Assembly: GCA_965285935.1 (NCBI GenBank)
Contig: OZ260661.1
Location: 121,086,001 to 121,150,000 of the forward strand
DNA length: 64,000 nucleotides
DNA from: Ophelia neglecta
Lineage: Eukaryota
Direction of reading: 5' to 3'
Numbering within the stretch: position 1 is the first letter of the stretch; every line of letters begins with the position of its first letter. Under the pieces are notes generated by a model. That model did not search any database. It saw only the letters and a program-made list of their open reading frames with translations, and was not told the DNA's origin. The position numbers and the translations under genes were made by a program. Shown piece by piece: positions 1-64,000 of this stretch.

Positions 1-1109
1 ATATTAGCTGTATTAAAGTTATATATATTTACACTATAAAATTTGTGAACCTTTTATCTTTGGTAAGAATTGTATTACTTCTGTAGCCAATAAGCACTAA
101 CTTACTGCTCGACGCTTTGGCATGAGTTATCATGGTTTGGGGGTGGGGGTTGGGGCAAGGTATACAAGGCTGTTAAAGCATCTACCGCAGTAAAATGCAT
201 CGCATCACAATACGGTATACTGGTAGCCATAGAAGAGTGAGTTACTGGTTAATCAACCAAGCCAAGCCCGACGCTAGGGGTGACACTTTTGCTGGGACAA
301 AGAATACCTGCTGTTCTCGAAAATTGGCTCCATTTTGTAAATGCATGTTCTTAGTTCATTCTGTTCGGCTTGCCTGTAAATTGCCCCGTTACAATACTGA
401 CCCTACCCTCGGCCCTCCTCACGTAATTCCTATAACATTATGTTTACTTTAAAAAAGCCCTATATACACTATTTCCTTAACGAATTTGAAAAAAAAGACG
501 ATGAAAGTTAGTCTCTAATTGTATGAAATAAAGAATAAAAAGAGGTGACAAAGAAAAAAGAGGTGACAAAGACCACACAATTTAAAAAATTGTCCATCAT
601 TGTCCCCTATCGAGTAAAAATCCGTAATGAAATCTACACGACTCCAACGCCGCTGTGAATGAAGACACGTTTTCAATGTTTGTCCGAAACAATGTATTTT
701 TTTCTATAAGCTTTAAAAAAGCAGTACCTTTATGTTCTCGAAGTAAACGGGCATGGTTTGCTTATCAGTTTTTTCTACATTTTTTAGACAAGAGTCCAAT
801 ATTTTAACTAGCAATATTAAGTCCAATACTTCATCGAAATATTTTTTCGATGCAAAGAAAATATTCCATTGCAGAGTTTTATTTATTTACGTGGACTTGG
901 TATAAGCTGGCATAGTTTACGCTTGAGTGTGGTTGATTGTGTGAATGTGGGGGCAAGGGATACAATTTTTTATCAGTCCAACAAATGACTGGAAGCGCCA
1001 GAGTGCTCCATTGATCACAAGTCGATCGTATTTCTCGGACTTTCAACTACAACTACCTCACATATATTGATCGGCATTCACCGAATCAAGCGGTGGCCTG
1101 TCAAAGTTC

Positions 1110-1149
1110 AGATCCGGTATCGCACCATCCCGTACTCACCATATAAATA
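1110..1149 (+). promoter_or_regulatory. Type-3 (U6-like) Pol III promoter: PSE-position block plus TATA box; equivalent blocks start at 2625, 3201 and 4761
   Basis: AGATCCGGTATYGCACCATCCCGTA begins exactly 63 nt, and TATAAATA exactly 31 nt, before the first G of the conserved body in all four copies. Sequence further upstream diverges between paralogs A and B. Confidence 0.7.
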
Positions 1150-1172
1150 CATTCAATATCTCTGAGAATACC

Positions 1173-1298
1173 GGGGTGAGCCACGGCGTGGTGGGTTGAG
1201 GCCTAATAAGCCATCCCTCCTATGAGCCATAAGCATCGGACTTACCGCCCCGCTGGCAACAGTGGGGTGCCACCCGTTAATTCGATACTCACCCTTTT
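1173..1298 (+). ncRNA. Unassigned 126-nt structured Pol III-type small RNA, copy 1 (paralog A)
   Basis: TATA at 1142 (-31), G start, terminal stem GGGTGAG/CTCACCC closed directly by TTTT, three internal hairpins including CGCCCCGCTG-GCAA-CAGTGGGGTG. Confidence 0.75.
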
Positions 1299-2687
1299 GT
1301 TCGTTTGAGTACTTAAAATTGATATTCAAACTGCTTTATAATTACATTTAAATATTTTTTAATTATTAAAAGATTTTATTTAAAACAGTGAATATATATA
1401 GGCAGCATTCTTGCAAAATAGATGTTTTTGATTTTTCACAAAACAATACAATTGGCAACTAATTTGGGGACAGGGATCTAATGCTTGTTAATTATTTGTT
1501 GATTTAATGTGAAAAGAATTGGGGAAGAAAGGTGTCTCCCTTCATCTTGTTTTCATCTTTATTGATGCTTGATTATTTTCTCCGCTAATAACACATTGCT
1601 TTGCTAATACGCATGTTGGGATTGATTACTTGATATTGTTAAAACGTTGAGAGGTCCAGTGTGTTTTTACTGAATGAGTGGAATCGCTTCGTAATATATG
1701 GTGTGCGATCAAGCCAACCAGAAAGTATGCAAAGTGGGCATTTCTTTTTTGAAAATGAATGTGCGCTGAGGAGTATGAATATATATGCTACATTGAAAAA
1801 AACTACATGCCAGTCTCACAAATTTTGGTTCTTGCACAATCGAAATACAAATGGCAATAAAGGGGTGGAATCATTTAACATCTGATCAGCGATCAAGCCC
1901 ATGAAAATGTATGAACATTTGTAATTTCTCTTTTAAAGATTACGGTTAAGTCGACAGTAAAAATGTCTGCAATACATTCAAAAGTTACACCAAAGTCCCA
2001 TATTTCTTAGTTCGGGTACATTCGAAAAGGCTGTATTAAAGTAATTATTCTGGCGCAATGATCGTGCGGGTTGATGAATTTAGTTCCATGAGTATAGTCC
2101 GTCGGAAAACTCAAGACTGGGACCAAAAGGACTTTGCATTGATTGTAGATTATAATAGGGGGTAAAAAGCCTGTCTTCTTGAGTGTATGAATATGCGCCA
2201 TTTATGGATATAACAGCAGTTTTCGGAACGTTTTGGCGGCTATAGGAGTAGTACTCCCAGTGAGTGATATACCGATTAAACTTGTGTAAAAGAGAGGATT
2301 ACTTAAAAAGCTTGGTTTACTGAAGAGAAATGCAACACAATCTGCAATGAATTTCTGTTATCATGTGGATATTAAATGAAAAAATTTGACATCTCAGCAA
2401 ATGAACTGAATCGCTAGAAATGTACACAATTTATACGAATGTCATAATGGCCACTAATGGGAAATGAATACGTGTCTTCTTGCCAAAACTAAAAGGCTGG
2501 AAGAGTAAGCGCCAGAGAGCACCACTGGTTACAAATCGAGAAGGAGAAGTTCCCTGGCACTTTCAACTACTCCAAATGTATTGATCGGCGTTCACTTAAC
2601 TGAAGGATGGCCGGGTAAAAGGTGAGATCCGGTATTGCACCATCCCGTACTCGGCATATAAATACATTCAATATCTCTGAGAATATC

Positions 2688-2813
2688 GGGGTGAGCCACA
2701 GCGTGGTGGGTTGAGGCCTAATAAGCCATCCCTCCTATGAGCCATAAGCATCGGACTTAACGCCCCGCTGGCAACAGTGGGGTGCCACCCGCTAATTCGA
2801 TACTCACCCTTTT
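2688..2813 (+). ncRNA. Unassigned 126-nt structured Pol III-type small RNA, copy 2 (paralog B)
   Basis: TATA at 2657 (-31). Body differs from copy 1 at 3 positions despite a clearly diverged upstream flank. TTTT end. Confidence 0.75.
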
Positions 2814-3263
2814 GTATTGTGGACATTTTATTTCTATTTTTCCATTTTAGCCCTAACAACGTAATTGTGCATATTTTAGACAAGAGTCCAATATTTTAAC
2901 TAGCAATATTAAGTCCAATACTTCATCGAAATATTTATTTGATGAAAAAAAATACATTCCATAGCAGAGTTTTATTTATTTACGTGAACTTGGTATAAGC
3001 TGGCATAGTTTACGCTTGAGTGTGGTTGACTGTGTGAATGTGGGGGCAAGGGACACAATTTTCAATCAGTCCAACAAATGACTGGAAGGATAAGCGCCAG
3101 AGTGATCACAACTCGACCATATCTCTCGGACTTTCAACTACATGTACCTCACATATATTGATCGACATTCACTGAATCAAGCGATGGTCTGTCAAAGTTC
3201 AGATCCGGTATTGCACCATCCCGTATTCACCATATAAATACATTCAATATCTCTGAGAACATC

Positions 3264-3389
3264 GGGGTGAGCCACGGCGTGGTGGGTTGAGGCCTAATAA
3301 GCCATCCCTCCTATGAGCCATAAGCATCGGACTTACCGCCCCGCTGGCAACAGTGGGGTGCCACCCGCTAATTCGATACTCACCCTTTT
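3264..3389 (+). ncRNA. Unassigned 126-nt structured Pol III-type small RNA, copy 3 (paralog A)
   Basis: TATA at 3233 (-31), same body, TTTT end. Confidence 0.75.
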
Positions 3390-4823
3390 CTTCGTTTGAG
3401 TACTTAAAATTGATATTCAAACTGCTTTATAATTACATTTAAATATTTTTTAATTATTAAAATATTTTATTTAAAACAGTGAATATATATAGGCAGCATT
3501 CTTGCAAAATAGATGTTTTTGATTTTTCACAAAACAATACAATTGGCAACTAATTTGGGGACAGGGATCCAATGCTTGTTAATTATTTGTTGATTTAATG
3601 TGAAAAGAATTGGGGAAGAAAGGTGCCTCCCTTCATCTTGTTTTCATTTTCTTTGATCCTTGATTATTTTCTCTGCTTATAACATATTGCTGTGCTAATA
3701 CGCATGTTGGGATTGATTACTTGATATTGTTAAAACGTTGAGAGGTCCAGTGTGTTTTTACAGAATGAGTGGAATCGCTTCGTAATATTTGGTGTGCGAT
3801 CAAGCCAACCAGAAAGTATGCAAAGTGGGGATTTTTTTTTGAAAATGAATGTGCGCTGAGGAGTATGAATATCGATGGTACATTTAAAAACTACATCCCA
3901 GGCTCACAAATTGTGGTTCGTGCACAATCGAAATACTAATGGCAATAAAGGGGTGGAATCATTTAACATCTGATCAGCGATCAAGCCCATGAAAATGTAT
4001 GAACATTTGTTTTTTCTCTTTTAAAGATTACGGTTAAGTCGACAGTAAAAATGTCTGCAATACATTCAAAAGTTACACCAAAGTCCCATATTTCTTAGTT
4101 CGGGTACATTCGAAAAGGCTGTATTAAAGTAATTATTCTGGCGCAATGATCGTGCGGGTTGATGAATTTAGTTCCATGAGTATAGTCCGTCGGAAAACTC
4201 AAGACTGGGACCAAAAGGACTTTGCATTGATTGTAGATTATAATAGGGGGTAAAAAGCCTGTCTTCTTGAGTGTATGAATATGCGCCATTTATGGATATA
4301 ACAGCAGTTTTCCGAACGTTTTGGCGGCTGTAGGAGTAGTACTCCCAGTGAGTGATATACCGATTAAACTTGTGTAAAAGAGAGGATTACTTAAAAAGCT
4401 TGGTTTACTGACGAAAAATGCACCAAATCTCCACTGAATTTCTCTTATTATGTGGACATTAAATGAAAAATTTGACACCGCAGCAAATTGACTGAATCTC
4501 TAGAAATTTACGCAATTAATATGAATGTCAAAATGGCCACTATTGGGAAATGAATAGGTCTCTTCTTGCCTAAACTAAAAGGCTGGAAATGTACACAATT
4601 TATACGAATGTCATAATGTCCACTAAAAACCTAAAAAGGTGGAAGAGTAAGCGCCAGAGAGCGCCACTGGTTACAAATCGAGAAGTTCCCTGGCACTTTC
4701 AACTACTTCACATGTATTGATCGGCGTTCACTAAACAGAAGGATGGCCGGGTAAAAGGTGAGATCCGGTATTGCACCATCCCGTACTTGGCATATAAATA
4801 CATTCAATATCTCTGAGAATGTC

Positions 4824-4944
4824 GGGGTCAGGCGTGGTGGGTTGAGGCCTAATAAGCCATCCCTCCTATGAGCCATAAGCATCGGACTTAACGCCCCGCT
4901 GGCAACAGTGGGGTGCCACCCGCTAATTCGATACTCACCCTTTT
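4824..4944 (+). ncRNA. Copy 4 (paralog B) of the small RNA, with a 5-nt shortened 5' stem strand; possibly a pseudogene
   Basis: TATA at 4793 (-31). The 5' end reads GGGGTCAGGCGTGG instead of GGGGTGAGCCACAGCGTGG; the remainder is identical to copy 2. Confidence 0.6.
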
Positions 4945-5140
4945 GTATTTTTACGTCTTCCCAATTTAATAGTCGAACAATTTATAATATTTTTCATAAT
5001 TATATCAAAGCAGTGAATACTTGTAGCCTGCTTTCTTGCAATGAATGTTTAAATCATTAATAAAAACAATACAGATGCTTATAAAAATATTTTTTATAAT
5101 ATGCAAGACTCAGGGCCGAAGGTATCTTGCTTCATCCTCC

Positions 5141-5736
5141 TGTTACCGGGTGAGATTTACTATTTGGCTGTAGGAGAGTGTATTTTTCCGCTGCGCAAAA
5201 TGTAGCAGACGATTCAGGTTAATTTATTTAGGCCTAGAAAAAAACCACACCCGGTCACTCGTGATCTGGGAGAAATAACACCCGGTCACTCGTGATCTGG
5301 GAATGATAGAAAACAAATAAGGTAAGGTGCGAAGCGTTGCTAGGCAGGATCTGGAATGATTCTAGGAAAAGTCGAGGAAACAGAAATCTATTGGTCAGAC
5401 GAGTCCATCCTGTGGGCAAACAAACATTACGTAGATAGTTATAGAGCGTTGGTCGGGAGCGGGAGTCGGAGTTGGTCGGTAGAATTTGAAGTGTAAAGAC
5501 GTCCCCGAACTGTAGAGGAATAGTAAAGAGTTGGCCTCCGAGAAGCAAAGTGTAAGGACGTATCATAAATTGGAGCCTGTAGTGTGTACATTTAAAAGAG
5601 TGCAATAAATACGGATTGTTAAGTTATTGTGAAGTTCGTTGTGAAACCGTTACCCGCGCCTCTCAAGCCAAGCGAGTTGAAGCAATTGTGAATAACTAAA
5701 ATCAAGAACAAAAAGGTAAAACAAATAAAGGTTTCA
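5141..5736 (+). repeat. 5' LTR of element 1
   Basis: Identical to 9508 onward for ~560 bp (offset 4367). Contains an internal 30-bp-period repeat CACCCGGTCACTCGTGATCTGGGA and an AATAAA at ~5604. Confidence 0.92.
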
Positions 5737-5862
5737 GTGGAGGAGATTCGGGTTCCTTTTTGGATAACAAAAGGATTGTGAGGAGGAAATTCATTGTGTT
5801 TTGTGTGTTTCAAACTCAAAGGCAAGTACTCTTGTATTTACATTTTCCTACAACTTTTGAAA

Positions 5863-7077
5863 ATGTCGCACTTTTCGATACCATCAAACGTCCAACCCCC
5901 ACAATCAGAGGAAGACGAAACTTTCCAAGACTCTAGGGGGGTGCCCACTCAAACTGAAGGCGAAATACCACAGATATGCGCAGGAGAGGCGTATTCTTTT
6001 GAATTTACTAGCGCACCAGCCCCATTCAGAGGCACTCAAGGGGAAGACATTATAGGGTGGTTAACTAAACTAGACGCATATGGGGATTTGAATAATTTAA
6101 CCCACGTTAAAAAAGGCCAACTCCTGAGCTATCTATTAGAAGATGCTGCCCGCGTCTGGTTTCACGACCAACCCATGGATGATAGAAAAACTTTCGGCCA
6201 AATGTGCGAGATCCTTAGACAAAAATACGATAATCCAAACCTAGAATTTATTCGTGAAAATGCACTAATGGACAGGGTACAAAGAGAGGAAGAAAGCGTT
6301 TCAGACTACGCCAGAGACTTCCATAGGCTCTGCTCATTGCTGGGCAAAGACTATGACGAAAGAAAAACTCTCTTCATAAGGGGACTAAAAAACCCAATTA
6401 AATCGTTTGTACTTGCGCGTCTTCCTGACACCCTCGACGACGCTGAAACTTATGCTCATCTATATGAAACAATTAGTCCTTATTCAAACCAACCAGTTAT
6501 TGCCAAATTAGCTACTAGGGACGACAAAATAGATTCCTTAGTGCAGGAGATAAGCGCCCTACGAACGGAAGTACATCAAAGGCAGCGACAACCCCCACTA
6601 AGAACCACGTCAGGCTCCCCAGTGTGTACACGATGCTCCAGGGTTGGGCACCTCGTTAAGTACTGCCCATTGAACGACTATAATCAACCCCAACGCAATT
6701 TCGGTAACGCACCTTTTTACAGGGCCTCGCAGCGCAATGCCAATCCTTTTGGAAACAGGCCAAATTTCTCCTACCGCTCAGACTATACTCCAGGGCAAAG
6801 CTCGGGCCGCTTCTATGCTCCTCGACCCAGCTTCAGAGGCCCGTCACAACAAGCCATAAATTATAACGGACCACCGAATAGAAGGAACCTGGAACCGGGC
6901 CAATATTTCCAAAATTATCAGCGTGGCCAAGTGAGAAGTGATAGATACACACCCCAGTACCACAGGCAAGAGAATCCACGCTACACCAATAGTGAAATAG
7001 AGCAGATGCTCGAGGCAGCTTTTCAGCGGGGTCAGTCATCCGTAATGTCCAGAAATACAGGAGGAAATTTAAACTAG
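5863..7077 (+). CDS. gag: Gypsy Gag (capsid + CCHC zinc knuckle)
   Basis: First ATG gives MSHFSIP. Retrotransposon capsid-like segments (LEDAARVWF; QREEESVSDYARDF; FIRGLKNPIKSFV), knuckle CTRCSRVGHLVKYC, R/Q/N/Y-rich tail. Confidence 0.9.
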   Translation: MSHFSIPSNVQPPQSEEDETFQDSRGVPTQTEGEIPQICAGEAYSFEFTSAPAPFRGTQGEDIIGWLTKLDAYGDLNNLTHVKKGQLLSYLLEDAARVWFHDQPMDDRKTFGQMCEILRQKYDNPNLEFIRENALMDRVQREEESVSDYARDFHRLCSLLGKDYDERKTLFIRGLKNPIKSFVLARLPDTLDDAETYAHLYETISPYSNQPVIAKLATRDDKIDSLVQEISALRTEVHQRQRQPPLRTTSGSPVCTRCSRVGHLVKYCPLNDYNQPQRNFGNAPFYRASQRNANPFGNRPNFSYRSDYTPGQSSGRFYAPRPSFRGPSQQAINYNGPPNRRNLEPGQYFQNYQRGQVRSDRYTPQYHRQENPRYTNSEIEQMLEAAFQRGQSSVMSRNTGGNLN

Positions 7078-7090
7078 AGACAGCGTCTCA
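7068..7090 (+). promoter_or_regulatory. -1 programmed ribosomal frameshift site
   Basis: T TTA AAC heptamer in X XXY YYZ phase immediately before the gag TAG. The -1 frame is open into the protease ORF. A GAGAC-AGC-GTCTC hairpin follows. Confidence 0.8.
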
Positions 7091-8336
7091 TTTGGGGGGT
7101 CAATTTAATGGTACACATTATTTCAATGAGTCGCAAAATGTAAAGTCACAAGGCCCATGTAATGATTATCGCACAGAAAGAGAAACTTACGGTAAAAGAG
7201 ATAATATAAGCCCAAGGAATAAACAAATCGTGGAAAAAAGTATATTTAATGAAAAGGTTAATTTACAAAATGAAGTTATAAAGAGTGATTATACTGTAGA
7301 AGGTGCAATGGAAGATAAAACAGAGTCAAAGAAGGCCATAGTACAGGAACAGGCAACTCAAACGCAAAATGATAGTCTAGGTACAGATAATGCAATTGAT
7401 AATAATGAAGAAAATGTATTACCGCCAGTGGTTGCGGGGATAGCAAATACTGTGAAATGTAAAGTTTATGGGAAGCCGGTTCAATGTCTTCTTGATTCTG
7501 GTAGCGCATTGTCCCTTTGTCGAAAGAAATATTATGATAAATTGCACCAGTTAAACCCCGATATAAATATGAGAGAACCTAGAATGTATAAAACTGCCAG
7601 GGCAATTAATGGTACAGCTATAGAATTTGCAGGAGAAGTAACCTTAACTATTGCTATGGGAGGTATTGAATTAACTCATGATTTTTCAGTAATGGATGAT
7701 ATGAATTATGATATGGTATTGGGTGTCGACTTCTTGAAGGCACACGGAGCTATTATAAATATGGAAGATTCATGTTTATATTTAAGAGGATCGGAAAAAA
7801 TTAAATTGGGAAATAATGTTAATATTGCGGGCCTAACTAAAGTAACGGCTATGAAGCAGAGCTGCTTGCAACCGGAATCTCAGACTATATTAAAATGTGC
7901 GATAAATAAGCATTTGCCGGAAGGAACGGTATGTATTATAGAAGGAACTAAAGCAGTAAACAAATATAAGATGGCAGTCGGAAAGGTATTAGCAGAGGTT
8001 AGAAATAATACAGTGCCAATGTTGCTCCTTAACCCTACAAGAGAACCGATTGATATTCGAAAGGGAACTACGTTGGGTGTACTTCATATGGTGGAAGCTT
8101 CTAAGTGTATTATCGAGCGTTTAAAAGAGGACGATAATACACCCTTGTTAAACAGAGGCAGACCGCCTGAGATTAGTTTTGGCGGAGCAGATCTAGGTAA
8201 AATAGTAGATAAGTCAGACTGTGATTTTTCAAACACCAATTTAAATGAAAAGCAAAAACTTGAATTTCTTCCTGTGCGGCGTATCGCCCACGTAAACCAC
8301 GTATTCCCGGTCGTGACCCGATTGGAAGCGGCGTAA
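7071..8336 (+). CDS. pol: Truncated Pol: retropepsin aspartic protease + linker, fused to an integrase-like C-terminal tail
   Basis: CLLDSGSALS and MVLGVDFLKAHGAII protease motifs. No YxDD, RNase H or DDE motifs. Ends ...LNEKQKLEF|LPVRRIAHVNH... Confidence 0.85.
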   Translation, partial: KLETASHLGGQFNGTHYFNESQNVKSQGPCNDYRTERETYGKRDNISPRNKQIVEKSIFNEKVNLQNEVIKSDYTVEGAMEDKTESKKAIVQEQATQTQNDSLGTDNAIDNNEENVLPPVVAGIANTVKCKVYGKPVQCLLDSGSALSLCRKKYYDKLHQLNPDINMREPRMYKTARAINGTAIEFAGEVTLTIAMGGIELTHDFSVMDDMNYDMVLGVDFLKAHGAIINMEDSCLYLRGSEKIKLGNNVNIAGLTKVTAMKQSCLQPESQTILKCAINKHLPEGTVCIIEGTKAVNKYKMAVGKVLAEVRNNTVPMLLLNPTREPIDIRKGTTLGVLHMVEASKCIIERLKEDDNTPLLNRGRPPEISFGGADLGKIVDKSDCDFSNTNLNEKQKLEFLPVRRIAHVNHVFPVVTRLEAA

Positions 8337-9507
8337 CGCCCTAATTTATCAATTTATCATTGTATTTTACCATTAAAAGTATAGTCCAATGGTCAAATAT
8401 TATTTTGCATAGTATAGAGCTGACGTATGTAATGTTTCAATTGGGTGAACTTAGATGTGTATCTTCTGTCAATATTCAGACAGCCAAATATATATATATT
8501 TATAATTGCAGGACACATATTTCACAATAAGGTATATACTGTGCAGGGATAATTAATGCTATAATGTTGTATTAAAACTATGCATGCATAAATCTATGTA
8601 TCTTTGATGAATTATAAAGGGTTATTGGATACTCTTATTGTATCAGATATATATTAGAAGGTGCTATAATTTATTTGAACTTTATTACTGGCACTTTGTA
8701 TTTTTTTTTCTTCTTTCATATCCTCGTCATTCCTGAACGATGGGTGACCCGGACCTATTATATGGACCATCATACGTCACACGGAGGATCGTGCACAGGA
8801 CATTTGTTTATTCAGCAACCCCCGGACAATGCTGTTGTGCGAAGTGTTCGATCTCCGAACTTATATGTTAAAATATAATAATTAGGTAGGTCGGGCCAAC
8901 CCTGGTTCTGTGAATGAACATTTTTCTTGAGGATTCGAACGATGACGGACACTATTTGAACATTTGTGTACAACGAGCCAGTGTTGTTTTATTAAGCGTA
9001 TATATATGACTATATTTCATATGGAATGGACTTCATAGTGACTATTTAATCAAATAAAACAAGAAAAACTATAAAAATATACGGAGACTTTCACTACGGA
9101 ACCAAGGAATACTTAACGGAAACAGAAGATACCGGATGAACATGTGCATTATTATTACAAATTTATATACATGTTATAAACTATAGATATCAAAGGACAT
9201 TAATACTGTGTAAATTAATTTGATTCTAAATAAGTTTACTATAATGCTTGATTGTACGTAGAAAAAGGCTCTATTATTGTATATTGATGTATTATGTTTA
9301 CCGGATGAGATTTGGAATAGGCACTGATACTCTCGACCCATGCTTTAGGTTTTAAATTAAGCTAAGGTGATATATGATTATCGCAGGTAATGCACACAGG
9401 AGGACTGAACCAAATTGGGAATAATAGAAACGAAATAATTAATATTCAAAATTTTATATCTTCTAAATTTGGTCGACGAGGACGTCGATTTCGTAAGGGG
9501 AGGATTG

Positions 9508-10092
9508 TGTTACCGGGTGAGATTTACTATTTGGCTGTAGGAGAGTGTATTTTTCCGCTGCGCAAAATGTAGCAGACGATTCAGGTTAATTTATTTAGGC
9601 CTAGAAAAAAACCACACCCGGTCACTCGTGATCTGGGAGAAATAACACCCGGTCACTCGTGATCTGGGAATGATAGAAAACAAATAAGGTAAGGTGCGAA
9701 GCGTTGCTAGGCAGGATCTGGAATGATTCTAGGAAAAGTCGAGGAAACAGAAATCTATTGGTCAGACGAGTCCATCCTGTGGGCAAACAAACATTACGTA
9801 GATAGTTATAGAGCGTTGGTCGGGAGCGGGAGTCGGAGTTGGTCGGTAGAATTTGAAGTGTAAAGACGTCCCCGAACTGTAGAGGAATAGTAAAGAGTTG
9901 GCCTCCGAGAAGCAAAGTGTAAGGACGTATCATAAATTGGAGCCTGTAGTGTGTACATTTAAAAGAGTGCAATAAATACGGATTGTTAAGTTATTGTGAA
10001 GTTCGTTGTGAAACCGTTACCCGCGCCTCTCAAGCCAAGCGAGTTGAAGCAATTGTGAATAACTAAAACCAATAACAAACTTAACGGTTTCA
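9508..10092 (+). repeat. 3' LTR of element 1
   Basis: Preceded by the PPT, followed by TSD CTCC. The last ~25 nt differ from the 5' LTR. Confidence 0.92.
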
Positions 10093-10912
10093 CTCCCATC
10101 ATCTTCGTTGATGTTTAATAATCTCAATTGATTAAAATTGCTATGCTGATACGTATGATTGCATAGATTAACGGAAATCGTGAAAATGTTATAGATGGAG
10201 TTTTTATACATAAGGGGTGGAATCTGATGGAGACGGCTCTGGCGGGTGAGAATGTGTAAGAGTATTATTTTCATTCAATCTAACAAATGCAGTGGTCACC
10301 ACATTGTACACAATGATGAAAGATTAAAAAAAGTGTTATTTGTTCCTAATAAATGTTTGAAATCATGTCTGAGGTCTGTTGATTATGTCATAATGTCTCG
10401 CTGTGTTTTCTTTCATAAGTTACATTATAAATCTTTTAAAAGTGTAAGAAGCATTTGTGCAGACATACCCATAATATGCGAACGAAAACACGGTTTATTG
10501 CATAAATGATGCGATCGATCCGATGCTTACGAAAACACGGTTTATTTTATTCGAACATATGTGTTGTATCATATATCTATAGCTAGGCCTATATCTATAT
10601 ATTATAGCATTATCCCATTCAAGTCATTCAATGTATAAATATATACACCTGTTACGAAATAAAGTATCATTCACATTATTCTTTGGCAGTGGATTACAAT
10701 GTTCCGATCACGTTCGGTATTTATCACAGATGCGCTTGTAGCAGGTAGAAAAGACGCCTTTCCCAGGTTGAAGTCTTCTGGCTCCGACGCCCACTCGGTT
10801 CTCTGTCTTGATTGAGGCACCCGACAGTTTCTCGAGTTCAAATTAAGAGCTTGGGCAGGAATGGAAAAAATAAGGCTGAAAGTTACGTTCCATAACCCAG
10901 ACAAATGGCTGC

Positions 10913-13900
10913 TCACGGAGGTTGTCGGATGTACTTTATTCTAGCGAAATGTTTTTTCTCCAGTGGGGCACTGAAGTGTAAGTCTATATTTCCATTTTTA
11001 GAGGGAAGACACACATCTGAACCTATCCAAAAAGAGAAATATTAGATAATTCATTATTTATTATTACACCTCAAAAAAAAATCAATCTTTTCGAAAAATA
11101 GTATTTCGATTTCATGTTGCTTTGGAATATATCTTCAGTGGTGCAAAAGAAACCCACCTTCTTCTGGCAGCACGATTGCTTTGTGCCGCCCTTCAGTGAT
11201 ATCCGTTAGGTTGCTGATGGCGTTCACAATGCTGCTGTGTAGACAAAGGGTAAATTCGGTGGCAACCATCTCATGCCGGAAGTGTGCTAGGAGTACTCCG
11301 TGAGGGTAGTACCACCACACCTCTCCGCCAGGGCACGCCGGGCGCGGAGCTACTTCCTGTATCTCGGGCAGAGCAGACGATATGGAGGTTCTACAAATAA
11401 AAAGGTTTATATAAAATGGGTCAGAAAGCATTGAGTAAACTAAGAGCAAAATTGGTTTGCTGAAAAAAAAATGTTGTGCAAACTCATAGTTTAATAGTCT
11501 AAATTCACAATTGTAAATATAAAATGATGTATAATAAGTAGGCCTAAATGACATGTAAATTATTGCGGCCTCTGGGACACAAACTCAACTAACAAAATGC
11601 GATAAAAAAAGCTTAGAGGAGTACCATTTGGTTTCATTGCAAGTTTCTTTCAAGGCAGTGCCTATTTAGGTTCTATCACGGGTTATATATGTTACGTTAT
11701 AGGTCTTTAATGTTCATAGAGACTGTTTGACGATTAATCATATCATTCCAAAGGTTGGACAGACACAGTCATTTATTTCATGTAGGTTTGCATGTATCTA
11801 CTTTAAGAAATCCGTGTATGTATATATATATATATTTAACAAAAAAAGTCCCCGGCACTGAGACAACCTAAGTCCTTATTCTATTTATTTCCGAGAGTAA
11901 ATACAGCTAATATTGTCAGTTTTTAACATGTTTAACATATCCATGTAGATTCAGAACAAATGCACATAATGTATAGAGAGCTCAACATGATATCTGAGAT
12001 TAGTATTCACACAAAAGTAATTTTCGGGTCTCCATTATCTGTATAAATACACTAGAGCCCTAGAATAGCCGTGAAGCCCAAACGCAAATATTTGATTTTA
12101 TAACGCCAAGGTAAAGTCAGAACCTGTTTAAATTCTCCTGCGAAGTCATTTTAAACTGAACACCGAATGTACCGGGGTATGTCACAACAAACTGCGCTTT
12201 GCCCATTAACGTTACCTATGAAATAATGTTCATTGAAGAATGATGTCTTAGTCTTTTCCCTCCACCTCCTTGGGTTTCTTTATACTTCACCCCATTCTTC
12301 GGTCCGGGACCATATCAAAAGTACACAGAACAGGAGTAAAATAGAGTATGACTTTGATGTATATATATACATCATTTATTTATTATTGTATTTCCTTGCG
12401 AAAGTATGTTATTTGTAAACACAGATTTTCTTTTGAACTGCCACATTCATTCCAAATGTTTAGCTCATTTAGCACATGATTACAAAACTTAGCTAAGCCG
12501 TAATCGTTATTCTGCCCCTCCTCCCTGTCGAAATTTGTTTACTTGACAAATATAGCAATCGTCGTTTAATTTTAGAAATGTATCCTAAGGATATTTCCAA
12601 TATTAATGTGGATTTAAACCCTGTGCTTCAGGGCGACAGCGTGTGTAGCGTCTGACCTTACTATTGTAAATGTGTAACATCATCTTTCAGTTTTTGACAT
12701 TCCGAGACACAAGCTTTGTTGCCACCTATCTGGTTTATATTGGATTGAAAAGTCTGAGCACCGGCGCAAATAAGAAAGAGTGGTCTGAACTGACGTGTAC
12801 CAGGACGGCGACAGCGCTCAAGCACTGTTATGAATACTAATAACCTTTATGCAAAGCGTTGTGTTGAAGCAATTTTCAGGGGTCTTTTTCAGGTCAGATT
12901 ATGCAAATGATTGAAACAATGTGTTAGCAATTTAGGCGAGGCATGTTTTGCTGAAAAGGAGAAAGAATATTGGCTCTCTAAGCCCCCTATGCCCATTGCA
13001 GTATTAAATTTATAAATACTTACCTTACTTTTATTCAGCATATTCATTTATTTAGCTTTAATACTTTTTCCTTTTATGTGAGCAACGTTAACACCCGGTT
13101 TGTACCAGGCAATCAATTGAAACCAAAGATCAGAATTTATGACTTTATGATGGAAATTTTATTTCATTTTTTTATGTTCCAAGTGACTGTTTTGCTGTTG
13201 TTCGCACTTAATAAACTCCAATCGCTCGGCAGTTAAATATGAAAATGGTTTTCTAAGCTCAACTATATTACCGCTTTCTATAGTCCTTGATCAGGTCAAA
13301 AACTCAGCCCTGGGATATATTACCTAATCGGGGAACTACATGAGTGGTTTAAGTATGTGGTATACAGCAAGTCCTGGAAATGGTCTGATTACTGTTCTTA
13401 CACTTTTAGCCGGTGATAATGGAGAAATGAATAGGTCTAGTCTCGACTGTTATGTACTCCATGACATGGCAATAAAGATATGGGAACTAAGCTACCCCTG
13501 GGAATATTCAGCATTAAACTGCAACGGCATATACTTATTTTCCTATATATAACTTTTCATTTCTATTTTCCGTTTATGGTGGAAGTCAATAAACATCCTA
13601 TTCCCCGATCGTAGTGAGACATAAAACCGTTTTCTTCCCAGTTCTGGTACTATAGTATATTTAATTGATTCTAATAACATGCATGATGGCATGGTAGACC
13701 TATAAGCATGATTCCAATAACATGCATGTTGGTTTGCCAGAAACGCATTATTCGAATACCATATGGGCCTATATTAGCATGGTTCTAATAACATGTGTAT
13801 TGTTAGGCCTATATGCATGGTTTTAATAACATGTACATTAATATACCTATAAGCATGATTCTAATAACATGTACATGTATATTGGTAGGCCAATAGGCAA

Positions 13901-16900
13901 CGGTTAAATGTATAGACTCAAAAAACACAAGACCTGTAAAACAAATTTACCTCCAACAACCCTCATATGAACATATTATATTCATAAAAAATGTACCAGT
14001 ATTAGTGCAAAATTATATTTTGCCAAGGCCAAAGTATACCAACTAATAGAGCGCTCTTTATTACAGTGGTGTAAAAATTAGAATCGGTCGGATATTTATG
14101 ATATGTTCTGAACTAGTCGGCCCCCTTTGTTCATCCATGCGACTCCGTGACATTTTCGTCAGGTAATCAGATATCGTGTTTCAATATTCCTTGTTATTAT
14201 TTTGTACCCAATGGCCGACAAGACGAGAGAAACATTACCTCCATAAAGATCCATGTAAGATACGACAAAACGGTCGTAATTATAGGGTACTGTGATTAAA
14301 AAACCCGTGTGCGCTTATATGATATTCTATCATAAGTTTAATGATACATAGGAAAACCCACCCCAATGGCATTGGACGGCGCCTGCCTGGCTTAAATGTG
14401 GTTTAAAACATAATAGGTTACACGATAAACAAATGTATGTTAGAAGTCTGTAGCCCAGGAGACCTTAACTAGTGCGTAGAGTGGACCTCCCCTGTAGGAT
14501 TTCACAAACTAGGATATACCTGTAGCTTGTTGTCTAGCAAAAATGGAAATAAGTCTACATTAAAAAATGGCAAAATAAATGGATCGATTTGAGGCGTTTG
14601 AATAGCAAAGCACTCTGTCGGTGATAGTCACGTACACAAATTCTATACTAAAGAAGTATATTTGGCATACCTATTGGGCCTTCTCTCTATCATATTTTAA
14701 AGAAGCACATATAGTTTCATTTTGATAAACTTATGTTTTTAAGAAGCTGAATTTATTCAGGTTTCTAAAACAAAAGGCTTAGGTCTACTAAGTAAAATGT
14801 CGCAAATCGAGATTGTAACGAAGCCTTTATCATGCCTAATGTATTTAAAGTGACCTAATTAAATGTTCTTGTCAATGAACGAGAATGGTAAGCCGAACAT
14901 TAGACATTATTCAAAGACTTGTGAGAAAGTAACGGGAGGTATATTAGTTGATTTGGAAATTAACGTTGAAATAAAGCTTACCAGTTCTGATAGTAATAAG
15001 CAAAGTATACACAGATATTTGTACGTTTAGTGTTCTATATATATAAATATGAATGTATCTACCATAGTAATTAAGTAACAAGGTGATTTTTTGTCGTCTG
15101 CGTTTTTTCTGGTGTCACTGTAAGGTATAGCAGTGGTTGTATTGTTGTCATTCCAACTGGTATAACGAAAGGTTATTTATGAATGTACCAGAAATTCCAA
15201 GCAAAAACTTCTAAAAATGGCTTTAATAGATCTGTCAAATTGCACGCTTTGTCGTGCCGTAAGACTTTGTTGTAAAGTGGCTAAGTGACATGTGTTTTGT
15301 TACATCGGCGCTTAGAATTTTCATAGGTGAAGGGACATAATAAATGAATTGTCAAGCAACAATTTCGAATATTTCATGCATTGCTATAAACCCATTACAT
15401 ATAGTCTTGATTTGACCGTATACTATTAGGGAAATTTTGTATATCTATTTATTATTAAACATAAACAAATATATAGGTACATAATAACCTTGCTCACAGT
15501 GGTTTTCGAATGTCGGTAGCATTTCTGTATGTGTAAGCATAAAGTGTAACCTATTAAAATACTTTTCTTAGACCTGACCTGTAGATGAGTTACTGCATGG
15601 TCTATAGATATTTTAAAACACATTTTAAACCGCGTTTGCTAGGAGACGCAAGACCACTCTACTATAGGTTGTAGGTATAATATAATCGGCCTGGAAAATG
15701 AAACATTAATTTATTATGAAATAAACATAAATAATATATGGTTTCGATCTAAAATACTAGGTTATACATTTATCGATATCACCAGAGGATTTTATTGTAG
15801 GATTCTAATTACCCCCCTGTTATCTATTGTGTAAACAGGCTTAGTCCTACGATCGGGACATAAATATTTAACGCTTATTACGCATGCTCAACAACGAACG
15901 CAGACTATAGGGTTAAGCTTACTAGCCAACTAATCATTTTGTACTTATGTGATATAAAAAGAAATAGTATTCATAAAAAAAGGATACGCCTTAATAAACG
16001 TTCAGCATATAGATTAAAGTTAATCGCATTAATAACAAGTGTTCCTGGCAAATACCGCCATTCTTAAGTCGGGTATATAGGCATACAACATATAGTTGGA
16101 AAGAAACCCGTTTAGTTGATGTAGCATGCAAACTGACTTGTGAACTTATATAAACTATTGGGTATGGTATGAAGTCCCGTATGTAAACTACTAAGTGAAT
16201 AAAACCCATGTCCGACAATATATAGCCCCTTGCCAGTGGACCCGTATACATTCGAGCAGGTGATGAACTTTGACGATGTGTAAAGATATTGATTTGCTGT
16301 TGACAGGTGGGCAAATATTTTATCAATTTGCAATTATTCAATGATTATACAAGAATAATCAACGGCGCAATTTATACAGTCAGTGTTTTAGGACTGAATG
16401 GCGGCCCCTGAAATTGATTTCTCGGTCGTCTGCTCATCGTCGTGCACTTATATCATTTATAGCGGCTGTGACCGGCAAAATAATTAATAGGCTAGTGTTT
16501 TGACTCGTAGAAAACTTTCCTGATTCGATTATAATATCAATGGATACAGATGAGACATCCGGGCGCTGTTATATATATCTATATATCTATATATCATATA
16601 TATAATATTTCGTCAATCCTCCCATATAAATATATCAATACAAAATAATGTCCTGCTACCGTGCAGCTTTTTGTTGCTTGCATTACCTTTATATATAGTC
16701 CACTAGTATGAAACCATGCAGGTTTTATAAAGAACGAATGAACTAAATGGGCGAAACTTTAAGTGGAATGACCACATACAGAGAGTCAAATATATTCAAA
16801 GGTTTTTAGCGATTTATTGTTACAGTTGTATACCGTAAAATCTGACATTATTAGTCATATCAAAGAAATGATAACAAAGAAGCAACTGGCCTTGTATTGA

Positions 16901-18641
16901 ATAATATGTTTAAAGGGGTGGGCTGGAGATAAAACATTAAACGTTGATTTTCCAGAGCTCAAATAACATGCAAAACAAAAGAATCATGATGGCCAAAATC
17001 ACCCGTAATCCTTTTTGCAGAATGCCAGTCAACTCGGCCCTCTTCAAGCTCGGCCCCCTTCAAGCTCGGCCCCCTGCATACTCGGCCCCTGCATACCTGC
17101 CTACTACTACAAAGTCGGCCCTTACAAATGTTTGTGATATCAATGTTCATAATATACATGCCTCTTTCTGCCTACCAATATAATAACTATATTTATATCA
17201 ACTCGCAGAAATATTGCTTCATTTTCCCCGATGGGCAATAAAAAGGTGCCGTTGACGACACAAGGCGGCCTTCCTTTTGTCAGCAAACCATCATGCATGC
17301 ATTTGTCAGTTTACCATGATTTTGAAATGTTATTTCCAGATTTTGATGTTAACGGCACCTATTATCGCCCATCGGGGAAAACGAAGCATTGATTCTGTGA
17401 ATTGATATAAATAGAGTAATTATATAGGTATGGCAAGAGAGAGGCATGCATATTATGAACATTCAACCAATCAACATGTGTAGGGGCCGACTTTGTAGTA
17501 GTAGGGGGCCGAGCTTGAAGGGGGCCGAGTTGACCTGTTACCTGACTAACGCCACCACCACAATATAGCTTCCTGTACGTTGTATTGCGGAAAATTTAAA
17601 CCAGCATTGGAATTATGTATACATGTGATATGATTCCGTCCAATCTTTACGGCGTTGATCATTTTTCCAATAAACGTTGGCGACATGTGGAATTTATTAG
17701 TCTGTAAATACCAAGAAAATTAATCTAACGCGGGTATATATTGATTTTCTAACAAACCTCCATCACTTTATACCGAACGGATAGTGCCTATCGAAGTAGA
17801 ATCATTGGTAATATGCGTTTCAATTCTCGGTTAAATAACTATGATCGCAATAATTCATATACGTATTCTCATGTAATTTCAAAGCAATATTGAATTTATA
17901 GGATCCAACAATCGACATTTGTCAGTGAATGCGAGATAAATATCATATGTTCCACTGGGGTGAATAAAAGCTTGATCTCAATCTTGTGCTGATCTTTTTC
18001 TAGCTAGTTTGATTCGACATATTTTTTTTCGCACTAACAGATGCGCCAAACATACATGAGGCCCACACACATAAATAAAAATGTCCATAAACAAATATTC
18101 TAGATGTTTTATGTAATATAATGATGTCAATTTCGGTTTAATTGACAGTTGAGACAGGTGATGACTAGCATGTATTGGCAATGCCCAGGTAACAGGTCCT
18201 ATTCGTCACTAACACAAGGCTAGACACTGGGCTACACACAAAATTTAGGCGAACCACCTTGTCATGCAAGATGTCACTGTGGTATTCTTTCTGTGGCAAA
18301 CCTTGTTTGACAGTTATCATTGATTTTGGCAATTCAGTTAGTTGCCTTCAAATTTTATTTTAATTCTTGCAAAGCATATTTTATTTGTTTTTGAAGTCTC
18401 CGAAATTGATACGCATAGAATTAAAGAAAAATATAATTAATTGAGAAATAGCGTATCACCGTATAAAACAACATTGAATAAGAAAATTGCAATTAGAAAC
18501 AGAACAGTCCTACCTCCAAATGCAATCCTGCATAGTGTGTGATCCAACTGTCCTTTGAAATACCAACAAAATAGTCAGAACGAAGACGTGTGTGCTTGAC
18601 AGTTTCTTAAGACAGCTGAGGTAGTTTCTTGTCCATCCCAT
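10913..18641 (-). CDS. Secreted meteorin/METRNL-like protein, N-terminal domain only (~156 aa, 3 coding exons)
   Basis: Exons 18641-18514, 11390-11158 and 11022-10913 have GT-AG sites and matching phases (2, 1). Spliced product: MGWTRNYLSCLKKLSSTHVFVLTILLVFQRTVGSHTMQDCIWR-TSISSALPEIQEVAPRPACPGGEVWWYYPHGVLLAHFR...FTLCL...LPEEG-SDVCLPSKNGNIDLHFSAPLEKKHFARIKYIRQPP*. The CxW, CxxGxVxWxYPxGxL and four-Cys pattern recalls meteorins. An alternative in-frame ATG lies at 18689. Confidence 0.72.
13668..13890. repeat. Degenerate minisatellite (~35-45 bp unit)
   Basis: Recurrent TTCTAATAACATG...CCTATAAGCATG, about 6 copies. Confidence 0.75.
17028..17534. mobile_element. Palindromic (foldback) MITE in intron 1 of the meteorin-like gene
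   Basis: Imperfect inverted arms of ~200 bp (GTCAACTCGGCCC...GGGCCGAGTTGAC; TTTTCCCCGATGGGC/GCCCATCGGGGAAAA) with subterminal CTCGGCCCC repeats. Confidence 0.85.
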
Positions 18642-20449
18642 CTTTGCTGCAGTGTTAATGCTACGTAATCTAAATCTCCGATTTGACATCCTCGTCTTAT
18701 TCAATGCATTTTCTTGCAGGTTGTGAAAATAACAGCGATTCTGTATTATTTTATCTGTGTAAAGGCACAAACAGTTTGTTCTCCAATGTACTGGCATATT
18801 GATTGCTCAAACGCTACACTATTGTGCATGCCAATAGGAGAATCCACACAAAATAGATATCAAAATATAAATTTACTATGACTTGCTGCCATTCCCAGAA
18901 TCTGCTCCACTATATTTGTAAATCCGATAATTGAAATTATATAATTGTGCATGGACCAAGAGTGACACTATTAAGCTGTCTTTGTATGAATACCACTAAA
19001 GGTGGAGTAGTCATCCATTTACAATAATGTCCCACACATTAAGAACTAACCGAGCTTTGTGAGTGAAAACATCATATGCCTAAGTCACACCACCTGTCGC
19101 CGATGGCTTTGTGGCGCGTTGACATGGCGCGGTGCACATTTCTAACATTAGGCCGGTGTGAGAACGCCCAGCCTTAAGTGTTTGAAGGAGCCGGCGGTTC
19201 CCATCGCGTGAAACCCATGTTTACCGGTTATGTGTGCCCTGAACACACACCCCTAATCCCCCACAATGCGCCACAATCCCTAACACAAGCAATTCCTATA
19301 GAACAAACACACAAGGAAGATGAGCTAACATTGTCTCTGGCGCTGGTTCTCACACACGCTATACGTGGACTTACAAGAGCCCCAATCGCCGCGTCGATCT
19401 AGTCTAACTGTTTGTTACTTATATGCCGATTGTAACGTTAGCTAAATAATATACGTTTGTGACTTGCTGATAGGGCCTATCTTTTATCATGTAACATTCA
19501 AAATGGATGTTAATACATCTGAGACTTTTTTTTTTGAAACCTAAGGCCTAAAGTAACGTTGTTAGTTACTGCTATTCGTGGTTCAGACTTGAACCAGAAC
19601 TACTTTTAAAGCTTACAAGCCCGTGTTCGTGTCCTTGATAAATTTTACGGCATTGTTTCAATTTTATTTGCAGTATATTGTAATGTTTATTATTGGTGTC
19701 TTTTCTACAAAAGCACAGATTTTGCATCATCGCAATTCCAAATATGTTTTGGTATGGTTTGCCATACTTTGACGTACCAATCCATGAAAATGTCATGTTC
19801 CTCAGGTACAAAGGGAGAAACATCAGGTATGTAACTTAGAATGTGCTCTACTAGTTCACCCTCGCTCAAATTACACAAATACACCTCAATAATAACAGGA
19901 AGTGTGCTCAATCCAACCTTCACATAAACATACCGTACGTTTAACAATGTCATCAACTGTTTTTCACGGAGATCGCAATGTCATCGTGCGTAGCTTGGAA
20001 TAGGGTACATATGGGCGAAATCCTGTGCGCAATTCATGAGGACCCGGTTTTTTCTCCCATACTGCCAGACCCTGGCTGGTAATGGCGGAGAGCCACTCGT
20101 TGAGGTATTTTTCTTGGAGTTTAAGCCATCTCGATAGTTTTGGCTCGGCGGCAAAGTTATAGCCCCATCACCGTTTGCTTTTGTATTCACAGCCTTCAGT
20201 AACACATTTGACCATGCAGACTGTCTTGGTCGGAAAACGGCATAAAATCTGTGGGCCACTCTATCAGACGGCCATCAGACCATAATAGTGAAGAAGCTCA
20301 ACACAATCGGCTACAAATGCGTTGTCCGCTCCGTATGTGCTTGCAATTTTAGTCCATAGCCATTGCAGGACTACTCCCTAGTCATGAGATGTATTTCGTT
20401 GCAGGAAAGAAGTCAGAAGCATGTGAGAAGTTAGGAATAATCCAGAATG

Positions 20450-21330
20450 AAGAATACGGGCGTATCACCATTATATTTTTTCACCTATAAGAACATATGT
20501 TTGAGGGTCGTCTCACAAATCCTTTACGGTACCAAAATTGTGCAGCAATGCTACTAACCACAAAAAAGTCAATCTCAGTTACCTGATACAGCTGAAATCA
20601 TGCCTATTGTGATAGACCACCAAGCTAAACGGACCACTCCAGTACCTGTCAACATTACCAAACATTCTTCCAAGCCTTTGAATATACCCTCCAGGGCTGT
20701 GATTACTGAACTTTTACCGGTTTCGGTACAACCACTAGTAGATATACCAAAGAAAAATGAGAGCTACAAATCTCTTATCTGAAAACCTGGATCTCACGCA
20801 TGATGCAGAAGTATATGCCACCACTGAAAATGAATTTTATGAATTTTAAGAATTTCATAAGGCAAGGCATGGTCCCATATATTTTCCAAGAATTCCAGAG
20901 ATGTTGTCTGCCATCCTGATGTGAAAAATTAGACCCACTTTACAGAGAAACATCCGATTAAAGGATACTCTACCAGAATACCACAAAAAATTATGAAAAA
21001 CTAAACCCACATCTAACAGACATGTTAGATGCAGGACTAATTGTAAAATTAAACAGCCCTTGGTCTTCAAATATCGTCATGGCACGCCACAAGAATGGTT
21101 CCTTACGCGTCTGCATCGACTATCGGAAACTGAATTTACGCACCATCCCACCGCTTATGCAATGCCTAGCTTGGAAGATTCTATGAATGGAATCGTATGG
21201 CATTTGGTCTTCCGAATGCACCAGCAACTTGTCAACGCGTAATGGAAGATATGTTGGGCGATTCGAACCATAGAATATGTGTGTTATACCTGGATGATAT
21301 TATAGAGTTCTCAGGCACAGTTTGAGGAAC
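20450..21330 (+). pseudogene. Decayed Gypsy pol fragment (post-protease linker + RT)
   Basis: Frame-disrupted motifs PVNITKHSSKPLNIPSRAVI, GSLRVCIDYRKLNLRT (~21097-21145) and VLYLDDII (~21280-21305). Confidence 0.8.
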
Positions 21331-21489
21331 ATTTGGTTTACTGACGAGTATGTACAAGCATAGATATGTATAATCCATAGATTCGCAGCTGCCATTGGCG
21401 CCATTATAAGGCCTTAGTTTTAAATGGTGAGATACATGCTGTAGAAACAGTCCGATGTGATATAGACAACGGTCTAAGTACATTCAGAA

Positions 21490-21830
21490 CAGTAAAAGCT
21501 GAGATTGCAGTCTACAATGGTGTAGTGCTTAGATTAGTTTTACCTGATATTTTGGAGGCAGAAAGCAATTGCTTTTGCTCATTTTGGCCACCAGGGTCTT
21601 GAGAAAACCGACAATTTGCTAGGGGAGAAAGCGTGGTTTCCAGAAATTGACAGATTGGTTGAACCTACAGTTAGAAATTGCGGTTGCCAGCTAGTAAGTA
21701 GTAAACGCATATCCCCTGAACCATTAAGACCATTAAGACAACTCCACTGCCAGAAGCACAATGTACAGAAGTATCAGGCGACTTTAAGGGACCATTGCCA
21801 AGTGGTGAATGTAATACTATCAGCAGATAT
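21490..21830 (+). pseudogene. Decayed Gypsy integrase zinc-binding (HHCC) fragment
   Basis: AHFGHQGLEKTDNLLGEKAWFPEIDRLVEPTVRNC. Confidence 0.75.
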
Positions 21831-21866
21831 TAACTATGTTTCTAGTCTAATATTTTTGGATACTTT

Positions 21867-24800
21867 TGTTGTAATAGTACATGAGTATCATTAACTACTT
21901 ACCATTTAGTATGTAAGCCATAAGCGCCATTTTTATACTACTCCTTTTTACCTACTGCGCATGCTCGAGCTTCGTCTACCGCCAATGTTGTATCAAACAA
22001 CGAACACAATAAAGTTCACCGTTTATCGAAATACTTACCATCGTCAAGTATCACTACATGGTGGCAGCGGTGAACAACGAAGCAGTAGATATCCAGGAAG
22101 CAGCGGCACCAACAACTAGGACGCAAAGTAAGAAGAATCTCCAAACTTTGCCATCACCGCCCGTAGTTGTCGTCGCCTACACGAACGACTGCCACTCACA
22201 TGTGCCAACAAGGACATGTACATCCATATACGGTACGATCGTTCATCATACTAGCCAAGACTCTAGCTATATGCAACCTACCAGTCATATACACGGCACG
22301 ATCGCCATTCTGACTACATATCTACCTGGTTGCCATTTTAAAGTTTACCAGCCGGCTAGCTAAACGCTGTAGACTGTACTTTGACCCAGATCTACAACCA
22401 GATCTAATGACCGCACCAGACCGGACGAATCAGCACCGGACAAAGGAAAGACCTCATCAACGAGATTTCAACTACCAGATTGTCTGAGTAAACAGTGCAA
22501 GACACTTATAAGAGTAATTTAATCAGCATTTGGTAAATCAGTAATATATATCACATTTATTACCAGCTATCAGGAAATACAACTGCACTGAGACTTATTT
22601 CATATAATATTGTTGGACCTGCTAATCACTATAGCTACATATAAATATAGAGAGAGAAAGGACAAAAGCATTACATGTGTATCGAAGCTTTATTACTGAT
22701 AATTGATTTTGTACATATACTACCATTCTATGACATATTTTTTCTGTATGTACTACTCACCTGTTTATGCCATACCACATGTATTGTATGTTGTCAACTG
22801 TTGATTAATATTGTATAGTGCATTTATTGTAACACAACTCCACATAACTACACCACAATGTCTCATAAAATGCCAGAAGTTAACTGGGCAGCACCTGATT
22901 TAGCAGAGGAATTCAAAATTTTCAAACAGAGAATAGAATTATTCTATGAGGATCAAGAGGTCACAGATGGAGGCAAAAAAGCATTGAAATTAAAAATAGC
23001 TGTAGGACATGAAGGTCTTAGGAGAATCAACTCATCTGGTCTGTCAGATGATGACAAAAAAGATCACACAAAACTGTTCAAGCTTTTCGAGGATCAATTA
23101 AAAATCAAAGTCAACTTCAGGATTCATAGACTTGAATTTATGAGATATAAACAAAAACCAGGAGAAACCCTTGATGAGTTTGTAACAAGATGCAGACAAA
23201 AAGCAGCTGAATGTGATTTTGAACCTGCAGAATTATCAGAGCGAATACTTGAGCTGATCACAGCATCAACCCCTTTTGAAGCATTCCAAAAAGACTTGCT
23301 CGAAAAAGACAAAGGCTTCACCATTGAAGAAATTCTGAATGAAGGTAGAAAGTATGAAGCTGTCGCAGCAGGAACACAATGCCTGCAATCTCTAGAAGCC
23401 AGACCATCTATTGACTCTATTAATAGAAAGAAATGTGGTAATTGTGGTCTGTCTCACCCACCTAAGCAATGTCCTGCTTACTACGATACTTGCAAGGCAT
23501 GCCACTCTCTTGGACACTGGGCTAAATGCTGTAAGAAAACAAAACGTAAAGGGCAAAGAAACCAGTATTATCCCAATCGTTCCGTTCAGTCTTCTCAAAG
23601 TCATGACCGTCGACAATCGCGTGGAAGAGGACGTAGCCAATCTCGTGGCAGAGGAAGATCTGGGAGCAGGAGTGGTCCAAAAGGCAAACACAAAACTGAG
23701 CAAGTTGGTACCATGCAACAAACAAAGCAAGAAAATACAAGCCCAGAAAGCAAAGAAGAATATGACCAAACTTTCTATGCAATAACTATCTCTGGTTTAT
23801 GTATGAAGTCAGAAAGGAGCGAAGCATACACCTTGGTGAATGTTATTTGTCCCAACCTCTTGGGGCAACACAGATTGAAACTAAAGGTTGACACTGGGGC
23901 TAGTGGAAACACAATACCAGTACGAACCATGGAAATGATGTATGGCAAGGATCAATGGCAAACCCTTGCTGAACATCCGAAAGGAATCAAGCTTACTGCC
24001 TATAATGGGTCAGATATAAAATGCCTGGGAAGCATTAACCTTATGTGCAGATATCGTGCAACAGAGTGGTCGAAGGAAACATTTTACATTGTTGACGTTC
24101 CAGGACCAGCAGTGGTCGGGTTACCTTCATGTGACTCGCTAAAAATGGTGACTATCCACACAGTCAGCCAACCACTACCACAACAATCCGCAAATCAAAC
24201 AAACCTGCACAAACCAGCTATATGTATCAACTCTGTGGAAGATCTGAAAAATATGTACCCTGGACAGTTTGACACTATTGGTAACTTCAAGGGAACAGCC
24301 AAGCTCCACTTGAAGGACGATGCCCAGCCCAGCATCGATTCCCCCAGAAAATACAGTGTACATTTGAAACCAAAAATCAAAGCAGAGCTGGAAAATATGG
24401 AGCAGCAAGGAGTCATTCGGAAAATTGAGCACCATACAGACTGGTGCAGCTCCATGACATCAGCCGTTAAAAAAGACGGATCTCTAAGGATATGTATTGA
24501 TCCGAAGCGCCTTAACCAGGGACTCAAGAGATGCCCACACAAGGTTCCAACGCTTGAAGAACTCAATCCATCATTTGCAAAAGCCAAATACTTTTCCAAG
24601 CTAGATGCTAAGACAGGTTACTGGTCTGTACACCTGGACAAAGACTCACAGGAGCTAACTACTTTCAGAACACCTGTAGGCAGATACTGTTTCACCCGAC
24701 TTCCATTTGGTTTATCAGTCAGTCAAGACATTTTCCAACAACACATGGATAGGATTATTGAGCAATGCCCAGGATCAGTCGGAATTGCTGACGACATCGC

Positions 24801-27534
24801 AGTCACAGGGGAAACAGAGGAACAGCATGATGCTAACCTGATCAGCCTACTCGAAAAAGCCAAACAAGAAGGTCTTGTATTCAACAGCAAGAAATGTCTG
24901 ATCAAAACAGACAAAATCAACTTCTTCGGCTCAATCTACTCTAACACTGGGATCCACCCAGACCCGAGTAAAGTGGAGGACATCCATGATATGCCCACTC
25001 CACAAGATAAAGAAGATCTCCAAAGATTCTTAGGACTCATGAACTATGTGTCACCACACATACCGTACTATTCTGAAAAAACCAGCATCCTATGGGACCT
25101 GCTGAAGAAAGACATTCCTTACATTTGGCAGGAAGATCACCAGAAAACGTTCGAAGACTTGAAGCATTCTATTAATGTTGAATCTTGTCTCCAGTACTAC
25201 AACCCCAATGTAACCACAATCCTGGAAGTGGACAGTTCAATGAAAGGGCTCGGGGCTTGTCTACTTCAGAACGGCAAGCCAGTGGCTTTCGCATCAAAAA
25301 GTCTATCAAAAGCCCAAGCAAGTTACTCGAACATTGAACGTGAAACACTCGCATTAGTATTTGGAATAAACAGATTCCATACCTACCTGTTTGGAAAAGA
25401 GTTTAAGGTTTACACCGATCCCAAACCTCTTGTGATGATACTCGGGAAACCACTGATCAGCGCACCGCCCAGGCTTCAAAGACTTTTAGTCAAAATACAG
25501 GGATATTCCTTTGACATCGAATGGAAACCTGGGAAGACCATGATACTGTCTGACACACTTAGCAGACTACCCAACCCAAAGAAAACCGATGATATACCTC
25601 TAGATTTGCACATAGACGGTGTCAACATAGACCTCATCCACTTTGGGAGCGCCAAGCAGGAAGCTCTTCGTCGCGAAACCCAAGCTGACGCAATACTTCA
25701 ATCAGTATGGAAAATGATCATCGAAGGATGGCCTGAATCTATCAAGGAACTACCTCAGAACTTGAGGCCTTACTGGTCTTACCGGGATGAACTAGGGATT
25801 AGTCATGGTGTGATATTCAAAGGGAGACAGGTATTAATTCCAGAAACAATCAGAGCCGACATTCTGGAACAATTGCATGCGGGACACATGGGTATAGAGA
25901 AGACACGCAAGCTAGCGCGAGAATCAGTGTATTGGCCAAACATCCACAAAGACATTGAAAGCATGACAAAAACGTGTGATACTTGCCAAGAGCATCAGCC
26001 AGCACAGAAGAAACAACCGCTAGAAACCCATGAGATTCCTACAACTCCATGGACCAAACTAGGTACAGATCTGTTCCAAATTAACAAAGACAATTACCTG
26101 CTCATCACAGACTATCTGTCCAAATTCCCTGTGATCCATCATCTGAAAGACACATCAAGTGCTACTGTGGCTAAGAAGACAGCAGAAACATTCAGCCTGC
26201 TGGGATGTCCTGTCGAAATCATATCGGACAATGGGCCACAGTATATTGGAAAACCTTATCAAGATATGTGTCAAATGTATGGAATCAACCATATTACATC
26301 TTCACCCAGATACCCTCAGTCCAACGGTATGGTCGAGCGCATGGTCGGAACAGTCAAACCAATAATACGGAAATGCCTGAAGAAGGGTCAAGACATAAAC
26401 AAAGCACTTATGAATCTCCGAGCAACACCCATCGACACAGATTTGCCATCTCCGGCAGAAATCATGTTCGGAAGACCTATCAGGACCTGTCTACCCAGTG
26501 TGCAAACAACAAGCATGCGTAATAAGAGCAGCGAAGTTTTCAACAAGATAGAGAGGAGGAGAAAGACAATGGAAGAATCTACCAACAACAAACCAGAACT
26601 TTTACCTCTCCGCACTGGACAAAAAGTACGCATACTTGATCACGAAAACAAAACTTGGTGTCCAGCTACAATCACCAAAGTGTGTAAGGAGGCAAGATCG
26701 TATGAGGTCGTAACTCCAAACGGAACCAAACTACGTCGCAACAGATCCCATCTCAGGGAGATGCACACTGCATCACCTCAGAAAGTTGTGAAGAGAGTCC
26801 GATTTGAAGATGACACATCGACTCAAGCAACGCCTGCTAATCCAACGCCACAGCAATCACAGCAACAAAGTGTAAACACTAGCTGTGATCCAGAGAGCCA
26901 GGATCATTATGAACCAGCACACAACAACCACACTATACCTGAAACACTCAAACACCCAACACATATGATCAAACCAAAAACTGGTATGACACGATCAGGT
27001 CGAGTTGTTAAACAACCAAAACACCTAACTGATTATGTTGAGTTTTGATATATTATATGTTCTAAGATAAGCACAATTCATATTGGATTATTATTATTAT
27101 GTTTAAGAAAGCACGGAGTACGTCAATTTCAACATTTACTTTTAGTATATCTATTGAATGATTATAAGGGTAAAATACCAAACAGCTGACCAAAGCATTT
27201 GTCAATCATTATCTCATTGTTAACTGATACATTTTTATTCATAATAGATATTGTGTAACATAATATTTCCTGTAGAGATTGATCATCATAAGCAACGTTT
27301 GTTCATTATATACATTAACATATTTCTCTAGGAAGAGGGGGATGTTGTAATAGTACATGAGTATCATTAACTACTTACCATTTAGTATGTAAGCCATAAG
27401 CGCCATTTTTATACTACTCCTTTTTACCTACTGCGCATGCTCGAGCTTCGTCTACCGCCAATGTTGTATCAAACAACGAACACAATAAAGTTCACCGTTT
27501 ATCGAAATACTTACCATCGTCAAGTATCACTACA
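21867..27534 (+). mobile_element. Intact, recently inserted Ty3/Gypsy LTR retrotransposon (Mag-like clade)
   Basis: Identical 192-bp LTRs TGTTG...CTACA (21867-22058, 27343-27534). 5-bp TSD ACTTT. PBS TGGTGGCAGCGGTG complementary to the tRNA-Leu 3' end. PPT AGGAAGAGGGGGA at 27330-27342. Single ORF. Confidence 0.97.
22858..27048 (+). CDS. Gag-Pol polyprotein (Gag with two zinc knuckles, protease, RT, RNase H, integrase)
   Basis: CGNCGLSHPPKQC and CKACHSLGHWAKC knuckles; VDTGAS; LRICIDPKRLN, KLDAKTGYW, GIADDI; VDSS/IERE/YTD; HAGH..C..C; TDLF, SDNGPQY, NGMVER; C-terminal TRSGRVVKQP. The PR-RT-RH-IN order is Gypsy-type. Confidence 0.97.
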   Translation: MSHKMPEVNWAAPDLAEEFKIFKQRIELFYEDQEVTDGGKKALKLKIAVGHEGLRRINSSGLSDDDKKDHTKLFKLFEDQLKIKVNFRIHRLEFMRYKQKPGETLDEFVTRCRQKAAECDFEPAELSERILELITASTPFEAFQKDLLEKDKGFTIEEILNEGRKYEAVAAGTQCLQSLEARPSIDSINRKKCGNCGLSHPPKQCPAYYDTCKACHSLGHWAKCCKKTKRKGQRNQYYPNRSVQSSQSHDRRQSRGRGRSQSRGRGRSGSRSGPKGKHKTEQVGTMQQTKQENTSPESKEEYDQTFYAITISGLCMKSERSEAYTLVNVICPNLLGQHRLKLKVDTGASGNTIPVRTMEMMYGKDQWQTLAEHPKGIKLTAYNGSDIKCLGSINLMCRYRATEWSKETFYIVDVPGPAVVGLPSCDSLKMVTIHTVSQPLPQQSANQTNLHKPAICINSVEDLKNMYPGQFDTIGNFKGTAKLHLKDDAQPSIDSPRKYSVHLKPKIKAELENMEQQGVIRKIEHHTDWCSSMTSAVKKDGSLRICIDPKRLNQGLKRCPHKVPTLEELNPSFAKAKYFSKLDAKTGYWSVHLDKDSQELTTFRTPVGRYCFTRLPFGLSVSQDIFQQHMDRIIEQCPGSVGIADDIAVTGETEEQHDANLISLLEKAKQEGLVFNSKKCLIKTDKINFFGSIYSNTGIHPDPSKVEDIHDMPTPQDKEDLQRFLGLMNYVSPHIPYYSEKTSILWDLLKKDIPYIWQEDHQKTFEDLKHSINVESCLQYYNPNVTTILEVDSSMKGLGACLLQNGKPVAFASKSLSKAQASYSNIERETLALVFGINRFHTYLFGKEFKVYTDPKPLVMILGKPLISAPPRLQRLLVKIQGYSFDIEWKPGKTMILSDTLSRLPNPKKTDDIPLDLHIDGVNIDLIHFGSAKQEALRRETQADAILQSVWKMIIEGWPESIKELPQNLRPYWSYRDELGISHGVIFKGRQVLIPETIRADILEQLHAGHMGIEKTRKLARESVYWPNIHKDIESMTKTCDTCQEHQPAQKKQPLETHEIPTTPWTKLGTDLFQINKDNYLLITDYLSKFPVIHHLKDTSSATVAKKTAETFSLLGCPVEIISDNGPQYIGKPYQDMCQMYGINHITSSPRYPQSNGMVERMVGTVKPIIRKCLKKGQDINKALMNLRATPIDTDLPSPAEIMFGRPIRTCLPSVQTTSMRNKSSEVFNKIERRRKTMEESTNNKPELLPLRTGQKVRILDHENKTWCPATITKVCKEARSYEVVTPNGTKLRRNRSHLREMHTASPQKVVKRVRFEDDTSTQATPANPTPQQSQQQSVNTSCDPESQDHYEPAHNNHTIPETLKHPTHMIKPKTGMTRSGRVVKQPKHLTDYVEF

Positions 27535-29190
27535 ACTTTGGTCCAGCTACGAGAAACGCAAGTTGTCATGTACATGTATGAAGTACTGACTGATTTATTG
27601 GGAAGTATGTGGCGACACCGGTTGAATGCGTTATTAAGATATTGCTATGCTGCACAGTAGTAGTGCTCAGCATTCGAGTTGTATATGATTTTACAGTGAA
27701 CATCTGTTGGTCTTCATCGACGCTCATAGCAGTTGTGTGATATTACAGTGAACATCTGTTGGTTTTAATTGACTCCCGGAAATGGAGATGGTTTCATCTA
27801 CAAGCTCCAAGGCAAAGATCCCTAAGTTGGATTCAATATTCGCAAGACAATGGATATTCTTAATACTAAAATCGAATAAAATGGTGCCCCTTTCACAGGG
27901 AGTGATTTGCTTTATTTGCTGAACATTTAGGATTCAAACACAGAAAGGAGACTCCATGATTGCAGTCAGCTAATTGAGAGGCAGAGCAATTCATGAGATC
28001 CCTTGGAAAAAAAAGACACTTATACTGGCATAGCCTACACTTTTTCCTAAAATGGCAGGTAAAAAGTGTCTTATTTCAAAAGTGCCATTTAGTTAAATTA
28101 CCGGTAGGGTAAGGACATTTTTGAATATTCATTTCTAAAGAGTAGTATGCTTATTTTCTATCAAGCTAGAAGGTTTATTTATATGCTGAAATAAAATGTC
28201 AAAGGTGAAACAATTATTTAATCTTTCACAAGTAAAGTGGGCCTTCATGTTAGGCTTTTAACAAAATATAATACAAATTATGAAATGTAAGAAATGTTTT
28301 GGATGATCTGGTGTGGTCATCAGATTTGTCCTTGGCATGTTTTTCAATTGACAATTCATTTGATTGAAGTCAACTGGTAGACTAGTACGAACTTGCTTAC
28401 TTTAGGATATGTTCCTCTACATCAGTTGTGAGCTTGCATTACTAAAGGACTTGTTGCAATGATAGACAAGTGAACTTATTTCTAGATTGCAAAGATCGAG
28501 AAAATAATATTTTACCTAAACAGCCACATAATCAAGATTGTTATAAAACTAGTATGTTTCTGAGCAGATAACTCTTAACAAAAATGACACCTTAAAATTA
28601 CACTTTATTTGATAAGTGCACACATATATACCGGTAACAACTTAGCACTAGCTGTATCCAGGAGAAGTTGATGAACATGGTGAATGCCTTCATGTCAGAT
28701 ACACAGTCATGAAATGTCCTTTAACTTCTAGCAGTGACAAAGACAATAAAGGAATTACTTTGTTGAACATATTGATGTAAGGGTGTACGATAAGAAGCAG
28801 TGCGGGACACTTTTTTTACCTCAAGTAGTTAAACTGCAGCAAAAATAATTGCTCATTCTAAAACCCCAAACATTACCACAAAATGAAAATAAGAATGACT
28901 TCCCTAATTACCATTATGCAAAGCAATGAATAATTGAATATTATCACAGATAAATAAATAAATAAATAAAACCCTCTGATGAGAAACATATTACATAAAA
29001 TGATAAACAAACGTTTACAGGACCTTATTTAAGGGTTTAAAAATCAGTAACAGAGTATAAAATATTATGAATATAAAGTTGGTACTGTACTATAGACATT
29101 AAAGCACTTGACAATTTGTAGTTTTATCACAGCTCTAGTTTTAATTTTCCCCATCAGAGTGACTTGTACACACTAAATTCATGAGAGAAA

Positions 29191-32100
29191 TCAATAGTTA
29201 AAGTAGCCAGGGATTTCATCATCACTGTATTCCACAAAGGGAATGTGTCTCTGAATCCTGTGGGCTGCATTTCTGAGGGAAAAAAATAAATGCAAATTCA
29301 GTTAATTAAGTATACTTATTGATGATTGTGTAATTTTGCGACTTGGAAATTGTGAAGGATCAAATTGCTTGTAACTCAATCCTATCTCTATCAGATGTTT
29401 GTTTGTTACACATACTTAAATGGAAATGGGTGAGGAAAAGCCCCACCCCATCCATGCTAAGTGGTACCCTTCTTATTATCACATTCTCTGTAATAAGTGC
29501 CCAGTACACTTAAACATTTATGTGGTATTTTTATGCTTGAAACCCCCAAAAGCCTAATGAAAAGTCAAAATGGAAAGATTTTGAGAGAAAAAGGAGGGTG
29601 GGTGCTTATTAAGGCATGAGGACTCATTACAAAGAAAAGGTAGTAGATTAGGCATTACAAAATGCTTCAATTTTGTCCAGATTGGTATATAATAACAAAA
29701 AAGTCTCCTTAACAGCAGGGTGACAATGGTACTTTTGCCATCACAAAATTGGTAAAGCCTCCTTATAGAATTAGTGAATAAATACCTTTTCTGGTTGGCA
29801 CATGCCCAAACATAAATACATTTAATATATCCCTGCCCCCTCATCCCCCTCTCATCACCCCCCCCCCCCCCAACCAGTGCCACAAGTCTTTCTTTCTTAA
29901 TTTAAGACATAGACAGCATAGAACTGGCTTTTTTCTCTCCATTTGATGATTCACTACATTTATATGTACATAAGTCCAAAATTTGAGGCACATTTAGGGA
30001 CAAATGGAGTCAGACTATACTTACTTGGAGATACCCTTACAGTACAGCATGGTTAGCACTCTCATCTTCTTACAGCCCTTCTTGAGATATTTGAGAGACT
30101 TGTCCGTGATGTGAAGGCTACCCGAGATGTCCAGACTCATCAGATAATGGCAGACGCCGGACAGGTACTGTACACTCAGGTCTGTCAGCTAAGAGGCAGA
30201 GAGAACTCTCATAAACATAAGTGTATACCTACACAGGCAGACATTAGGTTTAATAATCTTTTTCAGCTGAAAACCTAAGCAATGAATTCTACAAATTTAG
30301 TTGGCAGATAGTAGGGTTGTTTAAATAGTACAGAAGATTTAACAGAGAAACATTTAGGCCTTAGTTTATTATTCTATATAACTTGTAAAATAATATAGTA
30401 ACATATGTGTGAGAAATAAACAGAAACCAACAAAGCATACATTTGATTAAACTGTTAAAAATTATTGTTGTTCTATTCGACAGGTTTTCTAAATTTGAAC
30501 TATTTTGAAAAAATTTGTTATAATATTTGTGACACCCTGGTTTAATTTTTTTTTAAGTTTAACAGATAGAACATACAGTTTCTGAAATAATTATTTTTTC
30601 TGAAATAAGTATTTCTTCAAGTTTACAGAACAATAAGCAGCAGCATAAGTTGACATACCAGTTTACAGCCAGCCAAGTTAAGGAATGTGATCATTCTACA
30701 GCAGAATGCAAGGTTTTTAATAGCACCATCAGTCAATAACTGAAATATATAAATAAGATTTATTATCAAACTGTGTTTATTCCCTTTTGCCATGTTTATC
30801 TAAAGAAAAAAGTGAAAGGAGCTATTATAAAATAGCATTTTTGAAGATTTCATAAAGATGATTTAATTATATAAAAGTGGTTTGAACATATTTTTATTGG
30901 AAATGGCCAAATAGTACAAGGCTAATTTAGCGGTCTCTCACTGGTCTGTTAAATATTAGTTAAACAAGAATCAAACTAGTTATATAAAAGTTAAACAAGA
31001 ATCAAACTGTGTCTGCCCTATAATACATTTTTATGTACAGTATAATATCAAGTAGTAGAGCTGTACTACTACAAATGGCAAGATGACACTACTTACCTGG
31101 CAATGTGAGAGGTCCAGTCGCTCTATTTCTGTACACTGCTGAGCAAACTTTTGCAGACCCAGATCGGTGATAGCAACACATTCTGCCAGGTTGACATCCT
31201 TCAGGCGAATGTTGTTACCCAGCGAAGACAGACCCTGTAAAGTATAAGCAGATGATATAAAGGACATTTACTGTAAAAAAAATTGGCAAAAAAAGGAAGG
31301 AATTCTAAATTAACTGGAGGCATTTGTTAGAGATACTGAAGGAACTATTTAAATAAATTATGCCCTGGTGAAAATCCTGGTATATTGAACACTGGTTGGC
31401 TAATAGACCGCTGCTTGGCTAATACACCAAGGTTTGACTTTTAGGCCACCGTTTAACTTAAAGACAACACCTCAGTGTATTCAGCGCTGCGCTGTTTGGT
31501 GCTGCACTGCTAGAGAACAATAGAATATCCCTACACTAACCCACATGCCACCTTTCTCTCAGTGCTGTGCCAACTAAACAGAAAACCTAGCCCACTGCTT
31601 GGGAAGTAGGTCACTGTTGGTGTATAGTCCACTGTTTGACTTATAGACCACTGATTTGGCTACATAATATAAATAAGTCCTTAGCTAAGTTTGTGATTAA
31701 AATACTTAACCAGGATTTCCTCCAAAAATAATCTTATAACTCATAGAAAGCAAAATTGAATTAGCTTTGGAGAAAACCTTAATGACAAACTTTTTACAAA
31801 TAGACGAGAGGCAAAAAGTTATAGATGGTAAGAGAGATATACAAAGTACTTAGTTGATCTCCACAGTTACAGACATAGATGTCCAGAGATGTCGAGACTG
31901 TGTCTGCCCTATCATTTGAGAGGGACATACAAAGTACCTACCTGATCCCCACAGTTACAGCCAGAGATGTCCAGAGATGTGAGACTGTGCGTCTGTCCTA
32001 GGAGCTCTATGCCTGCCTCGCTGATGTGCTCACAGAAGCAGACGCTGAGGTAGGCAAGGCTGTGACAGCGTTTGTGTATGTTTACCAAAGCGATGTCTCC

Positions 32101-35100
32101 CACTCGTACACAGTTGGTCAGGTTTAGCTCCTGGATCTTAGCACCACATGCACTCTCCACTAGGTACCGCACACCAGTGTCTGTGATTCTACAGTCAAGG
32201 TACAGAGAAACATACACTCAAGGACAAAATCCATTTACTGTGAAAGTAAGTAGTATAGTGCTTTCATTGATTTCACTATGTCAAACAACCTTTACATCAT
32301 GTTCACAAGGTGTGCCAATGAAATCCCTAAAAGAGTCTAGAAGGTCAACAACCAGTTTGACTGTTTGTTTTTTCTACATGTATAAGAGATTCCTGCCACT
32401 AGGAAGGCTTAAGTGTGTGTGTGTGATATAATTAATAAAAATCAAGAGTATATGAATCTATCCTCTGACATAGGATACTGACTTGTCCATTCAAGACATG
32501 ACCCACTGCTGCCTTGATGCACCATTATTATAAAAAAAATCACTGCTAATCAGAAAGATTCATGCCTACCCAACATGTATAACTATTTACACAAAATTCA
32601 TGTTAATAATAATAATAATAATAAAATTGTCACTTGAATAGCTCCTTTCCATTGCTTATGTTCAAAAGCACTGCACATAGCTTTAAAATTAAAATAAAAG
32701 TCATTGTATACTATCAAAATAAAGTTTCATCTATGAGAATGCTTTTTAGACAGTACATTATAGGTTCTTTTTAAATCTCACAATGGAGGAGTTGTTGATT
32801 TCAGCTGGGAGCCTATTCCAGACACAGGGACACAGGGACAGAATATAAAATGCTGGGTCTCCAAACCAAGCCATGTTTGTTTTGTGCTCAACAAGCAGCA
32901 TATTTCAGGCAGATGCAAGAGTGCACGTTACCTACTCTTTGCCCATTATATTTACTATTTCCATCTTCATTTGATAAAAAAAATTTTTGATAAAAAACTG
33001 ACTAATGGGATGCTAAAATGTATTCACAGTAACCATTTGTCACACAAAATCCAAATAATTCCCCTGCCAAAAGTCAGCTTTGCCTTACATTAAAAATACC
33101 ATAAGAAAATAAAAGAAAATAAGAGTAAGTGTACCTGACACAGTCAGCCAGATTGACAACGGTGAGGTTTCGACACTGAGTCAGACACTTGAGAGTCATA
33201 TCTGTGATCTTCTGACAATCTACCATGTACAGGTGATGGAGCTCATGACAGTATTTACCTATCTGTTTGAAGGAGGCATCTGTTATCTTTTGATTACCTG
33301 AAACAAGATGTCAATTTATAATTAACTTGACTACCTGACCTTTACAGAGCATAGCTCCAATGCTGTTCTTTCATTAATTGTCTTGTGATGCCTATATATT
33401 CATACTTTATAACCATAATTCTCAAATACATCAGGAAAATTCTGTTGAGGTTACACCATATCATCATCATGCATTACTAAGAGATGGCAGGATCACGAAA
33501 CCACAAAAATAATGCTGTATGTTGAAAGTACTGTTCTGGGTTTACCTTCTATTTTGATCTTCAGCAGGTTTTTATTGACTGCCAGGGCCTTAAAAGCATC
33601 ATCACTGACGTTGGGTGAGCCCAGGAAGGAAATGTACTGCAGGTTTTTACACTTGCCAGTCATTGCCTGAAAAAGGTAGTCATTTAACATGTAGAGTCTA
33701 AGATAACTGGCAAGGACTCCAGAGAGCCATTTACAAGCTGTGGGTCCATTAGTTACCTCAATTTACTCTCTTTTGTAGCAATAAATTCTAACAATCTTAT
33801 CCGACATTTGACAAATGCAAGGGCCAAAGATGACAGCATATATTGACTACGGTAAGAAGGTAAGAAGGAACCTTCCCTGCTGAGGATACCATTGAGTACA
33901 CGAGATGAGAAGGACATAGAACTCTTGACAGTGGTGTGGTGCATTCTACACAGAACCCTTGCCAGAGGTGCGGTTCACTCCACTCTTACACTTTCTCTTG
34001 TTAGAGGGATGTTGTTGATCATAATCTGACCCCCTCTCCGTGGGTCTTCCTCTTTGGCCACTGGCCGATGAGGGTGACCAATGGAATGGAGGAGAGGGGC
34101 GGACCTGAAGGGGCTCAAAGTCAGATTATGATGTGTTTTTTTTTCAAGTAGATCATAAAAATGAAAGTTGGCAGCATCACCAATTGGTCTATCCACTATG
34201 TCTACATGTTTTGACATATAATTCAGCAGTGAATGGGCTAAAGTGAACACAGAATCAATTTTACCTACAATATTAACTCAGCAAAAGATCTATGTGTAAG
34301 CAGTGTAGAGAAGATATTGTTTGAAATAATTTGGCCCTAAATGTTCTGGGAAAAGAACATAAAATTACGAATTACCAACCATCATAAATGTTCTCCACTT
34401 AGCATGCACAAATAATCTCAGCAGAAAAAACTGTAATATGCAAAGAAGAGCCTACCTCCATCCTGATAGAGGAAAGAAACACCATTATCAAGTTAAAACA
34501 CTAAAAACTGTTATACTAGGTTTCATATAGTAAAAAAACCAACATCAGAACTCTAAGGTCAAATACAAGGGCATGGGTGATTACTACTGAGAATAAGATA
34601 TTACTACTTAGACCTTTACACCGTCCATTTGGGAGTAAATTGACTAACCGTAATACAAAGTTCATCGAGAGAGAACTGTTCATTGAGTATCAGTGACTGG
34701 ATATTTGTACAGCCCTCTGCCAGGTTAGCGTAGCCCCCAGGAGTGAGCTGAAACAAAACAACAGAAATGACAGGTTAGTGTACCCCGGGTGCTAGCTGAT
34801 ACAAATCAACTGAATAATGACACATTTAGGTGCATAGTGAAATGTGAAAACCTGGACAGGCCAGGATATAAATATTTATTTGGCTGAAACATTACAGTCA
34901 TAAAAAACTGTGGTTTCACTCAATCTTTAAAAAAAATTTATATTGTTGCATTGCTTATTTTTACAGTTACACATATGAGGCAGATGTATGGGCTGGCCAG
35001 TAACATACCTGGACACATCCAGACATGTCAATGTGTGTCAGACGTTTGGCACATTTGCCGTTGGCCAGATATGTAAGACCCTTGTCTGTGAACTTCTTAC

Positions 35101-38100
35101 AAAAGGCGATACTCAGGAACTGTAAATTGGTTAAATACCTGAAAATAACACCAATGAGTGAACCTAATTAAATATACAAACATCATGAGAACCGGAACAT
35201 TTTTTTTTCATGTTAGTTGTCACTCTTGGAATTTATGTTAGTTCAGCTTATAGCATACCACATCCTGGAATATACCATATATAAATATTATGTGCTTGCA
35301 TCATTCCAGTTCAGTATTTTTCTGAGTAAAAGGATTCAATTCCTACTTGGCTATTGTCCTGAGAGAGGCGTCTGTGATATTATTGTGAGAGATATTCAGG
35401 TAAAGTAGAATTTTACAACTCTCCACCACCATCTTCAAATTATCATCCTAATAAGACAAAAGGATGCATTTAACTGACAGTAACTCAATAAAAAGGATAA
35501 ATAAATAAATTTATAAATTAATAAATTTTTTAAATACATTTTTAAGATAAAATATGTCAATGATTTTTGATAATCTCTAAATTTTTAAGTGCAAAATTTT
35601 GCACACAATAGAACATACATGAACTGCAGAACATTCAGACAGATTCAGATCCTGCAGATTTCGACATTCTCGTATGGCGAAAAAAGCGTTGTCTGTCAGC
35701 CGCATACAGCCCCGGAGGTTTAAATGTATCAAATATGGACGGCACTTTGAAAGCAAGCGGGTTGCAATCTTGTCAGTAATCCTAGAAAATAAAACATATT
35801 ATACTGAACTTGGCTTCCTATCCTGTGGAATTAAACAGATTAGAAAAAGAGCTACAAACAACCGGGCTTTACTATATTAATATGTTGTTTGGAAGTTTTA
35901 AAATATTTCCTTTTTTTAGAGAACAGGGTAATACGTTTTCAGTAAATTCACAATCATATGATTTGAGCTAAAAATTGGGGATTCATTTCCTTAACTATAA
36001 ACTGTAGGGAGGTAAACAAAGCACAGCTTTAAAATCAATAAAAGGCTTTGTACAGGCAATATATTGTAATTTTTTTCATTTGGCTTAATAATATCAAAAT
36101 ATTTTCATATTACAAGAAAGAAGAGTGATTATTAATCAATAGGGAGATATCAGCCAACAACATCACTTCAATAAATCATCAAGGCAAACAAATTCGCATA
36201 TATTTTATTTTTCTGATTGTCAGTCACAAAAGGCCCTGGCAAGACTTGTACATGGACCAAGTTCCCACTATCTGTCAGCAGTTGTATTGTTGATGAATAA
36301 ACTACTTAATACTGAACTCTATTCTGACATAACCAACATAGGCAATAAATACAAAAGTCATCAGCAGGATATATCCAAAACTACTGTATAATTTCATAGT
36401 TTTATCATCATAATTAATGCACAACTCAAGTAAACCCATATTTTAATCATAATCAAAGATAACTTCATTGAAGCATGGACAATCCACGGATGTATTCAAT
36501 AGCTGTCTTAAATTCAAATCTTTATAAACACACCAAAATGGAATACTTAAAACACACACATACTTATATATGCTAGTATATGCCAATCAAACAATTCTTT
36601 ATTCCAAGAGCATGCTTTACCAAACCATAAAAATATATCTATTATTGAAAGTAACATAAAAAAAAACACACATACAAGTCTAAAAGTAGAAGTACAAATG
36701 TATTACCAGGATGTCAGTCAATTATGACCCACCCGTACAACAGTTTCTTACCAATTTGCCTCAAATCCTATGCCTGGTCTGAAATTAGCCAATCATAGTT
36801 TGGATTCTAAAACACGCACACATATATAGAGATATAATCTTCAGTATATATGATGGAATACTGTTTCTGGGAAAGCATGTGATCATGCCAAGCTGAGATG
36901 TGGGTGTGAGACCTAATTAACTTCAGCAAACATACTGCTATTCTGTTTCTTTTTACAACATAGTAGAATAAAAAATTATGTGTCCAAAAATTTCCTGTTA
37001 ACATATGAGTCTTAGGGTTGACATAATTAAGGTGTGTCTTGCTCAGCACATTTTCATAAAATTGAATTGGTCCCATTGCACCAGATGGGGGTCAGGGTTT
37101 TCCATGCTGGGACCCCCAACATTTATTTGCTTATAAAAAAAAGTATGAAATTGTTTTATTAGAAAATAAGTCTGCTATATTGGAATTTAATCTGTTCATT
37201 GACTGTTACAAGATTGCCAAGTTCTGGACATGGCTTTGCGAGAGATTTTCAGTGTTTTGAGGTATTGGATGGTCAAAGTGGAAGGTTTGCCTATATAGCA
37301 CATAGTCAAGAAGCTGGAGTCCTCCTTAGCATCATCTATTTGGTAAATAAGATAACCATATTGGGAAAAAATATCATTGAAAAACTCCCGAAAAGGCGAG
37401 GGAATTTTGGATGTTGCGGGAGAGTGGAAAAAATAAGTAAATTGAGTAAATTGAGTGCAATCTTGGCTACTTCCATAATGATTTGCCACTCTGGAGACAG
37501 GTACAAGAATCATGAAAAAATATAAGTTTTATTTCCTGTCAATACCTTATGGAAGAAGATTTTGCAGAAGTTGTTACTTGTACGACTAAAATACAGGAAC
37601 TCAAAGGCTAAGTGAAATGTGTTGTGGATGAAGGACTTGGAGAAACAGTGATTAGATAGTCATTTACATTTAGAACCAAGAAGATGGTTCTCTATTGAAT
37701 ATAGTTTATACTGTAGATCAGAAAGTTGATATTTAGCAGTTGATAACAGTAGTGTGCAGGTGCCATGTAGACTTCGTGCATGTATCATTCATATACGGTA
37801 TGTGTAATAACTATACAAATGATGTGAGTTCATAATCAAATTATATACAGGTAATTATAGTTTTGTGTGTTGAAAAATATTAGATTTACCCTTTCCTCAA
37901 TCTGAAAATTAGCATTTGGAAAGAATAAAATGTATAATATGTACATATATTAAGTTAGTGTGTTAGAAAACCAGTAAAAACGTGGCATCACCTAGCTTAG
38001 GCCATACTAATATGTAAACTATTTGACAGGCACTGCCACTCAATCTACATGTACAAAACCCTTACCATGTTCTTACTCTTTTATTTTGTTTTATTACTTT

Positions 38101-41100
38101 TAAAGCAAAAGCCACTGCATGGCTCCAAAAACCATAAGTATTTGTTCAGACACAAATGGGTAATAATAAACATTAAAAAAACTATCCTCTTGCAACATTA
38201 TGGCAAAAAACAAAGTGTCTAATAAATATCAAAAGAAATTTAAAAATAAAATTGCGCTGCCTCATCTGTTCAAGAAAAATAATTAAGAGGATGAAGAGAA
38301 GAAAATAAAAACTCACAAATATCCAAATTTATTAAAAATTAATTGAAACCAAATGCAAGTGTTTGAGAATAGACCTTTGAATTAAAAAAATGCCTGTAAA
38401 ACAGTTAATTGATTTACTAAAATTAAATTCATCTGTTGATGTCTTCATAATATTGTTTATCAATATTGTCTGAAATAGCCTAATTCATTATAAAATTAAG
38501 GTCAGGATTGAACTTTCCCAGGTAATTTACAATGCTCCCACCCCACCACCATGCCCCAATTGAAAATTTTAACTCACAGTGATCTGTTAAAACTTTCTTG
38601 CAATATCACAGAGCTTACACCCTTTGGCAAATGGATTTTTTAAATTTATTGTAGTAGATATAGTTATCACTAGGTTGAGAACTGCCACCAACCAGTTCAT
38701 GAACATGCGAGAAGTTATTACTAAAGAAAGAGCTGAGACTCTCCCGTCACCAGTATTTTCATGTACATGTGTCCAGTTGGACACCACACATACCCGTGCG
38801 TTAATGCATTATTTCGGATCTTTTTTGACCTATGATCACTAAAATCAATAAAATAAACAAATGATGTGAATCTTAACTTGGCCCTTGGAGCCTGTTCAGT
38901 GAAAATTAACTATACATGAATAAAATTGAGCATGGTTATTAGTGGATACATTAAGAAAAAAGCAACATATGGTGGCAACTTCAACAATAATTTTAGGGTG
39001 TTATTTCAAAACAGTTAGTATTACATATATCCTAGTTGAAAATTCAACAGGAATGTAAATCTATTGAATATGATATGTATAAATTACATAAAGAATAAGA
39101 AATGGCAACATAAGACATACCTATGTCGAACTTTTGTGAGGTCCAACTACAAAAGAACAAATGTAAATATACCCTAGAGTCATTTTAAAATGGTGACAGT
39201 GATGAGTGTATATAGCTATATATGTATTAAAGCAGAAGTGTAGGACGAAAATCAGAATACTGACATCAAAGCCAGACTAAAGCATTGCAAATAAATGTCA
39301 TGTAAGAATACTCCATTTAAATATGGGTGGAGGGGGGGGGGGAGGAAGATCTTTTTTACGTCCCCCCCCCCCCCCACACACACACACAGACACACACCAC
39401 TATCCCCTGAATAAATATCTTTATCATTCCTCTCCACTCTGTGTTTATTAATGGAATACCGTATAATTAGGCTAATATATGAAGTCCACCAGTTTAGAAT
39501 TACTAGTGTTTAAAATGGGCCATTAAACAATGCAAGAATAATATTTATCTACAAAATCCAGACGATCTTAATAGGAACCCCTAATTCTAAATTCTGTATA
39601 TCCAAGCCATTCTCCTGAAATATGAATTATCCCCTTATTTTCCTGCCTCCCCTCGTTCCATATTACTTTCTCCTGGTTAATTTGAATTTAATGACAAGTT
39701 GTAAAGCTCACCCTGCTCCACAGAGCACTGGACTGCGTGATCATCTTCCAAGACCGGCAGACACAGGCACATCGGGCTAAGTCAACCAGGTCAACAAAGC
39801 TGAATATCTGAAACACAGGAAATAGTTTTCATGAACATACTGAGCACATTCAGGATGACTGATTTAAATTGCTTATTGCTTTATTTGCATGCAGCAGTTG
39901 GATGATCTTTGACTTTTTCAGAGGCAGCCATATTTAATATATTTACAGTGAGATATCTCTTATGAATAGCATAAGACAATGATCTGAGCTGAACTCCTCT
40001 TTTGTTCCTTCATTTTCTATCCCATCACCAACATTTATTGTTTCCCACTAATCATTCTTTGGAACATAAAAAATGCTACAGATTTTAAGAGCGGCTAATC
40101 AAAACACAGGAGCTTGTGGCTGTGTTATTTACTCTCTAATAACTAACACCAGATCCAACAACAAGCTCCTGTGCACTGCACAGATTAATAATCTCCTCTG
40201 CTGTAGCCAGCCCATATTTAGAGACCAGCAGACCCCAATTCACCGTGAACCAAAACATTATACTGCAAACAACAAATTTGCATAATTTCCCTGTTATTGA
40301 CATCTGGAAAACATTAAATATATTAACATAATTGTGTAACATGACTGGTAATTAAAGAGAACCCCAAGTAGAGTACTTATGTCGAATAATTTTCATAAAG
40401 GATGTTTGGAATTAGGCACATTAATAAAAGATAATAATAAGGCATTTAGAAATACATACTCCTATCTATTTACTGGGACAGCGAATTGGTCTGTCTGACA
40501 GACTGACTTTCACAGAAAGTACCAGTATTTTTTTATAGTTTTGATTCTGAAGAATCAGTCTACATCTAATCTGCATGTAATCAATTCCTATAGTATGTAT
40601 ACACTTGGAAACATTTTGTCTATCAGCTCATATAAAGAAGGTACATTTGAACTGGATCTTTTTTTTTTGGTTGCTAAGGCAACTATATATAGTCCCCTTT
40701 CCATCAAAAAATGGTCAGTTTATGGCTTCCAACCTGCTCTTGAAACAAACATTGGTGCTGGCAAAGGACTGACCCCACTACCTTTCCTCCAAGATTGTTT
40801 TCCATTAAAAGGTGGCAACTAAAAATTTGAAGACAAGCTTACCCTGGTGGCCACTTTGTTAGGGAGCATAGATATGTCATCACGGGCCTCCCCACTCCCT
40901 TTACCAAAGACATCGTCATCATCCATATTCTCTCCTCGTTCTAGACGCTAAAAAAGTAGTAATTTATGTTTTCTTAAACAAGATAAAAAGAACCAACAAG
41001 AAAGAAGAAATGTAATTCTGACAAATGTGACTTGCAGAAGCATAAAATGGTTTAAAAGCATAGGCACTATGTTGAAACATGTCTATAAAATAAAGAGAAA

Positions 41101-44100
41101 AAAAGTCTGATGGATATTGCTCAGTCAACGGCCGTGGCTCAATAAAAACATGATATACATTCTTATATGAAAAATAAAATGAAGCAAAACTACAATGATT
41201 TTAAGTCAAGAATATTATATAAAGCATGGAGACAAAAAAACAATCACATAGACTATAATTAATAAGTAGGTCTCTTTTTAAATTGCCTATACTTGTTCCC
41301 TACCTAGGTCAAGTTTAGTTCTCAACCTACCTCATTGCCGTTAAATAGGACACATGTAATGTATATGTAAGAAAATGTAATCTTTACTCTGCTATCTTAC
41401 TAAATGACAGATTACATAGTATACTGCTGGTTTACATTTTAGGTGTGCAACATGTATCTACATGTGTGTGTGTGTTAGTATCGATGTGTATAAGTTTACA
41501 CTTATTCTGAGTGAGGCTGTGTCATCTTAAATCTGATTATTTTACAGTGCCTTGAACATATATTAATTGTTTCATACAAATCAGGTTGATGCATTGATAT
41601 TGTTAGCATGCAAAAATGGTGCTGCAAACACTTCTTTCTAAAACTAGTATATCTTAATTTGCCTTTCAATATTTTCTTGGTCTTTCCACATGAGCTCAAT
41701 TATAGTTATGTTCTGTAACAAACTGTATATATATATATATATATATACCGCGTAGTTCACTGCAAACTGTACAGACACATCATACAATAAATGGCTTCCA
41801 GGAAAGCTGGAATACTCTCATCATAATTCCTATCTGATCATTTATGTTACTTTGCAACAGAACTGCAAATTTTCAACTAAACCGCAAGTAGGAATTATAT
41901 GTGATAATGTGAGATACACACCGGGCACACTTCCACCTACCACACGGGGATCTAGCTCCATCACACTGTAAGCACATCTCTGTACGCCAACAATATCAAA
42001 AGGTAAACATGAAAAAATATCTGCCTATATTATACTGGTTTTCCTTTTTCTCGCCTGTTAATGAGTGCTATACATACATTTTTGTTAGGAGAATGTTATT
42101 ATTTTAAATTGTGTATTTTCCTTGCAGAGCTTAATATATGCATTTGCAAAGTTGTGCAGTGAAATTCACAAATTAATATACATTGCTGCAAACATCTGAT
42201 AGTGATTACATTTCCTTGTTACACTTTCCTTGAGACAACTATACAAGGGTAATTAATTCTTTCTGACACAGATGTTGTATATGAACAGCTTTGTGTACAA
42301 TATTGAAGTGAACAACGAACATCCATACATTTATTTTACCATAACAGGGGGAATTTTGACTTCCAACTCCTGAAATTTGATCATAAATTTACTGGAAGGG
42401 AATGCATGGGTACTGCTCACCAAAAGTATTATTGAAGGGAAATCTAACATGACAAGGAATTATGTTTAGGAGTGTTCTAAGGGCTCTTACAAAATAAAAG
42501 ATATTCCTTTGTGCACAAAATCCAGAAAGGATGTGTTTAAACTCCCACAATAATGTGCAAAATCAGTTAATACTACCAGACTGCCCCTAGTGCCAAAAAT
42601 ATGGGAATCCTTGTAGCCGTTTTTCAACAATAGCTCCGTCAAAGAACAACACTTTCCATAAACCCATGGTGATCACATTTATTGCACATCATGCAATCCA
42701 CAGACCTACAGACCACAGCATTTCAAACCAAATCCTTGCCTGCCCAACATGCGACATTGACTTATTAATGATCTCACCCCATCTGGGCTGGGAGTAAACT
42801 CAGGCGTAGACATCAGGTGGAATTCTGGGCTAACATATGGTTTGGGCCTCAATAAGGCCATTGCACTTAAATACTCTACATCAGCAGCCTATATAACATT
42901 AAATTAGTTTTCATTGTAACAGAGATGGGTCTTCATAAATAAAATCTATACAGAAAGGGGAACATTGTAGAGGAAATATCACTTTAAAAGATAAAAACAA
43001 ACTTTTTAACAAAATGGAAATACATGTACATGTACATGTACACATGTAAATGAGAAATGTTTAGTATATCATAACATGATTATAGACATAATGATTATTT
43101 AAAATCTAATAAAATATATAACACTAACTCAAAGATTCTAAACAGAAATCAGACACATGTTGAAATGTTGCAAATGTGCTCAAACCGACCACTATATGTG
43201 TGTGCTTTTAATTGAAATGACTAAAGCATTTTAATCCAGAGCTACACTGATAAACCCCTCTCTCTTTCCCTTGCCAGCATGATGCTACATGCACTTACAA
43301 GTTCAGTGCTTGATTCAATAAGCAGTGAAAGCAGGCAGTTCATTTTTAGATTTATATTTTACCAAATAAAAATGAGTGGAAAATCTATTAGTGCAGTCTA
43401 TGAACCTTTTTCAGAATGTTTGACAAATTAAGCATACTTGGATAAACTGTTTTAGGATGACAGATGTTGGTGTGACCATAAAGGTTAAAATTAAAGAAGC
43501 ATAAGCTATAAGAGGGCAAAATATAGCAAGCAAAACATGTAAAAACTTTACCCTTAAATTGATCTTCAGAAGTATGGAGAAATAGGAAGTGAACTTATTA
43601 GTTTCAATAATATCAATCTAAATATGGAGTGACCTCAATACTCAAGCAGAGGACACCATTACTTGTTTAAAAACTAAATACATTCCTTGTACTTAAGCAT
43701 ATCCACTTTACAATGGAAAATAAAAGTATTGTTTTTTTTCATTCTGTCACCTAACTTCCTAAGTCTTAAATAGGAAAAATGTATGAACATTTTGTATATT
43801 GCTACATGTAGATGGAAGCACTGACAGGGAGCTCATGTCCAGGTGGCAAAAAGTTTGTGATCTTACACACTTAATCTATTTTCACAGGAATTTACTACTG
43901 GCATGGTTTTCAACTGTTTACAGCTCAATTACAGCATATCAATAATACAAAAATATTTTTCTTAAAATATTATATCAATTCGATGGCTGTTAATTTTTTT
44001 AATAATACAGGCAAAACCACTGGTGTCATGTACAGTGTTAGTTTCATATCATTTCAGGGTAAGATAAACACTACTTATTAACTTTCAACTGTCCAATTAA

Positions 44101-47100
44101 TAAATGGTTAAGTAACTGCAACAAAAGTATTCATTTACAAGCTTTAACATATATGCTCTTATCAATATGAACCCAGGAAAAACAAATTAATCCTCTTAAA
44201 GATTGAACATTTAGAATAAATATAACATAATTGATATATTTTTTTCAATATAGACAGAATAAACGAAATAATTGTTTACAGATTGAATATTCAGAACAAA
44301 TTAAATATAATTTAATATAAAAATGATTACCCTAGTTTTCTTTGAATGGATGGAAAATTATATCAAAAATAGATTTAATTTGAATGTGATACTCTAATTC
44401 AAAAAATCTCCTCAAAATAATTCAATAGCTGATTTATACTGCATGAAAATATTATTAGTCAAAAAGGTTGAGTAATTAATCAAGCGAGTATGAAGGTAAA
44501 TGGATATCATGTTTTTGGTTGGGGGAGTTGATGAAAAAAAATTTGAAAATGGCCTGGATAAAAAAAACATACATGCATTTGCAATTTAATTAGACTTTAT
44601 CATTATTGGATAAATTATATCATAGAATCATGCTTTTGAGAGATGTCAATTTCAAATCTAGCATTTTAGACTAACATATTATAAATGAAGTAATAGAACA
44701 TCACTAATTTATAAAATGAGCTGCTTAGAAGCTAGGCAGTAGCTCATTTTGTGCATTCATTATTTAGTTTTTTTAAGTTGCCATTACCTCAAAGTACTCC
44801 CTTGTTCGCTTGGCGTCCAGCGTTACATTGTGCCAGCATTCAAATATCACACGTCCTACTGCCACATGGTACACATGTTGTATCTTATTGAAGGCCACTG
44901 TAAACAAAATGTATTGTCATTATACTAGTACATACATACAAATCTTAGCAGACCTTTATTAATTACTACATACATGTATCAATGTACGTTGTATTCAGTA
45001 TTGAATACTTCTTTTAAGTTATCCTTCTTGGACCTGATATTAGATCTAATCATTGGGGTTATGAAGATAGTACAGTTTATTATGAGATAGCGGGGTGTCT
45101 ACTTACTGGCCTGCCTTCCCCTTCTGTACCGTAGCCATTGCTGTTAATCAGTTAAGAAAATGTGTTTTGACAAATTTAAACCATATATTTGGTTAACCTT
45201 AGTAAACAATGTATTTGTCTCTTTCTAAAAGGATACAATCCATGTGTTGAGAACGATGCGGAAAATCCTGTGTTTATGATGCACAACTGCCAGACCCATT
45301 TTACGTGCCTCCTCCCTACGTTTTCTACGTTTTCTCAGATGGTACTGCATCCAGGCACTGAAAGGTTGAGGAACTGGATATAGAACAGCATAAATATGCA
45401 TTTTGTTAATAGACTGGTGAATGGTATGATTTTATAAAGAGTATGTTTTTCTTCAACTTACCCAAAGCCCATGTCTTTTAGTTTATTGTTATAATGGCCG
45501 TAAGCTTTCTCATACATCTCAGGCGTAGGCTGTCAGAGTGGAAGAAAACGGTATGCTTTAAGATTTATTTGTTCAGCACATAAAGATTTTTATTAAAATT
45601 ATTTTCAAACTATAGTTTGATGAAACTTTGCAATGCCAGAACAGATTACAGTGCAATCTATCAGACACAAAAATATGTTGTTGCTTCCTAAGTACAACCT
45701 TTTTGGTATACTATACCACAGAATAAAAATGAAATGCATCATAATCAGACCATAACCAGCACTACCCAAATTACAAAGGGTTTGATTTTCTGACAGGGTC
45801 AACTAGAATTTGAGGCTGCATGCTAGGGGGGTAACTCCCCCACACACACGCCCCCCCCCCCCCCACACACACACTTGGGTGATTACTAAAAACTAAGTCT
45901 AGGATCAATACACCTGAAGCACATTCATTGGTGTTGTGGAAGGAGGGGGTTTGATAGAGCCTACCTTCACTAGGGGTCTCCTAATCTAACAAGTAAACAG
46001 TGAATGAGATAAATAAAGGATAGATTTAAGTGTTCCCAGTGATAATGATCATTAAATCCTAGATAACTTAGAAACTCAATCAATTAACATTTGGAGAAAA
46101 AGGAATGTATTTGAAGATTGTTGCAGCACTAAATATACCATGACACTATATATATCCATGTGTATTTTGTATTTTGAAACTCAAATCTAAATAACAATAG
46201 CTCTGGATGACCAGTCATGTACTTTTAAAAAGAATTCAGAGGTATAATTCAAATTGAATGAATCCTTTAATTTCCCCCATACTTGTGATAAACACATACA
46301 CACCATACCATATTCATTAAACTATGTACCTAGTATGTACTGTTCTAGCATATTAACACATATAGTGACATAGCCATTGCAATGAAAGTGTCACTTTTTT
46401 TTCTAATTACTACTTTATTACGAACTGTATACTATAAAGCAGCCTTGGAAAATTCACATACAATGAAGCTGATTAACATAAGACTGATTCCACTTTGTGG
46501 AGACATTATCTACTCGTTCAAGCATACACACATACACACATTCATACATACATATGGGACCTAACTTTGGAAATGTGTAGAAATGTCCAAATTATTATGT
46601 GGAAATTATAGTTTTATAATATGCCATGATCTAGTGTTAGAAGGTTCCTAGATCAGCTTTCATATTGAAATAGTGTTACTGTATTTCAATTTTGGGGTGG
46701 CAATGCCACGCTACAATGTCATGAAATTTCTTGACAAAAAAATATTTCCAGATGATTTCAAGGGTGTCCATTGACTTAGCTGGCACTCAAACCAACAAGC
46801 CTTGTGGCAACACCACCCAGCTCAATGATCCAAGCAGCTCTACCATTGTGCTACATCCCCAACCCCCAAAAAGGTCGGTTCAATAGTACTGTCAGATATA
46901 CATGTAGTCAATTTTATCATTGAACACAGGGTTTATGGGTTTTGATGGCAGCCAGAGGTCAAAGTAGTTATATTTTTTGAAATTGAGGAAGGATAAAGGT
47001 TGGTTCTATAGCACTGAAATATAGTCACTTTGATTATAGAACACAGGGAATGATAAATGTGACTATATCTGACAGTACTATTGAACCAACCTTCTCTGGC

Positions 47101-50017
47101 TTGGGGATGTAGCACAATGGTAGAGTTGCTTGGATCATGAGCTAGGGGGAGGTTAACCAAGGTGTGAGTCCCAGCCAAGTCCGCAAACACCTTTGAATTC
47201 CGAATAAATTTGAAATTGTGGATTTGGATTTTCATTGTGTGTCAAAATGGACTATATGGTGAAGCCTATCAATGAGAAAAATCATCCTGCCATAATGACA
47301 TAACATGTACACAGATAAATAAGGATTTTGAATCATTAATAAATACCTGTAGATCCTGTGCCAATGTGAATAAAAACATGGCTTATTTTATGTTTCAATG
47401 CAAATGACAAATTTTTAATTTTGTCATGACAGATACTGTCATGAATCTATAATATTCTTTTATACTACAAATCTGCAATAACTGCAACAACTTTTTTCCA
47501 CCAAACAACTTAATCTGTCTGAAATAATACTGACTCAAACTTGGAATGCCATGAAAGATTAATATTCTGTTATTTTATGCTCATGCTAAGAGGCTTTCAC
47601 ATTTAGACCAGGTAATGAGATGGACGTTAAACAGGACCTGATGCAGCCAAACACAGCATGATCCACTTTTATCAATCATTATTTTTTCCCATCCAGCTAA
47701 GTTAATGCAGTTAATTATAACCAAGATGATAAAAACATCATTCATGCATTTATTTAAAATACCTCCAGTTTATATCTATCCTGTCATAACTCTATCCCTG
47801 TATAAACAATGCTTGAAAAAAGCTACTTGTACATGTTGGTGACATGATTGAAAAAAAGTGATTGAAAGTACATTTTCCAACAAAAATATACATAGAGTAT
47901 TATGTGAATTTTGATATTGGTAATATAGATTACCTGAGGTACATGTAGATTATCCTGGAGGAATAATTTGTTATTTATTTAAATTCAGATGATGTCAATT
48001 CACTATGGTCAATATTCATGAATAACTTAATAATAATTCAATAATTATCTACATTTTTATTCATATAGAACATACATGTAATTACTTAACTTGTACGTAA
48101 TATAAAACATGAAATTATCATGAGTAAAGAATGTTTACCACTTTGTAAATGAATTGGGATCTCCAAAATGTTGATAAATACCAAGATTCATTGAGAACTA
48201 ATTTTGTTCAACCTGCCGGAAAAAGTTAATACCCGTAACGACTTAAAGAGGGATCTGTTACCTGCATATTTTCATCAAAGTTGAAGATGAAGTCTAAATT
48301 ACTCTCTAAGATCAGCCTCTGTTTAGGCTTCATGTCCTCATCAATGAACATGTCCCTGTAAAATAAACAATTAAAATACAACATATGAATATCTTAATTT
48401 TTTCCTTGGCCTAAGTAATACAGAGTAATGTCCCTGTAAAATAAACAATTATGTTACAATAATACAATAACTTACCTTATAACTTGGCTTTAGTTGAATA
48501 GAATAACAATTTACACCTTGGCTTTAGTTGCAGAGATTAACAAAGTGGTAGGTAAGGGTAGTTGAACTGAACTTGCACTTGATTCAACAACAGAAGAAAG
48601 AGGGTTTTAATTACTTACCAATCAAGTTGAAAATCTCCTTCCTCTTTTCTACACTTAATATTCTTGAGTTTGTCAACAATGAATTGATAGGGATCATCTG
48701 GACACATGATGGCAAGACCCGTCAACAAGGCCTACAAGTTAGAGATATGTACAATCAACACACAATGATAAAAATGTTGTCATATAAAATATACCAGACT
48801 CCTTTTTATATATGTGCACAATTGTAGCCTAGTAACTTAAGGCCAGGCAGGATTTTGTTCCTTGTGTCATAAAGGATAAAAACAAGTTGCTTATACTGTA
48901 GAGTAATACAGTTAACTCAGTTAGTATAAATCTTCATATATATCAGCTTCCTGTTTTATAAGAGTGAAGCCTAATATTTTATTTTTCTATTATAAGGGAT
49001 CATTCTTTGATTCCTTGGTTTACAAATCAATGGATATAAAGTATATTGGTAAGATCAAAAAACAACACTGAAATTTTCTTGGACTCCTCAACAATCATGA
49101 GCTGCAGCCCAGTTTCAATAGATAACCTTTTTTGTACCCATGTGATAGACTACAGCTGGGCCAATACAACCTTGTAAATAGATATATGTTTTTCACCTGT
49201 TTGCTATCATTCTAAATCTACAGCACCAAAATTTTCTTGCTTGTCTCAAGAAAGGCTGTTTAATGTGAATGTCACCCACACGTGAATATCAACAGATGTC
49301 ACACAAAAATTACATTCTCCATTCAAGATCATTCTTGCAGTCAGGCATGGTGCTCAGTCAATCATGTACATGTGTGCCCGTCACCCCGTTGTCCAGGGCT
49401 TGGTGAAGTTGCCGTCCAGTTGCTATATTTTCTATGTTAAAGAGTCAAATAAAAATTGCTCTGTAAGCTTTAAACTCAACCAAAATCAAATATGTTTTCA
49501 TCTGATTCATTTTATCACAAAGATTCAGAATCCTATAACATTCCCTCTTTATATCAGATAGTTAATGTCTGGGACTAAATGCATACGAAGGTTTGTTTTA
49601 CATACAACACTGGGCATGTGGACCAGGGTTTAACCTTTGGCTTTTTGTAGTGAATGCACGGAGTGTCATCAGTGGCAATCCAGGCATGTTTTTTAAGCAT
49701 TTCAAGCATGGCACTGATACTACTCTCACCCTCCTCCACCCCCCCCCCCACCCCCCACCCCCCCCCCCCCCCACCCCACCAAGTTACCGCAGTTAGTGTT
49801 CTGCAAGCCGCATTTAACATCTTATTTTAAAACAATCCTTTACAACAAGAAACGTCAGTCAAACTGCCCTTGCAAAACAATGGTCCCAAACTGAAACGGA
49901 AGCACCTGTCAAACAAGACATGAAGAGGGATGTTCTTACCTCATAAACCTCGGGCAGCTTGTGAACCTTAAGGTACTGCTTGAGGTCTGGGTCGATTCCC
50001 TTCATGAAAGCTGCCAT
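29191..50017 (-). CDS. FBXL13: F-box/LRR-repeat protein 13 (dynein regulatory complex subunit 6), 21 coding exons, ~777 aa
   Basis: Phase-consistent GT-AG exons: 50017-49940, 48731-48619, 48355-48262, 45529-45462, 45357-45237, 45140-45107, 44897-44788, 40947-40843, 39807-39712, 39146-39121, 35781-35619, 35447-35347, 35138-35009, 34747-34649, 33666-33546, 33297-33135, 32188-31942, 31234-31097, 30739-30659, 30188-30025, 29272-29191 (total 2334 nt). F-box ISMLPNKVATRIFSFVDLVDLARCACVCRSWK is followed by cysteine-containing LRRs (ECRNLQDLNLSEC; GNQKITDASFK; CHYLMSLDISG) colinear with vertebrate FBXL13. Confidence 0.92.
46773..47181. repeat. Inverted duplication containing degenerate tRNA-like heads
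   Basis: Arms ~46773-46921 and ~47048-47181 are reverse complements (TTCAATAGTACTGTCAGATATA / TATATCTGACAGTACTATTGAA). The right arm contains GGGGATGTAGCACAATGGTAGAG. Confidence 0.75.
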
Positions 50018-50676
50018 GTTGATGTGAAATAAAAAGACACCGATATGCCAAAACAAAGTCTTTATATAAATTAATAGTCAGTAAAGTTTGGTCGGTATCT
50101 GAGTTTGTTAGGTTTGGTCCTCCATATTTGATCTGGATGGCAACCAATGATGGAGCTATTAGCGAACTTTATTTTTGAAATTGAGGTTTTAATAACATTA
50201 TAAGTGACTTTTGATATTTATAACACAATTAAATCTCAAAAAATTATTTAGTTTAATTTTCAGTTCATGTGAATAGCTTTCGTTTGAGAAACTTGTAGCA
50301 TTCATTATTTCATTCCACCTCAAACCTCCAGTTTGGAAAACACTCAAGACTGTTCGCCAGAGGTCAGCATTGGTGAACCTTTGAAGCTATGTTGGCTGGT
50401 ACCCTGTGCCAATGGCATGGTGTGTAGTTTGGTTGCTCGACTTTATCTCGACCGCCTATTATAGAACAGAGAACCAGGCAATGACTTATTTTAGTCTTAT
50501 TAATTTCGTTATTTGATCTTGCGTTTAAGCATCATTTTCCATTTCGACATCCAGTTTTGGGATCATTCCCCCAAGAATGGGGCAACGAACGTTATACGCG
50601 GTAAATACTTAATGAACTCATTAATAATGCAATATGTAAGGATCACTTAACTATTTTTTCCATCATATATCCGTGA

Positions 50677-50787
50677 AGCAGAGTGGCGCAGTGGAAGCGT
50701 GCTGGGCCCATAAATCCAACCGAAGGCTGTGTGCCTGTCAGGACCTGGGCGACCCAGAGGTCCGTGGATCGAAACCACGCTCTGCTA
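50677..50787 (+). tRNA. tRNA-iMet: Initiator tRNA-Met(CAT) with a 39-nt intron (50713-50751)
   Basis: Exons AGCAGAGTGGCGCAGTGGAAGCGTGCTGGGCCCATA + ACCCAGAGGTCCGTGGATCGAAACCACGCTCTGCTA = 72 nt, with A1-U72, three G-C anticodon-stem pairs, C33 and the AUCG T-loop. TTTTT terminator at 50792. Confidence 0.95.
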
Positions 50788-50937
50788 ACACTTTTTCACT
50801 TTTTTTGAGGATATAACATTTTACTCTCTTTTTGACTGGGAATCAATTTTCGATGAGAATAAATTGAATCTTGATTAAAAATAGATAGCACCGAACCTAT
50901 GCTTTCTACAGACCCTTATTCAGATTGTGGGTAAAGA

Positions 50938-51270
50938 CCCGGGGAGGGGGGGGGCACTCAGTCTGGAAATTGGTACATATGCGCCGCCCAGATTTCAAAT
51001 CACAGGCGCAAACTCTACAAAATTGCTGAAAACAGGGGTCAAATTCAATATTTCAGCCAGATATAGGGGTCAAAATTCTATATTTCAACCAAATAGGGTC
51101 GAAATTCTACATTTCAATCAAAAGTCGTACATATGCTAAAAACAGGGGTCGAAATTCTACATGTAGGTAAAAAACAGGTGGTCGAAATTCTACATAGGTC
51201 GAAAAAGGGGGGTCGAAATGGCCGCACATATCTAATAACCTCAGAATACAGAGTGCCCCCCCCCCTTGGG
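50938..51270. mobile_element. MITE with G/C-run terminal inverted repeats
   Basis: CCCGGGGAGGGGGGGGCACTC...GAGTGCCCCCCCCCCTTGGG flanked by the direct repeat GTAAAGA; internal GGTCGAAATTCTA repeats. Confidence 0.75.
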
Positions 51271-52066
51271 GTAAAGATCAGCCATCTTTTCTTTGATGGG
51301 TCGTTTTGGCCGCATATTAACTGGGCCAAAAGAATGACCACCCCGTTTTAATTTAAATGAACCCAGCTTAGAACGAGGTGGTCATTTACTAATTGAAGAG
51401 TGAGGGGTAGGGCCGCAAATCCTGGGGGGGGGGGGGCAATGAAATGTGACAACATCAGATGGGGGGGGGGGAGGCAAACATTGTTACACCCTCTTATGGG
51501 CGGGTCATAAAACCAGCTTGATCTTCCATGCAAAATGCTACTAAAGGCCTCTATATACTATACTATATACTATATATTGCATACATTTACGATGAAAAGT
51601 GCCATATTTTTCGATTAATAATCTTGTTTTTAAAAATTTATGACAGATAGCCTGGCCTAGTAAGCCTACCAAAATTATTTTGTGCTTCGCCTAATAGTCT
51701 TGATTCGTTTTCTTTCTCTATATAGGCCCTTCCATTTTTTATTCCATTTAAATTTTACATCCACCTAACTTTCCATTTCATTTCTGATTTAACTGTTAAA
51801 TAGAACCAGGGTTGCCAAGTTCTGGCCATGGCCCGGGGCCGCATGCCGGGGCCATTGCATTGCGTGGGATTTGGCGGTTCTTTAAGGAATTGGGGGTCAA
51901 AATATCAGGTTTGCGTTGAGAGCCTGGGTTGAGGCTTAGAAACTGAGTCTACTTTGCAACGTCTATTTGTACAATTTTACAGGTACAGTCGAGTTGTTTA
52001 AAATATACCTCTATATATGGTATATCTTTTATATACATATATATATATACCATATAATATTATATA

Positions 52067-52244
52067 CAGTGAAACTTGGGAATTGAGACCACCCAAGGGA
52101 CTGGGATATACTGGTCTGATAACAGAGGTGGTCTGTTTAGAGAGGTTATTTCACATTGAAAGGGTATAGTTTGGTCTTTATATAAATGGTCTTAATATAC
52201 AGGTGGTCTGAATATAGAGGTGGTCTTTAAGCCAGGTTTCACTG
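52067..52244. mobile_element. Tc1/mariner/pogo-type MITE
   Basis: TA|CAGTGAAAC...GTTTCACTG|TA; internal AGGTGGTCT repeats. Confidence 0.8.
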
Positions 52245-52714
52245 TAGTATGGTTAACATGTTGTTCTCCCTCCTGTCTAGGAAAAATTCAAGTGGGTGTG
52301 CAATTTACCTTCAGCCCTAGCTCAATAGCATTGGGCAACTTTTTGCTTCGAGCCATTTAGAAATATCCATGACTTCAGCCTCTAGATAGCCTCCACAACC
52401 CCGCGTTTAATCCCCAGCCATTGTTTGCCCTAGGCAAGGATATGGTTTTGGAAACATCCAGCTGCACACCCGGCAGTACCCTCCCCCCCCTCCCCCCTAA
52501 AAACTAAAACTGCATGCCTTAAAACTAAAACTGCATGCCTTTAATTTCCAGTCGTAGACAAGTGAGGGGGCAATCATATTTCTCATAGACTTCATGAGCT
52601 TTGTTTGAATTAATAGATTTGCTGTATGCAGATAATACACTGATCATTTTGCACAGTACTACTTCACTCATCCAGGCATTCAGTACATATTATACTACTC
52701 TCTTTATTCACTGT

Positions 52715-52931
52715 TAAATGTTAAATGTATGGGTTTTAACGTCCCTTTCAACACTGGAGAGGTCATATCGGGACAGGGAGTCTCTTGGAAAGATGAGGCG
52801 AAGGTCTGATGAATCACTCCCCCGACACAAGGTTAGGTTGAAAACAGCCCTCCCAAGCTGGGTTCGAACTCAGACCTTGGAGGTCGGAGGTCCAGCACGC
52901 TACCACTGGACCACGGACACTCCCTTTTTTT
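52715..52931 (-). mobile_element. tRNA-derived SINE
   Basis: Minus strand shows A box TGGTCCAGTGG, B box GAGTTCGAACCC and a (CATTTAA)n-like tail. 12-bp TSD TTTATTCACTGT at 52703-52714 and 52932-52943. Confidence 0.85.
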
Positions 52932-53954
52932 TTTATTCACTGTCTCAAGTTGACTAGGCTTGAGCATTAAGTATTCCACGGGATAAAGTAATAGGCATAG
53001 AAAATAGTCTGTAAACCAGACTGGGGGCAGAGCAAGAGCAGGGTTTGGGGATGTTTAAAAGAATTCCAATCATTTTTCCCAGGGCCCCTGGCTGGAAATT
53101 TTGAGCAGTCCCTTAAACTTTTCAAGTCAGTCTCATAACATTGTAGAATTAATTTTTACGCAATTAAATTATGCACAACAGATAATAAAATCTCTGTTCT
53201 GCAGAAGGAAAAAAATGATATAATAAATGAGTTGCCCCCTTAAAATCACCAAAACCAAGAAATTTCTTCAGGCAATAATGATACTGGGTCTACAGATAAA
53301 AAAATGGTGGGACAAGTGTCTTCAGCAGTTCTTTCTAATTTTCAGGAGGTTTGTTTCAAGGAATAAGGTTCTGATTGAGCCCATATTTTCCTTTTATTCA
53401 TTGATATCTGTTGACCAGAAAATAAGCAGCTTTGCTTAATCACATGTTGTGATCAATATCATAAATTATAATTCTGGATGGACAATAAAGTTATTGTCTA
53501 TATTACTTGTTGAGGTACTGAGTTTCTTCATTTGTCCATGTTACTTAGGCAACAGTTGACCAATCCGTGTTTGTAATATCAGGCAACAGTTGACCAATCA
53601 GTGTTTGCAAAGTTAACGCTAAATCTGATTCAAAAAGATACTAAAATATTCTTTTTGAGGCCATGAGTACACAATATATATACATAGGACCAGAAAAGGA
53701 GTATTGCAAATGTTTTTTATATTAATAATTTCAAATTTATACTCTTCCTACTATTAAAAGATGCCAACATGGTTTCTGATATTCTGATATTCTTAATGTT
53801 GGCACTTTTTACAAGTTGGCCTTTGGTTGACTTCCATAAGTTTGATATAAAACCTAGAGAAACGACAGACCTCTATATACTGCTGTGTATTGGTGCAAAC
53901 AAGTCAAATGCATTATGAAAGGTAACCAAACCATTACAAGTGTGGCTGAAGACA

Positions 53955-54675
53955 ACTTTATAAACGAGAGATTTTGCGCGACATACAGACCTTACCTGAT
54001 GAATCGTGGTGGCCATCTTGTTTTCTGATCGGTCCGAAAACAATATGAACAAAAATAAACCCAAGGTGAAATTAAAGGACACCACTGGATTCCTTGTGTA
54101 TGATTTCTTATTACTGTTTAAAACATTTTATGTGCCTATCTCTCACCGTTAAGATTTGACCTTGAAAAATAAACCCAAGGTGAAATTCAACGATTCCACT
54201 GGATTCCTTGTATATGATTTCCTATTAGTGTTCAATACATATTATGTGCCTATCTCACACCGTTAAGCTTCCAAAAGATCCCATGTTAATGCATTTCTAA
54301 ATTATTGCCCTTGGCAGCCATCTTGTTTTTCCGATCTCGTCCAAAGCCTTTTCAGCACACCAGAATGTCCCATTGATGACTTTGATGAAGTTTCAGAAAA
54401 ATCTCTTCATCCGTTTGAGAGATTTCGCGCGACATACAAACTTTACCTGATAATTTGTAGCGGCCATCTTGTTTTTCTGATCGGTCCGAAAACAATATTA
54501 TATGATCCTTTACTAGCCATAAAAAACTTCCATGAAGCCACAAGTGAATTCCTCAAAGCCCTGAGGAGTTATAGCGGTTTGAAGTTGCCTCGGACGGTCG
54601 GACGTTCGGACGGACGGACGGACGGACAACCCGACTACATAATGCCTCCGGACCCTTTGGGGCGGAGGCATAAAA
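53955..54675. mobile_element. Non-autonomous Helitron/Helentron-like (HINE-type) interspersed repeat
   Basis: Internal duplicated blocks (GGCCATCTTGTTTT; AAATAAACCCAAGGTGAAATT), (GGAC)n microsatellite, terminal hairpin ATGCCTCCG...CGGAGGCAT next to an A/T run. Confidence 0.55.
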
Positions 54676-55074
54676 GGGTTTGGGCTTTACCAAGCACAAA
54701 CTTTCTTGATTTTCAGAAAAGCAAGTTTATAACAAATTTTACAAATTCTAAATCCCATATTCTTAAACGGTTTAAACGAACTCGCTATAATTATGGTAGA
54801 AACACCCTTCCTATGCTGCCAAATTATTTTTATTATTATATTTGCTCCAGGTTTGGTATTCTAACATTTCAAAAAGTTTCATTAATTCACTTTTTTTCAG
54901 TCTAGGACTATACATGTAGGTTTTCTTTTAGGTTAATAAAAAATAAAAGGGGGATTTGTATTTCATCACATAACAGTTTTATTTTTAATTTGTAACAATT
55001 ATTAAGTTACAAAACAAGATTCCATCACATACATTCGATATAATTTGATACTTCATGATATTATGGCTAACATA

Positions 55075-55236
55075 CAGTGAAACCTGGAAATTAGGGGCAC
55101 CTGATAATTAGGGACAGCTACATTAGGACCAAACATATAGTTTTATATGTAAAATAACCTTGAAATTAGGGGCACCTTAGAAAACAGGGCACTTTACCAC
55201 AGTCCCTTGCCTGTCCCTAATTTCCAGGTTTCACTG
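55075..55236. mobile_element. Tc1/mariner/pogo-type MITE
   Basis: TA|CAGTGAAACCTGGAAATTAGGG...CCCTAATTTCCAGGTTTCACTG|TA. Confidence 0.85.
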
Positions 55237-55849
55237 TACATGTATTTCATCAATAAATGATCTCCAGGCACCTTTTTCAATAATAATTCCTACACCAAAC
55301 AGAGCAGTGTCTTTTTTTTTCTAACAGTTTCTAAATATCTTGCATTATTAAAAAGTAGATGAAATAACTTAATTTATAGTCTGAATAAAAGAAAAGCCAT
55401 CAATAATGCTTCCACTGTTCTGAAGCTTCACATATTCTTATCCAACTGGCACTAAAATTTCTTCAATATGTCACATACTACTTGCAATATCTACTGATAT
55501 ACCAATACAGTCTGTACAATATTTAAATATCACATTGACATAAGGATAAATTATGCAGCTGGGTTTCTATTTTTCATCTGAATGTTTCAAGGTTTACAAT
55601 CAAATGAATAATTTTGCATTCAGACACTAACTATTTTGAAAAAAACAAAATCCTATGTACCATTCTAGGAAATAATCACTTAATCAAGAGTTGACTGGGA
55701 TCATGATTCTGTCCAAACTCATCTTTAGTATAATGCCTTGAGTAGGAAGGTAAGAATCTTACATGGCACATTTTACCAATACAAAATAAATTACTAACTT
55801 CGAATTACTAAACTTCAATTGCATGAGAATCCAAAACCACCACCGAGTG

Positions 55850-56375
55850 GAAATGGAGCCACAAATGCCTAATAGCCCATGGAGCCACAGATGACTACAG
55901 AAGCAAGATAGTAACTACCCCATGGGGACACAAACGACCACAGATGGTAACTATCCCATGGAGCCACAAACGATTAAAGTTGTCAGATAGTAACTATTCC
56001 ATGGAGTCACAAATGACTAGAGTGGTCAGATAGTAACTACTCCATGGGGCCACAAACAACTACAGTAGTCAGATGGTAACTATCCCATGGAGCCACAAAC
56101 TATTATAGTAGTCAGACAGTAACTATCCCATAACTATCTCCTGGAGCCACAAACAACTACTGTATGCGGGAATTAACTGTTCCATGGGACCACAAATGAA
56201 TACAGTAGTTAGTTAGTAACTATCCCATGGAGTCACAAACAATTACACTAGTCAGTTTATAACTATCCCATGGAGTCACAAACATTTACAGTGGTCAGTT
56301 AGTAACTATCCCATGGAGCTACAATCAATTACAGTAGTGAGTTAGTGACTAGCCATGGAGTCACAAATGACTCCT
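55850..56375. repeat. Minisatellite, ~43-bp unit, ~12 copies
   Basis: Recurrent TAACTATCCCATGGAGYCACAAA core with diverged but homologous spacers. Confidence 0.9.
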
Positions 56376-57248
56376 CTCCCATCTTATTGGTGACAACTAC
56401 ATAGTAATTCATTAACTAAACAAAAAATGATTGAAAACAAATTAGAGCTCACCCATGAAAACATTAATACAGAAAGAAAACAATTATAATTAACACAGAT
56501 TAAATATGGCAGGGGAATAAAATAACATATTTTTTAAAGCTGAAGCATTTTAAACTTAAACTTGGGATAGTGTTTCATAAATACTTGTCACAAAAATATA
56601 CTAAACATATCATTCTAAACACATTTCAGCAAATAATATATAAAATGTTTAGATTATAAATACTAATATATCTCTAATAACTTGTCGAAGTTGAGCTATG
56701 AAAATCCTCCTTCCAAAACTGAAAATATAACAGGTTAAGTATCTTCCTGAGGCTACTGCAAGCACTGCAGATATATTGTCTTTTTCACCTGTTCAGAGAC
56801 CGATTCGTCCCAAGTGTTGCAGTCGAAGTGGACACAGACGCCAGTCTTTATGAATATGTACAAGTTGCCTTGTCACTGTGCTGGTGTCCAAACATGCATG
56901 TCAATGAACACTATACTCTGGCAGTTCACTCATTGTTCTCATGTATTTATACACATAACATCTCAACTACTTGAATACAACACAGAGGTATACACTCAAC
57001 CAGCTCTCCTTGTCACACGTATATGTTCACTCATTGATATCAAGTCACACATACTCATTCAATCTCCCAAGCACACATCCCTGTTAACTAACATTAAAAT
57101 AAAATGCCGACCAATGCGCTGGCCACCGAGCGATACAGTCAATATTCACAGATACAGTGCTTATACATTAAGTAGTATAGCAGCAAGCTTCATGCACATA
57201 CTACTGGCACAAATATGACTACAGCTGTTATTGCCAGCAGGAGGTGCT

Positions 57249-58528
57249 TCACACCTGACTCCCCGACTCCGGACTCCGCCTGTGTGGCGAGGAGGGGGAA
57301 GATGACATGGGTGAATTCGAGCCTGAACTGACCTCCTTCTGAGCTTTGATTCTGAACCATGTGTCTCCCAGCGCCTTGGCGAAATGGTCATCAACAGACC
57401 CACCCGTCACATCCATGTTGGCAGGTTCCTGTTGGGCCTTAATTTTCGTCCATGTTGATCCTAATGACTTGGCAAAATGATCATCTACTGTGCCTGAAAA
57501 GTGATTGCACATTAATTGGTACTGTTCCTGATACCCTGTATCATTAAATAAAAAATGTCAGGACAAAATGTCAGGACCATTTGTTTACTGGCCTGCATGG
57601 CATTAAGTGCACAAAAGGGATTCTTCATGTGATAAATGAAAAACCAGACTTTTTTTCTCATTTCAAATAAGACTGCAATATTTACCTGTGACAGAGACTG
57701 GAGTAGTATGCTGCCTGTCGGCCGGCCTGTCATGTGATCTTTCATGTGACTGCAGGGTGGAGGGCATCTTGTGGAAGGGGGTTGATGTGGGTGTTGAGGA
57801 GGAACATGGCAGTTGTGGGTTTCTTGCAAGGTAGTCTGGGTAATCTTTACCTAGTGACCTTCGGAAATGTTCATCAATAATTGGATCACTCACTTCCACT
57901 GAAAGGTATAAACCAAGTATGTTATGATAAAAATGAAATGGTGATCATGTTCATATGCTACTTTTTACAGTGAGGTCTAGTAGTACGATCTTTTGGTGAA
58001 TTCCAAATGCATTTTCTAAATATCTTTATAGTGACTTAAAATTGTTTATTAACATGTATCTTGTATGCGTATACACTTCCATAGGTTTTATCTTTTTTAT
58101 TTGTAAATTCTATTATATTGTGAAGAGAATTATTTGCAGGGAACATACATTGTGTGACTTCTCTGCGAGTAGTTCTGTATTCTCCAGAGGGAACATCTAG
58201 CCCATTTCCCATGTGGCGCCCTCCGTTTGCAGCACAGGTAATAACCGATGGTCTAAACTGGTGCGGGCCGGACGACACGCTCAGGTTGAGAGGCCCGTTG
58301 CTGCCATCCTGATCGTGGGAACGTGCAGAGGGGTGTTGATGAGGGGACCCTCCATGTCTGTGAGGGGACATGTGGCCATGACCGGGAGATGCTGTCCCTG
58401 GGTGTCGCATTCTGTCCAGGTCAACTATGTCTGAAGAGGGGACATAACCGCCCTGTTCCTCCCGCTGCTTCTGGTAGTGAGCGTAGGCTGCCGCTGCTGG
58501 ATCCATGGGGAAACAACTGGAGTAGGGC
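57249..58528 (-). CDS. VGLL4: Vestigial-like 4 / Tgi TEAD cofactor, last three coding exons (5' exons not identified)
   Basis: Exons 58528-58149, 57898-57686 and 57493-57249 join in frame. Motifs RPSVITCA, DPIIDEHFRRSLGKDY, TVDDHFAKSLGSTW, SVDDHFAKALGDTW. Confidence 0.92.
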
Positions 58529-61500
58529 CTGAAGGGAGAAAACAAGAAAATAATATTCAAATTGTAATCCAGTCCATAGAAACAGCCTAGCCATGCATGA
58601 AATGAAAACTCCAAGTAGTTTTCACTTACTTCCCATGTTCACAATAGGTATACTGTAGCCAAGGCAATCATCACCTACCTCATCATATGCCAACAGTTGG
58701 CTTAATTGGTTTATTTATTCTTGTGTAGCACAATATAAAAAGTATCACCTTGGATATAAATAGTTAGTGAATGAGCAACTTTATAAGCAGCACACAGCAA
58801 TGAAAGAGTAACCCAGCAAAGACAACACATCATATGCTAGAAATGCAATCTTATGGACCTGATATTTCATGACTGCTCAATCTTTATTACTCCCGTTTTC
58901 TAAAAACGGGGGGAATTATGTCAGGTAGGGGTATGCTTCAACGGCTTACATCCTTGAATTTCCTGCAACAAGTGGACTAACTTATTGTAGGTATTGGACA
59001 CTGAGTGTTTGTACATGTACATACTATGAATGTATTTTGTTATCTCTATTGCCTTTGTAAGACTGACTGTTAATGGCAATGCTGCTATAGCAAATTTTTC
59101 ATTTTGTATATTTATCATGACCTTCATAAGCTTTGGCTCATTATTGCTTGACATATAACATGTATTCTTGCTACTTAAATCATTTACAATGTAAAAAACA
59201 ACCTTTCTGTAACCCATGTCACACCCGGCTCTCATGGTACGCCAGAGCAGCCGTACCAAAGACGCAGTGCCACGGTGTAGAATACAGAACAAGAACCCTA
59301 CCAGACAGTCACTGTGTGAGTAGTAACAACTTTATCTAGTTCTGCTACCCTATACTGTTTATTACTCATCATACAAGTTTTAAAAATGCCATACAGGTTA
59401 GCATAAAGAAAAAGCATTATCATTGTTCAATGTTTTTGAGGGGACAACACCATTTTCTTGCAGAGAATGAGCAAGGGAGCCAAGATATCATATATCATCT
59501 TTCACTGAAAGTGACATGAAAATATTGCCTGGAGCCCAATATATTTCATCTCACTTCCAGAGAGACCTGATATTTGTTTTATTAAGCAACTTAAGTTTAA
59601 ATCTTAAATATCGAAAAGTGTTCCCTTGTTACACATTTCTGGGTCCTTGTGCAGGATACAGTATTAATTGTTGGGGTAAATGTTGTCCTCCACAGACATG
59701 TACATAACACGATATCAGGGTTAGTTTTCTGGTTGGTCAGTAGCTTGTGCTTCTAGCTCTTGGTTGCTTGACAGAATCAATTTTAATAGAATTTAAGAAT
59801 TAATTTGCTTTTATTCTCAGAAGGTTTCCTATATGCCTGTTCCAAACATTTGATGCAGCAAAATTTCTGCACTATTTTGTATATAATAAGTTCAGCTGGT
59901 GTAAAGCATATTTTCATTTTAAATAGCTGAATCTTTTACGGTTTAACTTATAGTCAGTGCCTTCACTTCGTTCCACTGTTACAACTAGCTGTGGGATGCC
60001 TTTGTTTCTTTCTGATGTATCTCTTTCATCCACTAGTATTTCATGAAAGTCAACATGATACAGCTGTTAGTAAGATGTATGGGTACGGTAGGGATTTTTT
60101 TGTCTAGTGCAAAAAAACATTGCCAGGAGTCGCCAATGTTTACCCCGACAGAATATCTGTCAGTCAACACACTCAACATATTGCAGAGTTACCGCAGGAA
60201 CACACTATCTATGACTCACCCAATAGGGACTTCTAGTATGCAGTCAGCTAGAAATTTGACAAAAAGTGAGAATGGGCATCAAATTAAGGTAAAACTGCAG
60301 CGGCGTGTCACCAGTGTAACATACTCCTGTAATCTGGCCATTTCTTCATTCTACCACTGACAGACTTTGTCAGTCCTGAGATGATAGGGATGGAGAAATT
60401 ACCAAAACCTGCATTCAAACCCACTCTTTTCTCCAGATGAGATCAAAGTGGTGAAATATTTCTATCAATCACTGTCTAAGTGGAGAATTTACATCCATTT
60501 ATCTTAATTTGTGGCAAGCCTGTGTACCCTAATAAAATGCTGGCGACAGAGGCAAGTATGAAGCCACTTTTTCCCTCTGTGACATCCAAAAAATCAGATT
60601 GTCTTATACCATATTTATCAGGTTAGCAGTGTCTTGATGATGCTACAGCTTTAAATAGACACAACTTGATGATTAAACATAATGTGCACCAATAACGCCT
60701 GGGGCTTGTGGCCAGCAGCCCAGTAACAAGTCATTACCGGGCACAGGTACACTGCCAACTACCATTACAATGTCCATCTCAGTCTGAAAATAACTACCTG
60801 GTCATGCTTTTGTCATTGAAAGATGTAAGACCAATTAAATTCCTAACATTCTATGCAAAATAATATCATATTTCTTCAGCAATGTTTACCAAGCTAAAGG
60901 TGCGACACTCTAGAAGTTTCTAACAATGAGCGTGATGTTTTTATGGATGATGGAGCCTTGAGAAAAGGGACCCTGAGAAAATCTGCAAGCCTGTGCTGAT
61001 ATGTCTGTCAAGCCAGGTCTGACAGACACTGATACTAGTTAACACAATGCTAGCATGCACAGCTTATGAATGTTTACCCCCCTCTACAGTTATCCTGTAG
61101 CTCACAATCTAATTTGCCACAAGGACCTTTTTTTACAGGAGGTAAGAAGTTACAGGTAGCCAGCTGAACTGGCGCTATTGAAGTATGTTAAATGATTACA
61201 TTGTAACTTGACACTGCATGCATTCCATCACATTGTTATGTTATGTAAACATGTTTACATGATGGATTCTATCACATTAAAACTTGGTATCTACATCCTT
61301 GACTACAAGGTTCACCTCTGAAAGTGGCATGCAATAAATAGGCTAATTATAGAGATTTGACAAGTTGAAGAATACTTGTATGATTTGCCTAGAAAAAATG
61401 GACTTCCACATGATTTCCTCTCATAAAGCATTATGTTAAAAAGCTGAGCATTCTTTTCTAATAATTTAACAAAGGCATGGAACATTCCTTACCAAAATGC

Positions 61501-64000
61501 ATAATTTCAGTGATAAAATAGTTTGCACCCTTGAATGTTTAAAATATGGAATTTTATTGATATTACATTTCCCAATTCCCTGCCAATTCCGGAATGATTG
61601 AAGTCCACAATCAAGCTCAATTCATTCCAATGTTCACACCTATCAGTTCTACAATGGGTGCTTGCCAAAGATCAAAGCGGCGTGTTGGCACACAAGAGCT
61701 GCATCATTTCAGGGTGATGTGGCATGGGTTCCGGCGTCTGCGATGGGTAGGTACCTGGTACGCAGGGAGGCTAAGATCATCCCAGGCAATAGAGCACAGT
61801 CAATCATTCCCATTTCTTGAGTTCAACACTGATATATGGTAAATAAACAGGGCACTAGTTTTGCCCATTAGCACCAAACATCAAGTTGTTCTTTCCACAT
61901 ATTAATACATTAACTGTAAATAATGATAATGCCAATCTGTAAGATGATGTGTACTTGTCAGCACCTGGTTAGTTAGCAAAATATAAAGTACTAATTTATG
62001 AAAGAGATATTCCAAAGTGTGCAAAGCACACAAGAAATGTTGATCTTTGTCCCCACTTTCTGACGGGTTGTGAAAATGCCTGAACGTGGGTGGGGTAGGA
62101 ATGGAACACAATATATGTCAATGATCTGGGCTTTTAAGCTGCAATTTTCCAAATTGCATACCCTCAACTTTGCAGCTCATTTGTCAGTCTTCTTCAACAT
62201 TTGCACATCCAAACAGTTCTCAGTTCTTCTTTCAATAGGGATATATTACAGAGCCAGGGAAAAAATCTCTGGCAAAACTGGGATCGGGAGAGGCAGACAA
62301 AAATTTCAAAACCATACATCAGGCGGGTATTGCTGAATGAATTACAATTTTAAGGAACTAGGAGAATGTGGTACCAGTCCCCACAGACAACTGCCAGTGA
62401 TTAGAGCTGTTACACAATGGGATAGTAAGTTTGGTCTGCGGCTTCCTTTGAAGTCCAAGGCCAAAATGCTGTCATGCTATCACAAAACACAGCTATTGAG
62501 TACTTATAGCCACATTTTGTCACCTAATTTTTACAGACATAACCATAAAAATTGCATTGTTGAAGGCGGTATTTTTGTCTTTTTTTAATAGTGGCTGCTG
62601 ACAAGTGTTATCAATTATGAAAGCTCGGATGCTCATTGACAGCCCTGTCATCACCTCTGGTACTCTGGCAGACCTTTTGGAATATATCTAACTGCTACTT
62701 ACAATACAAATCGGCAGACGTTTTAACACATTTGGAATACTGAATGGCTGGTGGCGGCAGCTTTGTTTTACTTTACATCCACTTGATATTCATGACATAT
62801 TTACTGCGACCAAATGAATGAATATAATAATATTTAAAGTTCTGAGCTTTTCATGTTACTTCTTAAATGATGACTTCACCCACAACAACTGACCTCATTA
62901 ATCACGTAGGACAAGTGTACATAAAATTCCGGCGGCCATCATTTTTTCAAACTTTTTTAAAAGTTCAGACAAGGCAGAAGGAAAGAAGTGAAATCAGAAT
63001 CACTTGAAAGTGCTAGCAAAGTAAGCTACCAAGGAAACCCTGGTAATGAAGGAGGACTTGTGCTTACATAAATAATTAATACATGTAAACGTTAAAAACA
63101 AAAACATATCTAGTAGAAAACTTGGTTTAGAATCAACCCTCTCCTGGCTAAATTGCTATATCTTCAATTATTGTAACACATTAGAAATAGACTCAATAAC
63201 TTTACTTCAGTTCACTCAAAAAAAAAAAAAAACTCAAGCAGTCTTCTCAACAATTAAAGACAAAATGTAGGCTCACTTGGGATGTAAATTCAGTTTGAAC
63301 ATTTCTATTTGCTTCCTTCTAGATAAACAACTCAAACTCCATCAAAAACTGGCCAACTGAGTTCAAACATATACTTAGATAGCCACAAAATATAAGAGAA
63401 TGTCCGAAATGTGTTAAGATTATTCTAATACTGGCCGAAGAGGAAAACCTTGATGCGCGGTATTATTCATGTCCCCATGCCTTGATGTGTAAACAGTTTG
63501 TCTGTCTGCCAATTCAGGAGATCCTCTGACTGTCATCTCACATTATGTATATTGGTGGTGGGACAGTTTTGCCACTGCCATGTTTGATAGTTTGTTGTCT
63601 GTTATATTCTAGAGTTGTGTTGTAATTTGCCAAACACTATGACTAAGACCCCTGTTTTAGACGGGAATGTTTGGATTGTAAGCACTGTTATTTATTACAG
63701 ATGTCTCGTTATAAATGGCGGTAATCCTACGCCTAAAACTTTCTATCATAGTTAACTCTTATTCTTAATTGTTTGTGTATACATTGAAAAAGTGTTTTCG
63801 AGCTCCTAAAATAGACATTTTCTTATAATTGATTCCTGTGTATTAGATTTATATATGATATCTACATAATTTCCTTAAATTGTATTCCTTTCTCAGGGAA
63901 CAGTAATAGTGGTAATAAACATACACATGTACACATCTTTTCCTAAAATCAGAGAGTACTTGTATGCATGGGGACACCGAGTCCCTAAGGGGTAATGTGC

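Follow-up and report, generated by a model that had tools for sequence, protein, structure and literature searches.

A candidate family of small structured RNA genes with a predicted hybrid Pol III promoter in Ophelia neglecta

Relationship to described small RNAs

The closest described counterparts of the RNA considered here are the rodent 4.5SI and 4.5SH RNAs, which are lineage-restricted Pol III RNAs of ~100 nt derived from tRNA/SINE sequence, are encoded by few or tandem gene copies, and for long had no known function (PMC10137851). Their promoters combine internal boxes A and B with a TATA or TATA-like box at -31/-24 (PMC10137851). An array of four genes (A to D), found in a window of 64,000 nucleotides from Ophelia neglecta (contig OZ260661.1), is predicted to encode an RNA that is likewise small, transcribed by Pol III and tRNA-related, with internal boxes as well as a TATA box and with few, tandem copies. 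The two share no sequence relationship, and the array RNA is demonstrably tRNA-like only in its 3' 20 nt. Its genes also differ in the spacing of ~85 nt between boxes A and B, in an extra upstream box that includes a PSE core, and in the four-way junction fold of the product. The array RNA is nonetheless best read as a possible analogue of 4.5SI. Three further, diverged paralogs outside the window (P5, P6 and P7) were found by BLAST and covariance-model searches, one lying 20 Mb from the array and the other two forming a pair on another chromosome, so that BLAST, motif and covariance-model searches of the 762 Mb genome give a total of seven genes in three loci.

The genes resemble those for vault RNAs in that the two ends of the RNA form a terminal stem, boxes A and B lie close to the 5' and the 3' end, respectively, the centre is variable, upstream and internal elements are both present, and the family has several paralogs. 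The same upstream motif also occurs at a vault-like gene of this genome. Unlike vault RNAs, the array RNA has a partly conserved central domain (hairpin Pb) and a box B that adjoins the terminal stem, and the vault model (RF00006) has no match at the array or paralog loci, though it has eight elsewhere in the genome, where the canonical vault genes lie. With Y RNAs and nematode sbRNAs the array RNA shares its small size, its predicted transcription by Pol III and a terminal stem that is conserved and broken by a likewise conserved loop; the Y genes of this genome also have a TATA box at about -30 and CACCAT upstream. However, the Ro-binding stem sequence (GGUCCG...UUGAC) is absent from the array RNA, neither a match to the Y model (RF00019) nor local similarity to Y RNA was detected, and canonical Y genes are found elsewhere. 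The suggestion in the first-pass annotation that this might be a highly diverged Y, sbRNA or vault-type RNA thus found no support from model matches or from the location of the canonical genes. The comparison with elongator tRNA-Met is of another kind, as 18 of 20 nt correspond to the 5' strand of the T stem, the T loop, the 3' strand of the T stem and the first two acceptor nucleotides, and CAUAA is present within the Pb loop. Unlike tRNA-Met, the array RNA is ~126 nt long, includes three extra hairpins, places the T loop in an internal loop, and pairs the former 3' strand of the T stem with its own 5' end.

An earlier remark that the body could not be matched to known Pol III RNAs held when the window and the paralog loci were searched against Rfam, with no relevant match either at the gathering threshold or at E values up to 10. 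The genes for U6, U6atac, 7SK, RNase P, MRP, Y, vault and SRP RNAs are all located elsewhere in the genome and, hence, the array RNA is none of these. Local alignment of A, P5 and P6 with U6, U6atac, 7SK, Y, vault, P, MRP, SRP, U1 and U2 RNAs revealed no kinship, the sole result being an 11-mer common to P6 and U6atac that is not conserved in the family and is probably due to chance. Identity as a tRNA was rejected (nothing reported by ARAGORN and no match to the Rfam tRNA model at E up to 10), as was telomerase RNA (no 1.5-repeat template, a candidate loop that is not conserved between paralogs, and an RNA of insufficient length). The lack of an Sm site and of boxes led to the rejection of SL RNA, Sm-class snRNA and C/D or H/ACA snoRNA. 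A scan of metagenomes with a first conserved pattern found no match, and the single match to a second pattern (L062) is a chance one inside a bacterial coding region. A full-text literature search for the conserved words retrieved only unrelated primers.

The array and its duplication

The four near-identical blocks listed in the first-pass annotation were recovered, all on the forward strand. Genes A (1173-1298, including a T4 terminator at 1295-1298), B (2688-2813) and C (3264-3389) each specify an RNA of 126 nt, and gene D (4824-4944) is 121 nt long. Covariance-model scores are 153 bits for A, 157 bits for B and 134 bits for D, in which three P1 pairs are flagged as broken; C differs from A by 1 substitution. 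The genes lie in a tandem duplication (773-4950, forward strand) made up of two copies of a ~2.09-kb unit, the first (~773-2864) including A and B and the second (~2865-4950) C and D, with the similarity ending just past genes B and D. A and B are the older pair, and tandem duplication of this pair gave rise to C and D, with a spacing between duplicates of 2086-2093 bp. As had also been noted earlier, high identity between A and B begins at -63 and their flanks are only distantly related: identity is ~94 % over -63 to -1 and 97.6 % in the body, falls to ~65 % further upstream of -63, and is at chance level past the T4 run. In gene B, a G13>A change retains a P2 pair (G-U to A-U). In copy D, the 5' strand of P1/P2 has lost 5 nt and shows a G>C substitution; because of these changes, D is probably an impaired copy.

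The spacers of the 2.09-kb duplicates share ~94.5 % identity (81 substitutions in 1469 aligned sites), a rate from which ~6.8 substitutions would be expected in each RNA body, whereas only 1 per body was found (P ~0.008 and 0.010). The spacers have thus changed about 7-fold more than the RNA bodies. Gene conversion could mimic part of the conservation of the bodies. The blocks are not a chance pattern. Motif and covariance-model searches of the 762 Mb genome match only the family loci and one additional sequence (L070), the sole further match, which resembles a 5' fragment.

Mobile elements surround the array, and a neighbouring ORF was identified as a Ty3/gypsy polyprotein by comparison with a protein atlas. 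A role for the RNA as primer for this element was rejected, as the window includes no complementary primer-binding site. The picture of a SINE or other retroposed Pol III repeat does not fit either: there are seven copies in three loci (plus L070), the upstream promoter was duplicated together with the body, and neither A-tails nor target-site duplications are present among the seven copies. The thousands of dispersed copies flanked by target-site duplications that would mark a SINE were looked for and not found in the 762 Mb. The locus is present in three public sequencing runs, all of them whole-genome DNA from one sample. Contigs from the DNA runs include a flank beyond the terminator that has no counterpart in the assembly and may represent another haplotype or another copy.

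Predicted fold, internal boxes and upstream elements

The encoded RNA (~126 bases) is GC-rich and predicted to be tightly folded. In the predicted structure, a terminal helix of 8 bp (P1) is followed by an asymmetric internal loop, a 9-bp helix (P2) and a four-way junction, the remaining arms of which are three hairpins: Pa, which is variable; Pb, which is conserved and has a loop of 9 nt (AGNCNNAAG); and Pc, of 10 bp. The internal loop, with CCRC opposite AAYUCGAUA, is conserved in sequence and includes a T-loop-like segment. The terminal stem said to be closed directly by TTTT was confirmed, with GGGGUGAG pairing with CUCACCC(U) immediately 5' of the T run. The three paralog lineages, though only about 60-80 % identical to one another, are predicted to adopt the same fold with compensatory changes. 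When the sequences were aligned without reference to structure (MAFFT and RNAalifold), P1, P2, Pb and Pc were recovered and 4 pairs were altered on both sides. The alignment fitted to the model has 98.4 % of its cells paired and double changes in 11 of 36 pairs, values that none of 500 shuffles reached and that compare with 0-3 double-change pairs in slid controls, the data in each case coming from three paralog lineages of one genome. Copy A has a minimum free energy z-score of -2.5 and P5 one of -4.0. Judged from these alignments, the helices appear to have been maintained by compensatory substitutions. The earlier description of a multi-copy, selectively maintained family of structured small RNAs is supported by the seven genes, the constraint on the bodies and the retained helices.

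The last 20 nt of the RNA (1275-1294 in gene A, forward strand) are identical at 18 of 20 positions to the T arm, which includes box B, of the tRNA-Met genes of this genome (z 7.4, with no equally high score in 1000 shuffles). Within P1, the inner 5 bp (GUGAG/CUCAC) correspond to the T stem of animal tRNA-Met(e). No significant similarity to tRNA was found in the 5' part of the RNA or in the Pb loop and, as far as sequence comparison goes, likeness to tRNA can be demonstrated only for the 3' 20 nt. Box B (AATTCGATACT) matches 7 of 10 positions of the consensus GGTTCRAnYCY and 10 of 11 positions of the tRNA-Met box B of the genome. A box A-like element (CGGCGTGGTGG or CAGCTTGGTGG; 1184-1194 in gene A, forward strand) starts at +12 and agrees with 7 of the 9 specified positions of the consensus TRGYnnARBGG, and its variation among paralogs is confined to degenerate positions. 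A start at +12 is the canonical distance of box A from the transcription start (PMC10137851). [quoted passage not shown] Both internal sequences are retained in the paralogs, and a role for them in transcription is predicted. A run of T4-5 lies directly 3' of P1 in all seven genes, the downstream flanks of which are unrelated, and none of the seven bodies includes an internal TTTT.

Upstream of gene A, a conserved block (1100-1133, forward strand) shares 77-80 % identity over 35 nt with P5, the flanks being otherwise unalignable. It includes the core motif GGTATCGCACCATCCCGT (1116-1133), with CACCAT at -50, and is followed by the TATA box TATAAATA (1142-1149). The first-pass annotation had placed this box at exactly -31, and TATAAAT does start there in all four blocks, which is its position in the U6 and U6atac genes of this genome. 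The corresponding core motif and TATA box, also on the forward strand, are at 2631-2648 (GGTATTGCACCATCCCGT) and 2657-2664 for gene B, 3207-3224 and 3233-3240 for gene C, and 4767-4784 and 4793-4800 for gene D. The TATA box is weak in P5 and missing in P6 and P7. The upstream motif ATTGCACCAYYCC is conserved in every lineage, P6 and P7 included, and also precedes, by 62 nt, a vault-like Pol III gene on C8 that scores in Rfam. Upstream regions of U6, U6atac, 7SK and Y genes here have in common a hexamer, CACCAY, that forms the core of the local PSE. It is at -63 in U6, U6atac and Y and at -66 in 7SK, whereas it is at -50/-49 in A-D and P5, 13 bp nearer the start in the array genes than in the recognised type-3 genes. 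In P6 and P7 it is CACCAC at -59, a position shared with the hexamer of a U2 gene. Of the local PSE, the 5' part (CACA before CACCAY) has no match in the conserved upstream block, in which no Staf/ZNF143 or octamer sites were seen by eye. Measured against the genome's own U6, the TATA position is equal and the PSE core is present but displaced. The label of Pol III type-3 genes given earlier is only partly borne out, the TATA position agreeing with it and the hexamer position and the internal boxes casting doubt on it.

Competing explanations and significance

We consider it reasonably probable that the seven genes constitute an uncatalogued, probably lineage-specific family of tRNA-derived Pol III RNAs with a hybrid promoter. 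Both the combination of type-2 and upstream elements and the tRNA-derived origin are proposed because the box A-like sequence is at +12 and box B is identical to that of tRNA-Met at 10 of 11 positions. Pol III would act from the TATA box at -31, the upstream box with the PSE core, the box A-like element and box B, the last of which, together with the 3' half of the terminal stem, would go back to the T arm of a tRNA-Met gene of the elongator type. Transcription would begin at the G run and end at the T4-5 run that adjoins the terminal stem. The expected product, 126-143 nt long (126 nt for A-C, ~135 nt for P5 and ~143 nt for P6 and P7), would have a triphosphate on its 5' G and, at its 3' end, an oligo-U tail (U3-4) to which La would bind. 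Several features sit uneasily with this proposal, namely the hexamer at -50/-49 in A-D and P5 rather than at the -63 of bona fide type-3 genes, the lack of a TATA box in P6 and P7, the ~85 nt between boxes that match their consensus at only 7 of 9 and 7 of 10 positions, and covariation drawn from the paralogs of a single genome. A pure type-3 gene, U6-like and dependent on SNAPc/Brf2 through an external promoter, with the internal boxes kept only for structure or protein binding, would account for the exact TATA position, for the CACCAY core shared with U6, U6atac, 7SK and Y, and for the onset of A/B identity at -63. We think this unlikely: no recognised type-3 gene of the genome has the hexamer so near the start, a PSE at that position would abut the TATA box, its CACA half is missing, P6 and P7 have no TATA box, and box B is nearly the same as in a tRNA gene.

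Transcription of at least P6 and P7 by Pol II from an snRNA-type promoter, in a family that switches polymerase, is suggested by the absence of TATA and by the hexamer at the U2 position; with a T4 run directly after the stem, no Sm site, no recognisable 3' box seen downstream and retained internal boxes, it appears quite improbable. A similarly low probability attaches to the view that a tRNA-derived repeat or a segmental duplication left these copies behind, that they are decaying and without function, and that they are alike through recent duplication and gene conversion. The damage to copy D, the fragment-like L070, the tRNA-derived 3' end, the surrounding mobile elements and the DNA-only nature of the public runs all fit decay. 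Compensatory changes that keep P1, P2, Pb and Pc in three lineages this diverged do not, nor do an upstream motif and a terminator position kept in otherwise unrelated flanks, or a mere seven copies lacking the marks of retroposition. Finally, we give a very low probability to the idea that the RNA belongs to one of the known families (Y/sbRNA, vault, 7SK, minor snRNA or telomerase RNA) and has diverged to an extreme degree. The design is Y- or vault-like, with its terminal stem, conserved internal loop, variable centre, oligo-U end and several copies, but there is no Rfam score even at E 10, no local similarity save the one probably fortuitous 11-mer, no Sm site and no 1.5-repeat telomere template, and canonical Y, vault, 7SK, U6atac, P, MRP and SRP genes are present elsewhere.

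Returning to the hybrid-promoter family, the RNA may serve as a protein-binding scaffold like the Y, vault and 4.5S-type RNAs, with the sequence-invariant internal loop and the Pb loop as likely recognition sites. It is a bolder and unlikely proposal that it is the scaffold of an abundant lophotrochozoan RNP, with a dedicated partner recognising the T-loop-like internal loop, that it mimics the tRNA elbow, and that the family is conserved well beyond this species; if true, this would add a new class beside the Y and vault RNAs. The RNA gene family is a well-supported prediction from sequence rather than a discovery. To our knowledge, Pol III transcriptomes are almost unexplored outside vertebrates, flies, worms and yeast, and we know of no truly new Pol III RNA (Y, vault, 7SK, 4.5SH, snaR) that did not eventually lead to a cellular pathway of its own. 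The locus offers a compact case of a predicted new structured RNA with covariation support from within one genome and with a visible evolutionary route, in which the T arm of a tRNA-Met would have been recruited to supply both box B and one half of a new terminal stem, and the upstream element common to a vault-like gene may define a subclass of Pol III promoter in this lineage.

The four-gene array and its paralogs

Genes A, B, C and D of the array lie at 1173–1298, 2688–2813, 3264–3389 and 4824–4944 of the window, and have GC-rich bodies (57–59 % GC vs ~37 % in the surroundings). In all four, as the first-pass annotation had described for A and B, TATAAATA begins at -31 from the start of the G run and the terminal stem, GGGGUGAG/CUCACCC(U), runs straight into TTTT. 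The high identity between A and B that was said to begin at -63 and stop at the T run was also recovered: it is ~94 % over -63 to -1, 97.6 % over the RNA body, ~65 % farther upstream and at chance level past the T run. The array consists of a 2.09-kb unit in two copies, A and B having been duplicated to give C and D. In copy D, the 5′ strand of the stem region has lost 5 nt and has a G>C change, and three pairs of the terminal stem P1 of this copy are flagged as broken in the model alignment. In the whole-genome DNA runs of one sample, which are the only public runs that include the locus, depth is flat over genes and spacers. Contigs from the DNA runs that continue past the terminator (loose ends at window 2813 and 4944) enter a flank missing from the assembly, and this hints that a further copy was left unassembled or that the array has another haplotype.

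A Ty3/gypsy-type LTR retrotransposon (window 5108–8336), with gag (5794–7074) and aspartyl protease (7092–8333) ORFs, starts ~160 bp past gene D. Because k-mer depth in the DNA runs is 20- to 50-fold higher over window 5108–5400, this segment belongs to the high-copy repeats of the genome and is probably an LTR. An intact-looking Ty3/gypsy polyprotein ORF of 1396 aa, with RT, RNase H and integrase domains, is at window 22858–27048.

When the 762 Mb of this animal genome were searched, BLAST identified a diverged fifth paralog, P5, ~20 Mb from the window (itself on contig 1), and a covariance model built on A–D and P5 identified P6 and P7, a tandem pair on contig 5, 747 bp apart (62–63 bits). 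A second model, built on all seven genes, found no additional members in the genome, and when the genome was searched for the family's two most conserved words, the hits were those seven genes again plus one 5′ fragment-like match on contig 1 (L070 1500–1570; C1:69426910). There, an exact match to the 19-nt 5′ word of the family is followed by weakly similar sequence, and both the terminal-stem partner and the upstream box are absent; an eighth copy may have decayed there, leaving this 5′ fragment. The family is hence multi-copy, as had been proposed, and dispersed, SINE-type copies flanked by target-site duplications were not seen. A SINE was ruled out because there are only seven copies, their upstream regions were duplicated with them, and they have neither A-tails nor target-site duplications.

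Predicted fold and constraint

The predicted fold comprises P1 (8 bp), an asymmetric internal loop of invariant sequence (CCRC opposite AAYUCGAUA), P2 (9 bp with a bulged U) and a four-way junction bearing three arms. Hairpin Pa varies in length and sequence, Pb has a 1×1 mismatch parting its stem halves and a 9-nt loop, AGNCNNAAG, and hairpin Pc, of 10 bp, is capped by a GCAA tetraloop in A–D and P5 and, in P6/P7, by a larger loop. Since the 3′ end of the RNA (AUACUCACCCU, window 1284–1294 and equivalents) matches the 5′ end of U1 snRNA (AUACUUACCUG) at 8/11 positions and its 5′ end is reminiscent of a 5′ splice site (GGUGAG), P1 looks like a U1:5′ splice site duplex; given the many motif comparisons made, this likeness was set down as coincidence.

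An alignment of the seven genes of this one genome made with MAFFT, which is blind to structure, and analysed with RNAalifold recovers P1, P2, Pb and Pc, and includes four pairs with both sides changed, e.g. G-C to A-U in P1, G-C to U-G in P2 and a Pb pair that is A-U, U-A or G-C. This is the fairer test, because the model-fitted alignment leans towards structure; in the latter, 98.4 % of cells pair and double changes occur in 11/36 pairs, values reached in none of 500 shuffles, and sliding the partner by 1–3 columns gives only 0–3 double-change pairs. The single substitutions within A–D (G13A in B; U105C in B, C and D) all keep pairing under the P2 register picked by RNAalifold. The three old lineages (A–D, P5 and P6/P7) argue for selection on structure. 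In addition, the spacers of the recent 2.09-kb duplicates differ at 5.5 % of sites and each duplicated RNA body contains one substitution vs 6.8 expected (P about 0.008 and 0.010), though gene conversion could contribute to the low body divergence. The selective maintenance suggested in the first-pass annotation is supported by both this deficit and the double pair changes across lineages.

Promoter elements and the tRNA-Met-like 3′ end

For comparison of promoters, the 100 nt upstream of the genome's own small-RNA genes were extracted. The hexamer CACCAY is at -63 in U6 and U6atac (TATA at -31) and in three of four Y genes (TATA at -29 in two), at -66 in 7SK (TATA at -34) and at -59 in one U2 gene lacking a TATA. 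A–D have TATAAAT at -31 and CACCAY at -50, P5 has only a weak TATA-like stretch and CACCAY at -49, and P6/P7 have no TATA and CACCAY at -59. Hence, of the type-3 (U6-like) assignment made previously, the TATA position in A–D stands, being that of U6 and U6atac, but the U6-type PSE plus TATA geometry does not, as the hexamer in A–D is 13 bp nearer the start than in every recognised type-3 gene of the genome.

The hexamer sits inside a longer box, ATTGCACCAYYCC, the sole upstream sequence conserved in all three lineages. Its 18-nt version is matched exactly at six sites in 762 Mb, namely those of the five A–D and P5 genes and one on contig 8, 62 nt upstream of and in the same orientation as a vault-like gene (C8:74831639–74831771, minus strand; 133 nt, RF00006, 46.5 bits) with an embedded tRNA-like segment; in this gene the box, GGTATTGCACCACTCCAT, is at -69..-52 with its CACCAC core at -62. 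The box is thus a true upstream element that several Pol III genes of the genome have in common, and it is related to the local PSE core.

Internally, CGGCGTGGTGG (CAGCTTGGTGG in P6/P7) at +12, the canonical box A distance, matches 7/9 specified positions of TRGYnnARBGG, and variation among paralogs is confined to degenerate positions. A word search with the conserved 3′ segment matched, with one mismatch, a contig 8 array (C8:26910000–26911500, on to C8:26948528) of at least seven tRNA-Met(CAU)-type genes, tandem or dispersed, that score 44 bits with the Rfam tRNA model. Each has a 22-nt insertion following the anticodon arm, and ARAGORN misses them. In gene A, the 20 nt that precede the T run agree at 18/20 positions with the stretch of this tRNA-Met that runs from the T-stem 5′ strand through the T loop and T-stem 3′ strand into the first two nucleotides of the acceptor (z 7.4, 0/1000 shuffles); scores are lower for the other copies, though in the same register. 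Because of this match to the T arm, AATTCGATACT shares 10/11 positions with a bona fide box B of the genome. In the predicted fold the former T-stem 3′ strand (CUCAC) pairs instead with the RNA's own 5′ end (GUGAG), and the T-loop sequence is therefore left in the internal loop. The T arm of these genes is the apparent source of the 3′ end; neither the Pb loop (CAUAA) nor the 5′ part is significantly similar to tRNA-Met, and tRNA derivation is demonstrable for the 3′ end only.

Relationship to known RNAs

That the body matches no known family was confirmed: Rfam 15 at gathering thresholds gave zero matches in the whole window, nothing meaningful was obtained at E up to 10 for gene A and the paralog loci, and ARAGORN found no tRNA. 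Canonical U6, U6atac, 7SK, RNase P, RNase MRP, Y, vault and SRP genes are present elsewhere in the genome, as are U1 and U2. There are large tandem arrays of U6 (C9:7.93–7.99 Mb, 1.59-kb period, more than 30 copies), U2 (C7:10.50–10.56 Mb, 783-bp period), U1 (C5:105.6–106.5 Mb, about 1356-bp period) and SRP RNA (C5:75.74–75.92 Mb, about 1.32-kb period). Local alignment to these ten RNAs returned a single 11-nt identity, GGUUAGCACUC, between P6 (L068 2360–2372) and the AGC-triad/ISL region of U6atac, which is probably due to chance because it is not conserved in A–D or P5. Telomerase RNA, SL RNA, Sm snRNAs and snoRNAs were discarded on motif grounds. Two metagenome scans yielded one chance match, inside a bacterial coding region, and a full-text literature search for the conserved words of the family yielded nothing.

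The closest known design is that of the rodent 4.5SI and 4.5SH genes, which are lineage-specific, tRNA/SINE-derived and have boxes A and B and a TATA-like box at -31/-24 (PMC10137851); vault RNA genes have a similar layout. By our reading of the sequence, the family is very probably transcribed by Pol III, from a promoter better described as a hybrid than as type 3. TFIIIC would occupy the internal elements and TFIIIB/TBP the TATA box, an activator or SNAPc-like factor would be brought in by the upstream box, and Pol III would start at the G run and stop at the T4-5 run. With La on its U tail, the RNA may act as a protein scaffold, and the Pb loop and the invariant internal loop would confer specificity.

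Hence, A–D and P5–P7 appear to form a real gene family with clear limits, encoding a new small structured RNA whose 3′ end is seemingly borrowed from tRNA-Met. The family is new, but its kind, that of lineage-specific, tRNA-derived Pol III RNAs, is already known and is here predicted from genome sequence, a prediction that is interesting and cheap to test.
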